Assembly: GCA_963717465.1 (NCBI GenBank)
Contig: OY970340.1
Span: 2,080,001-2,144,000 of the forward strand
DNA: 64,000 bases
Direction of reading: 5' to 3'
Source of the DNA: Candidatus Bathyarchaeota archaeon
Lineage (GTDB): Archaea; Thermoproteota; Bathyarchaeia; Bathyarchaeales; Bathycorpusculaceae
Positions 1-64,000 of this stretch are shown here, in pieces (within the stretch, counting starts at the first letter, position 1; the number at the start of each line of letters is the position of its first letter). Below the pieces are notes generated by a model that saw only the letters and a program-made list of their open reading frames with translations, had not been told where the DNA came from and did not search any database. Position numbers and translations under genes: made by a program.

Positions 1-344
1 AGTTTCTCACCATCCAATGTCCTATTGACTTGCGCTCTTGGAAAAGTCATAACAGGAGTTGCCAAAGTCACATTATCTATTGACCTGATGGTGTTCACAT
101 CACTCTGCGAAAATCCTGCACCATTCAGCCCAGCAGCAAAGCTTCCTGGAATTACTATCAAATTGTCTAGCTCAAATCCTTGCTGAAATTGACTGTTAAC
201 AGCAAATCTAAGCCCATCGCCCAGCGAAGCCAATGCGATTATCGTTGTAATTCCTATTATAACGCCAAGCGTAGTCAATGAAGTTCGGAGTTTTCGCTTC
301 TTCAAGTTATCCCACGCTATTGAAACCATTCTCCCTGTTCTCAC
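1..344 (-). CDS. ABC transporter permease (MacB/FtsX family), N-terminal part; runs off window
   Basis: Manual translation from GTG 344, overlapping the upstream stop: [42 protein letters not shown]; directly downstream of an ABC ATPase. Confidence 0.85.
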   Translation of the reverse strand, partial: MRTGRMVSIAWDNLKKRKLRTSLTTLGVIIGITTIIALASLGDGLRFAVNSQFQQGFELDNLIVIPGSFAAGLNGAGFSQSDVNTIRSIDNVTLATPVMTFPRAQVNRTLDGEK

Positions 345-1045
345 GGTCCAGTCCTCCCAGCATTTTCTTTGATATCTTCGATTAAACCATCCTTCAAGTT
401 AACAACGCGGTCTGCACTTTCAGCAACTGTTGTGTCATGAGTTATTATTACTAGGGTGAGACCTTCTTCTTTGTTTAACTTACGCATTAGTTGAACGATT
501 TCTCTGCCAATCTTAGTGTCAAGGTTCCCTGTAGGCTCGTCAGCCAAAATTATTTTTGGGTTATTTATGAGTGCTCTTGCTATTGCCACACGTTGTTGCT
601 CTCCCCCGCTTAGTTCAGACGGACGGTGATCAACTCGTGATTCAAGACCAACGAGTTTCAGCGTCTTTTTTGCTCTTTCTCTTGACTCTTTTTCTGGCAA
701 ATCAGCGATAGCTAACGGCAACTCCACGTTAGCTAACGCTGTTATTCGGGGCAACAGATTGAAAAATTGAAAAACAAAACCGATTTTCGTTAACCGCAGC
801 TTTGCCAATTTGTCATTATCAAGCTGAAGAAGGTTTGAGCCATCGACGATGATGTCTCCTTCATCTGGGCGGTCTAAGCCTCCAATCAAGTGAAGCAATG
901 TTGATTTCCCGCTGCCTGACGGTCCAAAAATGGTTAAGAATTCACCCTTATCTATATTAAAACTGACCCCTCGCAAAGCAGGCACAGAAACCTTCCCCAG
1001 TTGATATGCTTTCTTAACGCCTTTAACTTCGACAATGGGCACCAT
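341..1045 (-). CDS. ABC transporter ATP-binding protein (LolD/MacB-like)
   Basis: [35 protein letters not shown]. Confidence 0.95.
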
Positions 1046-1226
1046 AACTAACCCAAGTTAACGTTTAGAAATAGAAAATCTGTAACTTCCATATTAAAGT
1101 TATTAAATTAAATGTCAACCAATTATTAATTGAGAATCAGTTGATTAATTCTGTTAGAATGCAGGTTAAGCTACTTCTAAATTCAAATTCTTTTCGAATC
1201 TTTGAAAAATAAGGGAGCGAACTGTG

Positions 1227-1802
1227 TTAAAGTCTTAGGTATTTTCTTAATCTGTTTGCAATTAAGTAGGCTGCTGGGATTGTGTAAAGTGCTAATGTTG
1301 CGTTGAATACTGCAATCAATGGTAGAGCTGCTATGACAGCTACTAGAGGATAGCTAAAACCAATCGGTGGAGGTTGGGGTAGTCCTATGAAATTGACTAA
1401 TGTCATGCCTGCGACACGGGTTGTGATGCCCATTGCTGTTGCGGCTGCAATCCACTTGGCAGAGTAAACCAAATCAGTTTGCTTATTTTTGTTATTGTAA
1501 ACTTTTTTGAAAATAAGTTCCACAACTAGAATACCCAGTTGCATTGTTAGTACAGCAGCTAAATTGTAGATTGGTCCGGTTGGTAGGTTGCCCGGAAATA
1601 TTGCAATCAAGACGATTGCGTTAAGCACGGAGATTAGCAATCCTGCTAAAGGGCTTATTAATATAAAGGCGATTACGATAGGGATTTCCCAAATTTGGTA
1701 GTAGAGAAATGGTATGTATGGAGCTGGCACTCTCACTAATTGGCCTAAGACAAGCGTTAAAGCAGTAAAGACTATTATTAATGCGAGTTGTTTTGTTTTC
1801 AC
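1227..1802 (-). CDS. ECF transporter S-component-like membrane protein
   Basis: 191 aa, about 6 hydrophobic segments, N-terminal TKQLALIIVFTAL and YQIWEIP pattern. Confidence 0.6.
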   Translation of the reverse strand: MKTKQLALIIVFTALTLVLGQLVRVPAPYIPFLYYQIWEIPIVIAFILISPLAGLLISVLNAIVLIAIFPGNLPTGPIYNLAAVLTMQLGILVVELIFKKVYNNKNKQTDLVYSAKWIAAATAMGITTRVAGMTLVNFIGLPQPPPIGFSYPLVAVIAALPLIAVFNATLALYTIPAAYLIANRLRKYLRL

Positions 1803-1928
1803 GGTCTTTTCTCCTTGGCTGTTTATTGCTGCATTGTTAACTATTTAAGAGTAGCTACCCAAAGTAGAGTACAAATTTGGCTAAAAATTGATAAACAGGA
1901 CGAACCACTAAGTCTTTAGTGACATCGG

Positions 1929-3179
1929 TTGACTGAAACAATCCAATTCTCCACCACTAACGAAGCAAGACGCTGGCTTGAAAATCAAACAAACGCAACA
2001 TTGACGCCAGTGCAAAATCAAGCGAAAAAGCTCCGCGATGAGATGAACCTTGCTATTCAAGGTATCAACGGTGCATGCAAAATGTTGGCGGATAGCAGTT
2101 CGAAGGAAATCGAGAAAAGAAACATGAGAGTCTACAATCGCGCCAGAGCCTTAAGCAAACTAGCAAACCTTTTTTTGGACAGACTAAAAAAAATCAGTCC
2201 TCCAGAACAGGTCACTTACGACAGCCTAAGTAGGTATGCAGTAGAAACACAAAAGATTCTCAATGTTATCGACGTGGACGTTAAGAACTGGTTTCCGAAA
2301 ATTTCACCTTTCTTCATCATTGATAGGCGCAAATTCTTAACTGTTTACGAGAAAACTAAACTGACTTACTCACTGATGAATGATTTCTTAACAAAGGAAT
2401 ACGTGAAAACAAAAACCTTGGAGGAAACCTTTCAGCTTCTAAATGAAATTACCAATCTTGAAGAAAAAGTCGCTGAAACTCAAAAAGAAAAACAAGCCAT
2501 AAAAAACGAGTTAATTCCTGTTAAAATAGAAATTGCTGACTTAAACAAGAAAATCGATGAGTTGAGAAATAAAGGGCCGATAAATACTTTGAACTCGGCA
2601 AACGCTGAAATAGCTGGAGTGACGATAGAGCTGAAACGTCTCTTGGATCACCTGCAAAAACCATTCGTTAAGATGCAGGCATTGGCAACTTCAGGCGGCG
2701 GAGGCGGCATTACTCCTGATGAGCTTCATAAACTTACTGATTACTTGGAGAAACCTTTTGAGGCGCTAGCTTCTGAGGAAAAAGATTTTCCACTGCTTAA
2801 GGAGATTTTCCGAAAGCTGTCAGGTTTAATAAGTGAGGATAAACTTAAATTAAAACCTGATAAAGCAAGAAAAGCTGAACAAACAATCGATGAAATTCTC
2901 AACAAAGCCGCATTATCAAAACTGGAGTTCCGTGTTAAAGAGTTAGCTAAACAAAAGCAGCAACTGCAAAATTCTCCTGATTTAGATGATGTTAAAAGAA
3001 GTTTAGCCAAGTTTCAGGAGCAACTAGAGACACTTAAGGCTAAAAAAGTAAGCATTGAATCTCATGAGGCAGTTAAAGAGCAATTACTCAGTTCTACGTT
3101 GACGGAAATAGACAACCATAAGAAAACTGTAGAAAAAAACATTTATGTAGCGTTAGGCAAAAAAATGCGACTCGCCTAA
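1929..3179 (+). CDS. Hypothetical coiled-coil protein
   Basis: 416-aa K/E/L-rich ORF; no recognised motif. Confidence 0.7.
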   Translation: MTETIQFSTTNEARRWLENQTNATLTPVQNQAKKLRDEMNLAIQGINGACKMLADSSSKEIEKRNMRVYNRARALSKLANLFLDRLKKISPPEQVTYDSLSRYAVETQKILNVIDVDVKNWFPKISPFFIIDRRKFLTVYEKTKLTYSLMNDFLTKEYVKTKTLEETFQLLNEITNLEEKVAETQKEKQAIKNELIPVKIEIADLNKKIDELRNKGPINTLNSANAEIAGVTIELKRLLDHLQKPFVKMQALATSGGGGGITPDELHKLTDYLEKPFEALASEEKDFPLLKEIFRKLSGLISEDKLKLKPDKARKAEQTIDEILNKAALSKLEFRVKELAKQKQQLQNSPDLDDVKRSLAKFQEQLETLKAKKVSIESHEAVKEQLLSSTLTEIDNHKKTVEKNIYVALGKKMRLA

Positions 3180-3194
3180 TTGACGTGAATTACG

Positions 3195-4118
3195 TTGGAT
3201 TTAGCCGATTTGATTCAAGAATCAAAGATTGCTTCAAGCAGCCATTTTATAGATGTTGTTGAATCTGCCATTAAATTGTTGAAAAGTGAAACTGGCAAAG
3301 TTGGCAACTTTATAGTAACAGAGCGTTTAGTTCGACTTGCACCCGAAGGCGAGGCATTAATAATCGGCGATTTGCATGGGGATCTAAAAAGCCTTAGCAT
3401 GATCCTGACTGAAAGCGAGTTCATAAAAATAATGCAGCAAACAAAAAAGGCAAAACTGGTTTTTCTTGGCGATTACGGCGATCGTGGACCTTACTCAGTT
3501 GAAGTATACTTTGTTATTTTATCTCTCAAACTTGCTTTTCCTGAACAGGTCTTTCTTTTACGTGGGAATCATGAGGGTCCAAAGGACTTGATGGTTTCGC
3601 CGCACGATTTGCCCCTTCAGTTTAAGTCTCGATTTAAGGATGATTCTGGCGAGGCTTATTTGAAAACCCGTAAGCTATTTAATTATTTGTACAACGCGGT
3701 TTATGTGAGTGAACGTTACCTTATTGTTCATGGTGGTCTGTCGCCTGAAATCAGAAGCCTAAAAGACATAGCGCAAGCCAGCCAGCGACATCCGAAGGAA
3801 GCAACGTTGGAGAATTTACTTTGGAGTGACCCAGATGAAACAATAGATGGCACCGCTTCTTCACCTCGCTGTGCAGGATTACATTTTGGTAAAAAAGTTA
3901 CTGAAACAGTTTTAGAAAAATTGAATGCTAAAATTTTGATTAGAGGACATGAACCGTGTGAGCAAGGTTTCAAGATTAACCATGATGGAAGAGTACTAAC
4001 ATTATTTTCCATGAAAGGCGCGCCTTACTTTAACGAGTATGGCACTTACTTGCAAGTTGATTTATCCTCTAAGCCGCAGAACGCAAATGATCTAGTCTTG
4101 TTCATACACAAGTTTTAG
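3195..4118 (+). CDS. Ser/Thr protein phosphatase, PPP family
   Basis: GDLHG, GDYGDRG, LRGNHE, VHGG, LLWSDP, IRGHE motifs. Confidence 0.92.
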   Translation: MDLADLIQESKIASSSHFIDVVESAIKLLKSETGKVGNFIVTERLVRLAPEGEALIIGDLHGDLKSLSMILTESEFIKIMQQTKKAKLVFLGDYGDRGPYSVEVYFVILSLKLAFPEQVFLLRGNHEGPKDLMVSPHDLPLQFKSRFKDDSGEAYLKTRKLFNYLYNAVYVSERYLIVHGGLSPEIRSLKDIAQASQRHPKEATLENLLWSDPDETIDGTASSPRCAGLHFGKKVTETVLEKLNAKILIRGHEPCEQGFKINHDGRVLTLFSMKGAPYFNEYGTYLQVDLSSKPQNANDLVLFIHKF

Positions 4119-4211
4119 TCATCAGAGTTTTTATTATAGTCCCTTGGTAGTATGGCACAAAAGACTTAATAATCAACACATAAGCATGTTGAAAACAACA
4201 ATCAAAGAAGA

Positions 4212-5099
4212 GTGCCGTCTTTGAAATTTGGAATAATGACCAGAAACATGGAGGCTTGGAGTTCCGCTCAGGTTAGAGAGGCATTGGCGAATCGTGGCAT
4301 ACCCTATGAATGCTTCACTTTTCCAACATTAGTCGCGAGACTCGCATACAAACCATACTTTAAAGTAATGGGAACAAGCATCCTTGACGATTTGGATGCG
4401 CTGATAATTCGTCCGATTGGTCGTGGTTCGCTTGAAGAACTTGTATTCAGAATGGACATGCTATACAAGCTGGAGCGTCAAGGATTTTACATGGTTAACC
4501 CACCAACCGCGATTGAACATTGTGTGGATAAATATGACATTTTAGCACTGCTTGAGGATGTGGGAGTTCCAGTACCGCTGACATTGGCTACAGAAAGCGT
4601 AAATGAAGCCATAGCCGCTTTCGATGAATTAGGCGGAGACGTTGTAGTTAAACCGATTTTTGGTTCAAGAGGACAAGGAGCAACTCGTATCATCGACAAA
4701 GATATCGCAGACACTATATTCAAGGCCATTACTTTTCATCATGGAGTTATTTACATGCAGGAGTTTGTGCCGCATGGGACATCGGATTTGCGGGCATTCG
4801 TCATTAACGATCAAGTAGTAGCGTCAATGCGTCGGGTAGCAACGGGTTGGAAAACTAATTACAGCCAAGGCGCAAAGCCTGCACCAGCTAAAATTAGCCC
4901 AGAATTCGAAGAATTAGCGATTAAATCTTCTCAAACAGTCGGCTGCAAAATCGCTGGAGTTGACATCCTCGAGGGCCCAAAAGGTCCACGCATTGTTGAC
5001 GTTAACAGTCAACCTGGATGGAAAGGCCTGCAAGCGGTTACAAACGTCAACATTGCCGACGAAATAGTAAAATTCGTTTTGTCAGAGCTTAAAAAATAG
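4212..5099 (+). CDS. RimK-family ATP-grasp ligase (MptN-like)
   Basis: VKPIFGSRGQG, YMQEFV, WKTNYSQG, AGVDIL, DVNSQPGW. Confidence 0.85.
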   Translation: MPSLKFGIMTRNMEAWSSAQVREALANRGIPYECFTFPTLVARLAYKPYFKVMGTSILDDLDALIIRPIGRGSLEELVFRMDMLYKLERQGFYMVNPPTAIEHCVDKYDILALLEDVGVPVPLTLATESVNEAIAAFDELGGDVVVKPIFGSRGQGATRIIDKDIADTIFKAITFHHGVIYMQEFVPHGTSDLRAFVINDQVVASMRRVATGWKTNYSQGAKPAPAKISPEFEELAIKSSQTVGCKIAGVDILEGPKGPRIVDVNSQPGWKGLQAVTNVNIADEIVKFVLSELKK

Positions 5100-5267
5100 C
5101 TATTTGCTAGAAAACAGCGCGGTCGGCATAAATCGGCAACATAAAGTTTTTTTTCTTTCTCTGAGAAGCAATCCTTGACCTCTTATACTTTCGGCGAGCG
5201 TTTTGAGTAAGGAAGTAACTTGGGTCGCTTCATTGGTTTATAAAGTTAAGCCCGTTGCTCGAGTTTT

Positions 5268-5882
5268 TTAGCTCCCAAGAAACGATCCATCTTTGGTTTT
5301 AATCAAGTTTTGATTTAAATCGATGATTAAATCCGTGTGGTTAAGTAGCGAATCAATCGCTTGTTTTTCTCGTTTGTTTATTCCGGTTTTTTTATCGTCT
5401 GCAAGCTTTGAACCATAATACGCTGTGACTAAGACAGTTTCAGACAATTGCATGCATTCTAAGATTTTTGTAAGTTTACCACAGTGCAAGTAAAGCGTTA
5501 CATCGTTTAATAAAAGAATTTTTGAGCTATTTTTTAAAAAGCAGTCGAGATACGGAGTCATATTTTCCATGTTTAGTTTCGCTAATTTCATGATTTCTAT
5601 CGCTGATTTGCCCATAACCCTAGGTGCGTAAACTGTTTTAGGCGAGAAATACGACACTTTGTCCATTTCAGTATAATCTTTTATTTTTCCACCAATTTGA
5701 CCCAGTTTTTCAGGTGCAAAATCAATCACAGTTATCTCTTCAGGTTTAGCTACAAGAATTAGATCCCTCAAAAGTTTAGCAGCTAATACGGTTTTACCCG
5801 TATTTACGTCGCCCATTATCAAAGTTTTCTTTTGGATAATGTCTTTGCCGTTTAATCGAATTTCTTTGCCATTACTTTCCAA
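5268..5882 (-). CDS. Uncharacterised P-loop NTPase, last gene of thi operon
   Basis: Walker A GDVNTGKT; overlaps thiW stop. Confidence 0.65.
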   Translation of the reverse strand: MESNGKEIRLNGKDIIQKKTLIMGDVNTGKTVLAAKLLRDLILVAKPEEITVIDFAPEKLGQIGGKIKDYTEMDKVSYFSPKTVYAPRVMGKSAIEIMKLAKLNMENMTPYLDCFLKNSSKILLLNDVTLYLHCGKLTKILECMQLSETVLVTAYYGSKLADDKKTGINKREKQAIDSLLNHTDLIIDLNQNLIKTKDGSFLGS

Positions 5883-6447
5883 ACAATTTTTCCCTACTAA
5901 TCCCTATTTTGTACAACGCCAACAAAATTACAAACCCAATTATGCATCCAGGTATGCAACTTAAAGCCCATCCAGCGCTAAAAACTGAGAAAGCAAACAA
6001 TGGTCCCTTGCCGAGTAAATTCAATAAGCTTGAAGTACCAATCACTGGAGCAAACAAAAAGAGAGATAGAGGTGCACCGATAAAAATAGTTCCTAAGGGT
6101 TCGGTAAGTGCTGCCAATAAACATTTTCTTTCGCTGAATTTTAAAGATTTAAATAACCAGTAGAAGACGCCTACGATAACGCCTCCTGGTATACCTCCAG
6201 GAAAAGCGTAGAGAGTTCCAGTGCCCAACATGTTACGCACACCTCCGATCGCAATTGCACTGCCCGCCGCCCAGAGCGGTCCTAAAAGTACGCCCATAAT
6301 GGCATTAATCATGTGCTGAGTAGGATTCGCCAATGTGCCTAAAATTGCGAAAGATGTGAATTGAGATAAAACAATTCCCAAAGCGGAAAGAACGATAAAC
6401 AGCGTAAGCTTCCTGAGATAAATTGACCTTTTTTCCATTTTTTTCAT
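5872..6447 (-). CDS. thiW: ECF S-component ThiW (thiazole precursor uptake)
   Basis: PTQHMINAIMGVLLGP, GTGTLYAFPGGIPG, EPLGT; thi operon context. Confidence 0.88.
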   Translation of the reverse strand: MKKMEKRSIYLRKLTLFIVLSALGIVLSQFTSFAILGTLANPTQHMINAIMGVLLGPLWAAGSAIAIGGVRNMLGTGTLYAFPGGIPGGVIVGVFYWLFKSLKFSERKCLLAALTEPLGTIFIGAPLSLFLFAPVIGTSSLLNLLGKGPLFAFSVFSAGWALSCIPGCIIGFVILLALYKIGISREKLFGK

Positions 6448-6449
6448 AT

Positions 6450-7820
6450 TCAGGCGTCTCGCTTTTCATGTTCTTGGCTCTTAATGGCCAGTTGCGTGAG
6501 AAGTTTTACTAATTCAGATGGTTCTGGACCTGAAAGTACAATCATCGGTTCCTTGCCGATTGCGCCTCTATGATAAATGACGTCTGGGACTTTGCCTGCC
6601 CTTTTAATGGCTTGGTTTACTCCCCAAGGAATAGTCATACCTTCAGTTTGCCTAATGTCTTCAGGTTCTTCTTGCCGGTCATAACATGAGATCGTGAGGT
6701 TGCTTTGCTTTAGAAGCCTAAGAAGGTCATCGGAAAACTTTATGTTAACAGCACAGACTTTCTTTTCATCATACTTGGAAATCTCCATTATGTACCTTGC
6801 AAGGTGCGAGGAACGCCCGAATTTTACGCTACCAACAGCTTTTGGTCCATCAACGGTTCTCGTAATCCTACCATCGATAGACGCAACATCTTGATTTCCC
6901 TGCGGGTTAGGAATAGCCATAGCGATGTTCATGCCGACTTCAGGAATTAAAACTGAAATTTCAGGCTGCTCAAGAATTTTTTTTGTTTTTTCCAGTTCTT
7001 TTATGACGGTGTATCTTGATGAGTCTCGATAAATATTAGCAAAAGGATTGACTGAACCATAACCGTGCCCAACGTTTATCCCGAATTTAATTGCAGAAGT
7101 TACCAAGTCCTTTGCTTTTTCTATAGCACAGGGAATATCCAAGCCCATAGCGATGCATGCTGTAATGGCTGCTGAAAAGCAGCAGCCTGTTCCATGTGTT
7201 GTCTTAACGTTTAATCTTTCGTTGCTAAACGTTTGGAATTTGCCTTCATAATATAACAAGTCAGTTGCGTTCTTTTCTTCCAAGTGCCCTCCTTTAATTA
7301 CAACTGCCTTTGGCCCCATTTTCGAGATTCGCTCAGCCGCGGTCTCCGCATCTTTTATGTTCTTTACCTCTATTTCTGCAAGCTTTTCAGCTTCAAACCT
7401 GTTTGGGGTTATTACAGTAGCTTTGGGTAAGAGCACCGTTTTGAAAACTTTCAAAGCGTCTGGTTCGAGCAGTTGTGAACCCGCTTTGGCAATCATAACA
7501 GGGTCGACAACAACTTTGAAATTGTGCTTTGATAATTCAGCGGCAACTGTTTTGATGATTTTTTCTGTGTGAAGCATGCCTGTTTTTGCCGCGTCCACGA
7601 GTAAGTCTTCAGTTATTGCTTGAATTTGTTCTTGAATAATTTTCGGGGGTAAGTCTTCAATCGCGGTGATTGATTTGGTGTTTTGAGCGGTTATCGAAGT
7701 TATTGCTGATGTTCCGTGCACGCCTAGTGCTGCAAAAGTTTTGAGATCAGCTTGAATTCCCGCTCCTCCAATAGAGTCGCTTCCCGCAATTGTCATGGCA
7801 ACGGGAATTTTATTTTTCAT
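6450..7820 (-). CDS. thiDN: Bifunctional HMP/HMP-P kinase - thiamine-phosphate synthase (ThiD-ThiN)
   Basis: TIAGSDSIGGAGIQADLKT, HGTGC; C-terminal ThiN motifs LIPEVGMN, FGRSSHLA, GKEPM. Confidence 0.93.
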   Translation of the reverse strand: MKNKIPVAMTIAGSDSIGGAGIQADLKTFAALGVHGTSAITSITAQNTKSITAIEDLPPKIIQEQIQAITEDLLVDAAKTGMLHTEKIIKTVAAELSKHNFKVVVDPVMIAKAGSQLLEPDALKVFKTVLLPKATVITPNRFEAEKLAEIEVKNIKDAETAAERISKMGPKAVVIKGGHLEEKNATDLLYYEGKFQTFSNERLNVKTTHGTGCCFSAAITACIAMGLDIPCAIEKAKDLVTSAIKFGINVGHGYGSVNPFANIYRDSSRYTVIKELEKTKKILEQPEISVLIPEVGMNIAMAIPNPQGNQDVASIDGRITRTVDGPKAVGSVKFGRSSHLARYIMEISKYDEKKVCAVNIKFSDDLLRLLKQSNLTISCYDRQEEPEDIRQTEGMTIPWGVNQAIKRAGKVPDVIYHRGAIGKEPMIVLSGPEPSELVKLLTQLAIKSQEHEKRDA

Positions 7821-9117
7821 TTCGTGCTGCCTCGGTTGCCATTGCTTCTTTTAAAAGTTTTATTGCACAATACTGCGAGCACATAGAGCATGTCCCGCCG
7901 TCCTTAGTGGGGACACGGTTATGGATTTCTTGAGCTTTTTCAGGGTCTAACGCGGTTTCAAACTGTTTTTTCCAGTCAAGGTTCGCCCTAGCTTTTGCCA
8001 TCTTTAAGTCTCGAGCAGAAGCTTTAGCACCAAGCTTTACAATATCTACGGAGTGAGCTGCTATTTTTGATGCTATTACGCCTTCCCTGACATCTTCTAA
8101 ATTCGGCAAAGCCAAATGTTCCGAAGGTGTCAGATAACATAAGAAGTCCACGCCGGCAAGCCCAGCTATTGCTCCTCCAATGGCTCCGACAATGTGATCA
8201 TATCCAGGTGCAATATCAGTAACAATTGGACCGAGCACGTAGAAAGGGGCGCCATCGCAAACTGATTTTTCAAGTTGAATGTTAGCGTTTATGTCGTTTA
8301 ACGGCAAATGGCCTGGTCCTTCAACTATGGTTTGCACGTTAGCACTTCTTGCTCTCTTCACGAGTTCTCCCAGGGTTAAAAGTTCGTGAATTTGAGCCCA
8401 ATCTGTTGAGTCGGCTATACATCCAGGTCTGAAGCCGTCTCCAAGGCTTAGCGTAAAGTCGTACTCTGCAGCCATTTCTAAAAGGTAATCAAAGTTAGCG
8501 TATAACGGGTTTTCTTTGCCATGGTGAAGAATCCAAGTAGCGAGGAAAGTTCCGCCGCGGCTTACAATACCCATTACCCGTTTATGTTTCGCAAGTTGTT
8601 TAACGATATCTTGAGTTACACCGCAGTGAACTGTCATGAAGTCCACGCCATCTTTCGCTTGTTCTCGTATAGTGTTGAAAAGGTCATCTTCTGTAATATT
8701 AAGGATCGAACCTTTTTTAACAGCAGCTTCAACGGCTGTTTCATAAATAGGAACTGTTCCGAGTGGGACGCTAACTGTTTTAATCAGCGCTTTTCGCATT
8801 TCATGAAGGTTACCGCCTGTGCTCAAGTCCATAATGGTGTCAGTGCCATATTTAGTCGCAATTTTTGCCTTTTCAATTTCCAATTGAAAGTCGCACATAT
8901 CCTGGCTTGTTCCGATGTTTGTGTTTATTTTTGTACTTAGTCCCTTGCCAATGCCAATAGGATGAATGTTCTGACGCTGTAAATTACGAGTTATAACAAC
9001 AGTTCCTTGAGCAACTTGATCGCGTATAATTTCAGGTGATACATCTTCATCAGCAGCAACGATACGCATCTCGTCAGTTATTTGTCCATTTTTTGCTGCC
9101 TTCATTTGAGTGCTCAT
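7810..9117 (-). CDS. thiC: Phosphomethylpyrimidine synthase
   Basis: MDLSTGG, SRGG, EGPGH, YLTPSEHL, CSMCSQYC. Confidence 0.96.
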   Translation of the reverse strand: MSTQMKAAKNGQITDEMRIVAADEDVSPEIIRDQVAQGTVVITRNLQRQNIHPIGIGKGLSTKINTNIGTSQDMCDFQLEIEKAKIATKYGTDTIMDLSTGGNLHEMRKALIKTVSVPLGTVPIYETAVEAAVKKGSILNITEDDLFNTIREQAKDGVDFMTVHCGVTQDIVKQLAKHKRVMGIVSRGGTFLATWILHHGKENPLYANFDYLLEMAAEYDFTLSLGDGFRPGCIADSTDWAQIHELLTLGELVKRARSANVQTIVEGPGHLPLNDINANIQLEKSVCDGAPFYVLGPIVTDIAPGYDHIVGAIGGAIAGLAGVDFLCYLTPSEHLALPNLEDVREGVIASKIAAHSVDIVKLGAKASARDLKMAKARANLDWKKQFETALDPEKAQEIHNRVPTKDGGTCSMCSQYCAIKLLKEAMATEAARNEK

Positions 9118-9244
9118 TTAGTTCAACTCCATTTCAATTATAAAGAGTAAACAAAGAACTGAAAGCACACTCAAAAGCGCGTGTATTTTGTGGATAACAA
9201 TTTCTGCGAATATTGCCTAGAATTGAATAATTTGGTTTGGTTCA

Positions 9245-9340
9245 CATTTTTCCCTCCGCCAGTATTACCTGGTTCAGGTTCGTTGGGTCGACAGCACATT
9301 AGCTGTCCTCTCAGCCGGGTTCTCCCAGCTCCCCATTTAA
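9245..9340 (-). promoter_or_regulatory. TPP riboswitch aptamer
   Basis: Minus strand GGGGAGC-TGGGAGAACCCG-GCTGAGAGG-ACAGCTAATGTGCTGT-CGACCC-AAC-GAACCTGAA-CCAGGTAATACTGG-CGGAGGGA fits the THI-box pattern; about 130 nt upstream of thiC. Confidence 0.92.
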
Positions 9341-9545
9341 CCTTGCAGATAGATGAGTCATTTAGTGATATTTTAATTTTCCTAATTTTTTTAACGTGTT
9401 TTCATCAAGAACAGTATATTTGTGGAAAAGAAAAAATGATTGAATTAGGAAGGCTATCCTGATGATTCCTTCTTGCAGCTTTTACTCTAAAAGTAAATAA
9501 ATAACTTATCCCTACTTTAGGGAAACCTGATGCATGGTGAATTAA

Positions 9546-11304
9546 GTGAATCGAGTTCCTGTAATCATCCTCTTATTGGCTGTTTCAGTTGCTTTAATCT
9601 TGCCTGCTGCATTATTTGTGCAAACGGTTAATGCACAGTCTAATTATACTATACAAAATGTGAATCAAACAGTCGAAGTCATGTATTCTGGTCAAACAGT
9701 CATAAGTTATGTCATTAGTGTGAATGGAACTTTGCCAAGTGATTTTCAAGTTGGTTTGCCATCGAATTTCAGCGCTGATGTAATTAAAGGGTATGCTTAC
9801 GATAGCCAAAATAACACTTACCAGGTTGAACTCGGGACACAACTTGGCAGCCAATCAGGTTTTTACGCTGCCCAAATTGATTTGAACGGTAAATCCCCTC
9901 AAGTCTTAACTCTAGTACTTATTGTCTCGAATAGTCTGCTTTCCCAGAGCTCTGATGTTTACACGCTTAGTTATCCCGCTTACCCAGGTTTGACACAAAC
10001 TGCTGCTGCATGTAGCGTTACTTTTGAACTGCCAGTTAGCACGACGAGCATAAGCATTACAAAAAGCGATGGCGACGTAAACTCGCTTAGTTATTCACCA
10101 CCAACCACAAGTTTGGCAGCATTTACTAACGAGGAGGCAGTAGCCACATTCAACTTAACAAGCGCATACATCCAGAACATGGATATTACGCAATTAAGCC
10201 GACAAGTAACCGTTAATCCAACGGGAACAGTAACAGCCATCGACACCTATAATATAGAAAATACTTCACCAAGCTCATTAAGCACGTTTGTCTTTGACTT
10301 GCCCTCCCAAGCTTCAAGTGTTACTATCACTGATTCAAGCGGCAATACGTTAACAACCAGTGACTTAAATGCCACTGCAAACTCAATACAGATCCTAGCA
10401 ACTTTATCATCTGATGTCGCAAGTGCGCAATCAACTGTTTTAATAGCCCAATATACTCTTCCCTCAGCCACAATACAGGGTACAACTTACACTGCAACCT
10501 TCAATCAATTCCCTTCAACTAACTATTACATTGACACAGCAACTCTAACTTTCACTTCGCCAGAAGGCGCGACTATTTCCTCAGCAAGTCCAGATTCATC
10601 AATAAGCATAGAGAGAACCAATTACCAAGAAAGCATCACATCTACGCAACAAGGGATAAGCTTCGTAAACTACAACTTACCCGGAGCAACAACGCTACAA
10701 GTAAAATTCGATTACAACACTGTTTGGGTTTCTTTTAGACCCGTTATAATTATTCTAGTTTTAGCAGTTATAATCTGCATCGGAATAATCATTTGGAAAA
10801 AATATCAAGTCTAGGGGCGAAAAGAAACAGCCAACTGAAACACAAGAGGAAGAGACAGGAACTGCTCACAAACCTGCAATGGTAACTCAGGCTCCACTGA
10901 GAGATTTCACTGATATATTTGACGCAAGGAAACAAATCACTTCAGAAATAACCGCGCTAGATGCAAGGGCCAGAAAGGGCAAGATTCAAAGACAGCAATA
11001 CAAAGCTAAGAAACGAGAATTAGAAGCAAGATACGAATCGTTAACCCGAAAGATCGAGGAGTCAAAACAGGCCTTCCGCAATTCAAGTCCAGAAAATGCA
11101 GATTTGATTAAGCAATTTGAGCATGCTGAATCAGGCTTGAAAGAGCTGGAAGAAAAAATTAGAACAATTGAAGCGCGTCAGGACAACCAACAAATCTCAC
11201 TTGAAGAATACAAGAAATCAATTGATGAATATCAACGTCAGAAAGAAAAAATTGAGGCAACAATCAACGGAATTCTTCTTAGATTACGTGAAAAAGCGCG
11301 CTAA
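9546..11304 (+). CDS. Single-pass membrane protein: S/T-rich extracellular region, TM, coiled-coil tail; split by a +1 frameshift near 10807
   Basis: ORFs 9546-10814 and 10879-11304 join if one base is removed (KKY-KSRGEKKQPTETQEEETGTAHKPAMVTQ). Confidence 0.65.
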
Positions 11305-11373
11305 AACACCTAAATGCTTTTATCCAACTTATAAAACTGTTCAATTTCAGCAGTATTACAGAGGTACATTAAA

Positions 11374-11553
11374 ATGGTAAAAATAGTTATAGACCCTAAA
11401 TGCACTGGATGCGAAACATGCGTCAGTACCTGTCCCGTAACCATATTCGAAGTTAAAGATGGAAAATCCGTTGCCTCAAAAATTGAGGAATGCCTTGTGT
11501 GCAGAGCATGTGAAGCTCAATGTCCAGAAGGTGCAATTCAGGTAATCGAATAA
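11374..11553 (+). CDS. 2x[4Fe-4S] ferredoxin, 59 aa (absent from ORF track)
   Basis: MVKIVIDPKCTGCETCVSTCP...ECLVCRACEAQCPEGAIQVIE; GAGGT upstream. Confidence 0.92.
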   Translation: MVKIVIDPKCTGCETCVSTCPVTIFEVKDGKSVASKIEECLVCRACEAQCPEGAIQVIE

Positions 11554-11696
11554 ACTTACACTTATTGAACAAAAGTTTTTTTCTCAGAATCTGAGAAATA
11601 TCCCATATTTCTTATTCAAAAAATATAGATTATTACACACTTTATTTGGGCTCTTGTTATCATGAGAAATTGAGCGACTTTTTGCACTTCAATTAG

Positions 11697-13139
11697 TTAT
11701 TTGCTGTTTTGAAACAGTTCATTTACATATTCTTTTACTGTTTTGCCATGTTTTTTAGCTATTCTATATATGGCGCTATTTATTCCGGTAGAATATTGAA
11801 CTGCTTTTTTAGGTTTATCCGATATTGAACTAGGCAACCCAACATTCTTGGCCACTTTTCTCAGCACAAGTTTTCTTGGAGAGTCTTGATTGCTTTCAAA
11901 TTTTAATTCTAAAGGCAAATCTAATGCAAATTCGACAACGTCTAGCGATGCAAAAGGTAACCTTAATTCAACATTATGAAAAATGCAGATTTTCTCATCC
12001 CTTTCTAAGTTACTTTCATGAATGTTTACCACATCATTAAACATTGTCTTTCGTATCTCTTCAACTCCTTCACTGCAGTATTGTTTCACGTAACGTTGAT
12101 AACCTCCAAACAACTCATCTGCTCCCTGCCCAGCTAAAAGCACTTTAAATCCAGCCTCAGCAGCTTTCTCAGCCGTCCAAAAAAATGGCAATCCAATACT
12201 TGCTTTGATGGGATCAGCTTCCTCGATAATATCCACAATTTTAGGCAGCCCTGCCTCAACATCCGATTCTTTAAACAAGTGCACTTGCAAAGGCAGCTTC
12301 AAATAATCAGCAGCACGGATAGCTTCCTCCGTTTCGTTTTGGTTTTCCAAGCTTACGTGAATCAGGTTAACTTTCACTTTACACTTGCTAGCCAAAAAAG
12401 CAATTAAACTGCTATCTAATCCTCCTGAAAAAGCAACCGCAACCTCCTTAACATCCACAAGTCGCTGCTGAACTGATTGCTCAATTAGCTTCTGCAGCGT
12501 TTCAGCCGCTTGTGGCATTGTACTGGATTTGGGATTTGAATAAGCAAATGTTTTAACTGCGTTAAACTCGAAGCCATCCTTGTTTGCAAAAGCTAAATGC
12601 CCTGGTGGAAAAGACGATACTTTCTCCAATCCGAGTTTCCATAATGCTTTCCTGTTTGAAGCAACTGCAACAAACTTTTTGTTTTCACCAAAATAAAGAG
12701 GCATAACTCCCACCGGATCTCTTCCCGCGAAAAAGCAATCATTTTTGACGAATACGAACGAGTATTCACCGTCCGCTTCGTTAATTATTCTCTCTAATAC
12801 CTTTTCACTTTTGTTTAGGTGATTAGCTATCTGCTCCATAATTGAAGGTTTTAACGTTGATGCGTATGTTCTTCCTTCAAAAAATAATGATCCTTTTTCA
12901 GTTTTTAAAAATTCACGGGTATAAATTGGATGCATTTTTGAATGGGCATAGCTAACAACTGAATTCGAATTAATCTCCCGTCTTGTTATGGCATCCATGT
13001 CCTTTTCTTTTAGGATTTCTGTGGGTGAGACGAGCCCAAAGCTTGATGGAGCATCAGCATATAATGAATTAAGTGCCTCTAATACCGAAGGAACGGCGTT
13101 TTCACCCTGCTTATTTATTGCCGCAATGATGGTTTTCAT
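11697..13139 (-). CDS. asnB: Asparagine synthetase B family protein
   Basis: RDPVGVMPLY, FSGGLDSS, GQGADELFGGY, ELRLPF, KKAVQY; no N-terminal catalytic Cys visible. Confidence 0.8.
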   Translation of the reverse strand: MKTIIAAINKQGENAVPSVLEALNSLYADAPSSFGLVSPTEILKEKDMDAITRREINSNSVVSYAHSKMHPIYTREFLKTEKGSLFFEGRTYASTLKPSIMEQIANHLNKSEKVLERIINEADGEYSFVFVKNDCFFAGRDPVGVMPLYFGENKKFVAVASNRKALWKLGLEKVSSFPPGHLAFANKDGFEFNAVKTFAYSNPKSSTMPQAAETLQKLIEQSVQQRLVDVKEVAVAFSGGLDSSLIAFLASKCKVKVNLIHVSLENQNETEEAIRAADYLKLPLQVHLFKESDVEAGLPKIVDIIEEADPIKASIGLPFFWTAEKAAEAGFKVLLAGQGADELFGGYQRYVKQYCSEGVEEIRKTMFNDVVNIHESNLERDEKICIFHNVELRLPFASLDVVEFALDLPLELKFESNQDSPRKLVLRKVAKNVGLPSSISDKPKKAVQYSTGINSAIYRIAKKHGKTVKEYVNELFQNSK

Positions 13140-13561
13140 CTAGTTTACCACTCTTCAAGTATTAATTTGATATTGGCTTTGCAAGATATTAATAAAATAC
13201 GTTTCTCACGTAATTTTAAAAGAATATTTTCGCAAAGCATATTCTTTTGTTAACACGCTTGAGAGTAACACTTAAAGGTTTATGGAAATAGTTTTTTTTG
13301 GCTAAAGCTGTAGTGTTGTATTCTGACGCTATTTCCCCTGCGCTGAAGAACCCTTTGTCTGCCACATGTTTGATGCTTTATTGTTTTTGCCGTAGAATCA
13401 AACTTATTCTATCTTAAAATGCCTTTGACTGCTCTGTTGTAATGTAACAAGAGATAGAGTTTTCAGCTAAAAGCTTTTTAAATAGAGCAATAGCTTGTTG
13501 TCAATAATTCAATTAAGTTTAAACGAGGAAAAAGGAAGATTGTGCTTAAAAGCGCGGGATG

Positions 13562-13867
13562 TTATTCTTGAAGTTCTTTCTGGATGGCATCAATTTTTTT
13601 GACGAGGTCATTAACATTAGACTTTATTTCTGAAAGTTCTGTCGACATTTGCGCTAATGCTTTGGTTGAGGGTTTTTCACTGTCCATTTTCGTTTGGAAG
13701 TATTCAAGTCCGAATCCTACTATAAGGGTTACAACGAAGGCAGTCATAACGAGTAAGGCAACAGCTATGTCCGTTCCCCAGTTAATTCCTCCTACCGCAA
13801 GATACATGGCAGCTATCACGGTTACAGCTAACCAAGCAAATCCGAGTATTACTGGTCTAGAATCCAT
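13562..13867 (-). CDS. Small membrane protein (2 TM plus coiled coil)
   Basis: Hydrophobic N-half; GGAGGTG upstream; overlaps the ArsR gene end. Confidence 0.7.
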   Translation of the reverse strand: MDSRPVILGFAWLAVTVIAAMYLAVGGINWGTDIAVALLVMTAFVVTLIVGFGLEYFQTKMDSEKPSTKALAQMSTELSEIKSNVNDLVKKIDAIQKELQE

Positions 13868-14170
13868 TGTTTTCCACCTCCTTTCTAAGGATTTGAGGAG
13901 TCAATTTTACGGTAAAATCTTGAAGCTTGTAATAACGAAGGGCCTTTGCTTCTCCTTCAACTATTTCAACTCTGCTTACTACCAAACCAGCTTTCTCAAG
14001 CTTCTTAAGGTGTACCTTTGCCAGCGCTCTGTTCACGCCCAAATTATTCGCAATTTCATTCAAATACATCTCTTTACTGGCAAGCAACGACACAATCCTA
14101 ATCCTCAAAGGATGACCTAAAGCATCCAAAGTTCTTGCAAGCTCAATGATTTTAGACGTGCTTTAGGCAT
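13857..14170 (-). CDS. ArsR-family wHTH regulator
   Basis: DALGHPLRIRIV...HLKKLEKAGLV; ATG 14170 needs a 1-nt correction, track start is 14129. Confidence 0.8.
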
Positions 14171-14229
14171 CTTCCTGCAGTCAAGTTATTTTAGGCCTCA
14201 TCCTCTACCTTGCGCTTTCATAACGGTTG

Positions 14230-14901
14230 CTAGGGCTTGGAGGCAATTGATGATGGGTTGAATCCTTTGACTATGAGCCATGCTGCTAGTACCATTTCTT
14301 GTATCGCTATTGGAAGAGCTAAAACGGTTAAGAAAGCGCTAAACATTCCCAATAAGCCCGCTGTTAGCACTAATACGGCTCCAATAAGACCCCAGATTGA
14401 CAACCAAAGGGGAACAAGTTTTGATTTATACAATAAGCAGTAGAACATTAGAGCGCCTATACCGAAAATAATCGGATTCAATGGAAAAATCCAGCCAAGT
14501 GCGCCTTGTAATAGAGCGCCTGAAGTTTGATAATAGGAAGTAGCCGGTGACCCTGCGTTGACATATTGTTGACTTAAAGTTACCAGTAATAGTAAGCATA
14601 TGGTATTTGCAATTAGGGTTACGGACTCCAAAATTCTGATGCTAAAATAGCCTAGAGCCACTCCTTGATTGTATCGTTTAAGGATAGGAAATAGCATAGC
14701 TGGAATTAGAGCAATTGAGATAGCAGCACCCAGTGTAAAGAGCGCTCCTATTATCACTTGGTTTTCATTAGTGGAAGCTTTAACAAGATAATCTGAAGCC
14801 CCTGTTATTGGTCCAGTAAGTGCACTGCCTACCAGAGATAAAACAGTGGCAAGTATGAATAATATTCCAACTATTATTGCAGTTTTTCTACTTAAGTCCA
14901 T
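14230..14901 (-). CDS. DUF4386-like membrane protein
   Basis: RKTAIIVGILFILAT, LYKSKLVP.WLS.WG, EMVLAAWLIVKGF. Confidence 0.75.
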   Translation of the reverse strand: MDLSRKTAIIVGILFILATVLSLVGSALTGPITGASDYLVKASTNENQVIIGALFTLGAAISIALIPAMLFPILKRYNQGVALGYFSIRILESVTLIANTICLLLLVTLSQQYVNAGSPATSYYQTSGALLQGALGWIFPLNPIIFGIGALMFYCLLYKSKLVPLWLSIWGLIGAVLVLTAGLLGMFSAFLTVLALPIAIQEMVLAAWLIVKGFNPSSIASKP

Positions 14902-15064
14902 TTTTTTATGTTCCTCCTTAGTTTTAAATTAATTACATGTAACTAAAATGTTACATTTAAACTTTGCCAAAGCCAATAAAAAATTTGCCTAAAGGGCAAT
15001 AGCTAAATAATGGTTTGAAACAATAATCTTTAATCTGCATATCTTTTCAGCGAGGAAGCAATAC

Positions 15065-16404
15065 TTGCCCATCTTACCTATAGATACTGGTCGATATGGA
15101 ACCAAGGAAATGTTAAATGTTTTTGTTGAAGAAAACAGGCTTCAAAAATTGCTTGATGTTGAAGCCGCGTTAGCTTTGGCACATGCGGAAGTTGGGAATA
15201 TCCCAAGCAAAGACGCTGAAAAAATTGCTGTGATGGCTTCGACCAAGTATGTTAAAGTAGAACGTGTTAAAGCGATTGAGAAAGAAATTAAGCATGATAT
15301 AGCTTCACTTGTTCGTGCGTTATCTGAGGTCTGTGGTTCAAGCGGTGCTTATGTGCATTTAGGAGCGACGAGTTACGATATTGTGGACACTGCTAACGCG
15401 TTACAGTTAAAAGATGCAGCTTTCAATAATAGAGAAAAAACTAGTTGCTTTGAATGAGATATTGCAAAAACAGGCAAGCCAGTATAAATCCACTGTGATG
15501 ATTGGTAGAACACATGGGCAACATGCTTTACCGATTACTTTAGGCTTCAAATTTGCAGTCTGGGGCTATGAGATCTCACGGCACATGCAACGATTGGAAG
15601 ATTGCAAAAAACGCGTTTTAGTCGGGAAAATAAGTGGAGCAGTTGGTACGCAAGCGGGTTTAGGTGAACATGCTCAGCTTATTCAAGAGCTTGTAATGAA
15701 GCGATTAAACATTGATGCTGCAGAGATTTCAACACAAATTGTTCAACGCGACCGCTACGCAGAATTAATCTGCCTTTTAGCATCAGTTGCCTCTTCGCTG
15801 GAGAATTTTGCGACTGAAATACGAGAACTGCAAAGACCTGAAATAGGTGAACTTTTTGAGTCTTTTGAAGAGAAAAAGCAAGTTGGTAGCTCCACAATGC
15901 CGCATAAACAAAACCCAGAAACATGCGAAAGAGTCTGCGGTTTAGCTAGAATCGTTCGAAGCTTAGTGATTCCATCTTTAGAAGACGTTGTTACTTGGCA
16001 TGAACGGGATTTAACTCAATCCTCAGCTGAACGATTCATTCTTCCAGAATCATGCATCTTACTTGATTACATCCTGAATTTAATGTGTAATATTGTGGCA
16101 AACTTGCGAGTTGACGAGCAGAAAATGCTGCAGAACCTGGAGTTAACTCAAGGAAGAGCAATGTCCGAATCAGTCATGATGGCGCTAACAAGAAAAGGCG
16201 TCAATAGACAAGAAGCCCATGAACTACTCAGAAAACTAGCGATAAAAAGCAATTCTGAAAAACAAGACTTCAAAGACAATTCTCATGGACGACAAATTTG
16301 TAAGCAGCAAGCTGAACGAAAAAGAAATCAACGATGCTTTAAATCCAAAGAAGTACTTGGGGACGGCAATTGAACAAGCCGAAAAATTTGCTAAAACTGA
16401 GTGA
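15065..16404 (+). CDS. purB: Adenylosuccinate lyase (two +1 frameshifts, near 15419 and 16278)
   Basis: HLGATSYD, GRTHGQHA, GSSTMPHKQNP; corrected tail reads DALNPKKYLG. Confidence 0.93.
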
Positions 16405-16453
16405 CAAATGAAGAGTTACAAAGTTTTATTGAATTAGGACTCAGGGATGAATT

Positions 16454-16765
16454 ATGGTAACAAAATTGAAAATAGACCCTGGTAACTGCTTGATAAAGGC
16501 AATTGTGACTGTTCAGAAAAAGATTCCTAACGAACGAAAGAATCCGCAAATGGCAGTTGATATTTTTATTGAAACGTCATGCAAAAATTTGGATGCGTTT
16601 AAAGAGAAGTTTAAGACTGTTACCATGGCAACTTATCCACAGATTATGCAAGAAGCTATACCTCATTGTATTTGTCCCATTCCTTTAGGTGTTGCCAAAG
16701 CTTGCGAAATGGAAATGGGCTTAGGCTTAAAAAAAGACATAAAATATGAGATTGAAAAAGAATAA
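16454..16765 (+). CDS. Hypothetical Cys-containing protein
   Basis: IDPGNC...TSC...HCICPIP...GLGL. Confidence 0.6.
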   Translation: MVTKLKIDPGNCLIKAIVTVQKKIPNERKNPQMAVDIFIETSCKNLDAFKEKFKTVTMATYPQIMQEAIPHCICPIPLGVAKACEMEMGLGLKKDIKYEIEKE

Positions 16766-16795
16766 CTGACTTTTCCATGAGTTTTTATGCACGGT

Positions 16796-18038
16796 TTATT
16801 TTCTTATTTGTCCATTTCCAAGAATAACGTATTTTGTTGTTGTCAAATGCTGTACGCTCATTGGTCCTCTTGCGTGAAGTTTCTGTGTGCTTATGCCAAT
16901 TTCTGCTCCTAAGCCAAACTGGTTGCCATCAGTGAATCGTGTGGATGCATTCCAGTAAACTGCTGCTGAATCAACTTCCCGTATGAACCGCATTGCCTTG
17001 TCAAAATTGGCTGTTAGAATTGAATCTGAATGTTTAGTTCCGTACTTGTTAATGTGAGCTATTGCTTCAGTTAAGTTTTCAACAACTTTTACGCCCATGA
17101 TTAAATCAAGGTATTCAGTGTACCAGTCTTCTTCACTTGCAGCTTTCACGTCAGGAACAATCTTGCGTGTTTCATTGCAGCCTCTAACTTCTACGCCTTG
17201 CTTTCGAAGAGCAGCAATAACAGTTGGCAAATAACTTTTAGCAATTTTACTGTGAACCAGCAGTTTCTCTGCTGCATTGCAGGTTCCTGGACGTTGACAC
17301 TTCGCGTTAACTACAATAGCAGTTGCCTTCTCTAAATCAGCATCTTCTTCAACGTACACATGGCAATTGCCTGTTCCAGTTTCAATCACAGGAATTCTTG
17401 ACTTTTCCACGACAGTATTTAATCAAGTCAGCTCCGCCACGGGGAATAAGCACGTCAATGTACTCTCGCATACGCATAAGCTCTTCAGCAACGCTTCGCT
17501 CAGGAGAAGCAACTACTTGAACAGCATCCGCAGTAACGCCGCAAGCAATCAAAGCAGATCTTAGCACCTCGCCAATGCTACATTAGAGTTTAATGGCGTC
17601 TGAGCCGCCTCGAAGAATAACAGCATTTCCTGATTTAAGGCAGATTCCTGCTGCATCAGAAGTTACATCAGGGCGTGATTCGTAAATTACGCCAACAACA
17701 CCTAAAGGTACGCGGACTTGGCTGATTATCAAGCCGTTAGGTCTTGTCCACGTGTTAACAATCATGCCTATAGGATCATTTAAGGCTGAGACTTCTCTTA
17801 AGCAGTTTGCCATATTCTGAATTTTGCGTTTATCAAGCAAAAGTCGATCTAAAAGTGAAGCTTTAAGTCCTTTAGCTTTTGCAGCTTCAACATCCGCCTT
17901 GTTGGCCTCAATAATCTTATCCGTATCGGCAACGAGTGCATCAGCCATCTTGCAAAGTACTTGGTTTTTTGTTTCAGAAGAAAGCTTTGCTAACTCGACT
18001 GAAGCTGCTTTTGCTTTCTTGCAGATTTCCAGAATCAT
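16796..18038 (-). CDS. proA: Gamma-glutamyl phosphate reductase (two frameshifts, near 17586 and 17417)
   Basis: PLGVVGVIYESRP, LIPRGG, CNAAE, FGLGAEIGISTQKLHARGP spread over three ORFs. Confidence 0.93.
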
Positions 18039-18039
18039 T

Positions 18040-19164
18040 TCATTTCTCTCCGCTTGTTAAATGAATGTTTCTGTGCTCAATTACATCTTTTGGTTTTACG
18101 CTTAATTTTTTTTCTACTTCTGATACCTGTAGCCCTCTGATTAGGTTTAACTCGCCACTATTATAATTCGGGTTCCCCTTTGCGAACTCGACTCCATCCG
18201 CATCGACGATACTTACGACGTCACCATCATGAAAGTGGCCTACAACACGAATTATTCCAACAGGCAGTAGACTTGAACCTTCAAGAATGGCTTTTTTTGC
18301 TCCTTCATTTACGAAGATTTGTCCTTTTACTGCTGCTCCGTAAGCGATCCAACGTTTGACGGCTCGCATTTTATTTTGAGGCTTAAAGTAAGTGCCAACA
18401 TCCTTGCCTGCAAGAACATCAACAATAACGTTTTCTCTTCGGCTGTTCGCTATCACAACAGGTATTCCGCAAGAGGTGGCGATTTCGGCAGCTTTTATTT
18501 TGCTTTGAATTCCGCCTCGACCCAACTTGCTTTTTCCCTTCAGTGAATCCTTAAGTTCAGGTGTAATCGCATCTACAGTCTTTATCATGGTTGCGTTTGG
18601 GTCGCTTGGGTCTTTCGTGTATAAGCCTTCAACATCAGAAAGTATAATTACCAAGTCAGCACCAACAGCGCTTGCGACAAGAACCGACAGAATATCATTA
18701 TCGCTAAAATTAACTCTGTAGCCTTCAGATTGTCTTAACTCATCTACAGAAGTAACGTCATTCTCATTAATTATGGGTATAACACCTGTTTTTAGAAGCA
18801 TTTCAAGAACGTTACAGGTGTGCAGGTACGAAGCCCTGTTAGAAAGATCTTCAGCAGTCAGCAAAATCTGTGCAACCTTCAAGTTATGACTTTTGAAGAA
18901 TTCACGGTATTTAGCCATAAGTACACTTTGCCCAGTTGCAGCACTAGCCTGCTGAAAAACCACATCATTAGGTTTAGGAGTAATTCCAAGTTCAGCTATT
19001 CCAGCTGCCACCGCACCGGATGTGACCAGAATAATCTTATCCCCGTTCTTTGTTGCAGCGGCGATTTGACTGGTTAACCGTTGCATTTCTGTTTCGTCGA
19101 GTTTTCCTTTGCTTGTTGTTATTCCGCTCGTGCCAACTTTGATAACAATTAATTTTGAAGGCAT
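18040..19164 (-). CDS. proB: Glutamate 5-kinase with PUA domain
   Basis: VIKVGTS, TSGAVAAG, INEND, FSDND; likely start ATG 19164. Confidence 0.95.
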   Translation of the reverse strand: MPSKLIVIKVGTSGITTSKGKLDETEMQRLTSQIAAATKNGDKIILVTSGAVAAGIAELGITPKPNDVVFQQASAATGQSVLMAKYREFFKSHNLKVAQILLTAEDLSNRASYLHTCNVLEMLLKTGVIPIINENDVTSVDELRQSEGYRVNFSDNDILSVLVASAVGADLVIILSDVEGLYTKDPSDPNATMIKTVDAITPELKDSLKGKSKLGRGGIQSKIKAAEIATSCGIPVVIANSRRENVIVDVLAGKDVGTYFKPQNKMRAVKRWIAYGAAVKGQIFVNEGAKKAILEGSSLLPVGIIRVVGHFHDGDVVSIVDADGVEFAKGNPNYNSGELNLIRGLQVSEVEKKLSVKPKDVIEHRNIHLTSGEK

Positions 19165-19343
19165 AATCTTCAACTCTTTTTCTCTTCGAAATGGTGCAAA
19201 CAGTGCAGTAATTGAAAATATGTTTCTCTTATTTAAAAATGCAACCGACAACAACACAAAAAGGCATAAAAAAGGAGATTTTCGCCAAAAACAAGGAAAA
19301 AATATATTAACCAAATAAGCAACCCTCTGACAGGTTATTCAAC

Positions 19344-21515
19344 ATGAATATAGCACTTGATATCCTAACCATTAATTCACCCCTCATATTTTGGATAGCA
19401 CCAATAGCAGGAGTAATCGCATTAATTACATCGATGCTATTGATGTGGAAAATTGGAAGAATGAGCCAGGGCTCACCAAAAGCAATTGAAGTGGGAAAAG
19501 CTATACGCGTTGGTGCCTACGCATTTTTAAAAAGGCAATATTCAACAATCGCAGTTATCATCGCGGTTGTTTTCGTTTTAATCGCGGTATTTCTAAATAA
19601 TCCTTCAATTCCATATTCAGGCCTAAAAACTGCTGCTGCTTTTTTGGTTGGTGCTGTTGCATCCTTAACAGCGGGTTATATTGCAATGGATAATGCCACG
19701 AAAGCGAACGTTCGAACAGTCGCCGCAGGCAAAGACGGGCCAAACAAAGCTCTTCAAACTGCATTTTATGGCGGAGCAACAATGGGCTTTGCAGTAGTAG
19801 GCTTATCCCTTTTAGCCGTAAGTTTAATGTTTCTACTCTATGGCGGTTGGGGTGCTTTATTCGGCGGATCTGCAGATAGCACATTAGGTGTCCAAGCAGC
19901 CACAGCAATTATCGGCATGGGTTTTGGTGCATCATTAATTGCCTTGTTTGCTCAACTCGGCGGAGGCATATACACTAAAGCCGCAGATATTGGAGCGGAC
20001 TTAGTAGGCAAAGTCGAAGCTGGTATTCCGGAAGATGACCCAAGAAACCCGGCAGTTATTGCCGATAACGTTGGAGATAACGTTGGTGACTCAGCTGGAC
20101 GTGGAGCAGACTTGTTTGAGTCTGCCGTTGTAGAAAACATCGGTGGCATGGTTATAGGTGGTATCGTCAGTGCTGCAACAGGCAACATATTGTTCCTGAT
20201 TTTCCCGTTGATTGTTCGTGCTCTCGGTGTCTTCGCAACCTTATGCGGCATGCCATTTGTGAAACTAAATCAAAATGAAATAAAAAACCCGATGAGGGCA
20301 CTCCGCAAAGGCTTAACCGTAACAACTATTGTCTCTGCAGTAATCTTCTTAATAGTTTCAATACTCTTCTTTGGCACGTACTGGTATTACATATTTGGCT
20401 GTTTACTTATCGGATTAATCTCAAGTGTTCTTATCGATCAAATAACAGATTACTATACTGGACGTGACAGAAAACCAGTCTACAGCATCGCTGAAGCCAG
20501 CAAAACTGGAAGCGCAACAAACATCATTACTGGAATTGCGGTTGGCTTAGAAACAACTGCTTTGCCCATAATTACTCTAGTAATAGCATTAATTATTTCG
20601 TACTTTTTAGGCTCACAATTTGGAGCGCAAATTGGAATAAATCCTTATTACGGAGGCGTTTACGGAACAGCGTTAGCAACGATGGGTATGCTTGCAGTAA
20701 TGGGAATGATCTTAGCTTTAGACGGGTTTGGTCCAATTGCTGATAATGCTGCAGGTATTGCAGAAATGGCAGGAGAAAAAATTGGCATTGACACAATGGA
20801 AGCTCTTGACGCAGTTGGGAACACAACTAAAGCTTTAACGAAAGGTTTTGCTTTAGGTTCAGCTTTGCTTGCTGCACAGTTACTCTTCCAAGCGTACGGT
20901 TCAGAAGTTATAGCTTACTACCACTTGAATATCTCAGTCTTCACCATTGACATTGCAAACCCCATAGTACTAGCTGCAGGATTTATCGGTGCAATGCTTC
21001 CGTTCATATTCTCTTCAAGAGCCATTGCCGCAGTCGGAAAAGCAGCCACTCAAATGGTCAACGAAGTCAGACGTCAATTCAGGGAAATCCCAGGTATCAT
21101 GGATGGCACAGGAAAACCAGAATACGATAAAGCCGTAGACATCAGCACTCGAGCAGCCTTGAAAGGCATGATAGTTCCAGGTATAATCGTCGTTGCCGTT
21201 CCAGTGATAATGGGCATTTTCTTAGGTCCAATTGCGGTCGGCGCAGTCGTCGTTGGAGTTACTATAACAGGCGTTCCATTAGCATTGTTCATGAACACTG
21301 GCGGTGGCGCATGGGATAACGCTAAGAAATTCATTGAATCAGGTAACTTTGGCGGTAAGAAGTCTCCTGCTCATCAAGCTGCAGTTGTAGGCGACACTGT
21401 TGGCGATCCGTTAAAAGACACTGCTGGTCCAAGCCTTCATGTGCTTATAAAACTGATGGGTACGCTGTCAATTGTGTTTATTCCGCTGTTCCTTGGCCTT
21501 CTACATTTAATCTAA
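19344..21515 (+). CDS. hppA: Membrane pyrophosphatase, probably K+-independent H+-pumping type
   Basis: DIGADLVGKVE, DNVGDNVGD, GNTTKA (Lys at the K+-dependence position), GDTVGDPLKD. Confidence 0.93.
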   Translation: MNIALDILTINSPLIFWIAPIAGVIALITSMLLMWKIGRMSQGSPKAIEVGKAIRVGAYAFLKRQYSTIAVIIAVVFVLIAVFLNNPSIPYSGLKTAAAFLVGAVASLTAGYIAMDNATKANVRTVAAGKDGPNKALQTAFYGGATMGFAVVGLSLLAVSLMFLLYGGWGALFGGSADSTLGVQAATAIIGMGFGASLIALFAQLGGGIYTKAADIGADLVGKVEAGIPEDDPRNPAVIADNVGDNVGDSAGRGADLFESAVVENIGGMVIGGIVSAATGNILFLIFPLIVRALGVFATLCGMPFVKLNQNEIKNPMRALRKGLTVTTIVSAVIFLIVSILFFGTYWYYIFGCLLIGLISSVLIDQITDYYTGRDRKPVYSIAEASKTGSATNIITGIAVGLETTALPIITLVIALIISYFLGSQFGAQIGINPYYGGVYGTALATMGMLAVMGMILALDGFGPIADNAAGIAEMAGEKIGIDTMEALDAVGNTTKALTKGFALGSALLAAQLLFQAYGSEVIAYYHLNISVFTIDIANPIVLAAGFIGAMLPFIFSSRAIAAVGKAATQMVNEVRRQFREIPGIMDGTGKPEYDKAVDISTRAALKGMIVPGIIVVAVPVIMGIFLGPIAVGAVVVGVTITGVPLALFMNTGGGAWDNAKKFIESGNFGGKKSPAHQAAVVGDTVGDPLKDTAGPSLHVLIKLMGTLSIVFIPLFLGLLHLI

Positions 21516-21534
21516 ACAATACTGTATGGTGGAT

Positions 21535-21837
21535 TTACTCCACCCAACTTTCCTCTTTGATCTTATCTGCAAGTTCTATGCCGCTTTGGGTTAGACAAAA
21601 AATTTTGTAGGTGTTTCTTCCGCTTCTAGTTACTCGGGTGTCTTCTGTAAATAATTGAGCATCACGCAAAAGTTCACAATTCTTCAAATCTGAAGATGGC
21701 ATAAGCATGCCTTCACTTGACTCAAGATACATGATGCAATGGTCTTTATTATCTAATGCAGCAAGCAAGTACTTCTTGAAAACTCCGACTCGGTTGGCGA
21801 TATATTCAGAAAGGTACGAACCTAAAACTTGAGACAT
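21535..21837 (-). CDS. Hypothetical wHTH-like protein
   Basis: 100-aa ORF ending YKIFCLTQSGIELA. Confidence 0.55.
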   Translation of the reverse strand: MSQVLGSYLSEYIANRVGVFKKYLLAALDNKDHCIMYLESSEGMLMPSSDLKNCELLRDAQLFTEDTRVTRSGRNTYKIFCLTQSGIELADKIKEESWVE

Positions 21838-21923
21838 AATACTAGGTTAAAAAACAAACAAATTTAAGTGTTCTCTTCAGTTCAAATACTGCAACATCAA
21901 CATTTGTAAGTCGTGATTCAGAT

Positions 21924-22997
21924 TTGAAGATTATTGAAAAAAACCTCAGGCAAGGATTCGTTAAGGTTGTTCCAGATTCACAGGATGATCTTTGGCATCT
22001 GTATAATGTCATTTACAAAGGTGATGAAGTCTACGCTTATACGTCAAGAGCCATAAAAAATGACACTGAAAGTTCACGCCCAAAAAGTGGTGAACGATTC
22101 TCAGCCTTCATGGGTGTGACAGTCGAGTCGGTTGGCTGGGATAAGTTTCTTGGTAAACTGCGTGTTCACGGTTTAATCTGTCACGCTCCAGAGATTGTTC
22201 CCACTGGCGCGCATCATACGATTAGCATTGCTTTGAATCATCCTTTAACAATCGTTAAAAAAGAATGGCCAAAACACCTCTTAGATCGGCTTGTTCGGGC
22301 GAGTGAGGTTGAAAAGCCGATTTTGATTATTTCGATTGACGATGAAGGATTCGCCATAGCTGAAACTAAGCAGTACGGTGTTGAAATTAAGGTTGAAGAA
22401 AGAATGAGGTTGCCTGGGAAACTTGAAGCTGACAAACGCGTTGAAGCTACAAAAGCCTATTTCCGCCGTGCCCTTAACGCCCTAACTCAATTGTGGAGTC
22501 CCAATCACAACGCAATCGTAATTATCGGTGTGGGCTTTGTGAAAAATGATTTTGCAAAATACTTGTCTGATGAAGCAAAAGAAATTTCGCACGCAGTAGT
22601 TGATGTAAAAAGCGTCAACAACGGTGGAACAGCAGGAATATATGAAGCTCTACGTTCAGGCGTCTTGTTAAAGGCATCTCACAAACTGCGGATTGTCGAA
22701 GAAACAGAGACCATGGAGGAAATACTGAAGCGACTTGGCAAGGGTGAAGGAACAATTACTTATGGGTTAGAATCCGTCGAAAAGGCAATTATGATGGGTG
22801 CGGTCGAAAAACTTGTTCTTGCCGACACAGCGTTACGTGATGCAGGTGATGATCAAAGATTAAAACTTGAAGAGTTGATGCGTGACGTGGAAAAGCGGAA
22901 TGCAAGCGTAACAGTCATTAGTACAGAGCATGAAGCAGGCTCAAAACTCCTTTCACTTGGTGGAATTGCAGCCCTGCTTAGGTTCCCTATCCAATAA
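21924..22997 (+). CDS. pelA: Pelota/Dom34 ribosome rescue factor
   Basis: DDLWHLYNVI, GAHHT, EHEAGSKLLSLGGIAALLRF. Confidence 0.95.
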   Translation: MKIIEKNLRQGFVKVVPDSQDDLWHLYNVIYKGDEVYAYTSRAIKNDTESSRPKSGERFSAFMGVTVESVGWDKFLGKLRVHGLICHAPEIVPTGAHHTISIALNHPLTIVKKEWPKHLLDRLVRASEVEKPILIISIDDEGFAIAETKQYGVEIKVEERMRLPGKLEADKRVEATKAYFRRALNALTQLWSPNHNAIVIIGVGFVKNDFAKYLSDEAKEISHAVVDVKSVNNGGTAGIYEALRSGVLLKASHKLRIVEETETMEEILKRLGKGEGTITYGLESVEKAIMMGAVEKLVLADTALRDAGDDQRLKLEELMRDVEKRNASVTVISTEHEAGSKLLSLGGIAALLRFPIQ

Positions 22998-23024
22998 TTG
23001 AATTCGATCACAAACTTAAATTTT

Positions 23025-23688
23025 TCAAAAAAGTTTCGTCTGCTGAGTATTTCTACCGTTTAATGCTTTTTTTGCCGGTTTCCATGATTTCCTTATGCAA
23101 TCTGGAAAGTCATTGTTTTTTTTCAGCCATTGATTGATGAAAATCATGGTTTTCTCGTCTGTTAGGTATCCACTTCCAAAATCGCCATACTTATTTCTTA
23201 AGTCAGCTATTTCTTGGTCGCGTTGAACTTTTGCGATAATAGAAGCAGCAGAAACTATCGGGTATATTCTGTCCGCTTTATGCTTAGAGATTATTTTTGA
23301 TTTAGTTGTTAAGCATTCCTGAATGTGCTGTCTAAAACGATCTTCAACGCACGTCTGCTGCGTCAACGTAGACCTCGTCCGGTTTTAGAAAATCAATTAT
23401 TTTCGCCATTGTTTGCGCTTCAAGCCTATTCAGTTTATGGAGTTTTCTTTGACTTTCAACGACCTTATCGATTTCGCTTGGCGCAAGTTTTATCGTATGA
23501 AAACTTTTGGTTAACTTTGTAATTTCAATGTATAATTCTTCACGTTTCTTAGGCGACAAAAGTTTTGAATCTTTCACTCCGAGCTGGCTTAAAAACTGGA
23601 GGTTTTCTGTTTCCAATGCAACTCCCGCAACAACAAGCGGACCAACTACGCATCCACGTCCAGCCTCGTCAACTCCAGCAATTAACAG
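23025..23688 (-). CDS. rnhB: Ribonuclease HII (frameshift near 23349; no canonical start codon)
   Basis: IAGVDEAGRGCVVGPL, GVKDSK, VYVDAAD, VSAASIIAKV, GSGY. Confidence 0.93.
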
Positions 23689-23863
23689 TTCAATACACCC
23701 TTTTTCAACGAGTAACTTGGATAATAGATTTCTTAGCTATAAAATTTTTTCATAAACATCTTCTTCAAGGTATTCAGCGTTCTGTTCAGCCTACCCAAAC
23801 CTAAAACATCAATCTGCACCAAAAGCCGTAATCAGACTGAATTCTATCTGATTTTTCTCTAAG

Positions 23864-23876
23864 AAAGGCTTATAGG
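23864..23876 (+). promoter_or_regulatory. Putative BRE-TATA of the host tRNA-Ala gene
   Basis: AAAGGCTTATAGG about 40 nt upstream of the tRNA 5' fragment. Confidence 0.45.
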
Positions 23877-23912
23877 CTAATGTTACGGGTTATTTTAAAA
23901 GAGCGCCATTTT

Positions 23913-23928
23913 GGGCGGGTAGATCAGT
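23913..23928 (+). pseudogene. 5' fragment (nt 1-16) of host tRNA-Ala(GGC); attL
   Basis: GGGCGGGTAGATCAGT; GGGCGGG pairs with CCCGTCC at 25973-25979, including G3:U70. Confidence 0.88.
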
Positions 23929-24016
23929 ATACGCCCAAAACGAAAGCAACCCGCCCAAAGAAACAATCCAGAAAATAAAAGACGCACTCCAAGCAATCAA
24001 CGAAACCGAAAACCTG

Positions 24017-24958
24017 ATGAAAGCAAAACAAGACGACAACGAACATATAAAAAAGACAAAAAGAACACTAACACGATTAGCATCAGAAACAGACATTTTT
24101 AACCCAACCGCAGTTTTAACATACATAAAAGACTTAAAAAGAGACAAAAAATCAGCCATAAACCAAGACGTAACACCCGACAAACCACTAACAAAAGGCT
24201 ACAAACTAAAAATAATATACGCCTATGCAGTATTTTGCCAAGCCAACGAAATACCTTTCAAACCACCAAAAATAAGTTACGAATCACCAATACCAATAAT
24301 TCCAAGCACAGAAGAAGTCAATCAAATAATAGGATGCACTTCTAACAACTATGCAACAATTTTCACTATAATGAAAGAAACCGCCGTAGAATCAGACGAA
24401 CTACATAAAACATCAAAAAACCAAATTGACAAAGAAAAAGGCATTCTAAGCATTATAGGAAACAAACAACATAGTAACGGAACCTATAACCTCACAATAC
24501 AAACCGCAACAACGCTAAGAATATATTTAGACAAACCAGAAAAGAAAACAAATTTCAAGCGACAAATACCAAAAGAAGAATATCCATTCCCAACAAGAAA
24601 ATCAATAAGCAAAGCATGGTTAGACGCAAGAACCAAAGCATCCATAAAATACCAAAATAAAAACCTCTTAACAATACCATTAAAAAACTTAAGAAACTAC
24701 GCAGGCGCAGTCTATTATTTTACTTATGGCAAAGACGCAATAGCAACACAACAATTTATGAGACATAAAAATTTGCAACAAACAAGCAACTACCTAAGAG
24801 GAATAAAAGGATTCACAATGCGACTACAAAAAATCGGAAAAATCACAACAACCGCGGAAGAAACAATGGAACTAATACTACAAGGATTCAAAGAAGAATC
24901 AGTATTTAATCAAGGAACACCAAACGAAAAACACGTTTTAACAAAAATAAACATATAA
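24017..24958 (+). CDS. Tyrosine recombinase/integrase, divergent
   Basis: KNLRNY, FMRHKN, TSNY; first catalytic Arg position reads ETAVESDEL. Confidence 0.8.
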   Translation: MKAKQDDNEHIKKTKRTLTRLASETDIFNPTAVLTYIKDLKRDKKSAINQDVTPDKPLTKGYKLKIIYAYAVFCQANEIPFKPPKISYESPIPIIPSTEEVNQIIGCTSNNYATIFTIMKETAVESDELHKTSKNQIDKEKGILSIIGNKQHSNGTYNLTIQTATTLRIYLDKPEKKTNFKRQIPKEEYPFPTRKSISKAWLDARTKASIKYQNKNLLTIPLKNLRNYAGAVYYFTYGKDAIATQQFMRHKNLQQTSNYLRGIKGFTMRLQKIGKITTTAEETMELILQGFKEESVFNQGTPNEKHVLTKINI

Positions 24959-24964
24959 ACATAA

Positions 24965-25039
24965 TGGACAAGGGGGGATTTGAACCCCCGACCTCTACAA
25001 TGCCAATGTAGCGTTCATACCAAACTGGACTACTTGCCC
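24965..25039 (-). tRNA. tRNA-Ala(GGC), element-borne, intact
   Basis: GGGCAAG/CTTGTCC-A acceptor with G3:U70, CTACA-TTGGCAT-TGTAG, GGGGG-TTCAAAT-CCCCC; TTTAAA box at 25069-25074; one D-stem mismatch; no encoded CCA. Confidence 0.92.
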
Positions 25040-25333
25040 ATATTTTTTAGTTCTACTCCGTATTACCCTTTAAAGGTTACTAAACAGAAAAGCAAAATAA
25101 AAAAAGGAAAAATAATTATTTATCAACCACCTAAAACACAAAGACAATTAATCAAGCAATAAAAAGCACGGAACAGGTGAACATGCGCTATCACACTTTT
25201 TGCCCACTAAATCACAGTCATATTTCAGGAAAACAGAAAACTAGATTATACACTTAAATGTAAAATACGGGTAAAATTAACAAATCATTCGACCGACCAC
25301 CCAACAATAGAGTTAGCCATTGGTCAATGAATC

Positions 25334-25684
25334 TCATCGATGTTCTATTAGACAGAGTCTGACTCCATTCGGGTCTTCGATAAAGGCACACCTTCCAACG
25401 AGTATGGGAATGGGTTCCATTGTGATCTTAGCACCTTTGGCTCTTAGCTCGTTCAAAGTGGCATTCAAATCCTCTACGTCCACTCCGATTGAATACAACC
25501 CTACTTGATAATGTGGGTCTTCTATAACCTCAATCATGGCATCTCCTTCCCCTTTCAGAAGGGTAATCGTCGATCCTGATCGGGGTTTGTATTGACTATC
25601 AACCGTAAACCCCATGACAGAGGTGTAGAATTTTACCGTTTCTTCCATGTTTTTTACTATCATGGTAGAATATTTAACTTTCAT
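25334..25684 (-). CDS. VOC/glyoxalase family protein
   Basis: [34 protein letters not shown]. Confidence 0.88.
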
Positions 25685-25914
25685 AATTTTAGCAACCTTT
25701 GAATAACTTTTAAAGTTTGCGTTTGAGACAACTGAGGCTTTTTCTTTTTATTAGTTTTTGAAAGCGCAAATAAAATAAACCTGCACTGATGGTAACTTAC
25801 GTTAGAGTGATTGCTATGTCTGGAACAGAAACGTTGCTTCCGTACGTTAACGATAAGAAAAAGCCAACGGAAACGAAAAAACCGTTTTGCACAAAAACAA
25901 TTTGACGACAGGTT

Positions 25915-25983
25915 GATCAGTCTGGTACGATCGCCACGTTGGCATCGTGGAGGCCGCGGGTTCAAATTCCGCCCCGTCCACCA
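25915..25983 (+). pseudogene. 3' fragment of host tRNA-Ala(GGC) including CCA; attR
   Basis: GATCAGTCTGGTACGATC-G-CCACG-TTGGCAT-CGTGG-AGGCC-GCGGG-TTCAAAT-TCCGC-CCCGTCC-A-CCA; local upstream bases cannot form the acceptor stem. Confidence 0.9.
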
Positions 25984-26367
25984 TTTAACTTCATGTTTAA
26001 AGCTTATTTTTGACTTACTGATGATGAGAAGGAATTAGAGAGTTTCAATAGTTATTAGCGAATGCAGAAGCTGAGTCCTTTGAGAGCTTATGATCTGCTG
26101 ATGGATTATGCAAAGAAAACTGATTCTAAAAATAAGACTGGCCGTTTCGAGAAACTTTTTATTGCTTGGCTTGGAACCGCGCGAAGCAAAACTTGAAAAC
26201 TCAGTCAAGCCGGCAAGAAAGCGCAGGCCAAGTTGAATAAATTAATTTTCTTAGTTATCTTTCTAATTTTTAGACAAAAAACGGAAAAAAATTTCTAAAT
26301 AATGATTGCTTTTTACACTATGTTATTGCCAAAGAGAATTTTTGAACATGCTGGCTGTTTTCTTTGT

Positions 26368-26502
26368 TTAAGCAAAGCTTGCTTTATCGACTAGGTGTGC
26401 TGTTCCATCGGGACAGTAGACTTTTCCGCCTTCAGAAACTTTTTGATAGCGCAAAATGCATGATTTCTGCAGTTCGCATCCATCACAATCTCGAGAAATC
26501 AC
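26368..26502 (-). CDS. 44-aa putative metal-binding small protein (absent from ORF track)
   Basis: MISRDCDGCELQKSCILRYQKVSEGGKVYCPDGTAHLVDKASFA; GAGGGGG upstream. Confidence 0.55.
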   Translation of the reverse strand: MISRDCDGCELQKSCILRYQKVSEGGKVYCPDGTAHLVDKASFA

Positions 26503-26633
26503 TTTTTATTCTTCCCCCTCTACGGTGAGCTAATATAAACGACTGTGGAATCTTTTAAGGCATTTTACATGACACCCCTTACCTCTGCAGACGCTCAAGT
26601 ACGATTATTTAGTCAAAAATCTTAAGTTGTACC

Positions 26634-26957
26634 TTGCAGTATCGCTTAGAAAATGGAGAAACCCAAATGAGCGCAGTAGAAACGGCAATGAGCATTGCGA
26701 GCATCATCAACTTTATTGCTTTATTGTTACTGTTGCAAGCCGTTATAAAGAATCGAAACGGGCTTAAAGGATACAGCATAACAGGCTCATTCTTAACATT
26801 TGTATCCCTCTGTGGCTTTGAAGTTGCCTACTACTTAATGAACAACCTTGTCAGCTTGATTTTAGGTTTTGCAGCGGTAATCTTTTGGTTAATAGCCTTC
26901 ATTTACACATTCAAACAAAAACTAAGCAGCACAAAACCAAAAAATCAAGAAGCTTAA
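26634..26957 (+). CDS. Small 3-TM membrane protein
   Basis: Three hydrophobic segments; true start probably the later ATG (MSAVE) after GGAG. Confidence 0.65.
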   Translation: MQYRLENGETQMSAVETAMSIASIINFIALLLLLQAVIKNRNGLKGYSITGSFLTFVSLCGFEVAYYLMNNLVSLILGFAAVIFWLIAFIYTFKQKLSSTKPKNQEA

Positions 26958-27156
26958 TCGGCAACTAAAAATTCAATTTTGGGATTATTTTCAAAGAGTC
27001 AAGCAAAACTAACACACATATTTTTTCTTGTATTCCATGGCTGAGGTGTACCCGAGACCGGAAATGAGAACGCGAATTGCGAGAGAGAACGCTTATAAGA
27101 TAAAAAAGCTCCCTTAAACATTTAACACCGCAAAATAGAAATTAACTAACACATGA

Positions 27157-27229
27157 AGCCCGGTGGTGTAGTGGCCAAGCATAGCGGGCTTTGGACCCGC
27201 CGACGAGAGTTCGAATCTCTCCCGGGCTA
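27157..27229 (+). tRNA. tRNA-Gln(TTG)
   Basis: AGCCCGG/CCGGGCT-A, GCGGG-CTTTGGA-CCCGC, GAGAG-TTCGAAT-CTCTC. Confidence 0.95.
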
Positions 27230-27307
27230 CTTTTACACTTGTTAAAGAATACCAACTTTCCCTTTTTCCTTGCTTTGATTTAGTGTTCCTGCCCAGTAGC
27301 CTAAAAG

Positions 27308-28272
27308 TTGGTGTCTCTAAATGGCTTCCGCAAGGATTACTTAAGGCTAAACTTCTCGATCAATGAAATTGTTATACAATTCAAAGAATGGGCTACTGAA
27401 GACACATATATGATACTAAGCAAATGGAACCCTAAAAAGTGGAAAAACGACGTTTTTGCGGTTAAATGTGCAAAACGCGGGAATGATGTTTACCGTAGCA
27501 GGGTTGAGAGTAGATTCAGAGGATTAGCCAATAAGGCTGAGGCATTAGCGTTTTTTAACCCGAAAGCGAGAGGAGCGTTAGCGACCTGAGCATTATGGTT
27601 AACATTGATTTACGATACTGAACTCTACGCTTACAAGGATGCATGGGCGAAGATCGGTGTTGAGTTTAACGGTTTCATTGCTTACGTTAGGAGCCGTTTT
27701 GGTAAGGTTTCGTGTTGTCGGGTGTTTGAGTCTTTTGAGAATGGTTATCCTCATATCCATTGTATTTTGCTTTTTCAAGAATACTCCTTCTTAGTCTTTA
27801 GGGATGGTAAGGGTCACTTTAGAGTAAAAGAGAAAGAGGCTATCGATAGTGTTTGGCATAGTAATGTTGACGTTAAAGCCATGAGTTCTCTGGCTGGCGG
27901 TTTCTCTTACCTTAAGAAATATCTTTTGAAAGGAATAGATTTTGAGAAGGCTGATTTAAAGGGTTTGAAGCCGTTGGCTTTATGTTGGTTGTTTAGGAAA
28001 GGGCTTTTTCTGTTAGTGGCAGTTTCCGTAAGGCGTTATCCGACTTGATAATGGATTTGCAGTAGTCAAACAAGAGGTTGGTTCAGGTTACGCTTTTGGG
28101 TGAGGAGATTGTTGAGGAGAAATTCTATGTGTTAGGTTTTGTTAGTTCCGATGTTATAGGTATTGAAAAGGATTGTTGGTTTGCGATTTTATCCTCTAAG
28201 CAAATTGATTCTTTGAATAGCCATCTATCAAAATTCAAGAATTTTGTGATGGATTTTTCAATCTTGAATTAA
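27308..28272 (+). pseudogene. Rolling-circle (HUH) Rep, interrupted by in-frame TGA 27587-27589 and a shift near 28000
   Basis: Motif I-like LWLTLIY, motif II GYPHIHCIL, motif III YLKKY. Confidence 0.8.
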
Positions 28273-28450
28273 ATTTTAATCTTTCTCTCTCTTCCCTAAT
28301 TAAAAACTAAACGACTGCTAGCGCGCACGCAAACAAAACTAAAACGCGCTAAAAATTCTGCTCGCCAATTTCTTTCTTACGGCGCGTTGATGCCAAGCGC
28401 AAGCTTTAAATCGAATTCGTATGGTGTTAAAGGGAATTAGGGGAAGGTAG

Positions 28451-30154
28451 ATGAAGTTTAAGGTTTGGAAAATTTTATGTTTATTATTTGCTGTGATTTT
28501 TGTTTTGTCAACAATTCATGCAGTCCACGCCACCACTGAGATAGTCGGCACAATACCAGTGGGAATTGATCCAGAGGGCGTTGCTTATGATTCTGGCATG
28601 GGCGAGATATTTGTAGCCAATGAAGCTTCAAACATGGTCTCAGTTATAAATGACACCACCAATGCTGTGGTCGCGAACGTGACTGTAGGATCCTACCCAT
28701 TTTGGCTAGCCTATGATTCTGGCATGGGCGAGATATTTGTAGCCAATGAAAATTCCGGCACGGTCTCAGTCATAAATGACACCACCAACACAGTAGTTGC
28801 AAACGTAACCTTAGGATCCTCCTCATCCGCAATAGGCGTTGCTTACGATGCTGGCAAGGGCGAGATATTCGTAACCGACAGCGGTATGGCCAAGGTCTGG
28901 GTTATATCTGACAGCAACAACACTGTGGTCGCAAACGTGACTGTAGGAGCTGAACCGTTTGGCGTTGCTTATGATCCTGTTCAAAACGAGATATACGTAG
29001 CTAATTATTGGTCCGGCACGGTCTCAGTCATATCTGACAACAATAACACTGTGGTTGCATCAATACAGGTCGGAACAGTCTCCGGGTTTGGATCTTGCTG
29101 GGGGATTGCTTATGATTCTGGAAAAGGTGAGATGTTCGTAGCCAATTGTTACGATAATGATGTTGCAGTTATCAATGACACCACAAACACCGTAATTACA
29201 ACCGCGTACGTGGGAGACTATCCCGAGGGTGTTGCTTATGATCCCGATACAGGCGAAATATTCGTAGCCGACTTAAACGGTCATGATGTTTCAGTGATAA
29301 ATGACACCACCAACAACGAAATCCCCTCGGACCTCAGCTTGGACGGTGGTCACCCTCAGGGCATTGTTTATGATTCTGGTATGGAAGAGATATTCGTGCC
29401 CACCGGCTCGTTAGACACTGTCGCGATAATAGCAAATCCAGCTACTTTGTCTCCTCCAACGGTGACACCTTCACTGAGCACTGTCACTCAAGGGCAAGAC
29501 AGCAATTTGACTTCAACCGCAGTAACCACAGGTACTTCGCCATACACATATCAATGGTTCAGTCAAGCCCCTGATGCATCATCTTACATAATGATCAGCG
29601 GCGCAAATATGTCAAGCTACGACTTCGTATCCACAACTTCAACAGCAACAGGCACATGGAACTTCATACTTCAAGTAACAGACAGCACTGAGGCAGCAGT
29701 GAACGCCACCGCAGCATCAGTAAATGTCAGCACGCTTGCAGCTACTACTACTCCAACGCCATCGCCAAGTCCAACAGCAACATCCTCACCAACAGCTACG
29801 CCGGCGGCATCATCATTCACTTTATCGCCTATTGATATGGTTGCAATCATAATTGTGATTGTTGCGGTTATTGTTTTGTTGCTTTTGTTGCTTTTGTTCA
29901 TGGGTCGCCACACTATTGACGCTTCAGCAGACAAAAATGGCACTATAACTCCGGATGGGAAAATACGCGTAAGCCGCAATGCAAACAAAACCTTCGAAAT
30001 CAAACCCAACGCGGGCTATCAGATATCTGATGTTCAAGTGGATGGAAAACCAGTTGAGGCCAAATCCACCTACACTTTCGAAAACGTCAAAGAAAACCAC
30101 ACAATCGTTGCAACCTTCACAGCAGAACAACCAGACAAAAACAAAAAAACTTAA
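28451..30154 (+). CDS. Surface protein A: YVTN/YncE beta-propeller, Ig-like domain, PT linker, TM, InlB B-repeat-like tail
   Basis: Signal peptide; repeated GVAYDSGMGEIFVAN...VSVINDTTN; hydrophobic TM; ASADKNGTITPDG...GYQISDVQVDG. Confidence 0.85.
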   Translation: MKFKVWKILCLLFAVIFVLSTIHAVHATTEIVGTIPVGIDPEGVAYDSGMGEIFVANEASNMVSVINDTTNAVVANVTVGSYPFWLAYDSGMGEIFVANENSGTVSVINDTTNTVVANVTLGSSSSAIGVAYDAGKGEIFVTDSGMAKVWVISDSNNTVVANVTVGAEPFGVAYDPVQNEIYVANYWSGTVSVISDNNNTVVASIQVGTVSGFGSCWGIAYDSGKGEMFVANCYDNDVAVINDTTNTVITTAYVGDYPEGVAYDPDTGEIFVADLNGHDVSVINDTTNNEIPSDLSLDGGHPQGIVYDSGMEEIFVPTGSLDTVAIIANPATLSPPTVTPSLSTVTQGQDSNLTSTAVTTGTSPYTYQWFSQAPDASSYIMISGANMSSYDFVSTTSTATGTWNFILQVTDSTEAAVNATAASVNVSTLAATTTPTPSPSPTATSSPTATPAASSFTLSPIDMVAIIIVIVAVIVLLLLLLLFMGRHTIDASADKNGTITPDGKIRVSRNANKTFEIKPNAGYQISDVQVDGKPVEAKSTYTFENVKENHTIVATFTAEQPDKNKKT

Positions 30155-30583
30155 CCAATATTTCCTTTTTTTTTTTAACTTTCCGAAAATATAAAATTGG
30201 AAATGCACACTTTTCTGCTCTGCCTTAAATGTAAAAAACAGTTCAACGTACAGCGCGTCGCTTTGTCCCTAAATTAGGTATTGAAGTGAATTGGTGATAA
30301 TGCCTTCGCATATTTGTCCATTGTTTTGAGCTGCCTCCCGATTGAAAATCAAACAAAGAACGCTACTAACGCGTAGAAGATTTGAGATCCCATTTCTTCA
30401 AATAAATTTTTTAATTTAGGGACAAGCCCGCCGTTAAGTTGCTATTGCATTAATACTATCAGTTGCTGTTCTAAATACAAAGCGTTAAATGTGTAGCCTA
30501 ATTAAGTTTGTTATTCTAGATGGAGCCGTAGTCAAAAATCTTTTAAAGTTCATTGCATCAGTAGAAGTTAGAAGGAATAAGAA

Positions 30584-30970
30584 ATGAGCAATCCAGATTT
30601 AGTTCAAAAGAAAAGTAAGAAGAAACTTTATGTTGGAATAATAGCTAGTTGTTTTAATTGTAATAATAGTTGGAGCAATTTCGCTTTATTACTTAAATTC
30701 AAATTCAAATGCAACTGCAACACCAACTCTGTCAAGTATGGCTGGTACATATGTCGAACAAACTTCAAGCGGAACAGGATACACTATAATTCTTTATGAA
30801 AATGGCACAGCTCTATTTAGTACATATTCTGGCACATGGAATATAGTCAACTCAACCACTTTCGAAGGCACATATAGAGTACTATTGGCATAACTCAAAA
30901 CGATTATTTCACAATCACAAATAACGGTTTCACCGCAGTTCAAACAGGAAACGTATACGTTAAAAAGTAG
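30584..30970 (+). CDS. Small N-anchored membrane protein, frameshifted
   Basis: After two corrections: KKKLYVGIIA-VVLIVIIVGAISLYYL...GTWNIVNSTTFEG...GNVYVKK. Confidence 0.5.
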
Positions 30971-31289
30971 ACATACGTGCTTCTAACACTTTTTTTGTTT
31001 CTTCTTTTAGAAAGAGAAAAGCATTATTCTAGTCGGCCAGTACCGTTAAGTTTGTTTTTTTTTGTTAATGTAATAAAATGGATGTTATTGTACAGCTAGC
31101 GGCTCTATGTCCATAAAGTCTAATGCCTTAAACACTCTATTGCCTAGTTCTTTCAATTTAGGACTCCAATAATGCCGTATGAAAATACTAATCAGAATTC
31201 TACCACAATGAAGGCCTTGTTCATCTCTGCTAACACCCAGTGACAACAAATATGCCTGGTAATATAAAGAAAAACAATAAAATCTTACG

Positions 31290-31637
31290 GTTTTCTTAAG
31301 AATTATCTTCGGCTTAATTTTGACTTGCGAAGATTTGTAGGCGAATATCAGGATTGGGTTTCTGAAGCTACTTATATGGTTCTTGTTCGCTGGAATAAAG
31401 AGGAATGGAAGAATGATGTTTTCGCCGTTAAAGGTGCTAAGCGAGGAAATGATGTTTACCTAAGCCGAGTTGAGAGTAGATTCAGAGGATTAGCCAATAA
31501 AGCTTTGAGGAGTTAGCGTTTTTTAACCCGAAGGCGAGGGGGGCGTTAGCGACCTGAGCGTTATGGTTAACATTGACTTGCGATACTGAACTCTGCGCTT
31601 ACAAGGAGGCATGGGAAAAGATTGGCGTTGAAGCGCG
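31290..31637 (+). pseudogene. Second, truncated HUH Rep remnant
   Basis: WKNDVFAVKGAKRGNDVY..RVESRFRGLANKA; aligns by eye with 27330-27665. Confidence 0.8.
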
Positions 31638-31857
31638 CATTCGACACAGTAATCGATTGTAAAGTCTTTTATAGTTCGTCTATTCAAATGATAGTAAAAC
31701 TGGGGATTATACGCATGTACAGGTTGCGGGGGAGGATGTTAGTAGTTTCTACAATTTTCGTTCTTTCTGCGAGCATGTCGTCGACATCAACGAAGGATTT
31801 GATTGGTGAGGTGAAAGAATGAAGCATGGGACAACAAAGACTTTGAAAGTTAGCTGT
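31638..31857 (+). repeat. Duplicated promoter, leader and N-terminus, copy 1
   Basis: Matches 34000-34219; 31698-31857 is identical to 34060-34219. Confidence 0.92.
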
Positions 31858-33868
31858 CTCTTTCTAATATTCTTCTTCTTGTTTAGTGCTATAGCATTAT
31901 TGCCTCAGCCAGTTAAAGCAGGCGTACAGGCGATAACAATCACTCAGGGATATCCTGACGGTGTCGCTGTATCGCCCGACGGCAAATACGTCTATGTCGC
32001 AGTTGGTGGCGGCAGTTTTAGTAGTTTCAATTATTTGGGCTGGGTCTCGGTGATAAATGCGTCTACGAACACGGTAGCGACAAACATAGTCGATCCTAAT
32101 GAACCCAACAAGGTGGTCGTATCGCCCAACAACCAAAGCGTTTACGTTCTGAATGGCGATCCCGCTGGAGTCGCGGTGATAGATACTAATTCGAGCTCGC
32201 CGACTTTCGACCAAGTGACGACCACAATAACACTCCCATATAATTATCCTGCTGATATAGCTATATCGTCCAACGGTGAATATGTCTATGTGTCAGGTGG
32301 TGATGTGGTTACACAGATAAGCACATCTACCAACTCCATCGTGGAGTCAACTACGGACTTAACCAATTCGAACAATGACATTAGCGGTCTGGCTGTGACG
32401 CCCAACGGTGAGTACGTCTATGTTGCAACTAGCGAGTCTGATATAGGGGTAGCTGTGATAAGCACTTCGACGATGACGCTGTCGACGACAATACTAGATC
32501 CTCGTCCTGGTTTTCCGGGCGATTATGGTACACCTTATGGCGTGGCTATAACGCCCAGTGGCATTGCATACGTTGATAATTACTACGGTTCGGTGTTAGT
32601 TATAGATACGGCTACGAACGAAGCGACGAGTTTAAACGAAACTGCAACAGGTATGTCTGATCCTACTGGTATGGCGATATCGCCCGACGGCAACTACGTC
32701 TATTTTGCAACTAACGGTCCAGTCACTGTTATGAGCACCGCTACAAACACGGTGGTGGCGACAATAACCCCGCCAGGCATTACGTATCCTGATACTATTG
32801 CTATAACACCCAACGGCGAATACTTCTATATCCCCGATTCAAACGGCGATGTGGTATATGCGATAAACACATATATAGCGCCAACTGTGTCTGTTTCGCC
32901 TACATCGGCTACTTTGGATGTTGGGCATTCTCAACTGTTCACTGCTAATCCCAGCGGCGGTTCAGGCACTTTCTCATCTTATCAATGGTACGTAAATGGA
33001 ACCTCTCAGAGTGACCAGAATGCATCAACGTTCAGTTTTGCTCCTGCTTCCACAGGTTCTTACTCGATTACTGCAACGGTTAATGATAGTTCAGGCGCAA
33101 CTTCAGCTCAATCCAATGCTGCGTCGGTTACGGTGAATTCTGCTTTGGTTGCTCCCACGGTGACGCCTTCGCCGAGCACGGTTACTCAAGGTCAATATAA
33201 CAATTTGACTTCAACCGCGTTAATCACAGGCACTTCACCATATACATATCAATGGTTCAGTGAAGCACCTAGCGCATCCACTTACACGTTAATCAGCGAC
33301 GCGAATACGTCAAACTACAGCTTTGTAACCACAACCTCAACAACGGCAGGCACGTGGAACTTCATACTTCAAGCAACAGACAACACAGGCACGGCAGTAA
33401 ACTCAACTGCAACATCAGTAAATGTCAGCACGCTTGCAGCTACCGCTACTCCAACACCATCGCCAAGCCCAACAGCAACATCATCACCAACAGCAACAGC
33501 CACGCCGGTCAGCATCATCATTCACCATATCGCCTATTGATATGGTTGCAATCATAATTGTGATTGTTGCGGTTATTGTTTTGTTGCTTTTGTTGCTTTT
33601 GTTCATGGGTCGCCAAACTATTGACGCTTCAGCAGACAAAAATGGCACTATAACTCCGGATGGGAAAATACGCGTACGCCGCAATGCAAACAAAACCTTC
33701 GAAATCAAACCCAACGCGGGCTACCAGATATCCGATGTTCAAGTGGACGGAAAATCAGTTGAGGCCAAATCCACCTACACTTTCGAAAACGTCAAAGAAA
33801 ACCACACAATCTCAGCAACCTTCACAACAACGACAGAACAACCCGCTGGCAAAAACAAAAAAACTTAA
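31819..33868 (+). CDS. Surface protein B: YVTN propeller, 2 Ig-like domains, PT linker, TM, B-repeat-like tail (+1 frameshift near 33509)
   Basis: ORFs 31819-33540 and 33422-33868 join by comparison with the paralogous 3' end of protein A. Confidence 0.82.
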
Positions 33869-33999
33869 CCACTTTTCCTTTTTTCATAGCACGTGCACGC
33901 TAATTGTTGAAGTCTTGTAACTCAATCTTTTCTTTCGTGTCTAAGATATTACGCTAAAAGTAAAACATCTATAAGCCTAGCTCAAAGATAACATTCAGC

Positions 34000-34219
34000 C
34001 ATTCGACACAGTAATTGATTGTAAAGTCTTTTATAGTTCCTCTATTCAAAAGATGAAACAACTGGGGATTATACGCATGTACAGGTTGCGGGGGAGGATG
34101 TTAGTAGTTTCTACAATTTTCGTTCTTTCTGCGAGCATGTCGTCGACATCAACGAAGGATTTGATTGGTGAGGTGAAAGAATGAAGCATGGGACAACAAA
34201 GACTTTGAAAGTTAGCTGT
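34000..34219 (+). repeat. Duplicated promoter, leader and N-terminus, copy 2
   Basis: Same 181-nt distance from repeat start to ATG as in copy 1. Confidence 0.92.
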
Positions 34220-37200
34220 ATCTTCCTTGTATTCTTCTTGTTTAGTGCTATAGCATTTTTGCCTCAGCCAGTTCGAGCAGCCGGACCGACATTAATCAAC
34301 ACTGGTGGGGATGCTAGGGGTTGTGCAGCATCGCCCGACGGCAAATACGTCTATGTTGCAAATAATGGCGGCAGTTTTAGTAGTTTCAATTATTTGGGCT
34401 GGGTCTCGGTGATAGATACGTCTTCGAACACGGTGATAGCAAACATAGTTGATCCTAATGAACCTGCCCAGGTGGTTGTATCGCCTAACAACCAAAGCGT
34501 TTATGCTATGAATGGCGATCCCTCCGGGGTCTCGGTGATAGACACTGATCCAAACTCGCCGACTTTCGACCAAGTGACGACCACAATACCAATCACAAAT
34601 TCTCCCAGTGACATAGCTATATCGCCCGACGGTGAATATGTCTATGTTTCAGATGGATCTGAGGTTACAGAGATAAATGCATCTTCGAACACCATTGTAA
34701 ACACGATATCCGTAGTACTACCCACTGAGAACGGTAACGTTGTCGGATTGGCTGTAACGCCCAACGGCGAATATATCTATGCAGCATGTGGCATAACTGG
34801 CGGGTGCTACGTAAGGGCGATAAACATCGCTGACTGGTCGGTGACGACGAACATAACCGATAGTGACAGCCCTGAGGGGGTGACTATTACGCCAAGCGGC
34901 ATCGCCTACGTTGATAATTACTACGGTTCGGTGTTGGTGATAGACACCGCCACGAACGCGGTGACGACTTTATCCGCAGCTGCAACAGGTATGCCTGACC
35001 CTACTGGTATGGCGGTATCGCCCGACGGCGCATATGTCTATTTTGCAAATGCCGCTGGTGATCAGTTGACGCAGATGAGCACCGGTACGAACACAGTGAC
35101 GGCCACATATGCATTCGCTCACAGTGGTTTCTCTATTGGTATTGTTGCTTTAGCGAACGGTTACGCCTACGTTACAGATCCAGACAACACCGGAGTGTGG
35201 GTGATAAACGCACCAGAAGATTGGGTAATGTTCCGCTCAAATCCGATTCATACTGGTATAGGAATAGGTAATCCAGTGCTTAATGCAACGGTGCTCTGGA
35301 AAACCCAAACCGGCAGCATAGTTCGGTCGTCTCCTGCTGTTGTCGGTGGCGTAGTCTACATCGGCTCCGAGGACGGTAAAGTTTATGCTTTGAACGCCTC
35401 CACAGGCCTTATACTCTGGAGTTACCTCACCAACGCTGTACCTGACAGTGATGTTTATTCGTCTCCTGCTGTTGCAGGCGGCGTAGTCTACGTAGGCTCC
35501 GGTGATGGCGCCTTTTATGCTTTGAACGCTACCAACGGCCTTCAACTCTGGAACTATACTACAGACAATGGGTTTCTTTCGTCTCCTGCTGTTGTAGACA
35601 GCGTAGTCTACACCGGCGGCGGTTTAGACGTTTATGCTTTTGATGCAACAAACGGGACCATGCTCTGGAATTACCCCACTGGTGGCAGCGTTTATTCGTC
35701 TCCTGCTGTTGTCGGCGGCGTAGTTTACGTAGGATCTGAGAATGATCGTGTTTACGCTTTGAACGCAACAAACGGCGCTGTACTCTGGAGTTACCTTACC
35801 GGAGGCTGGGTTGATTCGTCTCCTGCTGTTGTCGGCGGCGCGGTCTATGTAGGATCCGATGATAACAACGTTTATGCTTTGAACGCTACCAACGGCTTCC
35901 AACTCTGGAATTACACCAGCTACAAGGTTGAGTCGTCTCCTGCTGTTGTAGACGGTGTGGTCTACATAGGCTCCGACGGTTTATATGGTGGTGCCGCTAA
36001 CGTTACCGCTTTAAACGCAACAGACGGAACTGTGCTCTGGAATTTCCCCACTGGCGCCAGCGTTGAGTCGTCTCCTGCTGTTGTGGGCGGCGTAGTCTAT
36101 GTAGGATCTGCCGACGATAACGTTTATGCTTTGAATGCTACAAACGGCGCAGAACTCTGGAATTACCCAACTGGCGACAATGTCTTGTCGTCTCCTGCTG
36201 TTGTCAACGGCACAGTCTACGTCGGCTCATGGGACTGGTACGTTTATGCTTTGGCTCCGAGTGCTCCAACTCCCACCGTTTCTATTTCGCCTACGTCGGC
36301 TACTTTGGATGTTGGGCAGTCTCAACTGTTCACTGCTAATCCCAGCGGCGGTTCAGGCACTTACTCATCTTATCAATGGTACGTAAATGGGTCTGCTCAG
36401 AGTGACCAGAATGCGTCAACGTTCAGTTTTGCTCCTGCTTTGGCAGATTCTTACTCGATTACTGCAACGGTTAATGATAGTTCAGGTGCTACATCAGCTC
36501 AATCCAATGCTGCGTCGGTTACGGTGAGTGCTTCGCCGACTGTTAGTGTCGCTCCTGCTGGTCCGTTTACTTTGGATATTGGGCAGTCTCAACTGTTTAC
36601 TGCTACTGCTTCTGGCGGTTCTGGTTCCATCTCTTATCAATGGTACTTGGATGGCGCTACCGTAGGTTCTAACAGTGCAAGCTATTCTTACACCGCTGCG
36701 TCGGGTTCACATTCGGTTACTTGTAACGTAACTGATAGCGCTACTACTCCAGTTACCTCTCCTACTTCTAACGCTGTTTCAATCACGGTGAATTCTGCTT
36801 TGGTTGCTCCCACAGTTTCTCCCTCGCTCAGTGCAGTTAATCAGAGCCAGACCTCGATTTTAACGCCCTCCACTGTAACATCGGGCACTTCACCATACAC
36901 TTACCGATGGTATGAGAAGGCGCCAGGCGCTTCCTCTTTTTCATTAATTAACGGTGCCGACTTAGGAAATTACTCGTTTGCACCTTCCAGTTCTACTGCA
37001 ACGGGAAACTGGTCATTTATAGTTCAAGTAACCGACAATGCAGGTTCAGCAGTGAACTCTACTGCCACAACAGTTGCTGTCAACACTTCTACGTCAACTA
37101 CTCCAGCATCTGGACTCTCATCTTGGGTAATTGGCCTGATAATCGCTATCGTCGTGATAGTGGTGGTGCTACTAATCCTGTTCATGTGGTTTAGACGCGG

Positions 37201-37426
37201 CAAAAAGAAGATAATCGCCTCAGCAGATGACAAAGGTACAATTAGCCCCAAGGGAACAGTCACGGTTAAACGTGGAGCAGACCAGACGTTTACTATTAAG
37301 GCTAACCCGCACTACCAAATATCTGATGTCCAAGTAGACGGCAAATCAGTCGGAGCCAAAACCGAATACACCTTCAACAAAGTAAAAGAAGACCACACAA
37401 TCACTGCAGTCTTCAAGCCTGAATAG
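34181..37426 (+). CDS. Surface protein C: YVTN propeller, PQQ/BamB-like propeller, 3 Ig-like domains, TM, B-repeat-like tail
   Basis: Eight SSPAV..G.VY.GS...YALNA..G..LW repeats preceded by DWVMFR; TM followed by RRGKKK. Confidence 0.88.
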   Translation: MKHGTTKTLKVSCIFLVFFLFSAIAFLPQPVRAAGPTLINTGGDARGCAASPDGKYVYVANNGGSFSSFNYLGWVSVIDTSSNTVIANIVDPNEPAQVVVSPNNQSVYAMNGDPSGVSVIDTDPNSPTFDQVTTTIPITNSPSDIAISPDGEYVYVSDGSEVTEINASSNTIVNTISVVLPTENGNVVGLAVTPNGEYIYAACGITGGCYVRAINIADWSVTTNITDSDSPEGVTITPSGIAYVDNYYGSVLVIDTATNAVTTLSAAATGMPDPTGMAVSPDGAYVYFANAAGDQLTQMSTGTNTVTATYAFAHSGFSIGIVALANGYAYVTDPDNTGVWVINAPEDWVMFRSNPIHTGIGIGNPVLNATVLWKTQTGSIVRSSPAVVGGVVYIGSEDGKVYALNASTGLILWSYLTNAVPDSDVYSSPAVAGGVVYVGSGDGAFYALNATNGLQLWNYTTDNGFLSSPAVVDSVVYTGGGLDVYAFDATNGTMLWNYPTGGSVYSSPAVVGGVVYVGSENDRVYALNATNGAVLWSYLTGGWVDSSPAVVGGAVYVGSDDNNVYALNATNGFQLWNYTSYKVESSPAVVDGVVYIGSDGLYGGAANVTALNATDGTVLWNFPTGASVESSPAVVGGVVYVGSADDNVYALNATNGAELWNYPTGDNVLSSPAVVNGTVYVGSWDWYVYALAPSAPTPTVSISPTSATLDVGQSQLFTANPSGGSGTYSSYQWYVNGSAQSDQNASTFSFAPALADSYSITATVNDSSGATSAQSNAASVTVSASPTVSVAPAGPFTLDIGQSQLFTATASGGSGSISYQWYLDGATVGSNSASYSYTAASGSHSVTCNVTDSATTPVTSPTSNAVSITVNSALVAPTVSPSLSAVNQSQTSILTPSTVTSGTSPYTYRWYEKAPGASSFSLINGADLGNYSFAPSSSTATGNWSFIVQVTDNAGSAVNSTATTVAVNTSTSTTPASGLSSWVIGLIIAIVVIVVVLLILFMWFRRGKKKIIASADDKGTISPKGTVTVKRGADQTFTIKANPHYQISDVQVDGKSVGAKTEYTFNKVKEDHTITAVFKPE

Positions 37427-37817
37427 TAGACCGCGCTGCTGCATAGAATATAATGGTGGGCAACAGCCCTCCACTAACCTGACATATGCGTTTTAATCTA
37501 TTTGCCGTATGCAAAGTTGAAGAACAGCATTTGTTGAGAACGCCTTTATTTTGTGTGCAAGGGAGTGTTCCTTCCTTAACCAGTCGTGCGCTGAACGGAA
37601 AAAGTGAACCTGTGGCGCGCCCTAAGGAGTAGATCTCCCAAAAGAGGTTCAGGGTTGCGGTCGCGAGGACTCGAGTGCATTACAAGCGGCAGGGAAAAGA
37701 GACTTCAGAGATTCACGTTGTAGAAAAGATGATAACAGAGACATTACAGTCAGAGCGATTTTTCGAGTTTTCGACGAATAAACTTGTTTGTCTGAAAATA
37801 AAAGAAAAGCGTGCGTC

Positions 37818-38192
37818 TCACAATTTATGCTTGAGGCTTTTTTCAGCCATCTTTTCCAAGACAGCAATATCTTCTTGTGAAAGCTCTGCAATATGCAGCT
37901 TTATGAGGGCTATTCTCTTCCTATATTCTATTCTTCCACGTGCGGTCACATGGTATTTTTTTGTTCCACTTGGTTCTGCTTTAACAGCTATCTCTTTTCT
38001 CCTTTCTAACGCATTTAGATTCTCTTCGAGAACAGCTTTGCCCCCGACGTATCCACTTGCTTTGATTTTCTTTAGAAGCTCATTAAAAGTTAATGCTGTA
38101 TCACTTTTCTCAGGAAGATTCTTTACGATAATGTTAAATCTATGTCCAGTTCTTTGCTTTGCCTCATTGGCTACTTTCCAATCTTCACACAT
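37818..38192 (-). CDS. Putative wHTH DNA-binding protein
   Basis: LTFNEL...LEENLNALE...YHVTARGR pattern. Confidence 0.5.
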   Translation of the reverse strand: MCEDWKVANEAKQRTGHRFNIIVKNLPEKSDTALTFNELLKKIKASGYVGGKAVLEENLNALERRKEIAVKAEPSGTKKYHVTARGRIEYRKRIALIKLHIAELSQEDIAVLEKMAEKSLKHKL

Positions 38193-38490
38193 AATCGATA
38201 ACTCCTAAATTCAAAACAATTTCTCAACTATATAAAATTTAGCTAACGCAGGATTGGCCTTCAAAGGCATTCGCAGATAATGGATGTTCTTGAAAAGTTT
38301 GAAATAATACTTATAGCGTGCAAGTTTTTGCAACTCTTAAACTCTTGTAATTTTTCTTGGTTAGTTTTTCTCTTTTGCAACTCCCTCTAAAATATAAGGA
38401 AATGCAAAGAATTACATAGTTAAGAATGTAGGTTGAATTTTTACATGATAGAAATTTTGAGGTTAGAGTTCAGGGATAGAGACTTAGCAG

Positions 38491-38961
38491 GTGGTTCTCT
38501 TGATACGTAAGGTATTAGTAGCTACTGATTTTTCTGAAAACGCTAATAGAGCGTTAGATTTTGCTGCTGATATAGCAGAAGAATTAGGTGCCTCAGTAAC
38601 AGTCGTAAATGTCATTCAATATGTACCTGGAATTATTGCAGCTGCTGGAGTTGATACGGGCGGGTGTGGGTCAGAAGCGGGAATTACTATTCCAGAAAAC
38701 TATTTTGTTGAAATGAGGAAAATGAGTGAACAAGCAATGGCCAAGGTCGTTAATAAGATTCGGGACAATAAACCTAATTTGACTATTTCGCCGATAATAA
38801 AATCAGGGCATCCAGTGAATGAAATAATTGCCATGGCAGAAGATTTTGACGTCATAGTAATTGGTCATAGCGGTCAAGATAGTTTTCGTGAAGCCTTTAT
38901 GGGTGTCAATAGCGAAAGAATTGTTAATATCGTAAAACGCCCCGTCTTAGTTATTCCATAA
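38491..38961 (+). CDS. Universal stress protein
   Basis: KVLVATDFSENA, GHPVNEII, VIVIG, RPVLVIP. Confidence 0.9.
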   Translation: MVLLIRKVLVATDFSENANRALDFAADIAEELGASVTVVNVIQYVPGIIAAAGVDTGGCGSEAGITIPENYFVEMRKMSEQAMAKVVNKIRDNKPNLTISPIIKSGHPVNEIIAMAEDFDVIVIGHSGQDSFREAFMGVNSERIVNIVKRPVLVIP

Positions 38962-39057
38962 GCGTGCGCTTAACTGCACAACCAAAGTCAACCTGTTTTT
39001 ATAAGTAGATATTTAAACTTCAATAAGGAGTAATGTAAAATAAATGGAGGCTTAACG

Positions 39058-40599
39058 TTGGTCGAAACACCAAACAATTCTCTTATAGCTTACAATCTTT
39101 TAGATAAAAAGATTATCAAGTCGGGTCTTTGCACGGCTTGTGGCGCGTGTGCGGCTGTTTGTCCCACCGACGCATTGCAGATTGAGGGTGAAAAAGTAAA
39201 GCGTGTACGTGATTGTTCAAAAGATTTGGATCTTTGTCCCATATGCTATGAAATCTGTCCTCACTCAGACCGGCTTCTTCTTAGAAGTTTACGTGCGGTT
39301 TCGGATGCACCAACCAGAAGTGAAGCGCTAGGATACTATAGGAAAATGCTCATCGCGCAGGCTGCTGACAAAAGGTTAAGAGAACAGAGCAGAGGAGCTG
39401 CTGTTGTTACTGCATTGTTGAAGTTCGGAATTGAGGAGAAAATTTTTGATAGTGCCATAGTTTGTGAAGGTGAAGCAGAGAACCCGTCCAAACCAAAGCC
39501 TTCGGTCGCTATAGTACCAGACGATATTTTATCTGCGACCGGCTCAAAGTTCTTTCCTTCAGCAGTTGCACAGGCGTTCGGAAGCGCCGTTACGGGATAT
39601 GGTAAATCAAATATTGCCTTTGTCGGCGTTCCTTGCCATGTACTGGCACTTCGCAAGATGGAAGCATGGCAACACAAATTCCATGCAAGTTTGAAAATGA
39701 CCATAGGACTCTTTTGCTTTGGCTCCTTTTCACTAACCCCATTACTGGAGCATATAACAAAGACTTACAAAATCAAACCTAACCAAATTAAGTCTATGCA
39801 TCTTTCAAAAGAATTCGTCGTAGAAACTGTGAAAGGCGAGATAAGAATACCTATGGAAGAAATCGAACAGCACATACTTCAAAGTTGTCGGACCTGTGTC
39901 GATTTTGCATCCGAACTAGCTGACATTTCTGTAGGGAGCGCATATCCAATGACGGATTGGTCCACAGTTATCATCAGAACCCAAGCAGGAGAAGACTTCT
40001 TCTACAATGCTGTAGAAAAAAACGTCATCAACACGTGGGCAATAGAAGGCGAACCCAAAGTATTCGAGCGTGTAGTCAGGGCTGCATTGACAAAGAGAAA
40101 GAACGCTCTCAAAGAAGTTAGCAAATGGGAGAAAACCCATGACTTCCTACCCGTAAGGTTGTTAAGGGAATCAGATTCATTAAACTATGTTAAAGTTAAA
40201 GACATAATGAAACCCAATCCAAAAACCGTCTTATCCACAATGCGAGTGAGTGAACTTCTAGAATTGATGGCAAAACATCAATTTACTGGTTATCCTGTAA
40301 CAGATGAAAAAGGCGAACTTGTAGGCATTGTGACCATGGAAGAAGCATCAAGAGTGGATAAGAAGAAGAGGACTGAAACTCTCGTTAGCGATATAGCCAG
40401 GAAAAACTATAATGTTGTCTACCCCGAGGAAACAGCGCTCCAAGCACTAAAGAAAATGAGCAAGCAGGAAACCGGCAGAGTAATAGTCCTTGATCCATCT
40501 GATCCTAAAAAAATGAAAAAAATGATAGGAATAGTCACTAAAGCTGACCTAATGCACGCGTTGGTGCAATCCAGTTTGTCTCAGGAAGACGAAAGTTAA
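39058..40599 (+). CDS. Ferredoxin-FrhB/FdhB family protein with C-terminal CBS pair
   Basis: CTACGACAAVCP, FVGVPCH, IGLFC, CRTCVDFASELADISVG, then two CBS domains. Confidence 0.88.
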   Translation: MVETPNNSLIAYNLLDKKIIKSGLCTACGACAAVCPTDALQIEGEKVKRVRDCSKDLDLCPICYEICPHSDRLLLRSLRAVSDAPTRSEALGYYRKMLIAQAADKRLREQSRGAAVVTALLKFGIEEKIFDSAIVCEGEAENPSKPKPSVAIVPDDILSATGSKFFPSAVAQAFGSAVTGYGKSNIAFVGVPCHVLALRKMEAWQHKFHASLKMTIGLFCFGSFSLTPLLEHITKTYKIKPNQIKSMHLSKEFVVETVKGEIRIPMEEIEQHILQSCRTCVDFASELADISVGSAYPMTDWSTVIIRTQAGEDFFYNAVEKNVINTWAIEGEPKVFERVVRAALTKRKNALKEVSKWEKTHDFLPVRLLRESDSLNYVKVKDIMKPNPKTVLSTMRVSELLELMAKHQFTGYPVTDEKGELVGIVTMEEASRVDKKKRTETLVSDIARKNYNVVYPEETALQALKKMSKQETGRVIVLDPSDPKKMKKMIGIVTKADLMHALVQSSLSQEDES

Positions 40600-40930
40600 C
40601 TGCGGCAAGAGCATCAAAATCTGAATCTCTCAATTAAAAAGCGTAATACTGCTGTCTGGGAAAAATTTAACGGGAAATCTATTCCTCCTTTTTATTAGAA
40701 CTATACTTGCCCAAAAGTAAATTCCATTGGAGCATTTGCACTATTACCCTATTCAACAATTATTGAGCTTTGCCTGATTGGACCAACTACATAATTGCTG
40801 CATTTGTAGCCATAGTTGTTGTGCTCGGAGTTGTAGTAATTATCTTTAGAAGAAAGAAAAGTAAACCCGAAAATAGCGTAACAACGCCTTAACTATCTTC
40901 TTTTTCTTAGGCAAAACAATGATTCGTTTT

Positions 40931-41527
40931 TCAGGGACATGAAGTCTTATCGCCTTTTTTCAAGTTATCGATAACACCTATAGTCCTAACCATCATTTTT
41001 CCTAAGTGCCTTGCGGAGTCCATACCTTCTTGATCTTTAGCAACTGCCCCTTTCTCTGCTCCAATGGCGTAAACTCTTCCACCGCTAGGAATAATCATTC
41101 CAACACCGGTCATGAACATGATCATCTGATGACAAGTGCTCGAAAGTCCAGATCGTCGAGCAACAGCAATTACCCCACCAACCTTCTCCACGAAATCTTT
41201 CTTTCCCCTAGCCAACGCCAAAAAACCTATCCTATCAATAAAAGTCTTCATTTGAGCAGTGACCCCTTGCATATAAGAAGGACTACCCATTATAATTCCG
41301 TCAGCCTTCACTATTTCCTGGTAAAGTTTCTCAACATCATCATCAATAACACATTTCTTAGATACAATGCACGCCATACAACCGTTACACGGCTGAAGAC
41401 GAAAATCAGAAATCCTGATTAAATCCACTTCTGCACCTTCAACTTTAGCCGCCGCCAAAGCCTCTTGAAGAATCAAATCCGTGTTGCCGCCACGCCTAGG
41501 ACTACCGCTTATTCCAACAATGCGCAT
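40931..41527 (-). CDS. Iron-sulfur flavoprotein / flavodoxin family
   Basis: GSPRRGGNT, CNGCMACIVSKKC, GSPSY, KTFIDR. Confidence 0.9.
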   Translation of the reverse strand: MRIVGISGSPRRGGNTDLILQEALAAAKVEGAEVDLIRISDFRLQPCNGCMACIVSKKCVIDDDVEKLYQEIVKADGIIMGSPSYMQGVTAQMKTFIDRIGFLALARGKKDFVEKVGGVIAVARRSGLSSTCHQMIMFMTGVGMIIPSGGRVYAIGAEKGAVAKDQEGMDSARHLGKMMVRTIGVIDNLKKGDKTSCP

Positions 41528-41731
41528 ATTTCAAGCCTCAAAAGCATTCCCATGACGCATCATATTAACTGATTGGTCTGGCAATGAAGATAATGAAAAA
41601 ATAGTTATCCAGTTTGTAAGCTATCTAATCGAAAATCCACTGATAGACTACAGTTTTATCTTTATGAACAATAGACTTAATTTTTCGTAGACGTTTAGTC
41701 TTATTTAGGATTCAAGGTTTGCTGGGTTTTT

Positions 41732-43823
41732 ATGGTTTTTACTAAAATTAGAAAGAGAGATGGTAGAATCGTTATTTTTGAGCCTTCATTGGTCAAGGAT
41801 GCGGTTCACAAAGCTTTGCTTGCCGTTGAGTTGGACGATGGAGGGAGAGCAGCAGATGTTGCAGATGAGGTTGTTAAGATTTTGCAGCAGAAATTCGGCG
41901 AGGAAATTCCAACGGTTGAAGATGTTCAGGACATGGTGGTTGAAGTTCTTGAAAGGAAAGGTTACAGTAAAGTGGCTAGAGAATACCGCGATTACCGAAA
42001 GAAGAAAGATGAGTTGCGAAATCTGCGGAGACTTTTTGGGATAGAACCAAAACTAACCGTGAATGCACTGGAGGTTTTGAAGAGTAGATACCTGCTTAGG
42101 GATGTAAAGAAAAACATTATTGAAACCCCAAGCATGCTTTTCCAAAGAGTTGCCCGTGCATTAGCTAAAGTTGACGTGTACTACAATGAAAACGCTGAAG
42201 AAACTGAAAAAACATTCTTCAATATGATGGCAAAACTAGAATTCCTTCCTAACACGCCTACGCTTTTTAATGCTGGAACTGATATTGGTCAACTTTCAGC
42301 ATGTTTTGTCTTGCCAGTTCCTGATTCGCTGGAAGGAATTTTTACTTCAGTAAAGAACATGGCGATGATTGAGCAAACAGGCGGAGGCGTCGGATTTGAC
42401 TTCTCAAAACTAAGACCAAAAGGCGACGTTGTGAGATCAACAAAAGGCGTAGCATCTGGACCAGTAAGCTTCATGCGAATCTTTGACTCCGCCACTGAAG
42501 TGATTAAAGCAGGCGGCAAACGAAGAGGCGCCATGATGGGCATTCTACGGATTGATCACCCTGACATACTAGAGTTTATAACTGCCAAACAAAACTCAAA
42601 GTATCTCTCAAACTTCAACATATCAGTTTCCGTTACAAGCGAGTTCCTAAACGCTTTAGAAAAAGACGAGACGTATTGGCTTGTTAATCCCCGAAACAAA
42701 GAACAAGTGAAACAGTTAAAGGCACGTGAAGTTTGGAATCTAATCGCCCATTCAGCATGGGCAAGCGGAGATCCAGGCGTTATTTTCATAGACGAAATTA
42801 ACAAGCATAACCCAACTCCTAAACTGGGCAGAATCGAATCAACTAACCCATGTGGAGAATTGCCTCTGCTCCCTTACGAAAGCTGCAATCTTGGCTCAAT
42901 AAATCTTTCAAAAATGGTCATCAACGGAGAAATAGATTGGGAAAAGCTTCGCGAAACAGTTCGGGACGCCGTTCACTTTTTAGATAACGTCATTGACGCA
43001 AATATATACCCATTGAAGGAAATCTCTGACATTACCGAGGATAATAGAAAAATCGGATTAGGCGTCATGGGTTTTTCAGACATGCTAATCATGCTCCGCA
43101 TACCATACGACTCCGATAAAGCGTTAGAGACTGGAGAGCAAGTGATGGAATTTGTTGAAAAAGAAGCACATAAAAAATCAGTAGAAACTCGCAATGAAAC
43201 GAGGCTCATTTTTAAATTTTAAAGGCAGTATCTGGGAGAACAAATACCCAGCATTGCGGAATGCAACATTGACGACAATCGCGCCTACAGGCACAATAAG
43301 TATTATTGCAGGTTGCTCCTCAGGAATCGAACCACTATTTGCCATCTCATTCATCCGCAACGCTCTGGGCGGAAAAAGACTCTTTGAAACAAATGCGTTG
43401 TTTGAGCAGACCGCAAAGGAAAGAGGCTTCTACAGCACCAAACTACTAGAGGAGATAGCAAGAACAGGCTCTGTTCAAAAAATAGCAGGCGTTCCAGATG
43501 ATGTTAAACGGTTATTTGTTACCGCACTTGACATCGATCCTGTTTGGCATGTCAAAATGCAGGCTGCCTTTCAAAAGCACACGGATAACGCGGTTTCAAA
43601 AACAGTAAACTTACCCAACAATTCTAAGGTTGAGGAAGTGCGCAACATTTTCGAGCTTGCTTGGAGGTTAAACTGCAAGGGAGTAACCGTCTTCAGATAC
43701 GGCAGCAAACTTGAACAAGTTTTATACATAGGCAAGATAAAAACAGAAAAAGGAACTTTTGTTTCAGCCCAATCTGATTATGCAGGCGGTTGCCCAACAA
43801 CGAATTGTCCATTTCCAGCCTAA
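41732..43823 (+). CDS. nrdJ: Class II (AdoCbl) ribonucleotide reductase with ATP cone (+1 frameshift near 43187)
   Basis: IRKRDG, PNTPTLFNAG, TNPCGE, IAPTGTIS, KGVTVFR. Confidence 0.93.
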
Positions 43824-43862
43824 AGAATGGCTTTTTTATGATGAGTAAGTGGAGGTGAAAGT

Positions 43863-44381
43863 TTGGTTGAAGACAGAGGAACGATATATCTCTATACTGG
43901 AAATGGCGGTGGAAAAACAACGAATGCATTAGGCTTAGCTTTACGCTGTCTGGGGCACGGCTACAAAGTTGTTATTATCCAGTTTTTAAAATGGTGGAAA
44001 AACACAGGAGAGTACAAGATTAAAAATAAATTACCAAATTACGAAATTTACCAGTTTGGCCGAAAAGGCTGGAAAGGACTCAGCGAACTAGGCGAGAAAG
44101 ATAAACAACTATGCCAGAAGGCTATGAAGAAGGCAAGGCAAAAAGCAGATGAGAAACCAAGGCTTCTAGTGCTGGATGAAATCAACCTTGCATTAAACTG
44201 CAAACTGCTCGAGGTCGAAGAAGTTATAGCTTTTCTTAAGACCATCCCTAAAACAACCACTGTCGTTCTAACAGGAAGAAACGCCCCAAAAAAATTAATT
44301 GATTTTGCTGATTTCGTCAACGAAATAAAAGACATAAAACACCCAGATGAGATTCCCACAGTTAGGGGTATACAATACTAA
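43863..44381 (+). CDS. cobO: Cob(I)alamin adenosyltransferase (CobO/BtuR)
   Basis: YTGNGGGKTTNALG, IQFLK, LDEIN, LTGR. Confidence 0.9.
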   Translation: MVEDRGTIYLYTGNGGGKTTNALGLALRCLGHGYKVVIIQFLKWWKNTGEYKIKNKLPNYEIYQFGRKGWKGLSELGEKDKQLCQKAMKKARQKADEKPRLLVLDEINLALNCKLLEVEEVIAFLKTIPKTTTVVLTGRNAPKKLIDFADFVNEIKDIKHPDEIPTVRGIQY

Positions 44382-44509
44382 TCAATCGTGCGTTTGAGTG
44401 TTAAGAATGATTGTAGCTTAACAGTCACATATCTTTTTTACATTTTTTCAGTTTTTTCTAATTGAACGACTAGTAATCTTAAATTTTGAAAATGGAGGTG
44501 AATTAAGAA

Positions 44510-45092
44510 ATGTCTGAAGAAAAAAAGAAAATGTATTATGGTGGCAAAGAGAAAAAAGCTGGCGAGATCAAGAAAGCTGAGGAGCAGCCTACTCTGCCTG
44601 AAGAATGGGTTAGACCAATGCCTTACTGGTCAAGGGATGCTCAATTCCGTTTTGAAAGAATGATGGAGCAGTTTGAGAAAGAATTTGAAGATTTTTGGGA
44701 AGCATCTCCCAATGTTTAGACATGAGCATAGACATGCATGCCGTTTCCCGATGGTTCCGTTTAAGGAAACAATGAGCCTTCGGTTGACTTGGAAGATCGA
44801 GGAAGGGACTACCGTTTAACTGTGGACTTACCAGGTTTTAACAAAGAGGATGTTGAAGTTGAAGTTCAAGATGATTCAGTGATAATTCGGGCAAAAAAGG
44901 CTCAAGCTGAAGAAGAGAAAGAAGAGAAACTATGTTCGCCGAGAGAGAGTAACTAAAGCCTTTTACAGAAGAATGCAAGTGCCCGAAATGATTAAGACAG
45001 ACGAAGCTAAAGCCAATTTGTCCAATGGTACATTGGAGATTACTTTGCCAAAGAAGGAGCCTAAAGAAATAAAAAAACTAACAGTTGCATAA
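44510..45092 (+). CDS. Hsp20 small heat-shock protein (several frameshifts)
   Basis: Downstream frames read PSVDLEDRGRDYRLTVDLPGFNKEDV and AKANLSNGTLEITLPKKEP. Confidence 0.8.
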
Positions 45093-45120
45093 TTCAAACG
45101 CATTCAAGACACGTGCCTAA

Positions 45121-45891
45121 TTAGGTTTTGATTATTGCTTCGATTTTTATCTGCTTTACGTTTTCGATTCCATCCAAGGAAGAAAACATTCCTGAGAGCA
45201 TGTTCCATATTATTTTTGTAGGAAATTCTTTTAGAGGTATCTTGTTGCCGTTAACTTCGACAGTAACATCAGTTTTAGAAAGCAAGGGGCAATTAGTTTT
45301 CGCGTCGCCCTTCACTATTGCCTTAGCCAGTTCATAACATGATACATAGCCGCATTCGCCGCAGTGATTTAACTCCGGCAGTTTATCAAATGCTTTTTTT
45401 TCCACAATGTCGGCAATTTTTTCTGCTTGCCTTGTGCTGCTAAACATTGGGATTTCGAATTTGGACGCTTTTCCAATTTCAGTTTTCGAATCCAATATCA
45501 GTCCCGAGATTGCAATTGCTAATCCATCAGAAAATTCAGTGATTTCTTGATAATTTTTTGCGGCGATTATTTTTGGCATTGATTTTTCAGCTTCAAATCC
45601 TTCTAAAATCGCGTAGTCTAAACCTTGAAGAAAAGGTAAAATCTCGTTCATTTCAAGCCTTTTTTTGATAAAAATAACTGTTTCGCTACGGGGAACAGCT
45701 ACCACAATTCTTGCGCCCGCCTGCGTGTACCTTGCCGTTTCAGTGCCCGGAGTGTCAAGCGTTGGGATTCTAACCATTTCCTTTACTGTTCCAACGTGGT
45801 ATCCTCGACTTACAAGTTGCGGAATTAAATTCTCGATAATAGTTGTTTTTCCTGAGTGTTTCCCACCGACTACTGCTACAAACTTGGGCAT
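45121..45891 (-). CDS. mobB: MobB-like protein with C-terminal Fe-S domain
   Basis: GGKHSGKTT, ILEGF, LPELNHCGECGYVSC. Confidence 0.85.
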   Translation of the reverse strand: MPKFVAVVGGKHSGKTTIIENLIPQLVSRGYHVGTVKEMVRIPTLDTPGTETARYTQAGARIVVAVPRSETVIFIKKRLEMNEILPFLQGLDYAILEGFEAEKSMPKIIAAKNYQEITEFSDGLAIAISGLILDSKTEIGKASKFEIPMFSSTRQAEKIADIVEKKAFDKLPELNHCGECGYVSCYELAKAIVKGDAKTNCPLLSKTDVTVEVNGNKIPLKEFPTKIIWNMLSGMFSSLDGIENVKQIKIEAIIKT

Positions 45892-46052
45892 TTTGTTTGC
45901 TCCTTAATTTTTCATTGCAAATGCCTCATATATGCGTTGAGTACGATGTCTCGGGACTAATTTAATGTTTAAATCGATTATTTGCGCTTAAACAAATCGT
46001 CTTGTTTATAAATAGCCCGTTAACTTATTCTGCAACAACGGAGTGAAATCAT

Positions 46053-46616
46053 ACGGTTTTAGTAGTTGCTGCCGTTGGAACAAGTGGTTCAGGAAAAACG
46101 ACTACACTTGAATTCTTAATTTCAAAATTATCTCAAGAAGGATACAAAGTAGGTGCCGTAAAACATGTTCATCATTCTGGATTTACAATGGATAAGGAAG
46201 GCACTAATACTTGGAGATACGCTAAGGCAGGATCAAAAGTAATAGTTGCTATTTCTCCAGAAGAGATAGCGATAATTAAAAAAACTAACGCTTGCCTAAA
46301 CGATTTAGACAACATAATTAAGCTACTAAAAACTGAAGACATCGACGTTGTTTTCATCGAAGGATTTCACAGCATCATCGCAAAAAAGAAAAATGTACCA
46401 AAAATAATAGTCGCAAAAGACATGGAAGACCTTAACAGAACAATTGAAGGCACAACCGAGCCCATATTGGCAATTACAGGAATAATAGCCAAACAAAAAC
46501 CTAAAATCAACGGGCTGAAAATTCCCATAATTGATTTACCCTCTGAAGGCGAACAGCTTCTAAAACTAATCAAAGACCGCCTCAGTTCGAATAAAAAATC
46601 AACTGCCAAAAACTGA
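46053..46616 (+). CDS. mobB: MobB (frame extends 45 codons upstream of track start, to ACG 46053)
   Basis: VLVVAAVGTSGSGKTT...GAVKHVHH..FTMDKEG in frame; GGAGTG 7 nt before the ACG. Confidence 0.85.
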   Translation, partial: TVLVVAAVGTSGSGKTTTLEFLISKLSQEGYKVGAVKHVHHSGFTMDKEGTNTWRYAKAGSKVIVAISPEEIAIIKKTNACLNDLDNIIKLLKTEDIDVVFIEGFHSIIAKKKNVPKIIVAKDMEDLNRTIEGTTEPILAITGIIAKQKPKINGLKIPIIDLPSEGEQLLKLIKDRLSSNKKSTAKN

Positions 46617-46630
46617 ATAAGGGAAGAAAC

Positions 46631-47723
46631 ATGAAGGAACGGGCTGCGCTTATACTTGCAGGGGGAAAAGCCCGTAGATTTCAAAAAGACTTTTGCGAAT
46701 GGCAAGATAAAGCACTCGCCAGGCTTTCAGGAAAGCCGCTTATTGTTCATGATTTTGAATCTGTTAACGAAGTAGTGGATGAAATAGTTATATGCGTAAA
46801 TGATGAGACCCGAAAAGCTCGCTATTCTAAAATCTTATCTGAATACAACATAAAAGATGTGAAAATTGTTGCCGATGAGAAAATCAGCCATATAAGCGGT
46901 CCGAACGTGGCTATTCATACGGGTTTGAAATTCATTGAAGCAGCATACTGCTTTACTCTTCCATGCGACATGCCTATGTTTAAGCCCGCCGTAATCGAAT
47001 ATCTATTTAATAATGCAAAAAACTGCGATGTTCTTGTTCCAATGTGGCCTGACGGCAGACTTGAAACGCTTACTGCCATTCTTAAAACATCCAGTTCATT
47101 AAACATCACAAATGCATTATGTCATTTAAGACGCCCCCGTTCAGATGACATCATGAGAGGCGCATTAGATGTCCATTTTATCTCTCCACTTTACAGAATC
47201 AAAGCACTTGACCAACGATTAGAAAGTTTTGTAAACATCAACTGCTTCGATGACCTAACAAAACTGCAAACAAGGAAAATTAAGGGAAGACCAAGCAGCG
47301 AATATCGAACGACCGAAATTGGCGGCTTTACACAAACGAGAAATTAAGCGACTTCTTGAGGCTGATGCCTTTTGGGAGCAAGATGATTTAATGCAAGCTT
47401 CAGAAATTTTTTCTGAATGCGCAAGTCAGCTTGAAAAAGAAAAAAGTTATTTTTGGGCCGGTGTAAGCCGAGAATGCGAAGGAGAAACATTTTCTGGACG
47501 ATCAAAAAAACAACAGAATGAACCTAAAACAGTTGAATATGAAGGGTCCACTGCGAAAGAGGCATATTTGAAGGCAGCCAACAACTTTACTTTGGAATCT
47601 GAAATCTACGAAAAAACTCGATGCCATTATTTAATGGATATAGCAAGAGCTGACAGTCTATGGTGTAAATCGTGGGCCATCGGAAAACCTTTGCCGAGCC
47701 ATCGTTATCCCCCAAAGGGCTGA
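46631..47723 (+). CDS. mobA: MobA-like guanylyltransferase with helical C-terminal extension (+1 frameshift near 47294)
   Basis: LILAGGKARRF, DKAL, PCDMP, FVNIN; joins ORF 47319-47723 if one base is removed. Confidence 0.8.
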
Positions 47724-47732
47724 TTCATCCAT

Positions 47733-49001
47733 TTAAGAAAGTTGAGTTAGCTCTAGTTTACTAAATAATGTAACCGTTATTTTAGCGCCTTTCTCCAATT
47801 TTGTGTGAGGTGGAACAATGGCGTAACCGTTGGCTTTTACGATAGTGGTTAATGCACTTGAGCCGCCTTCAACGGGTGACGCAACAAGTCTTCCATTGGA
47901 TCTTTTGAGGCTAAGAAGTAGAAACCTAAATTGTGGACCATTTACGACTTCCTCGCTTATTTCTGCATCCATATTTGGAAGCAAATTCCAAATGCTCACC
48001 CCCATAAACTGTGCAATAAGCGGAACAACAAAAACGTAAAATCCCCCAATGCAGGAGCCTATGTGACCTGGAAGAATAATTATCGGTTTACCTTTCACTA
48101 TTCCAAAACCTGAAACTGCGCCTGGTCTAAGTGAAATGCCCTGAACAACAACTCCTGGTTTTCCCAATAAATTAATAGCGTCGGGAACAAAATCTTTCAC
48201 TCCAACTGAAGAGCCACCTATCGTGATAACGACGTCTGAAGTTTCAAGCGCCAAACCGATTTTTTCCGTAACTTTTTCCATTGCATCAGGCATTATTCCC
48301 TCAAGTTTAGGCATTGCACCAAGTTCAGAGACCAAACCAGCAACAACTAAAGCATAATTGTTCACAAATTTTTTCGGCTCACTCAAGTGTTGCTTGATTA
48401 GTTCGTCTCCGCCAGAAATAATTGAAACCACTGGTTTCTTGATGACATTTATTGTTGCCTCTTTTACAGAAGCCAACAATCCAACATCTTGAGACCTAAG
48501 CACCTGTCCCTTTTTAAGAACCAAAGCGTCCTTTTTCAAGTCGTCGCCAAGAGGAATTATGCCTTCGCCAGTCTTAATTTCTCGAACTATCTCGATTGTT
48601 CCTTCTTTAAGCCGTGTTTCTTCAACTTTCACAACGGCTGAGGCACCTTTTGGAATAGGAGCGCCAGTTGCAATGTACACTACTTCACCTCTATTAATAT
48701 GAGCTTCGCTTGGGTAATCGGCTGGAAAAATCTTTCCAACAATTCTGAAAGTAGCAGGATTTGCGATCGAAGCGCCGACAGTATCCTGCGGGGAAATTGC
48801 ATAGCCGTCTACGAAAGTTTTGTCGTAGCTTGGGATGTCTTTGTTAGAATACACGTCCTCTGTTAAAATTCTGCCTAAACAATCTTCAAAGGGTACGGTT
48901 TCGTTAGGTATAACAATTTTTTTGGTATATTCAAGCAGCATATTTGTTGCGTCTTGAGGGTTCGCGCGTTTGGGTAATCTTCTGATGTCCGGTCTATTCA
49001 T
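47733..49001 (-). CDS. moeA: Molybdopterin molybdo/tungstotransferase
   Basis: VDGYA, IATGAPIP, GGDEL, GGSSVG, LPG. Confidence 0.92.
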   Translation of the reverse strand: MNRPDIRRLPKRANPQDATNMLLEYTKKIVIPNETVPFEDCLGRILTEDVYSNKDIPSYDKTFVDGYAISPQDTVGASIANPATFRIVGKIFPADYPSEAHINRGEVVYIATGAPIPKGASAVVKVEETRLKEGTIEIVREIKTGEGIIPLGDDLKKDALVLKKGQVLRSQDVGLLASVKEATINVIKKPVVSIISGGDELIKQHLSEPKKFVNNYALVVAGLVSELGAMPKLEGIMPDAMEKVTEKIGLALETSDVVITIGGSSVGVKDFVPDAINLLGKPGVVVQGISLRPGAVSGFGIVKGKPIIILPGHIGSCIGGFYVFVVPLIAQFMGVSIWNLLPNMDAEISEEVVNGPQFRFLLLSLKRSNGRLVASPVEGGSSALTTIVKANGYAIVPPHTKLEKGAKITVTLFSKLELTQLS

Positions 49002-49163
49002 AAGAATACAGATTGTTTAGGGCATTTATTAGGAGTTTCTCTTTAGTGCCTGGTTTAGAAAAGGTATGAAAAGCGCGCGCGGCTCAAGAAAAAAACGCGC
49101 ACTATCGACTTTATTTAGGTTATTTGCGTTAAGTTTTTAAATAATCATTGATTATATTCCAAC

Positions 49164-49499
49164 ATGGAATTCGTCTTCCAGTTTAGTATAGCTTGGTATG
49201 GTCTTTTTGGAGGATTTCTTCTTGCTTGGATTGCATTGACTATCCTAAGAAGGAAACAGTTTACAAAAAGAGAAGCCAAAGAGCAATTCATCATCGGGTT
49301 ATTAGGATTGTGCGCCCTTGTACTGATGGAGCTTTTTGCAACTTCTACAAACTTATGGTATTATGTTCCTAACGACTGGCCAGTTATTCTATGGCCAACA
49401 TACTTTGTAGCCATACTCTTTGGTTATCAATTACTTCGAGTGGTTGAATATCACTTTGGTGATGTGCACCCATCCAAGCAAACAAGTAAAGTTACGTAA
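49164..49499 (+). CDS. Small membrane protein
   Basis: Three hydrophobic segments. Confidence 0.6.
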   Translation: MEFVFQFSIAWYGLFGGFLLAWIALTILRRKQFTKREAKEQFIIGLLGLCALVLMELFATSTNLWYYVPNDWPVILWPTYFVAILFGYQLLRVVEYHFGDVHPSKQTSKVT

Positions 49500-49524
49500 G
49501 AATGTAGAATCGCATAAACAAGTC

Positions 49525-50889
49525 TTATTCATTTAGCAATTTCTTTCTTGCTAATGCCATTAATCTCAGAGTTTCCAAACGCCAAGGCTCAAAATCAATT
49601 GATGAATCAGGGTAGGTTTTGTAGTGCGTGCTTATCTGGTGCATCATAGTTACTGTAAAGCGCAGTTTGGTTAGGATCCTGATATGTCTCATGCCTCTAA
49701 AAATTCGCCGAGCAGTTTCAAAAGCACTTAAATGAAAATCGTCACCCATTCCAACTCTAAGTACATCTTCCTCGGTTACAATCTTCTCACTCATGCCATA
49801 ATTCAATTCTTCATCACTGCTCGAATGCAAAAATAAGCGAAATACCTCAGAACTTGCCTGCTTTTTTCCATAAGCCTCGACAAATTTTTTATTGTAACTC
49901 CATAATGCTTCTTTTGTAGGCTCACCTTTCCCGAGCGCTTCAACTATTGTCTGCCCTGCAAAGTATCCGCTAAGCATTGAAGGCATAATTCCACCACCAT
50001 GGACAGGATTAACCAGCGAAGCCGCATCGCCAACTAGCACAACACCATCGGAAACCATATTATCAAATGGTCTTCGCGTCGGATCAAACCACGAACCTGC
50101 CTTCAAAACTGACGAGCCGTCAAAAAGTGGCTTAGCAAACGTGTTAGCATAAAGTTGTTTCTTCGGATTAGGATATTTACCACGCATGCAAACCCCGATA
50201 CCTACATTAACCTTCGCGTCACCTTTAGGAAAAATCCAGACATACCCACCAGGTGAAACAAACTGATTAAGATAAATCTCGCAATACCGCGATTCCTGAT
50301 TTCTCTGTTTGAGCTGACGAATTTCTCTGTAACATGCTGAAACATCCTCGCTCTCTATTTCACGGTCAATCCCCATTTCAACTGGAAGACGATGTCTAAC
50401 AACACCCAAAAAGCCGCTGGCATCAACTACAACCTTGCTCTTAAAAGAAACATTTTGCCCTGTTTTCATGTCCCTTGCTAAAATACCCGCAACTGCACCT
50501 TTCTCAATAATTGGTTCACGAAAATTCATGTTATCCTTTAGAATTGCGCCTTTATCAATAGCTTTTTTTAAAAGCCATTGACCAAATAAGCGCCTATTCA
50601 AAACGTAACCAATAAAATCCTTATCCGCTATAGTAAACACTGTTTTTTCATCTGGAGAATAGATTTTAACTCCATCTATGCGAGATTCAAATTCACCACT
50701 ATTTGGCTTTTCCAAGCCAATAAATGATAATTGCTCCTCAGCTAATGCATCTCCACAGACCTTTTCTCCTATTTCATCCCTTTTCTTCTTTTCAATAATA
50801 CATACCGTTAAGCCTGACGCAGCAATGGTTTTTGCGGTTAAACAACCAGCTGTTCCAGCCCCAACAACAAGAGCGTCATAAATTTCCAT
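49525..50889 (-). CDS. Digeranylgeranylglycerophospholipid reductase (GGR family)
   Basis: VVGAGTAG, VCGDA, PGGYVWIFPKG, VGDAA, GGG; likely start ATG 50889. Confidence 0.9.
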   Translation of the reverse strand: MEIYDALVVGAGTAGCLTAKTIAASGLTVCIIEKKKRDEIGEKVCGDALAEEQLSFIGLEKPNSGEFESRIDGVKIYSPDEKTVFTIADKDFIGYVLNRRLFGQWLLKKAIDKGAILKDNMNFREPIIEKGAVAGILARDMKTGQNVSFKSKVVVDASGFLGVVRHRLPVEMGIDREIESEDVSACYREIRQLKQRNQESRYCEIYLNQFVSPGGYVWIFPKGDAKVNVGIGVCMRGKYPNPKKQLYANTFAKPLFDGSSVLKAGSWFDPTRRPFDNMVSDGVVLVGDAASLVNPVHGGGIMPSMLSGYFAGQTIVEALGKGEPTKEALWSYNKKFVEAYGKKQASSEVFRLFLHSSSDEELNYGMSEKIVTEEDVLRVGMGDDFHLSAFETARRIFRGMRHIRILTKLRFTVTMMHQISTHYKTYPDSSIDFEPWRLETLRLMALARKKLLNE

Positions 50890-51262
50890 GCCCCTCCCCC
50901 AACTATAGAAAATATCATGCACCCGTTTAATAAGTACTAAGTAATGAAAAATCATAGGCGCGCAAAAAGCAGATTTTTAGCCATTTTTAACCATTTTTGG
51001 AACAAGCATGCGCTATCTGAAGATGGTTTAGCAAGGGTTTATTGGGCTCCGCAAAATCGACCGGAAGTAGAAGTGTTAAAACTTGAAAGTTCATAGTTTC
51101 AAATCAGCTAATGCTTAAAAAATAGACTTATTGTGCTTATTGGAGTAATATGTATATACGGGGTAAAGAGTGTTTTAAACGTTAAGTGGAACCAGCGTGC
51201 TTTGACCTCGTTTGAAAGTGGGTGGCGCACGTTTGTTTGAAAGTGGGTGGTTGAAATGATGG

Positions 51263-51892
51263 ATGGAGGGATTAGGAGTGCCTTATCAGTTTAGTTTTGA
51301 TGTAACTCGCATTTCGCGAAGATTGTTTCGGGAAATAGCTTTGATTGCACAAGAGAAGAAAACTCATATGATAGTTGGGGCTAAAACTGTTGCCCTTGCA
51401 AAACGGTTAAAACTTCTTGAGATAACTGGCTTAGATGTTACGGAAGTGACCATTCTTCTTGAGGATCTTGTTGATATTTTTGCCAAAAATATATCAGATA
51501 GGCCGCTGTTCGAGAAAACTGATAAAAGAGTTCTCTTTCTGTCTCACTGTTCAAGAAAATATATGGATGGCAGGTGCAAAGCGCAATTTGATCCGCAAAA
51601 GGCAAGTTATATCTGTGCTCATTGTTCCCCAGATTGCCAGATAAATCAATCATGTGTACTAGCTGAAAGAAAAGGATATGACGTCTATGTTGTTGCAGGT
51701 GGGTCTTGCATTCCCGGAATACTTAAGAAAGGCGGCTATAATGGCGTGGTCGGGGTTGCTTGCAGTCAAGAACTCAAAATGGCAAGCAACATTCTTGAAT
51801 CAATGAAAATCAGTGGTCAAGGTATGCCTCTTCTTAAAAATGGCTGTTGCAGTACGCGGTTTAGTATTGATAGTCTTGAAAAGATTTTATAA
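51263..51892 (+). CDS. DUF116 protein
   Basis: LFLSHCSR, C-A-H-C...C, GGSC, GVAC. Confidence 0.85.
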   Translation: MEGLGVPYQFSFDVTRISRRLFREIALIAQEKKTHMIVGAKTVALAKRLKLLEITGLDVTEVTILLEDLVDIFAKNISDRPLFEKTDKRVLFLSHCSRKYMDGRCKAQFDPQKASYICAHCSPDCQINQSCVLAERKGYDVYVVAGGSCIPGILKKGGYNGVVGVACSQELKMASNILESMKISGQGMPLLKNGCCSTRFSIDSLEKIL

Positions 51893-51898
51893 AATGAA

Positions 51899-52339
51899 AA
51901 TTCCCATGTTTTGTAAAAAGGTTTGGATTTGAGGCTTAAAATTTAAGCCTCTCGTTCGGACTCCTTCTCTTTTACACTAATTCTCTGATTCTCACACATA
52001 AAGACATACACAGACACACAATGGAGGAGGGAAAAGCACACAGAGGAAGGCGCCAGTTCATTGGTAAATTAGCTTTTTTCTGTTAATTTCTGCTCATTTT
52101 GCGAGTAATGTTATGGACCGTGTTTTTTCCACCATTTGCAACCTAAGGGCAGGAACCGCATTTAGAAGCATAGCAATCAAACAGAACAATGCGTGAACTT
52201 CGATTCTTTTAAGACCTTTTACCCGATGCCATTCCAGACACAACTGATCTTTCAGCCTTGAATTCATCCGCTCAACCGAAGACCTTGACCTGTAAATCCG
52301 CTTCTTGACGGACAACCCGTGAGTTCGGTAAAATACCAA
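51899..52339 (-). mobile_element. Truncated DDE IS remnant (IS4/IS5-like transposase C-terminus)
   Basis: YRSRSSVERMNSRLK...HRVKGLKRIEVHA; right boundary approximate. Confidence 0.7.
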
Positions 52340-52374
52340 TCATCAAAAATGTCCATTGCAGCGCGCTAATATTC

Positions 52375-53403
52375 TTAAGTTGAACGGGAGATCGAAGATA
52401 TGGCACTTGAGAACGCTTGTAAGATACTGTTAATATCGCCTGCAATGTTGTTGACAAGAGTTACTCCAGCGGGAGTGAGCGTTCCACCTGACGTGTTGCT
52501 TATTGTCGTTGTTGTGGAGTTCTGGGTTAAATTGCAGTTTCCATGATTTGTTGTAGTTGAGTTTCCATGGCTTGTTGTAGTGGAACTTACAGTTTGCGTT
52601 GATGTTGCGTTTACTGGAGTGACATAGTATGATAGAACAGCATTTGCGAAAGAAAGAGTCCCGTCAATCAGATTTGCGATATTTGTAACTAATAGTGTTC
52701 CAGTGGGCGTAAGAGTTGAACCTGAAGTGCCGTTTCCAGAATTTACAAAAATGGATAATACGCCATTTGCCACAGTAAGAGTTGAATCTATCAGCTTTGC
52801 AATACCTGTTCCTATTGATGCGATAGTTGGGTTGATTTGACCATAATCCGGAGTTGATTGGCTTGGATTCGAAGGTGCAAGGCTGCTTCCGCTTAGAAGA
52901 AATGTTGTGCCTGACGTTTGCAAACTCGCGTAAGCAGTTGCGTTACATAGAACTTGTCTTGAGGAACTATTCATGAATGATAATGATGAGAAAATGATTG
53001 AGAGGGTCACTGATTGTGAATAATAGTATATAGAGTATATAGAACAGCCGTTCATTGTATAATTTGAGTTGTAAGAACCAAACTGACCTTCAATGCTTCC
53101 TGCTAAAGCGATTATATTTTCCAGATATATTTGGCCGGATGGCATCGTTATAAACTGGTTAATCTCTGAATTTGAACTGTACGCTGAAGAAGAGTTTGCA
53201 ATGCTGTACGTGGACGATTCAATTGTTACGCTTCCTGATGTTATGTTAAAAACTCCGCCGTTGACAGGCCCGGAAAAATTACCTTGAAAACGGAAAAAAA
53301 AGTTTGGTAAAATTGTTTCCTTGGCTATTACCTTAGGCATCATTATTGTGCACATTGACATTAAAAGAATACATGTTAAAGCTAGAGTAAATATTCGCTT
53401 CAT
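52375..53403 (-). CDS. Secreted S/T/N-rich protein with three C-terminal helical repeats
   Basis: Signal peptide; repeats of TP.G..LV.NIA..I...L. Confidence 0.7.
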   Translation of the reverse strand: MKRIFTLALTCILLMSMCTIMMPKVIAKETILPNFFFRFQGNFSGPVNGGVFNITSGSVTIESSTYSIANSSSAYSSNSEINQFITMPSGQIYLENIIALAGSIEGQFGSYNSNYTMNGCSIYSIYYYSQSVTLSIIFSSLSFMNSSSRQVLCNATAYASLQTSGTTFLLSGSSLAPSNPSQSTPDYGQINPTIASIGTGIAKLIDSTLTVANGVLSIFVNSGNGTSGSTLTPTGTLLVTNIANLIDGTLSFANAVLSYYVTPVNATSTQTVSSTTTSHGNSTTTNHGNCNLTQNSTTTTISNTSGGTLTPAGVTLVNNIAGDINSILQAFSSAISSISRST

Positions 53404-53814
53404 AGTCTCTCGCTTCTCTTTAACCCATCCGAAAAAATGCTTTGAATGTTATTTAAGCTTGTGCAGTATTGATCAATTTTTTAAATACTAATACAAAATA
53501 TTGATTAAAAGGTTTTGTTTTAATTCAATTTTTATTAAGCTTTTTTAATGAAAGCAACAATCATTGCTTATCCATGTTATTAGCTGTTAAACGGTTAGTT
53601 TTCCATTATTCGATTAAACATTAGCCTAAATAACATAAATTACATTTTTAATATGCTTAAGGCGTTTAATCTTAATGCAGGTCAATGGTTGCAATGGAAA
53701 AAAGATATCAGCATGCCGTTAAGGCGGAACAATCTCCTTTAAATAACCACTAGACGATTTGATAAAGCCTGTTAGATCATCTTTAATCAGGAGATTAATG
53801 GCGTGGGAATTCGG

Positions 53815-54624
53815 TTATTGAAATAATATTCTTTCAGCTCCAGTGTAAATGTTCATGCGTTCTCCTCTTACAAACCCGACTAAGGCAATGTTTGCTTTTT
53901 CAGCTGAAGTTATACCTGAAGAAGTCACGGCTGCCATGGAAGCAACGATTGGTAAGCCTACTTTTGCAGCTTTGTAAATCATATCGCCAGGAACCCGTCC
54001 AGTTATAGTCATAAAGCATTCGCTAAAGTCCACGTTGCTTAACGCTGCCATGCCGATTACTTTATCCACTGTGTTGTGTCGGCCGATATCCTCGGCGAAG
54101 GCGACAAGTGAGCCGTCGCTCTTGTAGATTGCACTATCGTGAAGGCCGCCTGTCTTTACAAAGCCCTTAGCAATTGTATTCATTGCTGTGACGCTTTTTA
54201 GGATTATTTGGGCTTTAACTTTTAATTTTGATTGAACTTTTTGGATTTTTTCGTCACGTTGATACGGCGAAGTGCTTTTCTTAATTAATGAAACTATTTT
54301 TGCATGTCCTGATAGTCTTTCTTCCATGTTAATGTTGTCTTTTAACTTGATTTGGCAAGCGTATTTGCCTTTTTCCCCTTCTTCTAAAATTAAGTTTTGA
54401 ATTTCGTTAATCGTTTTAATTATGTCTTCTGTTAGCAAATAGCCGACTGCAAGCTCTTTTAGCTGCATTGGTGAACACCAGATTACAAAGGAATAGTTTG
54501 AGTTTACAGTTAGGTGAAAAGGTACTTCAGATGCGACGTAATCAGTAGTTTTTTGGGCTTTTCCAGTTGAGAGATCGAGTTTTATTAGTTCGGTTGAAAG
54601 CATGCGTCTATTCACTCCAACCAT
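53815..54624 (-). CDS. fdhD: Sulfur carrier FdhD
   Basis: ELAVGYL, TGGLH, EDIGRHNTVDKVIG, GFVRG. Confidence 0.9.
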   Translation of the reverse strand: MVGVNRRMLSTELIKLDLSTGKAQKTTDYVASEVPFHLTVNSNYSFVIWCSPMQLKELAVGYLLTEDIIKTINEIQNLILEEGEKGKYACQIKLKDNINMEERLSGHAKIVSLIKKSTSPYQRDEKIQKVQSKLKVKAQIILKSVTAMNTIAKGFVKTGGLHDSAIYKSDGSLVAFAEDIGRHNTVDKVIGMAALSNVDFSECFMTITGRVPGDMIYKAAKVGLPIVASMAAVTSSGITSAEKANIALVGFVRGERMNIYTGAERILFQ

Positions 54625-54707
54625 TTCTTAAATCTTGCTATCTGTTTAGCTCGCTAAGATAATCTAATGTTATAAATTGTGAATATGCAATAATTCTGCA
54701 GTATTTA

Positions 54708-56696
54708 TTATGTGTTTTCAAGTTCTAATACGACTACTTCAGGATTGTTCGTTGGTGACGAGTAAACTTTTGTTAACCCGTCTTCTGATGTCGTGTTTCC
54801 AAACAAGAATCGGTAGTAGACCGAGTTTTGCATATTACTAGGCACTGAAACTCCATTGCCGTAAGCATGCCCTAATGCGTAATTTGATATTGTTGGAAGG
54901 ATTGGTACTTCCAGTGTTGAGAAAATGATGTAGGTAGCTCCATATTCTTTCATAATTTGAACCGTTGTAGAAGTATCATTGGTGCAATAAGCTAATGCTA
55001 CGTCTTTTAGCTGGGCTGCTGTTTGCACTGAGCCGTCAAAAACAGGGGTTCTATACGCTATATCATCAATCCAATATCCATAATCCCACCAAGTCATAAT
55101 TGTTGCATTAGTTGGCGTATGCTGGTTGCAATAAATTAATGCGTTGTTCCAATTAGTATCGATCGACATTGGTCTGGCAGTTTCCATAGTAAAGCTCGCA
55201 AAAGAAGTTAGAATAACACCGATTAGAAAAATTGTAATCAAGATTTTGTCTCTGGCTCGGAATGTTCTGAATTTTAAAAACATGGGCACAAATATGAAGC
55301 TAATTAAAGCGGCTGCTGCTGGTGCCATGTCAGTAATGAATCTTTGGGCAAAGAAGGCTAAAATGAAAGTGGTAAGGAACCAGCCTAACCAAAAGAGGTC
55401 TCCTTCGCTGCGTCGTTTGAGGGCGACAACGAACCCTGAGAATAATGGGATTAGCAATAGAGCGTAGCTCCATAAGTTTCCACCTTGGCTCTGCACTAGA
55501 CCTTGTGCTTCAGCGGCAGTGCTTGTTCCTCCAACAGCAAATTCAGTCATACCCACCAGTAAAGAGAGCATGTTAGGGAGACTTATTAAAATCAAAACAT
55601 TAACTAAAGTTACAAATAGAAATAGCTTCCAATGTGTCTGTTTTGTCGCTTTGATAAATCTTTTAGGTATGGTTTTTAAGCCGCCAACCACGAATTTCGA
55701 ATTTATCCTAAGATGACTTATTTCTGTTGGATGGTAGCCTTTAAAAGCGCCCTGCGAAAAGTAGCTGATGAATTCAAAGATTAAACATCCAAATATAATA
55801 GCGAACATTAGGGGTGGTCCAGCATTCCACTCCCAGAAAAGTACCCCTTCTATGCCCAAGAAGGCTATTCCCGCTATTAACCAACTCAAATTCCACTTTC
55901 CAATATTAAAATGCCAATTTCTCTGCAAATAATACACAAAAACCCCAAGCATAATTAGCAGCATGCTTAGCGCGTCACGGGTAAGGTATCCTGAAGCCTG
56001 AATAAGATAATCTGATGGGATTATTGCCATGGAAAAAGCAGCAAAAACACCTATAATCCAATTGTGAGTTTTAGTGGCCATTGCAAACATCAATAAGATT
56101 GTAGCAACAGCTAACACTAAAGGCAATACTTCTCCTGCTAAAACTAAAGCGCTTGAAGTGGAAATGTGAAAAATGGAAACAAAAACTATTGAAGTGTAAG
56201 CAAGCGGATAAGCTAAGCCAGTTCCTAAAGTAGGAGCAGGAAAGGCAGTGCTTCCTGAAATGATTATTTCGGCCATTCGATTAAAAAGGTATGAGTCAGG
56301 ACTAATTATGTAGTAATAATTTCCATCGAGAAGATGCCCAGTTCGCAGAATAATCGCGTAGATAATGATGCCTAAAAGAGCAGCAACCAGCACTATCTTT
56401 CTGGGAGGATGCAAGAGTCTTCTTTTGTATAACTCGTTATTAATAGTGGCTTTTTTGGCTTTTAGTGCCTTAATTTGTTCAACAGTAGCCTTTTTGGCTT
56501 TTAGTGCCTTAACTTTCTCGATAGTAACCTTTTTATCTCTTAATGCCTTGGCTTTCTCAATAGTAGTCTTTTTGACATTTAGAGCCTTAATTTGAGCGTC
56601 TGTTTCTTTCAGTTGACTCTTAAGATCTTCATCTGAACGTTTTTCAAGCGGGATTTCCACTTCTTCTATAGAACTCTCATCTTCCTCGCCGCTCAA
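54708..56696 (-). CDS. aglB: Oligosaccharyltransferase AglB/STT3
   Basis: SPDSY, many TM segments, TWWDYGYWI. Confidence 0.85.
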   Translation of the reverse strand: MSGEEDESSIEEVEIPLEKRSDEDLKSQLKETDAQIKALNVKKTTIEKAKALRDKKVTIEKVKALKAKKATVEQIKALKAKKATINNELYKRRLLHPPRKIVLVAALLGIIIYAIILRTGHLLDGNYYYIISPDSYLFNRMAEIIISGSTAFPAPTLGTGLAYPLAYTSIVFVSIFHISTSSALVLAGEVLPLVLAVATILLMFAMATKTHNWIIGVFAAFSMAIIPSDYLIQASGYLTRDALSMLLIMLGVFVYYLQRNWHFNIGKWNLSWLIAGIAFLGIEGVLFWEWNAGPPLMFAIIFGCLIFEFISYFSQGAFKGYHPTEISHLRINSKFVVGGLKTIPKRFIKATKQTHWKLFLFVTLVNVLILISLPNMLSLLVGMTEFAVGGTSTAAEAQGLVQSQGGNLWSYALLLIPLFSGFVVALKRRSEGDLFWLGWFLTTFILAFFAQRFITDMAPAAAALISFIFVPMFLKFRTFRARDKILITIFLIGVILTSFASFTMETARPMSIDTNWNNALIYCNQHTPTNATIMTWWDYGYWIDDIAYRTPVFDGSVQTAAQLKDVALAYCTNDTSTTVQIMKEYGATYIIFSTLEVPILPTISNYALGHAYGNGVSVPSNMQNSVYYRFLFGNTTSEDGLTKVYSSPTNNPEVVVLELENT
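56440..56595 (-). repeat. Four 39-bp (13-aa) coding repeats in the aglB N-terminus
   Basis: TTTTTGGCTTTTAGTGCCTTAA at 56452 and 56491; QIKALNVKKTTIE / KAKALRDKKVTIE / KVKALKAKKATVE / QIKALKAKKATIN. Confidence 0.85.
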
Positions 56697-57066
56697 AGAC
56701 GTCCCCCACCAACTGTATAATTCTTGTAGGACGCATTATAAGAAAGATGGCGATATAAAAAGGAAGCTGTAATTCAAAGCATTAAATTGATTGTATCAGT
56801 GAAGAGCATGTTGAGCATGCAAATTAAAGATATTCAAGAAAAAGTATGATGATGTGCGAGTCAGGTTTTTAGTTTTCTATGCCTTTGATTCGTATAACTT
56901 ATTTCGTCTTTAATGGGTCGGTTTCCTCTCAAGTTGATTTAGCGTTGGATCTTGATTTTATTGCAATTGATTCTAAAAAATCGTGGAAATTTCAAAAACG
57001 GAATAAGTTTTAATACCTCCCGCGTTCCTATTAGTTTTCTCTGCATAATGGAAGGAGAGAGGGCGC

Positions 57067-57507
57067 ATGTCGAGTCATTCATCTCTTGAACATGTTAAGT
57101 TCGACGGGTATGCTGATTCTCATTCGTCTTTTTTGCGGGGTAATCAAGTTCTCTCTGTTGGGAAGCTGTTAAAAGTTAAGAATTTCGCTTTACGTCGTGG
57201 TGTCTGGTTTAGAGTCTTGAGCCGCCTTGAGCGGGGAGTCATAGATCTTACCATAAAATGTGTTGACAGCGTTAAGAGTCTAAGGCTGGCTGGAGTGTTG
57301 GCAGCCATTGTTCAGAAGCTACAACAAGCAACAGAAAGCCTAATTGAGCGGCTAACAAGAACTATTGGCGTCCCCTTTGCGGAAAGAATTAGTGGAATAG
57401 CTGTAAGTTGGGGTAATAAGACGGCTAAAAACTGGTCAAGTGATTTATCTTTTGCAGCTTTTTTAGCTGTGATGAAAATAAGCGATGAGCATATTGAATG
57501 TATTTGA
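57067..57507 (+). CDS. Hypothetical protein
   Basis: 146-aa ORF with purine-rich SD; first gene of the glycosyltransferase run. Confidence 0.65.
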   Translation: MSSHSSLEHVKFDGYADSHSSFLRGNQVLSVGKLLKVKNFALRRGVWFRVLSRLERGVIDLTIKCVDSVKSLRLAGVLAAIVQKLQQATESLIERLTRTIGVPFAERISGIAVSWGNKTAKNWSSDLSFAAFLAVMKISDEHIECI

Positions 57508-57514
57508 AGGATAA

Positions 57515-58492
57515 ATGAATTTGAAGAAAGTTTTGATTACTGGTAGCGAGGACGCCCAAGTTTTGGAAGCTAATAAAGGTGGTTTGCTTGTTGTTGCGGG
57601 TATTCCAGCATATAATGAAGAAAAAACCATTGCGCAGGTTATATTGGTTGCTCAAAGATATGCTGACGTTGTGGTTGTTTGTGATGATGGGTCATCTGAC
57701 TTAACGGGAGAAATCGCAAGCAAGCTTGGAGCGGTCGTTGTACGCCACGAGAAAAATCGAGGTTATGGGGCAGCTTTGCAAAGCCTTTTCAAGAAAGCAA
57801 AAGAATTAAATGCAGATGTTTTGGTTACTTTAGATTCGGATGGGCAGCATGATCCTGCTGAAATTCCGCGACTAGTAAAGCCCATCGAAGACGGGTTTGC
57901 GGAGGTTGTTTTGGGTAGTCGATTCATGGATGCGAAAGGGTCTGCTGACATGCCTGCCTATAGGCAATTGGGCGTGAAAGTTATTACTAGGTTAAGTAAT
58001 GGGTCCGGGAAGAACGCTGTCAGCGATGCCCAAAGCGGTTTTAGAGCTTATAGTAAGGTTGCTATGGAAAAGTTAAGTGGTATATATGAAAATGGTATGA
58101 GTGCCAGCATAGAAATTATCCGTGCAATTAACAAAAGTGGGTTGAAAGTTTATGAGGTTCCAATTTCTTGCAGTTATGGCGATGTGGTAGGCGTGAAAAC
58201 TTCAACAGAAAATCCGTTTAGACATGGTGTAAGTATCATTATGTCAATTGTACGGCTTGTGGTCGAAGATAGACCGATAACATGCTTAGGAATACCTGGG
58301 ATAATGTCACTAGTGGTAGGTATTTTTTTTGGAGTTTGGATGCTAAATCTATATGCACTTGAAAATAGAATAGTAACAAACATAGCATTGGCCGCTATTT
58401 CTTTTATTTTCATAGGTTTCTTCTTGATGTCTACGGCTATCATGTTATACGGGATGGCACGTCTCAGCCAAAAAATAGCAAAAAATCAATAG
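57515..58492 (+). CDS. GT2 glycosyltransferase (Dol-P-sugar synthase-like)
   Basis: IPAYNEE, DDGSSD, DSDGQH, DAQSGFRAY, two C-terminal TM. Confidence 0.9.
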   Translation: MNLKKVLITGSEDAQVLEANKGGLLVVAGIPAYNEEKTIAQVILVAQRYADVVVVCDDGSSDLTGEIASKLGAVVVRHEKNRGYGAALQSLFKKAKELNADVLVTLDSDGQHDPAEIPRLVKPIEDGFAEVVLGSRFMDAKGSADMPAYRQLGVKVITRLSNGSGKNAVSDAQSGFRAYSKVAMEKLSGIYENGMSASIEIIRAINKSGLKVYEVPISCSYGDVVGVKTSTENPFRHGVSIIMSIVRLVVEDRPITCLGIPGIMSLVVGIFFGVWMLNLYALENRIVTNIALAAISFIFIGFFLMSTAIMLYGMARLSQKIAKNQ

Positions 58493-58587
58493 GCTAAACT
58501 TATATTTTATTTTTTTAGCGAAGTTCAGGATGGGCATTAACTATTCAAAGCGAAAAGCCAAGTCGTCCTTCAATTTCAGTTGTCATT

Positions 58588-59523
58588 GTGGTAAAGAATG
58601 GAGAAAAAACCGTTCGTGAGTGTCTCGATTCAGTATTTGATCAGGATAGACTTGATGAGACTTTTGAAGTTATTGTTGTGGACGGAGGCTCTACAGACAA
58701 AACTCTGACTATTGTCCAAAATTATCCCATTCGGATTATCGTAGAAAATGGCGGAACAATTGGTCACTGTAGAAATCTTGGCGTTCAAGCTTCTTTAGGT
58801 AAATACATTGCGTTTACTGATTCGGATTGCGTAGTTGCAAAAGACTGGCTAAAATCTCTTCTTTTTGAGTTGAGAAGTAAGCCTGATATTGTAGCTGTTG
58901 GTGGTCCCAATTTGGTGCTTGATTTGGATTTCCCTTTAAGTAAAGTTATAGGGTACATGCAAGGAACCTTTCTTGGCTCAGGGGGGTCGCCGCAGTCTTA
59001 TAATTTAAAAGATTTAAAATATGTTTATTCTCTTGCTAATTGTAATGCAATGTATAGAAAAGAAGTTCTTCTTAAAGAAAGCTTTGATGACTCGTTTAAT
59101 GTTGGCGAAGATTTGGAGCTAAACTTTAGGCTTTCGCAAAAAGGGTGCTCTTTTCTTTATCTCCCTACCGCTGTAGTATGGCACAAGCGACCGAACGGCT
59201 TTCACAAATTTTTCAATAAGATGTTCATTTATGGCAAGGCGATGGCTGAAGTGTGTAAAAAACATAAAAAGTTGGTTCGACTTTATGCTCCAGTTCCATC
59301 CCTTTCCTTTATTGCCTTGCTTGCTATGCTTCTTTCTATCAGCCTTTTTCCGGTAATGGCATATGTAGTCTTAGGTGCGCTGTTAATTTACGTTGGAATT
59401 TTATTTGCCTGTACTATTGAGGTACACTCAAAATTTCGTAGTAAAGCATCCATGCAGGTGATTTTTCTTTTGCCCCTTCAGCATATAGGATATGCTTTCG
59501 GTTTTTTAAAGGGTTTACTATGA
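58588..59523 (+). CDS. GT2 glycosyltransferase
   Basis: VVDGGSTD, FTDSD, GED; true start lies upstream. Confidence 0.88.
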   Translation: MVKNGEKTVRECLDSVFDQDRLDETFEVIVVDGGSTDKTLTIVQNYPIRIIVENGGTIGHCRNLGVQASLGKYIAFTDSDCVVAKDWLKSLLFELRSKPDIVAVGGPNLVLDLDFPLSKVIGYMQGTFLGSGGSPQSYNLKDLKYVYSLANCNAMYRKEVLLKESFDDSFNVGEDLELNFRLSQKGCSFLYLPTAVVWHKRPNGFHKFFNKMFIYGKAMAEVCKKHKKLVRLYAPVPSLSFIALLAMLLSISLFPVMAYVVLGALLIYVGILFACTIEVHSKFRSKASMQVIFLLPLQHIGYAFGFLKGLL

Positions 59524-59553
59524 AGTTTTCGATAGTGTGGAGGATACAAGGTT

Positions 59554-60594
59554 ACGACTTCTAAACTTGCATTTGTCAGTGTGGTAGTGCTTAATTACAA
59601 TGGCAAACCCTTTCTCGACAAATGCTTCACTGCTCTTTCACGATTAAGCTATCCTGCTTCTCTTTATGAAGTTATAATGGTAGATAATGCATCCACAGAC
59701 GGAAGCGTTGCGTATGTACAAAAATTCTATCCCTCGGTGCGTATTTTATCTTTAAACAGAAATTTGGGTTATACAGGCGGAAATAATAAGGGAGCTGAGG
59801 TAGCAAAGGGCGACTTGATAGCTTTTCTTAACAGCGACACTTCTGTGGATAAAGATTGGTTGAGTGAATTGGTTAGTGTTTTGATTAAGGATGAAAGAAT
59901 TGGGGTTTGTGGTAGTAAGATAGTTTTTGCTGAAAGCAACGAAATTCAGTATGATGGCGGTTTTGTAAATCTTATGGGGAGTGTTGTTTTTCACCCAGTG
60001 CAGAAGAGGGCTGTTGATGGCTTTTATCTGGTTGGTTCAATTTGTGGAGCTGCCTTCCTAATTAAAAAGAAAATACTTAAGGAATTAGGTTACTTCGATG
60101 AAGATTTTTTTATGTATTCAGATGAAAGTGACCTCTGTTTGAGAGCATGGCTTTATGGTTACAGAGTTGCGTACGTTCCTAGTTCAGTTATTTATCATTA
60201 CAGCGGAGGCTCCCAGTCAGAATTCAGCAACGAAAAAAACTTGTTGACCGCTCGATTAAGGTCTGATATGACTATTTTTCATGGAAACAAGAATTCATTG
60301 TCTTCGATTATAAAAAATTTTGAGCCAAAGCAAATCGTAATCGGCACTTTGGTTTCGTTCTTTTACATTTTCTTCCAAAATCTAATGTTGCTAAAAAATT
60401 CAGAGCCTAAAAAAATTAAGCTTTTAATTTCAGCCTCCATATGGCCTATAAGGCACTTTAGATTGCTGTGGAAGAAGCGTTTAATCATTCAGCGAAAGCG
60501 AATAGTGAGTGACAAGTGGCTTCTTGGAAATGGGTTGTTAATTTCAATGCATAATACTTTAATTTTACTTTTAAGAAGTCGATCCAATGTTTAA
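59554..60594 (+). CDS. GT2 glycosyltransferase (rhamnosyltransferase-like)
   Basis: VVLNYNG, DNASTD, FLNSD, FDEDFFMY; start uncertain (59554 or 59581). Confidence 0.88.
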   Translation, partial: TTSKLAFVSVVVLNYNGKPFLDKCFTALSRLSYPASLYEVIMVDNASTDGSVAYVQKFYPSVRILSLNRNLGYTGGNNKGAEVAKGDLIAFLNSDTSVDKDWLSELVSVLIKDERIGVCGSKIVFAESNEIQYDGGFVNLMGSVVFHPVQKRAVDGFYLVGSICGAAFLIKKKILKELGYFDEDFFMYSDESDLCLRAWLYGYRVAYVPSSVIYHYSGGSQSEFSNEKNLLTARLRSDMTIFHGNKNSLSSIIKNFEPKQIVIGTLVSFFYIFFQNLMLLKNSEPKKIKLLISASIWPIRHFRLLWKKRLIIQRKRIVSDKWLLGNGLLISMHNTLILLLRSRSNV

Positions 60595-60670
60595 TTGAAA
60601 TGGGAAAGTCAATTACCTGATATTTCCTCAAAATATTACTCAATTTAACGCGCTTTTAGACTAAAAGCTT

Positions 60671-61300
60671 CTAAAGATTTTTTGCAACCTTTATGAAGTT
60701 GTCAATGTCATGTGACAGCATAAAAGGAAGCATTCTTTTCACTTTATCGTCGGGCCAATCCCACCATGAAATTCTTAAAAGATCGAGGATTTGTTCAGGC
60801 GAAAAACGATACTTGATGATTTTTGCAGGATTACCTCCAACTATGGCGTAGGGCGGGACATCTTTTACTACAAGAGAATCCATTGCTATGACAGCTCCAT
60901 TTCTAACCGTTACACCTTGCCTTATAGTTGTTCCATTGCCAATCCAGACGTCATTATTTATTATGATAGGTGCTGCTGGAATTTTAGAAGCGTCTATGAC
61001 TCCCTTATTATAATATGGATTCGCTGGCGTGTCTGTTTGCCACTTTTTATAAAATTCAACAAAAGGGTAAGTTGTTACCAAATCATAATCATGCTTTCCT
61101 AAAAATGCAAAAGTGATGTTCGAGCCAAAAGAACAGTATTTGCCTATCCTACTGCCGCTCATAAGATACGGAAGCCAAGGCATATAACCTGCAATCTTCG
61201 GTTGTGGACCATAGGAATGTTTTCCAAATACTATTTTGACCCCCGGCTTTTTGTTTTCAAGTTCTATTAGATAACGACCCAAACGAGCTAAACTTGACAA
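60671..61300 (-). CDS. CatB/Vat-like hexapeptide O-acetyltransferase
   Basis: NDVWIG, GAVIA, KDVPPYAIVGGNPAKIIKYRF, WWDW. Confidence 0.9.
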   Translation of the reverse strand: MSSLARLGRYLIELENKKPGVKIVFGKHSYGPQPKIAGYMPWLPYLMSGSRIGKYCSFGSNITFAFLGKHDYDLVTTYPFVEFYKKWQTDTPANPYYNKGVIDASKIPAAPIIINNDVWIGNGTTIRQGVTVRNGAVIAMDSLVVKDVPPYAIVGGNPAKIIKYRFSPEQILDLLRISWWDWPDDKVKRMLPFMLSHDIDNFIKVAKNL

Positions 61301-61886
61301 GACTTATTCTCCTTCCATTAAGTCTGATGCATGCTATTACTTTTTTGAGTTTCGGTATATGCTTTTTAGTTTTTTAATTTTTACTTACAGCGTGCTAAAA
61401 AGTGACCGAGTAAGATATTTTCATCCGTTTGGTTGATGTCAACCTAAACATTTTCCCTTTTTATTGGAGGCTCATTTGTTGGAATTTAGTAAGGATTTTG
61501 TCATTAAATCTTTCCGACCTCGCAAACATAGATCATGAAGCGACAAGGGAAAACACTACGAGTTATCCAAAAAATCGCAAAAAATGGACGCAATAAATCT
61601 GTTCTCATATTTATTTGAAATCCATCGTAATTTAACTGGTAAGGATTAATTAGAATTTTTAAAACGATTTAAAAAAGTATATTTTTAAACATATTAAATT
61701 TCAATTGAATTTCAATTCTTATTAATAATATTTTCTAAGATAAGATAGCATATCAGGCTTAGAAAACTCTTAAAAAGCACTTGATTGCCAATTAAGTAGG
61801 AAGCTAAAACGGCAAGGTTGAAGGCTAGTTTAAGACGCTCATAATATTATCGAAAACCGAGAAATTGAGGTGGAAAAACGACTGAG

Positions 61887-62981
61887 TTGAAACGTAAAAA
61901 AGGATTAGCTTTTCTTTTTGATCGTTCAGTTAAAAAAATACGACAAAACGGGTTTTCTGGATTATTTTCTTATATTTCTGACCGTATTAGCAAAAATGTC
62001 CAAAATAAGTTGGCTTTTTATGGTTTTGGCACGCCAAGGCTTCAGATGGTATGTCTCGAGTTGACTAGTGATTGTAATTTGGGTTGTAAGATGTGTTTTT
62101 CGGCAAAGTATAGGGAAACAAATAAGCCCAGATATATTAAACTTGAAGATTGTAAACGTATTTTGAATGAGTTGGCCCTGCTTAAATGCTCCCTCGCCTT
62201 AAATTTTAGCGGTGAAAGTACGCTTCATCCTGATTTCAAGGAAATTATTAAATATGCTAGTAGTTTACGGTCTTTAGGTTTAAAGAGTGTAGGTTTCATC
62301 ACTAATGGCATGTTGTTTGATGAGGAAATAGCTAAGGTATGTGTTAAGGCTAAGGTTGATAATATCACTTTTAGCTTAAATGGTATCGGCAAGGTTAATG
62401 ATGACTGGCGTGTTGGTGCTGATTACCAAGTTATCTCGGATAATATTAAACAACTTATCAGTTTAAGAGACAAAAATACTGTTCCGCGAGTGGAGATTAA
62501 TCTTATTGATTTTGGCAATAAACAAGCAAATAATGAGTTTTTGAAGGCTTGGTTGCCGATTGTAGATGCCATTGAAGTTTCGCCTTTGCAGAATCCGCAG
62601 AGAAAAACGGCTTATGATAACTTTTTTGATGATTCAGAATTTTGTTCTGTCAAGGTTTGTCCTTTTCCAAGTTATTTCATGGGTATTTTAGCTAATGGTC
62701 AAGCGACCACCTGCTGTGCTGATGATAATGCTGAGTTGAATTTGGGGAATGTTATTGAAACTTCAGTTAAGGATGTTTGGTATAACACAAAATATTCTTT
62801 GTTAAGACGGAATCTTAGGAAAGACAAGCCTTCGGGGATTTGTTGTGGTTGTAATTTTTGGAGTAAGAAATTCATAAGTAAGATTAGTATCACTTCTGAT
62901 TTTGAGGTTTTGTACAGTGATTGGTTCAAGTTTTATTCAAAGCATTATGGAACTCAAAATGACAAGGAGATAAAAAATTAA
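61887..62981 (+). CDS. Radical SAM/SPASM protein
   Basis: CNLGCKMC, GESTLHP, CPFP...CC.D...LGNV...CCGC. Confidence 0.9.
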   Translation: MKRKKGLAFLFDRSVKKIRQNGFSGLFSYISDRISKNVQNKLAFYGFGTPRLQMVCLELTSDCNLGCKMCFSAKYRETNKPRYIKLEDCKRILNELALLKCSLALNFSGESTLHPDFKEIIKYASSLRSLGLKSVGFITNGMLFDEEIAKVCVKAKVDNITFSLNGIGKVNDDWRVGADYQVISDNIKQLISLRDKNTVPRVEINLIDFGNKQANNEFLKAWLPIVDAIEVSPLQNPQRKTAYDNFFDDSEFCSVKVCPFPSYFMGILANGQATTCCADDNAELNLGNVIETSVKDVWYNTKYSLLRRNLRKDKPSGICCGCNFWSKKFISKISITSDFEVLYSDWFKFYSKHYGTQNDKEIKN

Positions 62982-63297
62982 GTTTAATAGTATTGCGTTG
63001 CGTGTAGCAAGCTTGCCCTTGGTAAAAACAATTTTTCTTTTCTTCATTGTCTTGTTCTAAAACATGCATTTGTTTTCTTGGCACGTTCCAAGTTTATAAA
63101 TTTTCAAGCGAAGATTTAACTTTGCTAATTCCAATTCGCTATCAACGACTTTGTACACATTGAACAATTCGCTGATTTTGCTTTGTTGAAAAAATCTTGT
63201 TTGTTAATCGTGTTGATATTTTTTTGAAACTAGATGTCTTGAGGCTGCCGATGGGTCCTACTTATTTAGGATTTCTTTCTTCTTGTGCCCGATGGTT

Positions 63298-64000
63298 TCA
63301 TGATTTAATTTCAATTTTTCTGCTTGTTTCTTTTGTTAATCCGCTTTTCAAATCACGGTACTTCAATCCTTTCAAATGCTCCAATACAAAAGCTAAATAA
63401 TGATAATAAGGGAAATACTTAGTTAATAATTTGTTAAATGCTTGCTTGCGTGCGGCTTCACTGTTGACACTTTTGCCATGAAGACGATAAAGATGCAAGG
63501 GTTCTCCGACGCTCAAGCCGCAGAATCCAGCCTTCAAAGCGCGAAGACACCAATCATAATCTTCGCATCCGTCCAATGTTTCATCTAAGCCGCCAACTTC
63601 ATTAAAAACGTTTTTAGGAATTAAAGCTGCGCCTAGTTGACCGCCTACATAACGCCAGCCTAAAAGCCACGTTATCTTCGACATGCTAGGCAAATCTACA
63701 AGTGATTTGTCGCCGAAACCTTGAAAGCCTGTCCATACGAATCCGACTCTGCTATTATTCTTTTCACTTAAGTAACGATTCAGGCAAGCTTCAACATATC
63801 GCGGTTTAAGTTTGTCGTCCGCGCCTAAAAATATGAGAAATTTGCCATGTGCAAGCGTTGCGCCGAAGTTACTTGCATGTGCAGGAGTTCGCTTGCCCTC
63901 ATGTTTAATACGAACATAGGCAACGTCACTATAACGCTTTGCTACTCTTGCGATGTCCTCAGTGCTCTCATCATCCACGACTATCAATTCAACATTGTGA
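63298..64000 (-). CDS. GT2 glycosyltransferase, 5' end outside window
   Basis: VVDDEST, FLGADD, CEDYDW. Confidence 0.88.
   Translation of the reverse strand, partial: HNVELIVVDDESTEDIARVAKRYSDVAYVRIKHEGKRTPAHASNFGATLAHGKFLIFLGADDKLKPRYVEACLNRYLSEKNNSRVGFVWTGFQGFGDKSLVDLPSMSKITWLLGWRYVGGQLGAALIPKNVFNEVGGLDETLDGCEDYDWCLRALKAGFCGLSVGEPLHLYRLHGKSVNSEAARKQAFNKLLTKYFPYYHYLAFVLEHLKGLKYRDLKSGLTKETSRKIEIKS

Follow-up and report, generated by a model that had tools for sequence, protein, structure and literature searches.

We identified a small integrated element that interrupts the sole native tRNA-Ala(GGC) gene of a Candidatus Bathyarchaeota archaeon and brings with it an intact tRNA-Ala(GGC) gene of its own. 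The split, its exact boundaries and the lack of any other native copy are seen directly in the window (the whole stretch of DNA analyzed, 64,000 nucleotides of contig OY970340.1, to which all coordinates refer) and in the rest of the 3.05-Mb genome. We consider disrupt-and-complement integration the best account of this arrangement, with a probability of about 0.7. A small element made up of an integrase gene, a tRNA-Ala(GGC) gene, a VOC gene and captured host DNA would have entered the host gene by site-specific recombination over a 7-bp core in the D-arm, the insertion presumably being made by the element's own integrase. Because the element shares just the core and a degenerate arm with its target, no functional gene would be rebuilt. 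The left junction would keep the 5' 16 nt together with the native promoter, the right junction would form a hybrid lacking G3:U70, and decoding of GCC and GCU would then rest on the element's tRNA, expressed from its own promoter. The first-pass annotation had proposed this reading, and every prediction that can be checked at the sequence level, concerning the split, the junctions, copy number, codons and recurrence, agrees with it.

The split host gene and its junctions

Inspection of the locus reveals two parts of one tRNA-Ala(GGC) on the forward strand, kept apart by an insert of 1,993 bp (23929-25921, counting one core copy) with a G+C content of 35.7% versus 40.1% for the genome. The orphan 5' part (23913-23928, 16 nt) covers the 5' strand of the acceptor stem, positions 8-9, the 5' strand of the D-stem and the start of the D-loop, and its exact 16-mer occurs once in the genome. 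The other 62 nt, including CCA, lie at 25922-25983. A 7-bp direct repeat within the D-arm, GATCAGT, flanks the insert (copies at 23922-23928 and 25915-25921), which places the crossover in the D-arm as originally claimed. When the insert was excised by script, joining the sequence up to 23928 to that from 25922, ARAGORN called a 78-nt tRNA-Ala(GGC) whose acceptor stem is paired throughout and includes G3:U70, and which has CCA and a D-stem of 4 bp. The claim that the two pieces join into a canonical tRNA thus stands. No tRNA was called by ARAGORN at the computed circular junction.

The gene is whole in relatives. At 20 of 20 same-genus Bathyarchaeia loci (L011-L030, picked from a longer list of same-genus places), tRNA-Ala(GGC) is contiguous, its first 16 nt equal or closely resemble window 23913-23928, and the core is present, either exact or with one letter changed. 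The upstream block conserved in these 20 relatives is recognizable left of 23913 and marks 23858-23912 (forward strand) as a remnant of the native promoter and leader, which now faces the integrase gene. Synteny in the relatives is conserved on the downstream side of tRNA-Ala. An empty site between rnhB and tRNA-Gln, which had been anticipated, does not exist as such because rnhB, tRNA-Ala and tRNA-Gln are not neighbors in the relatives.

The host 3' part carries a C61>T substitution that converts the pair G53:C61 to G53:U61. Among 105 pattern matches in 100 of 120 genus genomes, T at position 61 is unique to the host piece, which hints that the 3' part may possibly be decaying. A broader argument for decay from three unique substitutions was rejected: C47 is a normal genus variant, and of C47 and C61>T only the latter is unique. 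The 20 genus genomes that gave no pattern match were also considered as further cases of split genes and discarded, as all five of those checked have a T-arm intron instead.

At the right junction, an element-borne arm (25906-25921, forward strand) lies in register with the tRNA 5' end and is identical to it at 11 of 16 nt. The resulting hybrid (25906-25983) is called a tRNA by both ARAGORN and Rfam (43.0 bits; gathering score 29), compared with Rfam scores of 61.3 bits for the internal tRNA and 60.8 bits for the intact orthologue of G003. Its acceptor stem is mismatched at C1-C72 and A5-C68, and A3:U70 replaces G3:U70. As G3:U70 is the alanine identity element of tRNA, its absence predicts loss of function, and the hybrid is probably dead. 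With only 16 nt retained on the left, neither junction yields a tRNA of alanine identity. The earlier statement that neither junction rebuilds the tRNA is therefore right in functional terms, but the right junction is still recognized as a tRNA by both programs.

Whole-genome ARAGORN called 38 tRNAs, among which Ala(GGC) is represented by the internal and hybrid genes only; with intron search, 48 tRNAs were called and the same two were again the only Ala(GGC) genes. No third tRNA-Ala(GGC) was found in the genome by these searches, so that the element copy is the sole one besides the broken gene. The disrupted host tRNA is single-copy, and presumably essential. GCC and GCT together account for 15,467 of 30,673 alanine codons (50.4%) in ORFs of at least 300 aa.

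Contents of the inserted element

The element's tRNA-Ala(GGC) gene occupies 24965-25039 on the reverse strand (ends 24964/5 and 25039/40) and was called by ARAGORN as well as Rfam. It has G3:U70, encodes no CCA and contains one D-stem mismatch, C12-A23, which is absent from the tRNAs of metagenome contig L088 (see below) and of genomes G114 and G100. Its G+C content of 51% is the lowest among the 38 tRNAs. Encoded CCA is also missing from 17 of the 38 tRNAs of the genome, which encodes a CCA-adding enzyme (PF09249, 138.8 bits). Upstream, the promoter region (25040-25085, reverse strand) includes a TATA-like block at 25063-25075, and the description of an intact antisense tRNA with the same anticodon and its own promoter is borne out. 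Contig L088 has this block too, whereas G114 and G100 have different promoters at their chromosomal tRNA-Ala genes. The tRNA itself shares 96-97% identity with the chromosomal tRNA-Ala(GGC) of these two same-genus genomes, a similarity that marks it as foreign in origin, an allele of another clade in the same genus. Raw chromosomal capture including flanking DNA was rejected, as the flanks diverge from G114 and G100 just outside residues 1-73. The 7-bp core is missing from the D-arm of the element tRNA, and cutting by the integrase is therefore not expected. We infer that this tRNA is expressed, charged and needed by the host.

The integrase gene (24017-24958, forward strand) encodes 313 aa from the first ATG and belongs to the tyrosine-recombinase family. 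Its Pfam PF00589 score of 21.4 bits lies under the cut-off of 27.1; a profile of the integrase family matches archaeal XerA (5hxy) with an E of 6e-5, and 56 homologues were found at E<=1e-10, many of them named integrase. The closest of them, P0002 to P0005, are encoded on metagenome contigs and show 73-82% identity. Throughout the family, Glu stands where XerA has the first catalytic Arg, and every invariant column of the family alignment (A1) is kept in the integrase. The ORF from the ATG at 24017 is intact, and a homologue with 81% identity (P0003) is also called at 313 aa and aligns from the same Met. In archaeal integrases of the SSV type ('suicidal'), attP sits within the ORF and integration breaks the gene. 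Here the frame is open leftwards to 23876, over the junction; ahead of the ATG it encodes the N-terminal segment conserved in the family but offers no start codon for it, and computing the circular form places a TGA one codon before the core, which closes the frame. Judged from these features, the integrase may be impaired.

The left edge of the element (23932-23959, reverse strand) holds two inverted copies of the tRNA leader and 5' end, which are putative integrase-binding sites. Positions 23932-23940 are an inverted copy of 23909-23917, and 23949-23959 are an inverted copy of 23910-23920. An 11-nt inverted repeat within a 66-nt junction was reached by none of 2000 shuffles and by one of 2000 random 66-nt windows.

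Two further components lie towards the right end. A cargo gene of VOC/glyoxalase fold (25334-25684, reverse strand; 116 aa; PF00903, 58.4 bits) has matches at E<=1e-8 in only 3 of 119 other genus genomes, all at 34% identity. Beyond it lies a 126-bp fragment of the xpf/ERCC4 nuclease gene, comprising the promoter and first 16 codons (25745-25870, forward strand), which reads towards the right end of the element. This conserved stretch had been entertained as a noncoding RNA, an idea dropped once it proved to be the xpf promoter and gene start. At the nucleotide level, it is 76-81% identical to the 5' regions of xpf in G042, G093 and G100, which points to capture from another Bathyarchaeia lineage; the genome's own xpf is intact at another locus. 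The integrase, VOC protein and antisense tRNA initially described are all present, but they are not the only contents, given the xpf fragment. No virion, replication or immunity genes were found in the 1,993 bp. Against PHROG, the element's proteins gave no match except that of the VOC protein to one family of unknown function, and the integrase had no match in phage or plasmid records. A scan of viral-contig proteins returned, at best, only a 34-residue match at 49% identity to the integrase, and the viral contigs contained no exact match to the element tRNA. No further copies of the element were found in its own genome.

Recurrence and competing explanations

The pairing of this integrase with a companion tRNA recurs outside the genome. 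On an independent metagenome contig, L088, an integrase C-terminus 87% identical to that of the element is followed by an antisense tRNA-Ala(GGC) (65.9 bits) with A7:U66 in place of the G7:C66 seen in the element, a compensatory stem change. The promoter block is the one seen in the element, and the cargo is different. A contig from a peat run also spans the integrase end and the tRNA, as far as 25083, at ~95% identity. Integration into tRNA-Ala(GGC) is represented by one event in one assembly, and no integrase with identity above 58% was found in 101 genus genomes or 401 class genomes. At 58% identity, the integrase of a sister element in G068 (CP170178.1) belongs to the same subfamily. As here, it lies just downstream of the targeted RNA gene, co-oriented with it, and the same inverted motif occurs at the same spacing from the junction. 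In contrast, the G068 element targets the RNase P RNA gene at its 3' end and leaves that gene complete (Rfam 174.6 bits across the whole model), and its attachment repeat is ~22-30 nt long and present in three copies, indicating two elements in tandem. The G068 element also differs in its size of ~4.2 kb, its Rep-like gene and its lack of a carried tRNA.

Several other explanations of the locus were weighed. The element could be the remnant of one that targeted the 5' half of the gene and supplied a good 5' part and promoter; once a tRNA with the same anticodon had been gained, selection on the rebuilt gene would have lapsed, and the arm and integrase start would have decayed, leaving a fixed fossil instead of an active strategy. 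Distant members of the integrase family do rebuild their targets: in G084, two copies of a 36-nt 5' part of tRNA-Pro(GGG) lie 6.4 kb from each other next to the integrase, and in L063, L065, L096 and L097, integrases stand head to head with tRNA 5' ends. The register of the right-end arm with the tRNA 5' end, the conserved integrase N-terminus that lacks a start codon and the TGA in the circular form are likewise consistent with decay, and the part of the discussion in PMC10865867 considered here names this route as one possible origin. We nonetheless regard it as unlikely. The arm differs at 5 of 16 positions versus 1 unique change in 62 in the host 3' part, which does not fit decay over an equal time after integration and suggests that the arm was already poor at entry. 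The preservation of all A1-invariant columns, and of the same 313-aa reading from the same Met in P0003, also argues against a decayed integrase. Even if this history were true, the present state would be one of disruption and complementation.

It is very improbable that the host gene still works, with its 1,993-nt insert spliced as a giant bulge-helix-bulge intron or its pieces joined in trans. The insert does lie at D-loop position 16/17, where three relatives have inserts of 41-70 nt in tRNA-Pro(GGG), tRNA-Ala(GGC) itself contains a T-arm intron in one clade of the genus, and the D-stem, a 3-nt bulge and a helix with 3 of 4 bp can be arranged into a relaxed motif. However, a strict bulge-helix-bulge motif was not found at the junction: in the best candidate, the central helix has 3 of 4 pairs and the outer helix 2 of 4, and the junction's 12/16 falls within the 9-13 obtained for ARAGORN's own intron calls, so that the scores of the scan overlap with those of its controls. 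The precursor would need to span 2 kb, crossing a coding gene and, in antisense, the tRNA and VOC genes; no complementary leader and trailer were seen, and C61>T is unique to the host 3' piece. An insert misplaced into the gene by the assembler is hardly more credible as an explanation. Assembly errors exist, since the neighboring rnhB is frameshifted and completeness is 88%; the locus lies on a single contig, and small shares of four public runs contained pieces identical to integrase positions 24222-24527 and to the right flank but showed neither an independent read or contig over either junction nor an attB or attP form. Yet the boundaries can be placed to the single base and include a 7-bp duplication, excision of the insert restores a perfect tRNA, and the left edge bears inverted copies of the target's own 5' end. 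A misjoin would also leave the genome with no intact native tRNA-Ala(GGC), and no copy was found elsewhere.

A more far-reaching proposal, which we hold as doubtful, is that the element acts as a selfish cassette for tRNA-allele replacement, destroying the common D-arm allele and installing an uncuttable one from another clade. The integrase would recognize the D-arm allele found in most of the genus, and integration would release it from the captured xpf promoter and place it under the strong promoter of the tRNA gene. Decay of the broken host gene would then leave the host unable to lose the 2-kb element. Were such cassettes widespread, tRNA alleles would be turned over by them, with orphan tRNA pieces left behind; if the proposal is true, it would bear on the old question of the origin of split and intron-bearing tRNA genes in archaea.

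Comparison with known systems

Disrupt-and-complement integration would provide a concrete route by which mobile DNA breaks an archaeal tRNA gene, swaps the allele and becomes hard to lose. With a single integrase, a single tRNA and two short sites, it would also make a very small system for experiments. According to the portion of a 2021 review considered here (PMC8371274), every tRNA-targeted integration in archaea restores the tRNA gene, a rule to which this locus would be a clean counter-example.

Among the archaeal systems, the pTN3-like integrases of Thermococcales, as described in that portion of PMC8371274, resemble the element in having attB in the 5' part of a tRNA gene and in leaving the tRNA body behind element DNA once integrated. 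In contrast, theirs rebuild an uninterrupted tRNA whose expression is driven by the promoter region of the integrase, and integration splits their integrase gene, whereas here the ORF from the ATG remains intact. An uninterrupted tRNA from an element-borne 5' half is not formed here; it is formed in the distant family member in G084. The 1.8-kb element at tRNA-Thr(GGU) of Caldiarchaeum subterraneum (Sugahara et al. 2012, PMC3293823, in the part considered) is likewise archaeal, ~2 kb in size and equipped with a recombinase, and lies between an orphan 5' tRNA fragment and the tRNA body. It differs in that its tRNA is reconstituted at the junction with an extra intron and that it brings no separate replacement tRNA.

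The closest parallels in strategy come from bacteria. The first-pass annotation did not recognize the strategy as described, which is wrong for bacteria: tRNA-dependent lysogeny was proven in mycobacteriophages by Guerrero-Bustamante and Hatfull in 2024 (PMC10865867). The sections of that study considered here attribute it to actinobacteriophages including Fionnbharth (K4), Cluster L and others, and also cover prophage Lj965 of Lactobacillus johnsonii, a bacterial prophage at whose junction the tRNA is reportedly not rebuilt and which is reported to encode a cognate tRNA. As described there, the actinobacteriophages share with the present element a tyrosine integrase, an attB within a single-copy host tRNA gene, a short core (10 bp in the phages, 7 bp here) and the failure to rebuild a functional tRNA. 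The element differs in its archaeal host, its 2-kb size without virion, replication or repressor genes, the position of its core in the D-arm at the 5' end (in the 3' half in the phages) and its integrase, which is of a distant archaea-specific family. The necessity of the carried tRNA, which is proven for the phages, we infer for the element. The principle itself is thus published for phages (PMC10865867), and what appears new is that the host is an archaeon, that the element is tiny and non-viral, that the crossover lies in the D-arm and that the replacement allele is free of the core. The element is best explained, from its sequence, as an archaeal, non-viral counterpart of phage tRNA-dependent lysogeny; the mechanism that was proven in mycobacteriophages in 2024 would then also operate in a second domain of life and in a minimal element that is not a virus.

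Split host tRNA-Ala(GGC) gene

The genome under study (G000), a member of the Bathyarchaeia, is a single contig of 3.05 Mb with 40% G+C. Within the window ARAGORN calls three tRNA genes: Gln(UUG) at 27157-27230 (+; Rfam 62.1 bits), an Ala(GGC) internal to the element at 24964-25040 (-; 61.3 bits) and a hybrid Ala(GGC) at the right junction, 25906-25983 (+; 43.0 bits). Inspection of the hybrid reveals a sound tRNA-Ala body including CCA in its 62-nt 3' portion (25922-25983), whereas comparison by script and Rfam indicates that the 16-nt 5' portion introduces mismatches C1-C72 and A5-C68 as well as A3:U70. The missing 5' part is found at 23913-23928, 2 kb further left. As the first-pass annotation had proposed, joining these pieces by script through one GATCAGT yields a canonical 78-nt tRNA-Ala(GGC) with G3:U70. 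Its claim that neither junction rebuilds the gene holds in part: the computed circular junction of the element's two ends gives no tRNA and the hybrid is mismatched, but ARAGORN and Rfam still call the hybrid a tRNA.

Each of 20 same-genus loci fetched, a selection from a wider same-genus list, carries a contiguous tRNA-Ala(GGC) whose 5' 16 nt are those of 23913-23928, save in some for position 6, position 16 or both. A promoter block conserved ~35-55 nt upstream of these genes is recognisable at 23860-23879, and synteny downstream of the tRNA is kept in relatives, where both a 145-nt conserved block and a membrane protein of 107 aa recur. An empty site had been predicted between rnhB and tRNA-Gln, but rnhB lies tens of kb from the locus in relatives. 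From these sequences, the simplest history is a 1,993-bp insertion (23929-25921) into a formerly whole gene. The split with this element was found solely in G000, with 101 genus and 401 class genomes scanned for the integrase. Possible decay of the orphaned host gene is supported by one unique change, C61>T: of 105 matches, drawn from 100 of the 120 genus genomes, no other has T at this position.

Both junctions are known from the G000 assembly alone: public runs yielded neither an independent sequence covering one of them nor an excised form of the element. The genome also shows signs of indel errors (rnhB in two frames, completeness 88%). The rnhB gene (RNase HII; 23025-23700, -) reads as two overlapping ORFs, both matching PF01351, which points to a frameshift near 23344-23366; either the gene has become a pseudogene or the assembly contains an indel error here.

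Other features flank the locus. The 145-nt block (26368-26502, -) is ~80% conserved across the genus, encodes a 44-aa Cys-rich small ORF (CxxC...CPDG) on the minus strand and has no Rfam match. Small ORFs immediately past tRNA-Gln (27308-28272) include one weak match to Rep family PF23343 (22 bits), and block 27440-27663 recurs at 31406-31631 with 85-89% identity. A surface protein with beta-propeller repeats comes after each copy, and the region may represent another element, integrated or duplicated, that lacks an integrase.

Contents of the insert and its tRNA

The insert (35.7% G+C) had been described as holding only an integrase, a VOC protein and a tRNA. All three are present, together with a fourth item, a 126-bp piece at 25745-25870 that corresponds to the promoter plus codons 1-16 of the xpf/ERCC4 nuclease gene of other Bathyarchaeia. 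The G000 xpf gene is intact elsewhere in the genome, and the piece is a scar left by an earlier gene capture; oriented to the element's right end, it would read towards the integrase in a circle. The VOC/glyoxalase gene has matches at E<=1e-8 in 3 of 119 other genus genomes, each at 34% identity. Assignment of the 313-aa integrase (24017-24958) is based on a PF00589 match below the Pfam cut-off, a match of the family profile to archaeal XerA, and 56 database homologues at E<=1e-10, many termed integrase by their sources.

The internal tRNA begins 6 nt past the integrase stop on the opposite strand. Over the whole genome, ARAGORN detects, besides Ala(UGC) and Ala(CGC), just two Ala(GGC), the internal and hybrid genes, whether or not introns are searched for; the gene count suggested by the first-pass annotation thus reveals no third copy. 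GCC and GCT make up 50.4% of alanine codons. In score the internal tRNA is on a par with an intact orthologue (61.3 versus 60.8 bits); its D-stem has one mismatch. It has no encoded CCA, as is the case for 17 of 38 tRNAs in this genome, which encodes a CCA-adding enzyme.

Two same-genus species (G114, G100) have a chromosomal tRNA-Ala(GGC) that shares 96-97% identity with the internal tRNA; this identity ends exactly at positions 1 and 73, and promoter and 3' flank differ. The promoter block of the internal tRNA is shared with metagenome contig L088, where a tRNA (65.9 bits) likewise sits directly behind an integrase gene with an 87% identical C-terminus. The L088 tRNA has A7:U66 in place of the G7:C66 of G000, a compensatory change and hence an argument that the tRNA is under selection. 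A peat-run contig also spans the integrase end, the tRNA and position 25083, so that the integrase-tRNA pair is a conserved module, no one-off. The expectation that homologues carry a matching tRNA is borne out for the pair, but not for the split, seen in G000 alone. The D-arm of the internal allele lacks the 7-bp core, which all 20 relatives' genes have exactly or as a one-letter variant; the replacement should consequently escape the integrase.

Integrase family and its targets

At the element's left edge, sequence spanning the tRNA leader and 5' end recurs twice in inverted orientation, once over 9 nt and once over 11 nt. When the 66-nt region was shuffled 2000 times, no version reached 11 nt, and of 2000 random 66-nt windows one did. 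By sequence, the junctions look like a genuine recombination site. The same motif, at equal distance from the junction, accompanies a 58% identical integrase in same-genus genome G068 (CP170178.1); no closer relative occurs in 101 genus or 401 class genomes. The G068 element sits in an unusual integration target, the RNase P RNA gene, at its 3' end. Copies of this gene end, forming an attachment repeat of 22-30 nt that is present three times (L053, 1395-8711), delimit two tandem elements, of which one carries this integrase along with a Rep-like ORF of 318 aa. The targeted gene remains complete, so that, given also the attachment repeats, this nearest relative behaves conventionally.

More distant members, at 32-40% identity, are arranged head to head with the 5' ends of tRNA genes, and one in G084 rebuilds tRNA-Pro(GGG) via a 36-nt 5' repeat, the pTN3-like pattern of review PMC8371274. 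In the G000 integrase the N-terminal stretch that the family conserves precedes the first ATG and has no start codon of its own, and the frame is closed by TGA in the computed circle. All nine aligned members carry Glu (alignment A1, column E159; ~24389-24391) at XerA's first catalytic Arg (TGxRxxEL motif), despite which the family is clearly mobile.

Related tRNA genes show further irregularities. In three genomes (L060 ~3551-3670, L062, L059), a tRNA-Pro(GGG) in head-to-head orientation to an integrase homologue is interrupted by an insert of 41-70 nt in the D-loop, at position 16/17, identical to the insertion point in the G000 tRNA-Ala(GGC); one such gene scores just 29.4 bits in Rfam, and the insert could be an element-delivered intron or a scar. 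One genus clade (L108-L112; G016, G047, G104, G115, G099) has a ~28-nt T-arm insert in tRNA-Ala(GGC) without encoded CCA; the insert is probably an intron of non-canonical type, and several integrases target this gene. The anticodon-to-T-loop part of this tRNA is duplicated 9-10 kb apart on one strand at G126:C4:101425/111330, G089:C6:536382/545174 and G094:C13:80535/90513, probably reflecting conventional restoring elements. In G022 an integrase lies directly behind tRNA-Ala(GGC), and G000:C1:2554848-2555524 holds two tRNA-Thr(GGU) genes on the same strand, 600 bp apart.

Comparison with tRNA-dependent lysogeny

The strategy, which the first-pass annotation did not recognise as described, is published as tRNA-dependent lysogeny. 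PMC10865867, which also cites prophage Lj965, describes a 10-bp core, a tRNA that is not rebuilt and a same-isotype phage tRNA needed by lysogens. A 2021 review of archaeal tyrosine recombinases (PMC8371274) has integration restoring the tRNA in all cases, and none of the listed titles, judged from titles and abstract starts, gives an archaeal case under the phrase tRNA-dependent lysogeny. In contrast to the phage system, the host here is archaeal, the element is 2 kb and non-viral, the crossover falls within the D-arm, the replacement allele is without the core, and the native tRNA promoter remains in place, facing the integrase.

Follow-up and report, generated by a model that had tools for sequence, protein, structure and literature searches.

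The locus described here raises the question of how the alanine codons GCU and GCC are read in an archaeon whose tRNA-Ala(GGC) gene has been cut in two by a small element, and of where the further tRNA-Ala(GGC) gene that lies on that element came from. The window is the whole 64,000-nt stretch of contig OY970340.1 (positions 2,080,001 to 2,144,000, forward strand) of the Candidatus Bathyarchaeota archaeon assembly GCA_963717465.1, referred to below as source genome G000. It contains three tRNA calls, two of which are tRNA-Ala(GGC).

Anatomy of the disrupted host gene

The host tRNA-Ala(GGC) gene is present in two pieces, the first 16 nt at 23913-23928 and the rest at 25915-25983, separated by 1,993 bp. 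The 7-bp exact repeat GATCAGT is found at both ends of the insert, inside the D arm of the host tRNA, and extends to 10 of 11 positions if one mismatch is allowed. The insert holds a tyrosine integrase gene, the replacement tRNA gene and a glyoxalase-family gene, and nothing else. The host pieces and junctions are as follows.

23869..23878, plus strand: TATA-like box of the host tRNA-Ala(GGC), a putative promoter by its position, which now faces into the element
23909..23940, plus strand: attL, consisting of the host arm (23909-23921), the spacer GATCAG(T) (23922-23927/8) and the element arm (23928-23940)
23913..23928, plus strand: severed 5' stub (16 nt) of the host tRNA-Ala(GGC)
23949..23959, plus strand: second inverted copy of the host arm, an 11-nt exact complement 21 nt past the first (hairpin z -3.45)
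25902..25921, plus strand: attR, consisting of the element arm (25902-25914, 7/13 like the host arm) and the repeat GATCAGT (25915-25921)
25906..25983, plus strand: chimeric remnant, element-derived in its first 9 nt and host tRNA from position 10 to CCA (Rfam, 43 bits)

The two arms of attL form 13-bp inverted repeats that match at 11 of 13 positions and flank a spacer that can be read in a 6-bp or a 7-bp register. An empty site is present in the same-genus genome G027, where the intact gene differs from the rejoined host gene at 2 of 75 positions and is preceded by the same upstream stretch, including the host TATA-like box. A further stretch of 14 nt, at genome positions 2557366-2557379 within a coding frame, matches the host arm plus spacer (E=0.59); we treated it as a chance match.

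ARAGORN calls a tRNA over the chimeric remnant, in which two acceptor-stem positions are unpaired and A3:U70 replaces G3:U70; no TATA-like box was found upstream of it. With a 16-nt stub on one side and a broken acceptor stem lacking a promoter box on the other, neither attL nor attR is predicted to rebuild a functional tRNA.

The junctions of the insert rest on a single assembly that shows apparent frameshifts in several genes. Three housekeeping genes in the window (15065-16373, 16796-18038 and 23025-23616) are apparently split in this way; RNase HII is among them according to Pfam, and the other two we take to be adenylosuccinate lyase and glutamyl-phosphate reductase. At 23349, a related contig is one base shorter, and indel errors in the assembly are therefore likely.

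The tRNA gene carried by the element

The replacement tRNA gene and its surroundings comprise the following features.

24965..25039, minus strand: complete gene for the replacement tRNA-Ala(GGC), without an encoded CCA and convergent with the integrase gene
25068..25075, minus strand: TATA-like box CTTTAAAG at -36 to -29 of the replacement tRNA, kept in a second copy of the element (L064) despite a diverged surrounding spacer
24935..24964, minus strand: T-rich stretch 3' of the replacement tRNA, a possible archaeal terminator
25334..25684, minus strand: glyoxalase/VOC-family cargo gene of 116 aa (PF00903, E=1e-15; below every NCBIfam cut-off)

Both ARAGORN and Rfam identify the gene as tRNA-Ala(GGC), the latter with 61.3 bits against a gathering score of 29. 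The original prediction, made from the letters, described an anticodon loop TTGGCAT with G3:U70, the stems GGGCAAG/CTTGTCC, CTACA/TGTAG and GGGGG/CCCCC, and a D arm reading GTCCAGT where the host gene has GATCAGT, and all of these are present. The "host copy" with which it compared them does share the anticodon loop and G3:U70, but it is not an intact gene, since its halves lie on either side of the insert. When the host gene was rejoined in silico, the two tRNAs differed at 17 of 75 positions, in agreement with the claim that the replacement is not a recent copy of its target. By inspection of the alignment, 12 of the differences belong to six doubly changed pairs, one converts G-U to G-C, three are in loops, and the remaining one, the C of GTCC, breaks a D-stem pair. 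The stem changes had been called compensatory; this is true of the six double changes, but not of all 17, because the C of GTCC costs a D-stem pair.

No other intact tRNA-Ala(GGC) was detected in the 3.05-Mb source genome, which is 88% complete by markers, among 48 ARAGORN calls, by BLAST or with a relaxed pattern. Since no junction restores the host gene, the tRNA of the insert is therefore the sole intact GGC copy found in the genome. The view of 24965-25039 as a replacement thus stands, the host gene being split and no second intact GGC copy having been found.

Native alleles of congeners as the probable source of the replacement

The replacement tRNA had also been called recoded. In the sense of rewritten on the element, this is not supported: congeners have these stems in native genes on their chromosomes, namely in G128, whose allele is identical to the replacement at 73 of 75 positions, and in G117, the differences being two and three, respectively. 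Because the stems called recoded are found in native genes, the replacement represents an existing allele and not one made by the element. A pattern scan of the genome collection returned eight loci, of which seven are tRNA-Ala(GGC) genes and none has a match to this integrase within 4 kb; most of the records are assigned to Bathyarchaeia. The seven native alleles have the usual host promoter upstream and encode CCA, and three of their loci share the 107-aa gene that is found downstream of the G000 locus. Besides G128 and G117, five genomes carry a second variant (CTGCA), eight positions off in G034, where this was measured, with four of the genes identical; in this mosaic variant the acceptor and T arms are those of the host, and the D and anticodon arms are of the replacement type. 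Across the genus, 63 of 120 genomes matched the anticodon-arm pattern, and the native genes are host-type except for six; the G117 gene was caught with a looser pattern.

The replacement is, as judged from its letters, a borrowed allele of this native class that lacks the integration spacer. The D and T arms of the class resemble those of tRNA-Ala(UGC), and a single change private to G117 is found in its GGC and UGC genes alike, which suggests isoacceptor conversion as the origin of the allele.

One of the records, L072, is labelled Methanocella, although its tRNA and promoter are of the type of this Bathyarchaeia genus, and the label may be wrong. A private AAAGT leader of the GAAC-type native alleles, which would alter the binding arm, was dropped from consideration because three GATC-type genes have it as well.

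Sideways movement of the allele within the genus

The seven congeners with the derived allele class at their native locus (L019, L066-L068 and L070-L073) do not form one clade, such a grouping being rejected by the AU test on both rpoB (p=1.6e-38) and pelota (p=1.5e-4). The class needs four changes on the pelota tree (29 genomes) and four on the rpoB tree (28 genomes), the sets for both trees having been chosen to include all seven carriers; the trees conflict in places and base composition is uneven. G079 is absent from the pelota tree, and G067 and G069 are absent from the rpoB tree, for want of a match. A single clade of the five genomes with the CTGCA variant is rejected on rpoB (p=3e-5) and not on pelota (p=0.06).

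The sister genomes G096 and G007 (100/100) are particularly informative. Their upstream flanks differ at 5 of 60 nt, and their tRNA-Ala(GGC) genes differ at 11 positions, all within positions 11-49. Three more distant genomes, G034, G141 and G092, carry exactly the tRNA of G096, with upstream flanks that are 16-19 differences away from its own. Because the carriers are not one clade and the flank of G096 stays with its sister, we conclude that the allele moves sideways, as a short block that has entered the native locus more than once. From the scattered, block-like distribution it follows that members of the genus exchange a single-copy tRNA gene sideways, whatever the carrier.

Which carrier was involved is a separate matter, and capture from a host, write-back by the element and plain recombination between congeners each fit the distribution. 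One could envision two-way traffic with the element as the donor, in which spacer-less alleles on the element overwrote the native gene again and again by short conversion and so closed these hosts to the element. The four changes on both trees, the rejection of one clade of seven, and the G096/G007 block, in which G096 has the element's letter at 8 of the 11 positions, would all be expected from such a process. The other three changes are foreign to the element, however, and no element with the CTGCA variant was found. The allele of G128 is intermediate between the two element copies (two differences from each, the copies being four apart), so that host capture fits at least as well, and no element would be needed for the block to spread by recombination between congeners or by conversion from the UGC isoacceptor. 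The pelota result for the five CTGCA genomes, together with the tree conflict and the uneven composition, further weakens the case, and we regard the element as a doubtful donor. The broader proposition, that spacer-less tRNA-Ala(GGC) alleles circulate on small integrative Bathyarchaeia elements and return from there, again and again, to the single-copy native gene, is in our judgement possible but improbable. If it were true, a core translation gene would spread sideways under the pressure of an integrase clade whose rewired active site has no first arginine.

Possible protection from the element's own integrase

It had been suggested that the replacement tRNA may be protected from the integrase of its own element. 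Its spacer has two mismatches to the host spacer in six to seven positions, those of L064 and G128 have one in six, and its left binding arm is like the host arm at 9 of 13 positions. At the related locus L053, junctions are found whose presumed spacers differ in the middle. According to the accessible text of a study of actinobacteriophages (PMC10865867), overlap mismatches are strongly deleterious for tyrosine integrases, and the same text reports weak core conservation for the authors' own enzymes. We give about equal weight to the replacement being protected and to its not being so, and would see any protection as a filter on the allele that was kept rather than as recoding.

A stronger version, in which recoding of the tRNA served the element specifically as an escape from its own integrase, is unlikely. 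The reported cost of overlap mismatches (PMC10865867, accessible text) would give such recoding a purpose, and one of the two altered spacer positions, which is absent from G128 and L064, even costs a D-stem pair. Yet 15 of the 17 differences from the host are common to a native allele, five native alleles also have the extra C, there is hardly any change in the left arm, and the L064 spacer makes do with one mismatch.

Further copies and selection on the replacement tRNA

One of 169 candidate stretches in a metagenome scan, L064, is a second copy in which the integrase end is 87% identical and the same tRNA lies at the same position; beyond the integrase-tRNA segment its DNA is unlike that of G000, including at the glyoxalase-family cargo. 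The two replacement tRNAs differ at 4 of 75 positions, among them a compensated 7:66 pair, as compared with 9 of 25 four-fold sites in the adjoining integrase (Fisher p=4e-4). This result indicates that purifying selection acts on the replacement tRNA. Conservation beyond four-fold sites in a diverged copy, together with that of the TATA-like box, also favours the earlier proposal that the tRNA is functional. One contig of run X3 likewise links the integrase end, the tRNA and the promoter (24836-25083; 11 other letters, 3 gaps). As both L064 and the X3 contig stop short of att, one integrated case has been seen. The contigs of four public runs, which cover 6-10% of words, contained no excision or empty-site joint and, among the listed pieces, no attL/attR bridge, a result that carries no weight in either direction. 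Viral contigs gave one weak protein match among 19 candidates and no close relative of the element, and none of 22 pattern matches was a matching tRNA-Ala by ARAGORN or BLAST.

GCT and GCC make up 50% of the Ala codons in G000 open frames of at least 300 aa. The genome also has tRNA-Ala(UGC) and tRNA-Ala(CGC), the CGC gene having the same spacer as the host GGC site, and tRNA-Ala(UGC) might read GCU and GCC by wide wobble, in which case the replacement tRNA would be dispensable. This raises the alternative that the tRNA is incidental cargo, that the host survives by its UGC isoacceptor, and that the tRNA matches the target simply because the element frequents the locus. The retention of the UGC and CGC genes is in keeping with it, as is the finding that no replacement tRNA-Ala accompanies the other related integrases examined. 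What makes it very unlikely is that the tRNA is conserved beyond neutral sites, with its promoter box, across copies with different cargo, and that the GGC anticodon arm is normally kept, being found in 256 of 401 genomes of the class (with one strict pattern) and in 54 of 65 in a sample of the genus. That the host gene still works, by splicing out of the 2-kb insert or trans-splicing of its halves at a bulge-helix-bulge, is highly improbable: the palindromic GATC would let the two repeats form a 4-bp central helix with 3-nt bulges and D-loop insertions are frequent in tRNA genes beside related integrases, but on inspection a bulge-helix-bulge joining the pieces goes no further than that helix (the flanking helices amount to one pair towards the intron and none towards the exon), the 11-nt complement just downstream pairs with the 5' piece instead, and the insert contains a convergent tRNA gene and a likely terminator.

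The integrase and its relatives

The integrase gene lies at the attL end of the insert.

23930..24958, plus strand: tyrosine recombinase; first ATG at 24017, frame open back across attL, the upstream part being conserved coding sequence; catalytic K, R, H and Y present, Glu in place of the first Arg

By sequence it matches PF00589 weakly. A search of solved structures with the single sequence gave no relevant match, and a profile of 46 relatives matched archaeal XerA (4A8E, E=5e-8). The predicted model (pLDDT 90) has a fold like those of XerA and lambda Int; residues 10-32, which precede the ATG, form a helix. The clade departs from the canonical R...HXXR...Y tetrad: the column of the first catalytic Arg has E in 38 and S in 8 of the 46 relatives and R in none, and the H of HXXR is K in all 46. 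The K, the second R, the H and the Y are invariant, and so is an extra histidine two residues past the conserved lysine.

No start codon precedes 24017 in the integrase frame, though the frame is open across attL, and the circle rebuilt from G000 has an in-frame stop at att. The G000 integrase may be unable to make its full-length form, and the G000 element may be a reduced, possibly immobilised form, or the stop may be an assembly error. No close integrase was found in the other 119 genus genomes or in 331 family genomes, the best match being 58% identical at full length and 64% over a part. Of eight related loci examined, six proved to be elements 3.4-7.9 kb long that have direct repeats as their boundaries; the repeats lie just upstream of the integrase and measure 17-22 bp in five cases and 11 bp in one. 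Since relatives reside in repeat-bounded elements, the clade appears to be active. In four of the six, the rebuilt circle has an open integrase frame whose start lies to the left of att, so that att falls within the integrase start. The repeat-bounded elements sit at the end of the RNase P gene or in coding genes; many other relatives are at tRNA 5' ends.

The closest genomic integrase (58%; L024/L053) begins at the 3' end of the RNase P RNA gene, and further att-like repeats 4.3 and 7.0 kb on suggest tandem elements. The tRNA-Pro(GGG) and tRNA-Arg(GCG) genes beside related integrases frequently have D-loop insertions of 35-70 nt, antisense in the integrase frame (L032-L034, L036, L157, L159, L162, L165, L167 and L170); one forms a clear bulge-helix-bulge on inspection, and two have flanking repeats of 5-7 nt instead. 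The tRNA-Ala(GGC) gene is also a conventional target in the genus, with an integrase following it in G022 (L014/L044), and repeats of its 3' half are found 9-10 kb away in G093 and G106 (L097, L098).

Discussion

We consider it very probable that the locus arose by integration into the D arm of a single-copy tRNA-Ala(GGC) gene that was left unrestored, with a borrowed substitute allele carried on the element. A small element of a Bathyarchaeia-type archaeon entered the D arm via its tyrosine integrase and a 6-7 bp core, as the anatomy and the empty site of a congener show. Its arm is too unlike the start of the tRNA to rebuild the gene, and the 3' part has been severed from its promoter. GCU and GCC would then be read through the element's own tRNA-Ala(GGC) under its own promoter, as the single copy, the selection and the conserved box suggest. 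That tRNA is a member of the allele class found at the native locus of congeners, with its UGC-like D and T arms. Lacking the spacer, this class would probably be a poor target, which may or, with equal likelihood, may not have favoured its retention over a copy of the target allele.

The nearest known strategy is tRNA-dependent lysogeny of actinobacteriophages (Guerrero-Bustamante and Hatfull 2024, PMC10865867). As its accessible text describes it, the two systems have in common a tyrosine integrase, a short core in a non-redundant tRNA gene, junctions neither of which restores a tRNA, and a tRNA with the same anticodon on the element. In contrast to those phages, the host here is archaeal, and the element is 2 kb long without virion or repressor genes; the cut lies in the D arm near the 5' end, with a 7-bp exact core as compared with 8-17 bp (their Table 2); and the integrase is XerA-like without an arm-binding domain. 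A further difference from that account is that the replacement can be traced to a native allele of a congener. The insert has neither the repressor nor the lytic genes of a temperate phage. With the four sequence features present and the phage genes absent, we propose that the element works like tRNA-dependent lysogeny without classing it there. Sinorhizobium meliloti prophages that inactivate tRNA-Leu(UAG) (PMC11476347), as far as the accessible text goes, also carry a replacement that resembles tRNAs of other taxa and not the target; theirs is a bacterial system with a central cut, whereas here the matching allele is from the same genus and is also present at the native locus.

Among archaeal systems, the suicidal integrations of the SSV and pTN3 types are said in the accessible text of a review (Badel et al. 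2021, PMC8371274) to restore an uninterrupted tRNA gene, and the tetrad R...HXXR...Y is given there for archaeal integrases. Both types, compared here by description only, have att in the 5' end of the integrase gene, as do four of the six related elements described above, and the pTN3-like ones target the 5' part of a tRNA. They differ from the present case in that the tRNA is not restored here, and in that the first R is replaced by E or S and the H by K. The closest archaeal precedent, on the accessible text of Sugahara et al. 2012 (PMC3293823), is the 1.8-kb recombinase insertion in tRNA-Thr(GGU) of Caldiarchaeum subterraneum, which is likewise archaeal, about 2 kb long, located in the D arm region, and leaves a 5' fragment. 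There, the whole gene is rebuilt at the junction with an extra intron, whereas here a separate inverted gene with its own promoter is supplied; those authors suggest that the changed tRNA-Thr(GGU) gene protects from further integration. In a literature search, mostly of open papers without supplements, we found no archaeal element that leaves its tRNA unrestored and carries a substitute, and nothing on such allele exchange.

The present case extends the strategy of destroying a tRNA gene and supplying a substitute to an archaeal element that is minimal and non-viral and has its target in the D arm, and contrasts with the statement in the accessible review text (PMC8371274) that archaeal integrations restore the tRNA. 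With the only intact copy on the element, it would be hard to delete except by precise excision. The accessible text of the paper that defined the strategy (PMC10865867) leaves open how the substitute tRNA is acquired; because the nearest relative here is a native allele of the same genus, two bases away, the acquisition becomes testable. We regard as the main additions of this work that the replacement has a traceable source and that its allele class spreads sideways.

Other tRNA-associated sequences

In the window, fragments of a replication-protein-like gene (weak PF23343) are found at 27308-28048, right after tRNA-Gln(UUG), and again 4 kb on at 31325-31631; they sit among repeated genes for beta-propeller surface proteins and are probably parts of a decayed element. 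In G016 (L056), a whole tRNA-Glu(UUC) of variant sequence (5105-5182) has a 30-nt 5' piece of tRNA-Glu (6399-6428) 1.2 kb upstream of it; the two are separated by a surface-protein-like gene, with no integrase match at the locus. Elsewhere in G000 (C1, 2554847-2555525), two identical 79-bp copies of tRNA-Thr(GGU) lie 600 bp apart, beside tRNA-Leu(UAG).
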